NCBI GenBank assembly: GCA_964016885.1
Contig: CAXHJY010001334.1
Location: forward strand, 72-64,071
Direction of reading: 5' to 3'
Length of the DNA: 64,000 bases
Origin: Eledone cirrhosa
Lineage: Eukaryota
Positions 1-64,000 of the stretch are shown in pieces. Every line of letters begins with the position of its first letter. Position 1 is the stretch's first letter. The position numbers and the translations under genes were made by a program. The notes beneath the pieces are model-generated. The model ran no database searches, was not told the DNA's origin, and saw only the letters and a list, made by a program, of their open reading frames with translations.

Positions 1-4996
<4,996 letters not shown>

Positions 4997-4997
<1 letters not shown>

Positions 4998-7900
4998 ACT
5001 TTGAATAACTTTGAATAACTTTGAAATCGTTTTGGCCAGTATTGGCCCAGGCCATGTCTAACTTAATAGCACCACCTGGCGAAGTCTTTCAATTCAGGAT
5101 TTGGGCACCATGGCCCATTCGAGAAGAGAATTACTGTTTGCGGAGACATATCCGGGTGTGGGTGGTTTGTCCGGGATTACTTGGAGGAATTTGTCCAAAG
5201 ACTTCTTGAATTTTGTGTGGTCAGTTTCTGTTTTGACGTGTCCTGGTGTGATGTTGAAGAGAGCAGGGCCGATTGAGGTGAAATAATTGTGCCGTATTGT
5301 TGTTATGAGTTGCGATTTAGATTTTTGAATGGGACGGATAGCACGGGGCCCAAGCCTTGGGTGTATCTTGAAGGCGATGCCAACATCATTTGGGCAGTGA
5401 TGATGGAACATTTTCCACATCATGCAGATAATATAACGCTCACGGCGACGTTGGAGTGAGTAAAGTTTCAGGTTTTCCAATCGACCCCAGTAGTCAAGGT
5501 CTGACATGCCATCTATCTTTTTCGTGATTGCCCTTTGAGGAGCTTCAAGTTTCATGATACTTTGTTTCGTGTGGGGAGACCACAGTGGACAACAGTATTC
5601 AAGGTGTGGTCGGGCGAAAGTAGAGAAGAGAAGGATAATGGTGCGGGAATCTCTCGACTGGAAGGTTCTGAGGATCCAGGAACACATTCTGCGGGCCATG
5701 TCAACTTTGCTGCTTATATGCGTGGTCCAGCTTATGTTGCTGTCCACGGTTACTCCCAAGTCTCTGATGTTGTTAGATGCCACGAGAGTTTCCCCGGAGG
5801 GAAGGGAGTACGGGAGTTTCAGAGCATCCTCTTTTCCAAAGTGGATCAGTTCGAATTTGTCTTCGTTCAGTAACATGTTGTTCTTTTCTGCCCATTGGGT
5901 AACAGCCAGTAGGTCTGACTGAAGGCTTATCCGGTCATCCACGCCATTGATGACCTTTTGGAGCTTGGAATCATCAGCGAAAATTTTAATGTTGCTGTGT
6001 TTGATGATGTCAGTGATGTCATTAATATAGATGATGAAGAGAAGTGGGCCCAACACAGTGCCTTGTGGGACTCCACTACTGACTTTGGCTGGGCTTGATT
6101 TGACTCCCTCAACTACAACATGTTGGGTTCTGTTTGACAGGAAGCTCTTGATCCACTGCAGCAGCTTTCCAGTGACACCAATATTGGACAGCTTTCTCAG
6201 TAGAATGTTATGATCAACCCTGTCAAAGGCCTTGCTGAAATCAAGGTAGATAACATCAGTGTTGGAACCCTCTCCCAAGGCTCTCAAAATGTCATCAAAG
6301 TGATGCAGTAGTTGCGTCAGGCAATCCCTTCCATTACGGAATCCATGCTGGTTGGAGTTCAGCATATTGTTACTCTCAAGGAAGTGGGTCATTCGCGATC
6401 TCACCACTCGCTCAAATACCTTAATGATATGAGAGGTGAGTGAGAGGACGGTAATTCACGGCAAGGGATTTGTTTCCCTTTTTGAAAACTGGGACAACAG
6501 ACTGGGATAGAAGGTTTTCTGGCACATATCCAGCATCCAGTGAGTTCCGCCACAGATTGGCAAGAGGAGAAGCAAGTTGGTGTTGACACGCCTTCAAGAC
6601 ACAAGCAGGGAACCTATCGGGACCTACTGCTGAATTATGCTTGATTTCCTTTATTGCCGCCAAGACATCAGGGGCGCCAAACGTTATGTCCGATAAGGTG
6701 TAATGGGGAGTAACATCGCCGATACAGCCCAGATCGGCCATATCAGGATTGCTGAAAACAGAGCAGTATTGTTTCTGCAGTATCTCACCCATGGTTTTAG
6801 CATTGTCCTTGAAGAGTGCCATTTTCATCAATTAGAGGGCCAACAGTAGAGCCAGTGATTTTGTGTTTTTTTGCAAATGAAAAGAACACTTTGGGATTGA
6901 GTTTGATCTTCTCAATGGCCCAGGCCTCTTCAGCTCTTCTCTGATTGTTGATGAGGGACATTATGTTGTTTTGGAGGTTATGTTTTTTAATCTCTAGTGA
7001 TGAAATGGCAGTCAAGTTGATGTGTTGCTGCTGACAGTATTTCAGATTGTTGATTTTTTTTTGTTCGTTCTCTTAATTTTTCTGATGAGCGTTTTTCTAT
7101 TTCTAGGGATTCTGCTCTTAGATTTGTTTATAGTTCTTAATGGGGTGTGTTTAGCACATATGTTTGTAACAGTGTCCACAAATGTCTGCCAGGACTTTTT
7201 GATGTTAGTGGGTGTATGAGTGTGCGTGAAGGACCAGTCGACATGTGCAAGATCATGACTGATCGCTTCCCAGTTTGCATTGTGGAAATCCATAGCGTCA
7301 AACGGATGGACAGGAGAAATGACATTGGGTTTGTATATTGGACGGTGGAATCTCAGATCACAGAGAACCATGTCATGATCAGAGAGTAGAGTTTTCTCCA
7401 CTGCAATATTGTGGATATTGTCAGTGTGATTGCTGAAAATTAAGTCTAGGACGTTTTTGTGGCACCTCGTTGGTTCGAGCACTAGTTGGGATAGGAAGAA
7501 ATCATCCATGAAGTCAAGAAGCGATTCCACAGCTTCCCTGTCAGAGGTTGAGGCAGAAGAACCTGGTGGCAGGGTGTTTGTGGACCAGTCAACTCCGGGG
7601 AGGTTGAAGTCCCCCATCATTAAGATGTTGTCAGGGTGACACTCTTGGATGAAACACTTTATGCTGTTGAGGCATTCCTTGAAGCATGGTACAGGCGTTT
7701 GGGGTGGCCTATAGAGCCCAACTACTAATAGGTTGTTGGTTTGACTGAATACAGTGACTGCCTCACAGTATCCATTAGTGAATATGTTCATAGCCTCTGT
7801 TGAGAAAGAATTATGGACATAAATGGCAGTTCCGCCCTTTCTTCTGCCAGCGCGATCAGCACGGATGGCTTTGAAATTTTTCACTTTCACCTCGGCTTCC

Positions 7901-8237
7901 AAGTGGAGGTTACTGAGATGGGTTTCAGTGAGGACAAAGAAAGGGATGTGGTTTGGATGGACATCAATCCAGTCCTCCAGGAATTTGATTTTCCATTTTT
8001 GAGTATTGGTGGTAGGGCTGATGCCTTGGGCGTTAAGCAAAAATGTAGAGGCGAGAGTGGATGGTTTTAATTGTTTTGGTGTGTTGTTAATTTGTTTGTT
8101 TGTTAATGGCAGCAATGGGAGTTTGTGCAGTGGGGTGATAGTGGAGGGTGGTGCTGGGTGATGGCTCGAATGTTTTTTTCCAGTTCTTTTGCCAGATTCA
8201 TTATGGCTAAAAAAGAGGAAGTTTCCTGTTTAGAAGA
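4997..8237 (-). mobile_element. CR1/L2-group non-LTR retrotransposon (APE endonuclease + RT), frameshifted
   Basis: ORF 7042-8115 has APE motifs (LNAQG, LTETHL, GLYRPP, GDFNLP, LDLIF, SDH). ORF 5094-6407 has RT motifs ([30 protein letters not shown]). Linker pieces 6421-7015 lie in shifted frames. The 3' tail is tandem ATTCAAAGTT (4997-5025) and both ends abut (TA)n. Confidence 0.93.
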
Positions 8238-9117
<880 letters not shown>

Positions 9118-9519
9118 GGTGGCTGCCAACTCGTTCTCGAGTACGGCCACTACTTTATATCCATGTAGGAGAACCCCTACCAATGCGCTGAACGAGTGTG
9201 ACTTTTTAGTCCAGCCTGCGACTTGAAAACTCTGGTACAAACACTACACTTGTGACAATTATTGACACATAGTGCTGGGCCCATGGTAGCATGTGATGAC
9301 AAGTGTAGAGAGATCTCCAGATATAAAGCAATGCCTGTGCCGTGAAACTTTTATAGTGAGCAAAGGCACTGCACAAAGCCAGTCCCACTCTCTTAACCAA
9401 GATGATATTTACCAAAAAGAAGAACAAATCAACATCATTGGATACCATCAGGGTTGCAGGTGTTATATCAGAGCTTTCCTTCTCCTAGAATTCTGCCTTG
9501 ACAAAGGCTAAGGGGTCAT
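9118..9519 (-). mobile_element. ~400 bp non-coding retroposon, copy 1
   Basis: Close direct repeat of 9916-10341. On the minus strand it has a CTAGGAGAAGGAAA(A/G)CTCTGA motif near the 5' end and a terminal stem-loop running into (AT)n. Confidence 0.65.
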
Positions 9520-9881
9520 ATATATACATACACGTATATATACATACACATATATACATACATACACGTATATATACATACACGTATATATATATATACA
9601 CATATATGCATATATACATACACGTATATATTCATACACGCATATATACACACACGTATATATACATACACGCATATATACATACACGTATATATACATA
9701 CACGCATATATATACACATACATGTATATATATACACACACGCATACAGAAATATACATACATGTGTATACATATATACATATACATACATACATGTATA
9801 CATATATACATACACACACATATACATACATATATACATACATATATACATACATATATACATACATATATACATATATAT

Positions 9882-9912
<31 letters not shown>

Positions 9913-9915
9913 CAT

Positions 9916-10341
9916 GGTGGCTGCCAACTCGTTTTCGAGTACGGCCACTACCTCATATCCATGTAGGAGAACCCCCACCAATGCGCTGAACGAGTGTGAC
10001 TTTTTAGTCCAGCCAGCGACTTGAAAACTCTGGTACAAACACTACACCTGTGACAATTATTGACACATAGTGCTGGGCCCATGGTACCATGTGACGACAA
10101 GTGCAGAGAGATCTCCAGATATAAAGCAATGCCTGTGCCGTGAAGCTTTTATAGTGAGCAAAGGCACTGCACAAAGCCAGTCCCACTCTCTTAACCAAGA
10201 TGATATTTACCAAAAAGAAGAACAAGTCAACATCATTGGATACCATCAGAGTTGCAGGTGTTATATCAGAGTTTTCCTTCTCCTAGAATTCTGCCTTGAC
10301 AAAGGCTAAGGGGTCATCTCTCCCGGTGATTTTGGATGGCC
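9916..10341 (-). mobile_element. ~425 bp non-coding retroposon, copy 2
   Basis: Same sequence as 9118-9519 with scattered substitutions and ~22 extra bases at the minus-strand 5' end. Confidence 0.65.
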
Positions 10342-10361
10342 ATATGTATATATATATATAC

Positions 10362-10470
<109 letters not shown>

Positions 10471-11753
10471 CTACTCTTTTACTCTTTTACCTGTTTCAGC
10501 CATCCGGCTGAGGCCATGCTGGGGCACCGCCCTTGTTGCTACACATCTTATCTCCATTCTGTATAGGTTGGCCACTGATGTAGGAGGGAGTTTGTTGCTG
10601 CTGCCCTTAGGTTTCCCTCGTGTCTTGCTGTGGGCTCATCCGGGATCCTGGATAACAAGGTGTCGAGATGTTTCTTAAAGACATCCACCTCCACGTCATG
10701 CAAGTCTCGCAGATGCCTCGGCAGCCTGTTGAAGAGTTGAGGGCCCTTGAATCCCAGGCTATTGCAATACCTGCTCCTTATTCTAGATGTGGAAGACGGG
10801 ACCTTTGGCACCACACAGTGATGTCCTGTTCGACGGTTGGTCCAGCTCCCAATGCCAAAGTTTGGTGCTAGTCCCTCCAGGATTTTCCACATGTAGATCA
10901 CTGCGTATCTCTCCCGTCTTCGCTCCAAGGAGTAGAGGTTCAGTTCCTTTAGCCTCTCCCAGTAGCTTGTCTCCCTCATCTTGGCAATCCTCTTGGTGTA
11001 GCTTCGCTGGATTGCCTCAAGCTCCGTGGTTAGTTTGACACTATGGGGTGACCACAGCTGGGAGCAGTAGTCCAGGTGGCTTTGGACAAAAGTCCTCCAC
11101 AGTGTCAACATGGTGTCTCGATCTCTTGTAAGGAAAGTCCTCAAGATCCAGCCAGCGAATCGTCTACATGTTGTCGCCACCTTCATGATGTGTGAAGAAA
11201 AAGATGCATCATCGCTCATGTCTATGCCCAGGTCTCGTATCGATTTTGACACAGGGATATCGGTCCCTCCTGGTCCTGTGTAGCTGTGTTCCGCTATATT
11301 TGTGTTTGTGTTTGCAGGTTTGTATTGTAGGGCTTGGAATTTGCCAGCATTAAACTGCATGTTGTTTTCTTCCGCCCATCTGTATATGGCATCCAGGTCC
11401 TGCTGTAAGAGGGCAGCGTCAGCTGGGTTTTTGATTGCCTGTGCTACCTTAGTGTCATCAGCATAGCTAGTGAGGGATGTTGTTGCATGCACCACAGAGG
11501 GCATGTCCGAGAGAGCCACCAAAAACAGTAGTGGTCCCAGGACTGTCCCCTGGGGCACCCCACTTGCTATCGGTGTTTCCCTCGAGAGGGCCCCATTTGC
11601 TGCGACTGCCTGGCTTCTGTCCCTTAGGAAGCCATGCAGCCACTCACCTACTTTTCCAGTTATGCCGAGTCCGTGTAGTTTGTGACATATCATTCCGTGG
11701 TCGACCTTGTCAAAGGCCTTCGCAAAGTCAAGATATATCACATCTACATGTGA
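10471..11753 (-). mobile_element. 5'-truncated CR1/L2-group LINE (RT and C-terminus)
   Basis: Open frame with [27 protein letters not shown] and YADD, stop at 10548. The 3' UTR reads GGCGGTGCCCCAGCATGGCC... and ends in GTAAAAGA repeats. The 5' end is truncated into microsatellite. Confidence 0.93.
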
Positions 11754-11758
11754 TACAT

Positions 11759-11791
<33 letters not shown>

Positions 11792-11796
11792 AATAC

Positions 11797-11827
<31 letters not shown>

Positions 11828-11850
11828 AATACATATATATATATATATAA

Positions 11851-11911
<61 letters not shown>

Positions 11912-12236
11912 CATCAGTTTAGCGGACGCTTATTATAACGCCGCTTTGTTCGTTTGTAAACAAACTGAACAGCCTGAATATGCAAATTAGGCTGCTCAGC
12001 CGTTAATTTTCATAAGGAAAGTATATACTTTCGAACGTTCAACTATCTGGCGGATGGGTATACGGTGCTGATGATAGCTAACAAGCTTGAAACTAGTACA
12101 TCGTTCCTGTGTCAGTGTTGAACAAAAAGGTGACGTGGTTGCCTTAACACCATATGGCATAAATTCAGGCTGTTCAGTTTGTTTACAAACGAACAAAGCG
12201 GAGTTATAATAAGCGGCCGCTAAACTGATGCGTGCA

Positions 12237-12276
<40 letters not shown>

Positions 12277-12747
12277 TGCTACTGTACATCTGTATACATA
12301 TATGTATGTACGTATACATACATACTTACATTTAAGTAAGTGCCATACTAAGAGTGAGAAATGAAATTTCGTTTTCATTTTATTTCAACCTATCGTTTTC
12401 GGTATGCCTGACCGATTTAACTCACTCAATATGCAAATTTGGCTGCTCAACCGTTAATTTTCATAAGGAAAGTATATACTTTCGAACGTTCGAACACCGT
12501 ATGGCATAAATTCAGGCTGTTCAGTTTGTTTACAAACGAACAAAGCGGCGTTATAATAAGCGTCCGCTAAACTGATGCGTGCATATATGTATGTGTACCT
12601 GTATGTATATATATATATATATATATATATGCATGCTACTGTACGTCTGTATACATATATGTATGTACGTATACATACATACTTACATTTAAGTAAGTGC
12701 CATACTAAGAGTGAGAAATGAAATTTCGTTTTCATTTTATTTCAACC
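11912..12747 (+). mobile_element. Non-autonomous Penelope-type/retrozyme-like element: partial tandem (451 bp period) plus 68 bp 5' inverted segment
   Basis: Unit start AATATGCAAATT at 11977 and 12428. 11912-11979 is the reverse complement of 12510-12577. Contains a hammerhead and is flanked by TA tracts. Confidence 0.8.
12062..12104 (+). ncRNA. Minimal type I hammerhead ribozyme
   Basis: ACGGTG-CTGATGA-t-AGCT-aaca-AGCT-t-GAAA-CTAG-TA-CATCGT: stem I 6 bp, stem II 4 bp, palindromic minimal stem III, predicted cleavage after GUA at 12098. Confidence 0.8.
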
Positions 12748-12756
12748 ATATAAATA

Positions 12757-13765
<1,009 letters not shown>

Positions 13766-14285
13766 ATATTGTTATATTTGGGGAGGGTCATATTTGCGTA
13801 ATATTGCCAGAATTAATAACAGAACACACTCACTGTTTGGTTGGTTTTCGCTTCTCGCTGTCTTTTATATATATATATCTGCGATCTAACTTACTCGGTC
13901 CTCAATGTTGCCATTGACTGACCGGCGGTCAAAAATAATACAGATACAATATAGACAAACACATATATATATAGTTTACATAAATCTTTCGTTGCACATC
14001 TGCAACATCGTCAGTGGTGTTATATTCATTGTTCCTCCTGTTGTGTTGTATGTCTACGCCATTTTTTTGTTCAGTCTGTCTATATATTTATTTATTTATT
14101 TGCTTGTTTGTTTATCTTATTTTATTTTGTCTTCTTTGCGCATGCGTTTGCGTGTGTGTATAGTGTTATGTGTGATGTGTGACTAGTGTGGATAGTGTTG
14201 TGTCTGCTGGGTGACTGGTGTGTGTTTATGTGCTTGTGTATGTATTTATTTATCTTATTTTATTTAATTTAATTTACTTATTTAT

Positions 14286-15092
14286 TTATACTTCTCTTAG
14301 GTCAGTGTTGTTTGTTTGGGTGTTGTTGTTGTTCCACTCATTCTTTCTGTTTAGCTTTGGTCTTCTAATTTCTATTTCACTGGCCTCTCTGATTTGCCTA
14401 TCTGCTGGGTCATTCCTATGTTTAGATATTATTCTAATTTCTATGTTGTCTATGTTACCGTCATGATGTTGTCTAGCATGTTCGTATAGTACTGACCCGT
14501 TTTTTCGTCCTTTTAGTTCCCCCCAGTGTTGGTCTATCCTTTCACCTATGCTACGAGCTGTCTCACCTATGTATGTTGTTGTCGTGTTTCTGCAAGTACC
14601 CTCTGTACATCTTATGCTATAGACTACGTTTCTAGTTTTACAGTTTATCCGGGGGTTCACCTTACATATGATACATTTCCTATTGGTACAGTGGGTTTTC
14701 TTAAAAGGGTAGGTTTTGCTGATCAGGGATTTTATGGTGGTTCCTGGCTTTTCTACCACCTTTATTTTTAAGTGGGTCTTTCTCAGGGCCTTTCTACACT
14801 GGTTAGCTAATTTCCCTCCAGGGGTGGCGTCCACAAACATGACACTCTGATATCTCTGGTTGTCGTACCATGATGTGGCCTTCCCTATCTTATGTCTAGC
14901 CCTATCTAAGCTATTCCATGATTTGCTCCTGTATAGTGGGCAAATTCCTTTCATGTCCAGTTCTATGAGGGTCTTATACTTTTCCATGGCTCCTTCGTAT
15001 ACTCTGACTCTGTCTCTTTGGTTGTAGCCAGAGAACTGCATGCGGTTGATGAAGTGTTGGATGTGTCCTTCCATTTCTGTTGGGTCGCACAT
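14286..15092 (-). pseudogene. Inverted duplicate of the Penelope-like thumb/GIY-YIG coding region
   Basis: The 268 aa ORF is identical to the C-terminus of the plus-strand ORF. Confidence 0.9.
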
Positions 15093-15094
15093 GC

Positions 15095-16448
15095 AATAGG
15101 GGCTAGTATCAAAACTACCCTAAAGGGCCACATATTTAAGTTCAATGAGAAAATCTACACCCAAAATGAGGGAGCAGCCATCGGCGTCAGCATAGCTGGC
15201 GATGTTGCCAACCTTTTCATGGTATGGTGGGAAAGGAGACTTAAAGATCTCCTTAATGAAAGCTCCATAGACCTCATCATGTACTCTCGTTATGTAGACG
15301 ATATCAATATAGTTATAAGAACACCCCCACTAGAGAGCACTAACAAGTTTGATTTAGAACGTAGCACGATGGAAAGCATCCAGCAGATAGCTAATTCCAT
15401 ACACCAGAGTATAACTGTAACTATAGACTTCCCTTCCAAACACCCTAACAATAGACTACCTGTATTAGACACAGAACTCTGGATTAACACTATAGACGAG
15501 AGAGCCCAAATTCTCCACTCACACTATGCTAAACCCATGGCCTCCAAATACCTGATACTCAAAAACTCAGCAATGTCCAGTAGTGCTAAGTTTAATATTC
15601 TGATCGCAGATTTGGTACGAGTGATGAAGAATGTGTCCAGCATGTGCGACCCAACAGAAATGGAAGGACACATCCAACACTTCATCAACCGCATGCAGTT
15701 CTCTGGCTACAACCAAAGAGACAGAGTCAGAGTATACGAAGGAGCCATGGAAAAGTATAAGACCCTCATAGAACTGGACATGAAAGGAATTTGCCCACTA
15801 TACAGGAGCAAATCATGGAATAGCTTAGATAGGGCTAGACATAAGATAGGGAAGGCCACATCATGGTACGACAACCAGAGATATCAGAGTGTCATGTTTG
15901 TGGACGCCACCCCTGGAGGGAAATTAGCTAACCAGTGTAGAAAGGCCCTGAGAAAGACCCACTTAAAAATAAAGGTGGTAGAAAAGCCAGGAACCACCAT
16001 AAAATCCCTGATCAGCAAAACCTACCCTTTTAAGAAAACCCACTGTACCAATAGGAAATGTATCATATGTAAGGTGAACCCCCGGATAAACTGTAAAACT
16101 AGAAACGTAGTCTATAGCATAAGATGTACAGAGGGTACTTGCAGAAACACGACAACAACATACATAGGTGAGACAGCTCGTAGCATAGGTGAAAGGATAG
16201 ACCAACACTGGGGGGAACTAAAAGGACGAAAAAACGGGTCAGTACTATACGAACATGCTAGACAACATCATGACGGTAACATAGACAACATAGAAATTAG
16301 AATAATATCTAAACATAGGAATGACCCAGCAGATAGGCAAATCAGAGAGGCCAGTGAAATAGAAATTAGAAGACCAAAGCTAAACAGAAAGAATGAGTGG
16401 AACAACAACAACACCCAAACAAACAACACTGACCTAAGAGAAGTATAA
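15095..16448 (+). CDS. Penelope-like RT (C-terminal part) + Cys linker + GIY-YIG endonuclease, 5'-truncated but uninterrupted
   Basis: QNEGAAIG, SRYVDD, LPVLD, Cys linker CTNRKCIIC..C, NVVYSIRC...YIGETAR..ERI..H, EH...HH, RQIREA, LNRKNEW. Confidence 0.9.
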
Positions 16449-16709
16449 ATAAATAAGTAAATTAAATTAAATAAAATAAGATAAATAAATACATACACAA
16501 GCACATAAACACACACCAGTCACCCAGCAGACACAACACTATCCACACTAGTCACACATCACACATAACACTATACACACACGCAAACGCATGCGCAAAG
16601 AAGACAAAATAAAATAAGATAAACAAACAAGCAAATAAATAAATAAATATATAGACAGACTGAACAAAAAAAATGGCGTAGACATACAACACAACAGGAG
16701 GAACAATGA

Positions 16710-16767
16710 ATATAACACCACTGACGATGTTGCAGATGTGCAACGAAAGATTTATGTAAACTATATA
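16710..16767 (+). ncRNA. Putative minimal hammerhead in the Penelope 3' region (mirror copy on minus at ~13968-14025)
   Basis: CTGACGA-t-GTTGCA-gatg-TGCAAC-GAAA-GATT-TA: clean 6 bp stem II; stem I is weak (CA/TG, then an internal loop). Confidence 0.55.
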
Positions 16768-17023
16768 TATATGTGTTTGTCTATATTGTATCTGTATTAT
16801 TTTGACCGCCGGTCAGTCAATGGCAACATTGAGGACCGAGTAAGTTAGATCGCAGATATATATATATAAAAGACAGCGAGAAGCGAAAACCAACCAAACA
16901 GTGAGTGTGTTCTGTTATTAATTCTGGCAATATTACGCAAATATGACCCTCCCCAAATATAACAATATCTGTTTCGACACACGATTTCATATAAAAAACC
17001 TCGCAAAACTAATTCATCGCCGC

Positions 17024-17054
<31 letters not shown>

Positions 17055-17069
17055 TTATATATATATATG

Positions 17070-17104
<35 letters not shown>

Positions 17105-17367
17105 TTATATATATATATATATATATGTATTTATATATATATATATATATATATATGTATTTATATATATATATATATATATGTATTTATATATATATAT
17201 ATATATATATATGTATTTATATATATGTATTTATATATATATATATATATATATGTATTTATATATATATATATATATGTATTTATATATATATATATAT
17301 ATATATGTATTTATATATATATATATATATATATATGTATTTATATATATATATATATATATATATG

Positions 17368-17406
<39 letters not shown>

Positions 17407-17915
17407 TTATATATATATATATATATATGTATTTATATATATATATATATATGTATTTATATATATATATATATATATATGTATTTATATATATATATAT
17501 ATATATATATGTATTTATATATATATATATATATATATATGTATTTATATATATATATATATATATATATGTATTTATATATATATATATATATATATGT
17601 ATTTATATATATATATATATATATGTATTTATATATATATATATATATATGTATTTATATATATATATATATATATGTATTTATATATATATATATATAT
17701 ATGTATTTATATATATATATATATATATGTATTTATATATATATATATATATGTATTTATATATATGTATTTATATATGTATTTATATATATATATATAT
17801 ATGTATTTATATATATATATATATATATATGTATTTATATATATGTATTTATATATATATATATATATGTATTTATATATATATATATGTATTTATATAT
17901 ATATATATATATATG

Positions 17916-17954
<39 letters not shown>

Positions 17955-18110
17955 TTATATATATGTATTTATATATATATATATATATGTATTTATATAT
18001 ATTTATATATATATATATATATATGTATTTATATATATATATATATATATATAAATATATATATATAAATACATATATATATATATATATAAATACATAT
18101 ATATATATAT
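17024..18110. repeat. Compound microsatellite [TGTATTTA(TA)n]
   Basis: Direct reading; orientation flips back near 18050. Confidence 0.95.
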
Positions 18111-18111
18111 A

Positions 18112-18530
18112 TTTTAGTCCAGCATTAACGAAGCTTTAGTTCGCGGACAAGCTAACGAATGCAAATTTGGTCTGTAGCTTTAGCACTCGGATAGGGAAAA
18201 GTCCCCCAGAGTACTAACAATACGTTTAGACAGCTCAGCAAATCAAATATAGCGACTGGCAGTCCAGCCGCATCACTAGAGCAACGAAAATACAGGACTC
18301 AGGAAAAGATTTTAGACTGACCCGGACAAAACATTGAAACTGAATGCAAAATATATAATGCATATCGTATAGCACACGATAAACATCCCATACAGCACAC
18401 AACATTAGCGCTAGGTTTCTGCAAATCCAAGATCGACAAATTCCGCTTGCAGGAGTCTGCAAGTTAATGGTTTTTGACGATAGAACAAAGGATTTCCTTC
18501 TTCAGCAATCTTGTGTTCTTTAGCCTCTGT
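18112..18530. mobile_element. Dispersed non-coding repeat, homologous to 40761-41180
   Basis: Shared TTTTAGT(C/A)CAGCATTAACGAAGCTTTAG...GGATTTCCTTCTTCAGCAA; TA-flanked. Confidence 0.75.
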
Positions 18531-19165
18531 GGGTATATATATATATGTGTGTGTGTGTAAAGGTATGTATATTCCCTCTGATAATTTGTAATATTTTTAC
18601 ATAGATCTATATGATATACATACCAACACACATATACAACCTAGAAACGATCGTAAAATGATGAATTTTTTAATATAAGGAACTTGTTCTTTGTTTTTAT
18701 TTCATTGTTTTTATTAATTTATATATACATATATATATATATACTTAAGATATATATATATATACTATGTTTTGCTATAAAAATACGAAGAATCATAATA
18801 CATAGAGGAGCTTATCAATGGGTGTACCTGCATATATATATATATATACTCGATGAGGTCAACACTTCTCCTTCTTTATGTCTCTCACACACAAACACAC
18901 ACACTCTCTCTCTCTTTAAACAAACGTTTTCTCTTTTTATTTATGTACATCTTTTTTGCTTGGCATGCCTCTCTCTATATATAGACGAGGATGACGTCAT
19001 AACTTTCTGTCTCTCTACCTCTGTCACCTCAAAAGCACACAACGTTCCCTTTCTTTCTCTATGTACATATCTCTTGCTTGGCATGACCTCTCTCTATATA
19101 AAGTGAACATGACAGACAGACAGCGCTCTTATTATAATATAGATTATTGTTTATTCCCTTTGCAG

Positions 19166-44978
<25,813 letters not shown>

Positions 44979-45406
44979 ACATATCTCTCCATCATAATAA
45001 ACAATACTCTTACTTTCTCCTCCAGCCTCTCTCCCCACAAACTCTCATCAACCTTGGGGTATGTATGTCACATTTTTGTTACATCATAACATTGTCACAT
45101 TGTAGTAGACAGCTATCCAACATGTGATATATCTTCAACTAGGCATCTATATTATACCAGATTTCATTTATTGGTGGGCGTTAGAGTCACAGGACACTAC
45201 ATCTTCTCTGTTATACCGTAATCATGTCAGATCTGTTCTAAGGAGCGAAAGAGAGATATAGAGACTGACGTTTCCATTTTCATTAAATATTAATACAGAA
45301 TTGTTGTGTAAATATTTTTCCACATCACTTGCTTTTCCATGTTAAATGAAAATTTATATATATATATAGAATACATGTGTGTATAGAATACATATGTATA
45401 TGTATG

Positions 45407-45456
<50 letters not shown>

Positions 45457-46148
45457 TGTAATAAACAACATAAGGCAATTATTCCATTTACCAGTGGTTT
45501 CTTAAAAGCAAAAGATTTTGCTTTCAATCCTCAGAATGAAAAAATCCTGGTCTGTTTATTGAATTTGGATTTTACATTTTGTAAAAAAAATCATGTTTTC
45601 AAAATTATATTTTTAGTTTGTTCTTATAAAATAAAAAAAAATGTTATTCATATAAATTTTGAGTTATATTTCATACATAAAAGTGAATGTTTGGATATGT
45701 GTGTGAACTCTTGCCGTTTCAACAGCTACTTCCAGAGTTTGGAACTTGCTGTTGAAATGGCAAGAGCTCAACCGTTGTATCCCGACTCTTTATAATATAA
45801 TCATACTCTACTACCCCAAGTATCGAGAACTCTGTTGAGTAATGGTCTAACCAGTTTCAAATTGGTTCTATCCTGATTTATATTCATTTTATTAAGGCGA
45901 AACATTGAGTCTTGTTACTCTTGAATTTCACCTGTTTCTCACAGGATCATTAGATAAGAATTACACATTTAATAATAGGCACAGTAGAGCGTGTGGGACT
46001 CCATTTGCTCTTAATCGATGGGGAGGGTGAGAGAGATGGAAGCGATGGCAGTGGGAGTTCGGCTCCTGTTCGGACCTAGTGTACATGTGTGTGTGTATGT
46101 TTTATTTCTATTCATTCGATATTATATGTTTTTGTAGAGACGTTATAA

Positions 46149-49100
46149 CAGTGATTCTCAACCAGTGTGCTGCGGCACACTGGTGTGCTGCAAGATCTTC
46201 CTAAGTGTGCCACGAAATTTTGAACGGCACACTAAGAAAATGCGAAAAACCATGTGATCCCAATTGAGTATTCAGTTTGTGGTGTAACATTTTGCACTAC
46301 ATAGCTTTGTTCACTTAGGGATGAGCGAAATGTTTCCAAATGTCGCAATGCTAAAAATTCTATACCTTTTATTGTTTCGTTTGTCATTAGTATTGATCAT
46401 ATGAATGGATATTGGTCAATGCTCGTCTTAAGGTGGGACTTCCCTGGAAGAAAAAAAATTATTATATCATGCATCTTTTTTTCACTTTTCTGGTAGAATC
46501 TACCTCTAAAACTGAGACAAATGATATATTTCTTTTTCATATAGTCCTAATTTTTGCTGAGATATGACCAAAAATGGTTGAAAAATAGCGTAATTTTCAG
46601 TTCTTTTGAGAAAATCCAAATAAGCTATGAAGATGATTTTTACATTTTTAGAACTAGAAAACTAGTCATTGTATAATAACAAGCCTTTTTTTGATATTTT
46701 GGGAAAAAAACTTTTTATCCTCATTAGTGTGCTGGAGAGTAAAAGAATTGAAAACAAAAATCACAATTTATTTGGATAAAAGCAACTATAACATTTTTTC
46801 AAGGCAGAATTTTTAAAAAAGGCTCTGTCCCGATGAAGCTATTATTATATGGAAGGTCTCTTCAAAACTTCAAGCAAATCTATCGAGTAGATTTTCTGGA
46901 AAGAGCTCTGAAATTTTGAGAAGTACCCATTTTGAGAAAATTGCCTGTAAAAATTAAAAACACAAATGTTAGCTTCTACCTCTGTTTCGGAACAATCTAT
47001 GGATGATTCCGAGGATTTAGCTCAGAATTCTCTGGTTCATGCTACTAATGAGTCCATGTTAGCTTCCCTTTACATATATTTTGTCTTGCTTCATCTCTAT
47101 ATGGCATAATTTCCTAATTTTCTGGTGGATTATCCCATCGGAAGGGTGAGTTTGGCTGCCATGTTTACATTGTGATGGGGGAAGGCGAGTCACGTCATGT
47201 GCTGGACCAATCAGCGGGCGCCATTCGCCGAGTTTAGCCGAAAAGGAGGCTCGATGTGCATTTGCGTCGATTTTCTGGCTTTTCATCTTATGCTAATGAG
47301 GGTATAGTAGAGGTCTGTAGCTGTCTACTGGTGTGTCGAACATAGCAAAAATGGCGGATTTACGATGTGTTGTCAGTGCTCAAACATTGACTATTTTTGT
47401 GCGTAATACATCGAAATTTGATGATTTCCAGCTAGAAATGGTCTCATAAAACATTAATTTTAGGTAGGAAGACATATTTTTATTGTTTTGCTGTGTTTGT
47501 ACACGAAAGAGAAGACACTGTCATCTCAATATAGACAATCCAACCCCAAACTGTCATATTGATATTTCATGACCCTTCACAATGGATAAATATTTGAAAA
47601 GGAAAGATATTAGTGACGAGTCTAAGTCCAGAGGCGAACAACCATCAACCTCTATTGTCAAAAAGAGAAACATTAATCGACAATATTGTGAAAATTATTT
47701 GAAATTTGGATTTTATTGGTCTGGTGACGTTAACAAACCAAGTCCATCATGTGTAGTGTGCGGTGAAACAATGTCAAATGAATCCATGGTACCAAGTAAG
47801 TTAGAAACACATTTTAATTCAAAACATTCATCTCTGAAAGATAAAAAGCTTGATTACTTTCAAAGACTGTTAGAGCAGAAATCAAAACAGCGAAGTTATT
47901 TTGAAAAAATAATGACCATGTCTGAACGAGCCCAACTATCGTCAATTCAGGTGGCTGAAATAATAGCATTCAAATCTAAATTCCATACGCTTGCTGAGTC
48001 AGTCGTCCTACTAGCTAGCAAAAAGATGGTAAAATCCATGTTTGGTGAAAAGACTGAGAAGGAATTGAACAATATCCCGATTTCAAATGATCCAATACGT
48101 AGAAAAATCCTAGATATATCGAAAAATATTGAAGACAATGTTCAGAAAAAGCTTAAGAATTCTAATTTTGCTTTAACCGTGGATGAATCCAATGACATCA
48201 GTAATAAAAGTCAATTGCTTGCATTTTACGTTTTATTGACGAGAATGAAATAATCAATCAATTTTTGTTCTGTAAAGAAATGTCCACAACTACAAGAGGT
48301 CAAGATATTTTTGATTTGATAACAGGCTACCTGAAAGAAATGAATTTGTCTTGGAAGTCCTGTGTTGGCATTTGCACCGATGGAGCCCCATGTATGACAG
48401 GCTGTATGAAAAGATTTGTATCCTTCGTAGAAAAAGAAAATCCAAACCTCATTCATATTCATTGCTTTCTACATAGAGAAGTTCTTGTTTCAAAAATATC
48501 GCAGGAAGATTTAAAGGTTGTGTTACATCAAGTTGTTGGAATGGTCAATTATATAAAAAGTAGGCCATTGAAGTCACGATTATTTGAACAACTGTGCAAA
48601 GAAATGGACTCTTAGCAAGTTAACACTGAGGTTCGCTGGCTGTCGAAAGGCAAAATACTAAATCATGTTCACGGACTGCACAAGGAATTACTATAATTTT
48701 TTCTCCAGGAAAAGCAGGAGAAATTCTGTGAATACCTTAGTTGCGAATTTTGGATATCTAAAATGGAATACCTAACAGAAATATTTAGTGAACTAAATAA
48801 AACAAACAGTAGTATGCAATGTAAAAACGAAAATATTCTCACTTCAACAGACAAGTAAGTTGACCTCAAAAAGAAAATTGTATTTTGGAAAAAAAGAGCA
48901 ATCACTGGCAATCTTGATATGTTCCCTTTATTGTATTAGAGAAATGATCCCTATTGTGGTTACTCATCTGACAGCCCTGGACGAAAGCATCAACAATTAC
49001 TTTCTGTCATTAAAGACAGAAAAGTATGATTGGATTAGAGATCCTTTCATAAATAATTCTTCCAACATTGAACTTGAGTTACCCTTTCTAGTGACCGAGG

Positions 49101-49626
49101 GTTAAAATTAAAACATTCGACTCGGGCCATTCATTCATTTTGAATTTCAATTCAAGAAGAGTATCCCATATTTAGCAATTTTATTACAATTTTCAACTTC
49201 TTATATATGTGAATTAGGCTTCTCAACATTAAAGAACATCAAAAACAGGAAGCGTGAGAGATTACGTACAACGGAAGAAGAAATGAGGTTGTGTCTGTCT
49301 CTTATTCGACCAAACATTGCGGAAATTATGAATAAAAGCCAGGCACAAATTTCTCACTAAAGAAAGTGTTTCGGATTTCATCAGTCAAATAGATGAAATT
49401 CGAAACACTGCAATAAAGTAAGTTCATAGCTGTGTTTTTTCTTTATTTAGTTTGAATCATTCTATGTGTCTATGACTAGTTTGTGTCTACGGTTGTATGC
49501 CGTCTATGACTTGCCATGTTTTTATTTTGTAAAATTCAAATATTTTTCATATATATTTACCCAGGTGTGCTATTTTTTCATGTGTTCCAAGGTGTGCCGT
49601 TGGCAAAAAAAGGTTGAGAACCACTG
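46149..49626 (+). mobile_element. hAT DNA transposon, Buster/Charlie group, decayed
   Basis: 15 bp TIRs CAGTG(A/G)TTCTCAACC; 8 bp TSD cgtTAtaa / tgtTAtag with central TA. Confidence 0.92.
47582..49360 (+). pseudogene. Buster-type hAT transposase with BED finger, frameshifts and stops
   Basis: YLKFGF..CVVC...PSKLETH...H, VDESND, CTDGAPCM, HCFLHRE, TEVRWLSKG, CELGFS; broken across several frames. Confidence 0.88.
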
Positions 49627-51853
49627 TGTTATAGTAACACTTACATAGTGAAGGTTAGCATCTAATTAATAGTGTGTAAAATATATTTTGGCGGGTCACA
49701 TTGTAATTGAACAACGAATATTCATGATTCGGTGTCTTTTCGTATACTACCACATTTAACGTTACACATTTTCTAAACGGTGATCTCTAATACTGTTTTT
49801 AAGCGTTATTTTGTGAAAATATGTTTGTTTTAAAAAATTAATGAAGTATAAAATAATGGTTTCTTATATAGGCACAAGGCCAGAAATTTTGGGGGAAGGG
49901 GAAAGTCGATTAAATCGACCCCAGCGCGTGACTGGTACTTTATTTTATCGAGCCCGTAAGGATGAAAGGCAAAGTTAACCTCGGCGGGATTTGAACTCGG
50001 ATCATAAAGGGCCGTAACTCTATGCTGCAAAGCTTGGTGTTGAACCCTCTACCGATACTGCCAATCCACCACTCAAATAATTGTTTCTACTTTTGACACA
50101 AGGCCAGCAATTATCCCAGTGCATTACTGGTACTTTATTTAATGCACTGGGATAATTGCCGCCCAAATAATTGTTTCTACTTTTGGCACAAGGCCAGCAA
50201 TTACCCAATGCATTACTGCTATTTTATTTTATCGACCCCATAGGGATGAAAGGCAAAGTTAACCTCGGCGGGATTTGAACTCAGAATGGCAAGGGCCGTA
50301 ACTCTATGCGTCAAAGCATGGTGCCCGACTCTCTACCGATACACCGAACCCAAATAATGGTAGATTGTAAGTAAAAATATATTTTACTTACCTGAAATAT
50401 ATTACAGCTTTTAGTTTTTTTTTAACCAACTGGAATGATTTTTAACACTGACGCTTTTACTTGCCCAACTTATGATCTTCGTTTTAAGAATGAACTGCCT
50501 ACAGAAGAAATAGTACTGACCACGATTGACAAAGAAAAGCTTGAAACTGAACTATTTTATTGTAAATCCAATATGCATGAATATTGTAAATTAATTGAGC
50601 TGCTGAAATTTATCTTGGAAAATGATCTATCGGTCGCTCACCGACAAGATTACGATTGAGCCCGTGGCAGTGGAGACTGCTAATATCCTTGTCCTCCGGA
50701 CCATCTTCCTGCTCACCACCATTGGCACAGAGTTGGCTATCCACAGGTGTGAGCCTTGTGAGATGGAATGGCTCTTCTAGCGCGTTTCGCTCACCATCCT
50801 CCGGGGAAAGGCCTTCTCTATTCTGTCCGCCGGGGCGACCAGTGCGTGGGCCCCTATTTGCTCATAATTGTGAGAGATGGGGAGAGCGGGAGAGACGGAG
50901 GCAATGCGAGTTTGGTTCTTTTGTGTTTGGACATGGTGTATATGTTTCACGAATATACATTCAGTACCACACTGACATTATGTAACTAGGTCACCCGTGA
51001 TACGTTGGGTCACTTAAAAACAATTTAAAAATAATTCAAATATGTACAGAAACGTATATGGTGTAAAATGAAATTGGAAGGCCCATATAGATATATATAT
51101 ATATGTGTACATGTGTGAACGAGTATGTTCATATGTATACACGTGTAAGCATGTGTGTACATATCTGTACGTGTGTGTGTGTGTGTGCATACGTACATAT
51201 ATGTATGAGTGTGTATGTGTTTGCGTACATGTGTTTGTGTATGTGTATGCGTGAGTGTGTACGTATGTGTGTATCTGTGAGTGCGTGTGTGCATGTTTAC
51301 ACACGAATGAAAGGTGATGTGGAAGACATTAGAGAATGACTATGAAATATTTAACGGCAGCTTGCATACTGGAAGTTGATAATGATTTAGTAAATTGATT
51401 TGTCGCATGGATAGAACGAGAATGATATTGGAAATATAGAAATTTATCGAAGCGCTAAATTGAGTTCAGAGAGGTTTAAAATAATGTAAATGTAAATGTA
51501 TATGTGTGTGTCTATATATATAAAATGTTTTTTAGAGAAAAATAACGGGTACAATATATATACATATATATATATAGGACCTGTTATTTTTCTCTAAAAA
51601 ACATTTTCCGTTCTTGCTTAGCACGTCTCTTCAATCTTTTTATTTTTTCTATAATTTCTCTTTCAATTTCTGGTTGAAAGATGAGCGTCCGAAATACACT
51701 TTAATACTGTTCTCCTACTATCTCAAGCGTAAAACTAATATATTTCATAATCGTACTGTATCAGTTGCTTTGTTTCTGTTTGCCTTCTGTATATATATAT
51801 ATATATATATATGTATATGTATGTATATGTATGTATATATATATATATATGTA

Positions 51854-52200
51854 TCATCATTAACGTTTAACGTCCGTGTTCCACGCTTGCATGGGTTTGG
51901 ACGGGGGTTTTCCCACTTGAGGCAAGAGTGTTTGTCTTGCTCGCATAGGACTATCTGGCGGGTTTTCTACAGCTGGATGCCCTTCCTAACACCAACCACA
52001 TTTACAGTGTGGGGTTGGGAGGTTTTACCGTGTTGCCTACACGGCCACATTACAGCGTGGACTGTCTGGCAGGTTTTCTACAGCTGGATGCCCTTCCTAA
52101 CATCAACCACATTTACAGTGTGGGGCTGGGAGGTTTTTACCGTGTTGCCTACACGACCACATTACAGCGTGGACTGTGTCTACACGATCTCATTGTTTCG
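51854..52200 (-). mobile_element. RTE-related non-autonomous element with ~120 bp internal duplication
   Basis: Plus-strand CATCATTAACGTTTAACGTCC (minus-strand tail) and two copies of CTACAGCTGGATGCCCTTCCTAAC. Confidence 0.6.
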
Positions 52201-52204
52201 GCCT

Positions 52205-55662
<3,458 letters not shown>

Positions 55663-55963
55663 AAGATTTCTAATAAGAATGAAACGCGTAGGTTACTTCC
55701 CTTGCTTTTATCGAGAATCTAATTGTAATACGTGACGTATTCTATTCTATAGCGATTAGGTCTTCAAAATGTTTATTATAAACATACAGAATATTTTCGA
55801 ATATTCTATGTCTATCTTCACATATATATCGCTATTTCAGAGCATTTAATCCAATTTCTAATTTCTGCCGGACCGGCAACCGCTCTTTCAAACCAGTTCC
55901 TGTACACAGCTAAGTATTCTATAAGTCTCTAGCTGTGTCATTCTCGATAAAAGCACTGGATAT

Positions 55964-56006
55964 GTAGTCCTGAAGATTTCTAATAAGAATGAAACGCGTA
56001 GATTAC
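55964..56006 (+). ncRNA. Minimal type I hammerhead ribozyme
   Basis: GTAGTC-CTGAAGA-t-TTCT-aata-AGAA-t-GAAA-CGCG-TA-GATTAC; cleavage predicted after 56000. Confidence 0.88.
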
Positions 56007-56273
56007 TTCCCTTGCTTTTATCGAGAATCTAATTGTAATACGTGACGTATTCTATTCTATAGCGATTAGGTCTTCAAAATGTTTATTATAAACATACAGA
56101 ATATTTTCGAATATTCTATGTCTATCTTCACATATATATCGCTATTTCAGAGCATTTAATCCAATTTCTAATTTCTGCCGGACCGGCAACCGCTCTTTCA
56201 AACCAGTTCCTGTACACAGCTAAGTATTCTATAAGTCTCTAGCTGTGTCATTCTCGATAAAAGCACTGGATAT

Positions 56274-56316
56274 GTAGTCCTGAAGATTTCTAATAAGAAT
56301 GAAACGCGTAGGTTAC
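56274..56316 (+). ncRNA. Minimal type I hammerhead ribozyme
   Basis: GTAGTC-CTGAAGA...GAAA-CGCG-TA-GGTTAC; cleavage predicted after 56310. Confidence 0.88.
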
Positions 56317-56583
56317 TTCCCTTGCTTTTATCGAGAATCTAATTGTAATACGTGACGTATTCTATTCTATAGCGATTAGGTCTTCAAAATGTTTATTATA
56401 AACATACAGAATATTTTCGAATATTCTATGTCTATCTTCACATATATATCGCTATTTCAGAGCATTTAATCCAATTTCTAATTTCTGCCGGACCGGCAAC
56501 CGCTCTTTCAAACCAGTTCCTGTACACAGCTAAGTATTCTATAAGTCTCTAGCTGTGTCATTCTCGATAAAAGCACTGGATAT

Positions 56584-56626
56584 GTAATCCTGAAGATTTC
56601 TAATAAGAATGAAACGCGTAGGTTAC
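56584..56626 (+). ncRNA. Minimal type I hammerhead ribozyme
   Basis: GTAATC-CTGAAGA...GAAA-CGCG-TA-GGTTAC; cleavage predicted after 56620. Confidence 0.88.
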
Positions 56627-56856
56627 TTCCCTTGCTTTTATCGAGAATCTAATTGTAATACGTGACGTATTCTATTCTATAGCGATTAGGTCTTCAAAAT
56701 GTTTATTATAAACATACAGAATATTTTCGAATATTCTATGTCTATCTTCATATATATATATATATATATATAAGTATACGTAAATCAGTAGAGTTTCAGC
56801 AGATCCTGTATAGGGTGAAAGCAGAAATTTTTTGATTAATCATTAATCTGTACCAA

Positions 56857-56893
<37 letters not shown>

Positions 56894-59800
56894 GTATTTG
56901 AGAGAGTGAAGTTACTGGTTGTTTAGCCTCTAAATTTTCGGTTAGTTTTCCAAACAAAGATCCACTACAAGTTTGTTGGCTTTCAATTGATGTTGTTGAT
57001 AATGTTATTGTTTATTCCCAAACCAGGCCCGATTGAACAGATCTATGACGAAAGATAACTACTACATACCCCTCACTTTTATGTCTTTATCCTGGACTAC
57101 CAATATCTTCTCTGCCTTTAAAAGCGAAAATGTTAATTGAGAGAGATTTGGTCACTCTTTATAGTAGGCCAAGTACACCCGTAGAATCTGACCGGAGGCT
57201 TTAATTGTGGTAAGAAACTCTCATAAGAGCTGGACAACAGAAGGTCTTCAGGCGAGAATCCTCCATCAAGCAAGTGTTTCAGCTGTTAATATATATATAT
57301 ATATATATATAGTGGTAAGAAAATCTTAGAAAAACTGGAAAGGTCTTTAGAGAAGAACCACATATCCTCAAGCAAGTGTTTCGGCCTTTAACAACTCCAA
57401 ATATGTTGGTCTCGCGCTTGTATCAAGCATTCTGACATAGCACCCCAATGCTCTTAGCGGGATATGATCTCTGAGGTATACATTTGACTAGTTGGACACC
57501 TGGTCGCTACACTTAACTATGGCACTAACTATATACTTCAAATCATACAGTTTTGGCCAGTCAGTCTAAAGTCTGGACAACATTTGGACGGCTGCTTTTC
57601 TGGAAAAATCATTTATCTAGGAATTACACCATAATTAATATACTGTGTTTATATGGCTTTAGTAACAGAATTGTATAAAATTGTGAACGCTACGCCACAC
57701 TTAGCACTTGGTTGTCTAACCAACACGTCACCACCACCACCTCATTATTACCTCACCACCACCACATCACCAGCATCACCTCATCACCACCTCATGATCA
57801 CCTCACAACCACCTCACCATCCGCATCAGTTCAACAACAGTTCACCACCACCACCAACGTTACCTCACTAGCACCACTTCATCATCACCACCACAGACAG
57901 AAATAGTAGTAGTAGCACCAGCTCCACCTATCCTCCACCTCCTCTATATCGTTTGACCAAACTGATAGGGAAGATTCACTGTTGCGTGTGCAAGATCTGA
58001 TAAAATTAATTATTTATTCTATCGCAAATATGAAGAGAATGACTTGTTGTTGTATAGTCGTGTCCATCCCTGAATCTGTAGTCTGGTAAAACACCATCTA
58101 ACCATCAACAACTTGTCGCTTTTCTGCTATTGTCATTTTATTTCAATGTGCAGACCCCCTCCACTATTTTTAAAGGCAATTGTTCGAGATTGACCCCGCA
58201 GATGTTTTCCCAGCGGCAAGGAGGCAATCCATATACCGGGATCTAACTTGGGAGTTAACATAATTAAGTTTATTCATATCTAGGAATATGTGTCTATGTA
58301 AGACTCTCGGCACTCTGTGTTCAAAATCCGTCCAGGTCAACTTTACCATTCATTCTTTGGAGGTCGATAAAAAAAGTACCAGTCTGGTACTGGGATCAAT
58401 TCTTTCTCTATATCTCTTTCTCATTTCTCCTCTTCTACTTTCTCTCTCTTTCTCTGGAAGAAACTGGTCCCGTTCAGACCTGAAGAGATGTGCTCCGCCA
58501 TGTTTAAAATGCCTACGATTCCACCAGGGGTATATCTGGGTAATAAGTATATATGTGGAATAAAAGAATATCATAAAGAGTCGAAATAAAAAGTTCCTTT
58601 AGATAATTCACAAATAGTTTAAGAAAATTGTTAGATAAACGTGTTATTAATGTTTATAGGTGCATAGCGCCCTCTGTGTTGGCATATTATATCATCAAGG
58701 GGTTCAACGTAGTTCGCTTATTGACTGAAAAAAGTATCAGCAATCGGCTTTGTTCTCTAGCGATTGAACTAAGAGACATTCCATTTATAAGGGGTTTTTA
58801 CTCGATTTTCAAACCTATTTATAGCAACCGACTATATTTAGTTATTCTTCTGCGCTTGAGCATATTAATGTTCCAAATGAATTTAATAATCTCCCAGCAT
58901 TTCGCAAGTTAGAAATTTCTAATTTTGCATACGCTAGAACGTCGGATAGAATGCTTTGCGGCATTCGTTCCGACTCTGCTCTCAGTTCAAATCTCACCGA
59001 GATCAACTTTGCCTTTCATCATTTGGAGGTCGATAAAAAATACCAGTCTATTACTGGGGTCGATTCTTCCTCTATATCTCTTTATCACTTCCTCTCTCTC
59101 TTTCTAACTTTCTCTAGAAAAAAATCTGCTGTATTCAGACCTGGAGAGAGAGGATAGGATCCACCAGGCATAAAATGTCCAAGAAACGCTGTCTGCCACT
59201 ACGGCGCTCCTACGATTCCACTAGGAGCTACGAGACCATACCATATTTGTGTAAGAACTGCCCCCACAAACACTCGCATATACCATGTGCTGGCTATTTT
59301 ATTCATTAACTTAATCCGCTGAAATGTCGGAATAACACAACACCACAGAACACAACTGTATCCCAGCACGCCGCGACATACCACACAACACTACATCACA
59401 CTACACTACACATCATACCACGCCACACAGCACACCACTCCACACCACAGCACACACGCCACACCACACAGCACAGCAAACCATACCACACCACTCAACA
59501 AAACACCATCCACACGACACCGCACCTCAATACACGACACCGCAGCCCGCCTCAGGACCTTTCTCTCTCTCTCCCCTTATGAGACCTCCCTCACAAACAC
59601 AGGAAATTAAAATATCACATTGGTCAGTTTGTTATAAGGGGCTGTAGCTTGATGTTCGGAAGCTGTGTGTTTGTGTGCATGGCTGTGTACGACTGTGTAT
59701 ATGACTGTAAGTGTATGAATGTACGTATGTATGTATTCATGCGTGGGTGTACGTGCGTGCATGTATGTGTGCATGTATGTGTGTGCATTTATGTGTTTGT

Positions 59801-59894
59801 GTTCGTAAGCATAAGATGCATATCTGTATATATATATATATGTTTTGCATGTTAACAGTGTTTGTGTGAGTGTAGATATACTTTTATAGACATA

Positions 59895-60797
59895 CTAGCA
59901 GTGGTACCCAGCGTTGCACGGGATAAGGTATTTTGGAACGTGGGCCGCCAACAAACTTAATCGTGGAAAAACTGCATTCCCGGACAATATGTAAACAAAA
60001 TAAACTGAATACTCTGATGGCTGGATAATCTTTAAGATTTTCCTCGATGAAGCAGGAAAAATGCAGGTTTTCACCTAATGCGGGCCCTAGGGGATCAAGA
60101 AAATGAATTTTTTTAATGTGCATAATATGCCTTGAAATTTCAGGAAAATCGGCTAGACGTAACGCCCCCAAAAGCCCTAAAAAGCTGAAAAAATGAAATT
60201 TTTCACCTAATGCGGGCCCTAGGCCATAAAAAGTTGGATTTTCTTTGCTCACGGTATGAAGAAGAGACTGACTAATACATAGTTACAATTTCAAGGAAAT
60301 CGGTCTGACGTAACGTCTCAAAAAACACCTGAAAAAACGCAGTTTTTCACCTAATGCGGGCCCTAGGGGATCAAAAAGTTGATTTTTTTAATGTGCATAA
60401 CACTCCCTAAAACATAAGTAATACACATGTAAAGTTTGAAAAAAGTCGGTTGGGTACTTCTCGAGTTTTAGGGATTCAAACACACACACACACATCCTCA
60501 GGGAAGTGACGTAATGCAGACAGCCAGACATACAGACAGATATTATAAGGGCGCGACGTTATATGTATGTATCTATCTAAAAAGAGAAAGACTAAGAATG
60601 ATAAAGAGAGATCGCTAAATCGCCTAATGTGGTCCCTAGGGCATTGAAAATTTGAAATTGTTTTGCTCAGAACACTCCCTGAAACATAAGTATTACATGT
60701 GTAAAGTTTGAAAAGAGTCGGTTGGGTGTTTCTCGAGTTTTAGGGATTCAAATTCACACACATACACACACAGACATCCCCAGTTATATATATATAT
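59895..60797 (-). mobile_element. Non-autonomous Helitron, same family as 31611-32862
   Basis: Reverse complement of the 31611/33638 family; the 3' end reads CCCGTGCAACGCTGGGTACCACTGCTAG. Confidence 0.78.
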
Positions 60798-61588
60798 TCA
60801 TATCCTTATTTCTTTATGCTAAAGAGCAGTCATGGTCAAACTGCGACCCGTTTGGCTTTCTGAATGGCACGTCTAATTTCAAAAGTGCCTTGAAATATTT
60901 TTAGTGATGCGATCCGCTTTATGATTAGCCAAATCCTATGCGGCCAACTGCTTGAAAAAGGTTGCTTATGTCTGCTATAGACTGTTGGGTTAACAGAATC
61001 CTTAAAGAATCGTACAAAATGCTTTGTGGCATATTATTACGCCGGGACTTGGAAGGAATGAACCCCAATTGAGGAGGGTGTGTGGCTGATGCAGCGGGTG
61101 TCACCGGCACAAAAAAACAGAAGAATCCCCCCAAAACAAACAGACAGACAAAATAAAAATCTTATAAATATTACTCAATAATTAACACCATTATATTTAA
61201 TTGAATTAATTTATTTATTTAAGAAAAAGTACAATGAAGAAATCTAGTTTGAAATTAGCTTCTACAACAACAACAATAACAACAACAAAACAATAACACG
61301 ACGAAATACAATGGCAATATACAATAATAAGCGAACACTATATTACAATAACAGCAACAATAACAACAATACTATTACTACTACTGGTATTATTACTACT
61401 ACTATTATTACTAATAATAATCCTCTCTTTATTGGCCTCTGGGGCCGATAACAACCGTTTCTAACAGGCACAAGTATATATATATTTAGGGATATAGTGT
61501 CTTAGTTTGACGAAGTCCAGTATGTTACTGGTACATATTTACTTTATAGACCCCCGGTAAGATAAAAAGGCAAAGTTGACATCAGTGT

Positions 61589-61619
<31 letters not shown>

Positions 61620-62292
61620 GGTTGAACTCAGAACATAAAGGGACGTAACTAAATACCACAAAGGCAATTTATCCAATGCTCTGCCAATTCTGGTAAACAT
61701 CTCTGAAATAATTGTGATAATTGTTTTCAACAGACACAAAGCAAGACATTTTTTGGGAAGAAGGCGAGGGAAAGTCGATTATACCCCAATAATTAATCGG
61801 AACTTTATTTCATCGACCCTCGAAGGATGAAAGGTAAAGTTGACCGTGGCGGGATTTGAACTCAGAACGTAAAGAGCCGTAACTAAGCGCCAGTAGGCAT
61901 TTCGTCCGGTGCTCTATTGACTCTGCCAATAACAATAATATATAGAAAAGGGGTGTTTAGTGATTTAGAGGAATGGGTGTGTAGCGTTTTGTATGGAAAG
62001 GGAGGGTGTATAATGTATCTATTTTTAAAGTTCTATATCTCAATACATGACTGGTACTTATGTTATGGACCTTCGAAAGAACGAAAGTCGACCTTTGTGG
62101 GACAACATCAACTACAGCAACAATAAAACAACAACTACTACTACAGCCGCTACTACAAGAAACTACTAAAACAAAATAATAATAATAATATTAATAACGC
62201 AGACAACAACAACACAAGTTAGCAACGGCGATGACAATGATGAAGAGAACAAGGAAAGAAAGAATGAAAGAAAAAAGAAAGAGAAAGAATAT

Positions 62293-62488
62293 TTAAGGAG
62301 ATCTAATATGGAAGTTAAGTATGGCTGCAGCTATATGGTCAACAGAAGGATCATTGCTATCCGTTAGCGTCGGATGTTTGTAATCCAATAGGAAGTATGG
62401 AATTCCGGGAATGTGTTCCGGGAATCCGCGTGGCAGATCATCTTGGGATCGTGGCGAAAATTCGAACCCGGGAGTTTCTTTCAACAAC
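62293..62488 (-). CDS. Putative terminal exon of an unidentified convergent gene
   Basis: Acceptor tttgtctattttccag, then open frame LLKETPGFEFSPRSQDDLPRGFPEHIPGIPYFLLDY...IRSP*; raised GC. Confidence 0.5.
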
Positions 62489-62549
62489 CTGGAAAATAGA
62501 CAAATATATAATATATATATATATAACAGTGATAAATGATCTCTTTCGA

Positions 62550-62912
62550 TTATTACTGATTATGGGTTGACTCTTGGAAAGGCTCTCTCCCCTCCTTTCG
62601 GTCATGAATGATCATGGGATTTGCACCTAGAATGTCCCCTCTGAGGCACACGCCAGGAGAAGGTCTTTTTATTTTAAAGACTAGTAGTCGCTCATACATA
62701 CAAGCCCCCCCACTCCACGCCACCGCTGTTCTCCAAAGGAAAGGAAACGTCCGATACAGCTTGGCACCAGTGACATCGCAACTCATTTCTGCAGCTGAGT
62801 GAATTGTAAAAGTAAAGTGTCTTGCTGAAAGACACAACGCATTGCCCAATCCGGTAATCGAACTCAAACCCACAATTGAGAATCCAACACCCCAACCACT
62901 AAGCTATGCACC
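62550..62912 (-). mobile_element. tRNA-headed SINE
   Basis: Head TAGCTTAGTGG...GAGTTCGATT, then TTGTGTCTTTCAGCAAGACACTTTACTT; related plus-strand copy near 26720-27020. Confidence 0.65.
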
Positions 62913-62969
62913 TTCACAAAACGCACGCTAATTAACGTTTGCTATTCTCACTACTCCACACACACACAC

Positions 62970-63024
62970 CGTTCAGCTGATTGACTGGAGGGACAACATT
63001 TTCCTCCCCATCCTAAATTTCGTC
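62970..63024 (-). CDS. Putative 55 bp penultimate exon of the same gene
   Basis: Pyrimidine tract ..ttctttacgttccag and donor GT; RNLGWGGKCCPSSQSAE(R) joins in phase with 62488. Confidence 0.45.
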
Positions 63025-64000
63025 CTGGAACGTAAAGAAGGTGATGAAAGATTTGCTGAAGAAAAAAATGTCTTCAGTTCTTTTCAGTGTTGTCAACCAG
63101 ACAATCTTTTTCGTGATGGTCACCAGACAGCAGCGAAGAGATCCTAGAAGTCGTATCTTCCCTACACAAGAGAATAACTGTTCAACATTAACTATCAACC
63201 ACAAGCATCACCACCACCATTATCATCACCAACACCACCACAATCAAAAACATCACCACCACCATCACCACCATTATCATCACCACCACCATTACTATCA
63301 GCAACATCATTATCGGCGCCACCATCACTATAACCACAATCTCTCTTTTTCTTTATCTATCTTTCTTTTCTTTTCTTTCCTGTCTGACTCTGTACCTTCG
63401 CCCCCCTCTCTCCCTACCATCGCTCCATCCATTCTTTTCATTCTTCACGATGACTACATCTTTACATATCCATTTCTGCTGCTCTAATAGGTCTACACAC
63501 GCACACACACACGCATTGACACTTACATAGACATACACATACACACACACATGTATATTGATAGAAAACGGGGAAAAATGGATGAAAGAAAAAGCAATAG
63601 AATCACACACACACAGAAACACGCAGAAACACACACACACAGAGACACGCAGAAACACACACAGAAACTCATACACATACATTTATATAGTTAGAGAATG
63701 AAAGACAGAGACAAATGGGGAGAGAGATAGATAGAGAGAGAGAGGTGTATGAGAGAAGACGGGGTGTTTTTTGGCTAAAAGTTCACCTTCAAATCTATGG
63801 AATCCGACTATAGTTTAAAAAACGAACTGGAGATAATTATAAACATTCCAAAAGGAGAGAGTGGGAGAGTTGAAGAGAGGCTGTGGGAGAGAGGGAGAGA
63901 GAATTCCATCACAGCTTACCATCTCCCCGTCACCACTTCTACTGGTGCCACCGCTACCACCTCTAATACCTCTACCAACACTACTACATCAACACATCCA

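What the first reader, a model, noticed from the sequence alone, without database searches (positions are those of the whole stretch)
55663..56750. Tandem 310 nt hammerhead array: candidate retrozyme / circular-RNA replicon
Seen: about 3.5 head-to-tail copies of a non-coding 310 bp unit inside (TA)n. Three complete minimal hammerheads (CUGAAGA, 4 bp stem II, GAAA, palindromic CGCG stem III, GUA cleavage triplet) and one 5'-truncated one are spaced exactly one unit apart. The monomer ends pair through stem I and a perfect 16 bp helix (TGCTTTTATCGAGAAT / ATTCTCGATAAAAGCA). The interior has further helices: AGAATATT-TTCG-AATATTCT, ATAGCGAT/ATCGCTAT, TGCCGG/CCGGCA and ACACAGCTA/TAGCTGTGT. Established: metazoan non-LTR retrozymes are tandem repeats of a few hundred nt with type I hammerheads. 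They self-cleave into monomers that circularise, and minimal hammerheads with a palindromic stem III work as dimers. Inference: this locus is an integrated rolling-circle reverse transcript of a 310 nt circRNA, and possibly still a source of it. The array starts and ends at different points in the unit, as expected for a circular template.
Basis: partly seen in the sequence, partly recalled or inferred. Interest (0 to 1): 0.9.

Follow-up and report, generated by a model that had tools for sequence, protein, structure and literature searches.

The report
Penelope-copied hammerhead retrozyme, rolling-circle insertions
This is one copy of a young family of 310-base ribozyme-motif repeats found at over a thousand (TA)n sites; fixed ends, paired inverted arms and uniform units within each insertion suggest that a Penelope-type enzyme likely copies one small RNA circle round and round into the genome.

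Summary
Observation confirmed: 3.5 copies of a 310-nt unit with three complete type I hammerhead motifs, inside (TA)n. It belongs to a young family of about 17,000 units. Genome-wide, 1,386 and 1,119 junctions to (TA)n sit at two fixed unit positions about 35 nt apart (A and B), and none at the hammerhead cut site.

Of 112 mapped insertions, 94 have two inverted arms. In 88, one arm ends at A and the other at B; no A+A or B+B pair was scored (one possible 13-nt exception).

Both arms share a haplotype in 48 of 51 insertions (shuffle mean 4.2), and private variants are fixed across up to 22 units. This points to a single-unit template, likely a circle copied by rolling-circle target-primed reverse transcription. 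Sister families covary the hammerhead and the closing helix.

Not shown: cleavage, expression, the circle itself, or the partner PLE. The window's own array is one-armed and slightly mosaic. Verdict: a non-LTR retrozyme whose genomic copies give unusually direct evidence for its proposed mechanism.

The parts
55663..56750 (+). One-armed retrozyme insertion: 3.51 head-to-tail 310-nt units, 5'-truncated at unit position 283, ending at start site A (position 130; position 1 = 56001)
55663..55690 (+). 5'-truncated hammerhead remnant (no CUG, no stem I 5' strand)
55964..56006 (+). Type I hammerhead motif 1: stem I 55964-55969/56001-56006, core 55970-55976, stem II with U.U base 55977-55990, palindromic stem III ACGCGU 55994-55999, predicted cut after 56000
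56274..56316 (+). Type I hammerhead motif 2, predicted cut after 56310
56584..56626 (+). Type I hammerhead motif 3, predicted cut after 56620
56001..56310 (+). Predicted releasable monomer 1; ends closed by stem I and the 16-bp helix 56013-56028/56250-56265
56311..56620 (+). Predicted releasable monomer 2 (commonest haplotype of this subfamily); helix 56323-56338/56560-56575
56408..56427 (+). UUCG hairpin just upstream of site A; GCAA-capped with compensatory changes in the sister family
56441..56475 (+). 'Tail' between start site A (unit position about 130) and start site B (about 165), shown in an internal unit; absent from this array's 3' end
52204..55662 (.). (TA/TATG)n microsatellite, left flank
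56751..56772 (.). (TA)n right flank, the target at the primed end

Best explanation
The array is one of over a thousand near-identical, non-coding hammerhead-motif repeat insertions that end at two fixed unit positions in (TA)n, and it was likely made when a Penelope-like reverse transcriptase/GIY-YIG enzyme copied one unit-length, likely circular, RNA several times round. Steps. (1, predicted) A tandem transcript self-cleaves through paired hammerheads joined by the palindromic stem III, releasing 310-nt monomers. (2, inferred from published retrozymes) The monomers are ligated into circles. (3, inferred) A PLE protein, probably a dimer, binds the RNA near unit positions 130-210 and nicks both strands of a (TA)n target about 12-14 nt apart. 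(4, pattern shown, enzymology inferred) One nick primes at site A and the other at site B. (5, inferred) Each cDNA runs round the template, continuing with about 0.8 probability per round. (6, pattern shown) The two cDNA ends join centrally, mostly over 0-5 nt of overlap, giving two inverted arms. One-armed copies such as this window's likely lost or never completed the second arm. Some older arrays later grew by local duplication.
For: Fixed ends: 1,386 site-A and 1,119 site-B junctions to (TA)n genome-wide (reversed-pattern controls 12 and 0); 0 at the cut site with 1 mismatch allowed. Architecture: 94 of 112 insertions are two-armed, all head-to-head; 88 are A+B (49 and 39 by side), none scored A+A or B+B. 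This holds for 36 of 36 A/B-classified insertions not selected by a junction, and the partner arm is A in 52 of 52 selected by B. The sister family (about 68% identical) uses the same two sites, with B 12 nt after CAGAGC in both. Autonomous RT+GIY-YIG PLEs of this genome show the same two-arm, tail and (TA)n layout, and one family has a hammerhead of the same build. Target duplications of 13 and 14 bp are visible in L142 and L133. Single-unit template: both arms share a haplotype in 48 of 51 (shuffle mean 4.2, max 12 of 10,000); 31 haplotypes in 82 insertions, 22 of them singletons; private variants are fixed in all units of both arms (L157, 20 units; L195, 22; L201, 20; L207, 17). Template continuous through the cut site: 48 of 52 A arms and 48 of 52 B arms cross it, and 6 of 184 5' ends lie within 5 nt of it against 5.9 expected. 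Arm lengths decay roughly geometrically. RNA stage: insertion-wide changes are A>G 16 and T>C 1 of 39, against 12 and 19 of 134 unit-private changes (Fisher p 1.8e-4). Structure: 23 of 42 pairs change on both sides across 12 sequences, including C3-G8 to U3-A8. A two-ribozyme transcript is predicted to form the inter-copy stem III (P 0.94-0.95).
Against: Cleavage, transcript and circle are not observed. No partner PLE with sequence similarity to the unit was found among 80 PLE-protein or GIY-YIG loci, three full-length loci of the window's PLE family or 13 variant-motif hits. The window's own array is mosaic at family-diagnostic stem I sites. Three of 51 two-armed insertions have discordant arms, and L191 switches haplotype inside an arm. 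L045 may be a B+B case with a 13-nt second arm below my threshold. Six long arrays show higher-order repeats, so part of array length is post-insertion. Homogeneous source arrays would also give homogeneous daughters from linear transcripts. Most flanks are pure (TA)n, and L064 shows no duplication. In vitro, the anole PLE used uncleaved RNA and showed no strand difference in start site (PMC11167929). Only 1 of 9 Xenopus retrozyme dimers cleaved in vitro (10.64898/2026.07.22.740005). The A>G count is polarised by frequency, is not phylogenetically independent (8 distinct sites against 1, p 0.014), and could reflect selection for G.U pairs rather than editing.
Confidence: 0.72

Rival explanations
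1. Same PLE-driven integration, but the template is an uncleaved linear multimer transcribed from an already homogeneous array; circles are rare or only a by-product.
For: The anole PLE starts internally on uncleaved RNA and does not need hammerhead cleavage (PMC11167929). The weak U.U stem II and a stem III not predicted in a lone motif would let multimers persist. The window's array and L166 and L191 are mosaic.
Against: A new variant cannot become fixed in 17-22 units of both arms without a one-unit step, and 22 of 31 haplotypes are singletons. I saw no ordered mosaic shared between loci in the per-unit lists (read by eye, not tested over all loci).
Confidence: 0.16
2. The template is a cleaved linear monomer, and the reverse transcriptase jumps end to end repeatedly on the same molecule.
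For: It also gives one haplotype per insertion. Stem I and the 16-bp helix hold the monomer ends together.
Against: Unit junctions at the cut site are clean, apart from one heritable 1-nt insertion haplotype. 5' ends do not pile up at the cut site (6 of 184 against 5.9).
Confidence: 0.06
3. A DNA-level satellite or local tandem duplication of a dead PLE fragment, homogenised by gene conversion or unequal crossing-over.
For: Higher-order periodic variants in L038, L042, L043, L046, L051 and L066 show local expansion. L148 is a segmental tandem of a whole insertion.
Against: Over a thousand dispersed insertions with fixed 3' ends, the A+B rule, target duplications, strand-biased changes and covarying RNA structure.
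Confidence: 0.03
4. A viroid-like circular RNA that also replicates RNA-to-RNA and is only occasionally captured in the genome.
For: Many haplotypes with RNA-type changes. Mussel retrozyme circles did not match genomic copies, and the authors raised editing or RNA replication (PMC7229834).
Against: The minus strand of the window array has no hammerhead. Thousands of genomic templates suffice to explain the diversity.
Confidence: 0.03

Closest known systems
Metazoan non-LTR retrozymes (Cervera and de la Pena 2020, PMC7229834; results, discussion and part of methods read)
   Same: Non-coding tandem repeats of 150-450 bp, low GC, one type I hammerhead per unit, self-paired circular fold. The axolotl HHR_Amex2 also has a U.U at the base of stem II and works better as a dimer.
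   Different: In the parts read, the paper proposes circle-templated copying by a PLE or LINE but reports no fixed 3' ends, inverted two-armed insertions, (TA)n targeting or per-insertion haplotype data. There the RNA was shown; here it is not.
EN+ Penelope-like elements (Craig et al. 2021, PMC8557442, passages; Frangieh et al. 2024, PMC11167929, main text)
   Same: 5' truncation, inverted second copy, 30-40 bp tail often at only one end, microsatellite or AT-rich targets, two internal RT start sites bounding the tail, both strands nicked and extended, predicted dimer, hammerhead upstream of the start sites.
   Different: No ORF here; the unit is 310 nt; arms contain up to 24 units. The A+B pairing is strict in the genome, whereas the in vitro assay saw no strand difference. 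Nonautonomous head-to-tail Chlamys elements share 3' sequence with partners; no such partner was found here.
Xenopus retrozymes as non-autonomous PLE derivatives (Li et al. 2026, 10.64898/2026.07.22.740005; parts 1-3 of 5 read)
   Same: Co-occurrence with PLEs; unit laid out like a pLTR end.
   Different: Their evidence is pLTR homology and co-distribution, and they favour local tandem amplification after PLE insertion. Here there is no homology to a sampled PLE, but the insertions themselves indicate that multi-unit arrays are made at integration.
LINE-1 twin priming (recalled, no call)
   Same: Head-to-head inverted arms joined over short microhomology.
   Different: L1 arms copy non-overlapping parts of one linear RNA from a poly(A) end and a variable internal site. 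Here both arms start at two fixed sites and copy the same unit repeatedly.

Membership tests
Non-LTR retrozyme | Head-to-tail repeats of 150-450 bp, GC under 50%, non-coding | tested here: met
   310 bp, GC 34%, longest frame 59 aa
Non-LTR retrozyme | Type I hammerhead motif in at least two consecutive units | tested here: met
   Three complete motifs; stems and C3-G8 covary in sister families; below the Rfam threshold
Non-LTR retrozyme | Dispersed multicopy family without LTRs | tested here: met
   14,242 + 2,580 hammerhead cores; flanks are (TA)n. PBS and PPT were not searched
Non-LTR retrozyme | Self-cleavage of the RNA | not testable with these tools
   Only predicted: dimer stem III P 0.94-0.95
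Non-LTR retrozyme | Expressed as linear and circular monomer RNA | not testable with these tools
   No RNA holder listed; genomic inference only
Non-LTR retrozyme | Target duplication longer than 4 bp when present | tested here: inconclusive
   13-14 bp in 2 of 88 (L142, L133), 9-11 bp in L058, none in L064, rest uninformative (TA)n
PLE-mobilised non-autonomous element | 30-40 bp tail at one end only | tested here: met
   Sites A and B about 35 nt apart (26-35 given TA microhomology); A+B in 88 of 94 two-armed insertions
PLE-mobilised non-autonomous element | 5' truncation with inverted second copy; microsatellite target | tested here: met
   94 of 112 head-to-head, none tail-to-tail; (TA)n follows most A and B ends
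PLE-mobilised non-autonomous element | Sequence shared with the pLTR or 3' end of an autonomous PLE | tested here: inconclusive
   None in the loci sampled; these are a small part of 10,597 GIY-YIG candidates
Autonomous PLE | RT plus GIY-YIG ORF | tested here: not met
   No ORF in the unit; arrays abut (TA)n or unrelated flanks
Viroid-like replicon | RNA-RNA replication; often ribozymes in both polarities | tested here: inconclusive
   No minus-strand hammerhead in the array; replication itself is untestable here

The most novel reading that the evidence does not exclude
Each insertion is a single-molecule record: a PLE dimer primes both strands of a (TA)n target at two different fixed sites on one A-to-I-edited circular RNA and rolls round it up to about 24 times per arm. 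This would explain the PLE 'tail at one end' and inverted repeats, and would show RNA edits being written into the germline as new retrozyme lineages.
Probability: 0.4. Interest if true: 0.88.

Novelty: new variant of a known kind. Interest (0 to 1): 0.72.

Why it matters
The retrozyme life cycle (circle, then reverse transcription by an unknown retroelement, then tandem copies) has been proposed; the papers I read give no genomic or biochemical demonstration of the copying step. How PLEs make inverted repeats with a tail on one end is named as an open problem in PMC8557442. This family gives over a thousand very young insertions that follow simple rules: two start sites, one per arm; one haplotype per insertion; geometric arm lengths. 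These can be tested genome-wide now, and in the existing in vitro PLE assay with a 310-nt circle. The sister family marks the likely protein-binding region (unit positions about 60-210). Five searches of the held library on this question and one on cephalopods showed no listing describing two-armed, fixed-end or haplotype evidence for retrozymes. Subscription journals, Repbase entries and supplements were not seen, so prior notice cannot be excluded.

Tried and rejected
Rfam: only (TA)n artefact hits to microRNA models over 54000-58500 and sub-threshold HH9 hits on the array.

Expression: no RNA holder listed. Four of six listed runs were laid; all are contigs of unrecorded kind. Three hold a single 340-nt contig (one unit plus overlap) of the commonest genomic haplotype, which tandem DNA would also give, so they were not used as evidence.

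Partner search: the window's own PLE family (about 1,210-aa ORF, tail about 57 nt) has no nucleotide similarity beyond TA-rich noise. None was found in 50 GIY-YIG loci, 30 PLE-protein loci or the rest of the window; the two real hits were neighbouring retrozyme relatives. Two exclusion patterns returned 13 hits: retrozyme junctions or mutated copies. L269 joins an old PLE fragment to a retrozyme 5' end and was read as an insertion with flank loss, not a chimera.

The automatic target-duplication score flagged 27 of 88 insertions, mostly (TA)n artefacts; only cases judged by eye are cited.

Random circular permutation of ends was rejected. A coding role was rejected (59 aa at most; frame not kept in the sister family). 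An intronic position was rejected as unlikely: the last ABC-transporter exon motif seen is near 43.6 kb, about 12 kb upstream.

Dropped before counting: 4 segments under 100 nt and 3 of 4 segmental copies in L148. Earlier scan findings: none returned.

Full report
Observation. The array is real. It is exactly periodic at 310 nt from 55663 to 56750, with three differences between neighbouring units, flanked by about 3.4 kb of (TA/TATG)n on the left and 22 nt of (TA)n on the right. Three complete type I hammerhead motifs predict cuts after 56000, 56310 and 56620; a fourth is 5'-truncated. Stem II carries a U.U at its base. That variant is reported for axolotl HHR_Amex2 (PMC7229834) and noted as the best-tolerated mismatch in PMC3088659 (passages). 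Rfam gives only sub-threshold HH9 hits. The circular monomer is more stable than all 200 shuffles (z -4.0). In a lone motif stem III is not predicted; in a two-motif transcript the palindromes pair between copies (P 0.94-0.95), the dimer arrangement described in PMC4209133 (part 1 of 4 read). Unit positions below count from 56001 = 1.

Family. The unit has 273 matches at the 40 of 346 candidates scored. Exact patterns find 14,242 cores with U7 and 2,580 with this window's A7 core; reversed controls find none. I mapped the window, 36 loci, 15 and 58 chosen by a site-B junction. After dropping 4 short segments and 3 segmental duplicates, this gave 112 insertions. The first set lies about 0.2% from one unit, so the family is very young.

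Ends. 3' ends fall at two positions, A (about 125-139, blurred by the unit's own TATATA) and B (about 160-172), nearly always followed by (TA)n. Genome-wide there are 1,386 A and 1,119 B junctions and none at the hammerhead cut site. Of 112 insertions, 94 have two arms, always head-to-head. In 88, one arm ends at A and the other at B (49 and 39 by side); 5 have one arm ending elsewhere and 1 ran off the fetched stretch. Among the 36 not chosen by a junction, all are A+B. Eighteen scored as one-armed, including this window. Of these, L183 has a tiny B arm opposite its A arm, L045 may be a B+B exception with a 13-nt arm, and two were cut by the fetch edge. Central junctions overlap by 0-5 nt in 58 of 92, and 5' ends are close to uniform (Rayleigh p 0.03; 6 of 184 near the cut site against 5.9 expected). 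Two insertions in imperfect targets show 13-14 bp duplications, one is compatible, one is not, and the rest are uninformative.

What made it. A 30-40 bp tail at one end, an inverted truncated copy and microsatellite targets are the PLE signature (PMC8557442). The tail is the stretch between two internal reverse-transcription start sites of an enzyme that nicks and extends both strands and is predicted to be a dimer (PMC11167929). Autonomous PLEs in this genome follow the same layout. One lies in this window at 13770-17024, with inverted arms and a tail of about 57 nt, from a family with dozens of identical ORFs. Another RT+GIY-YIG family carries a hammerhead with the same U.U base and palindromic stem III. 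None sampled shares sequence with the unit, so the partner is unidentified.

Template. Arms nearly always cross the cut site (48 of 52 A arms and 48 of 52 B arms), so the template is continuous there: a circle or an uncleaved multimer. Insertions are internally uniform: 353 of 420 full units equal their locus's commonest unit. They differ from each other: 31 haplotypes in 82 insertions, 22 seen once. Both arms match in 48 of 51, against a shuffle mean of 4.2. Variants seen in only one sampled insertion are fixed across 17-22 units of both arms, including a 2-nt deletion. Such fixation needs a one-unit step, most simply rolling-circle copying of a monomer circle. Arm lengths fall off at 0.62-0.89 per round (median 1,052 nt, longest at least 7,492). 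Insertion-wide changes are strand-biased (A>G 16, T>C 1 of 39) and unit-private ones are not (12 and 19 of 134; p 1.8e-4). That fits A-to-I editing of the RNA or selection for G.U pairs; either needs an RNA stage. The count is polarised by frequency and is not independent (8 sites against 1, p 0.014).

Against this reading. I sampled under a tenth of the insertions, so singletons may have source arrays. Three insertions have discordant arms, and one switches haplotype mid-arm. Six long arrays show later local duplication. The window's own array mixes alleles at stem I positions 2 and 277, from gene conversion, a change during copying or an assembly error; it is therefore a poor example of the rule it led to. 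Published in vitro results show that hammerhead cleavage is dispensable for one PLE and undetected in 8 of 9 predicted Xenopus retrozymes.

Structure under selection. A sister family of about 320 nt, about 68% identical, and a third variant keep positions about 60-210 and replace the hammerhead and closing-helix sequences. Across 12 sequences (4 of this family, 8 sisters), 92.8% of cells pair and 23 of 42 pairs change on both sides, including 9 of 16 in the closing helix and C3-G8 to U3-A8; slid controls give 1-5 pairs. These are two or three lineages, not 12 independent ones, and the structure was drawn from the window's sequence. U3-A8 is a known natural core covariation. The sister uses the same two end sites.

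Verdict. A non-LTR retrozyme by every sequence feature testable here, mobilised by PLE-type machinery (about 0.92), likely from a unit-length circle (about 0.75). The element class is known. The strict two-site, two-arm rule and the per-insertion uniformity were not found in the library searches; the supplements of PMC7229834 (model figure S9) and of the bioRxiv preprint were not seen and may bear on this.

Noticed in passing
window 13770-17024: 5'-truncated two-armed PLE in (TA)n (RT and GIY-YIG parts), from a very young family with a full ORF of about 1,210 aa containing a long Asn-rich stretch; tail about 57 nt inside the ORF start; degenerate hammerhead-like core in the pLTR.
   Followed up: partly
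window 11912-12730: Another small repeat in (TA)n with about 70-bp inverted ends, a roughly 440-nt repeat and a hammerhead at 12068 of the same build (U.U base, 4-bp stem II, ACUAGU palindrome); possibly a second retrozyme family.
   Followed up: no
window 40247-40318: Solo type I hammerhead-like motif (CUGAUGA, long interrupted stem II, 11-bp stem I) near a short (TA)n run.
   Followed up: no
L199:3816-4619, L142:8130-8963, L258-L267: Older sister retrozyme family (about 320 nt), many copies with a U3-A8 core, GUC cut triplet and a longer palindromic stem III; same two end sites.
   Followed up: yes
L238-L249: A PLE family with RT and GIY-YIG whose pLTR has a hammerhead-like motif with a UUGAAAA core.
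   Followed up: no
L166, L191, L038: Mosaic insertions: one switches haplotype after two units of an arm; in two others the unit nearest the centre shares a variant with the opposite arm.
   Followed up: partly
window about 20160-43650: Multi-exon ABC transporter gene (ABCC-like by recalled motifs) on the + strand.
   Followed up: partly
window 5094-8229, 10548-11918, 35802-38868, 47573-48615: LINE-type RT/endonuclease ORFs (two on the minus strand, one on the plus strand) and a transposase-like fragment; names from recalled motifs, not from a family search.
   Followed up: no
L148 (G000:C28): A whole two-armed insertion with its flanks repeated four times at about 4.1 kb spacing.
   Followed up: partly
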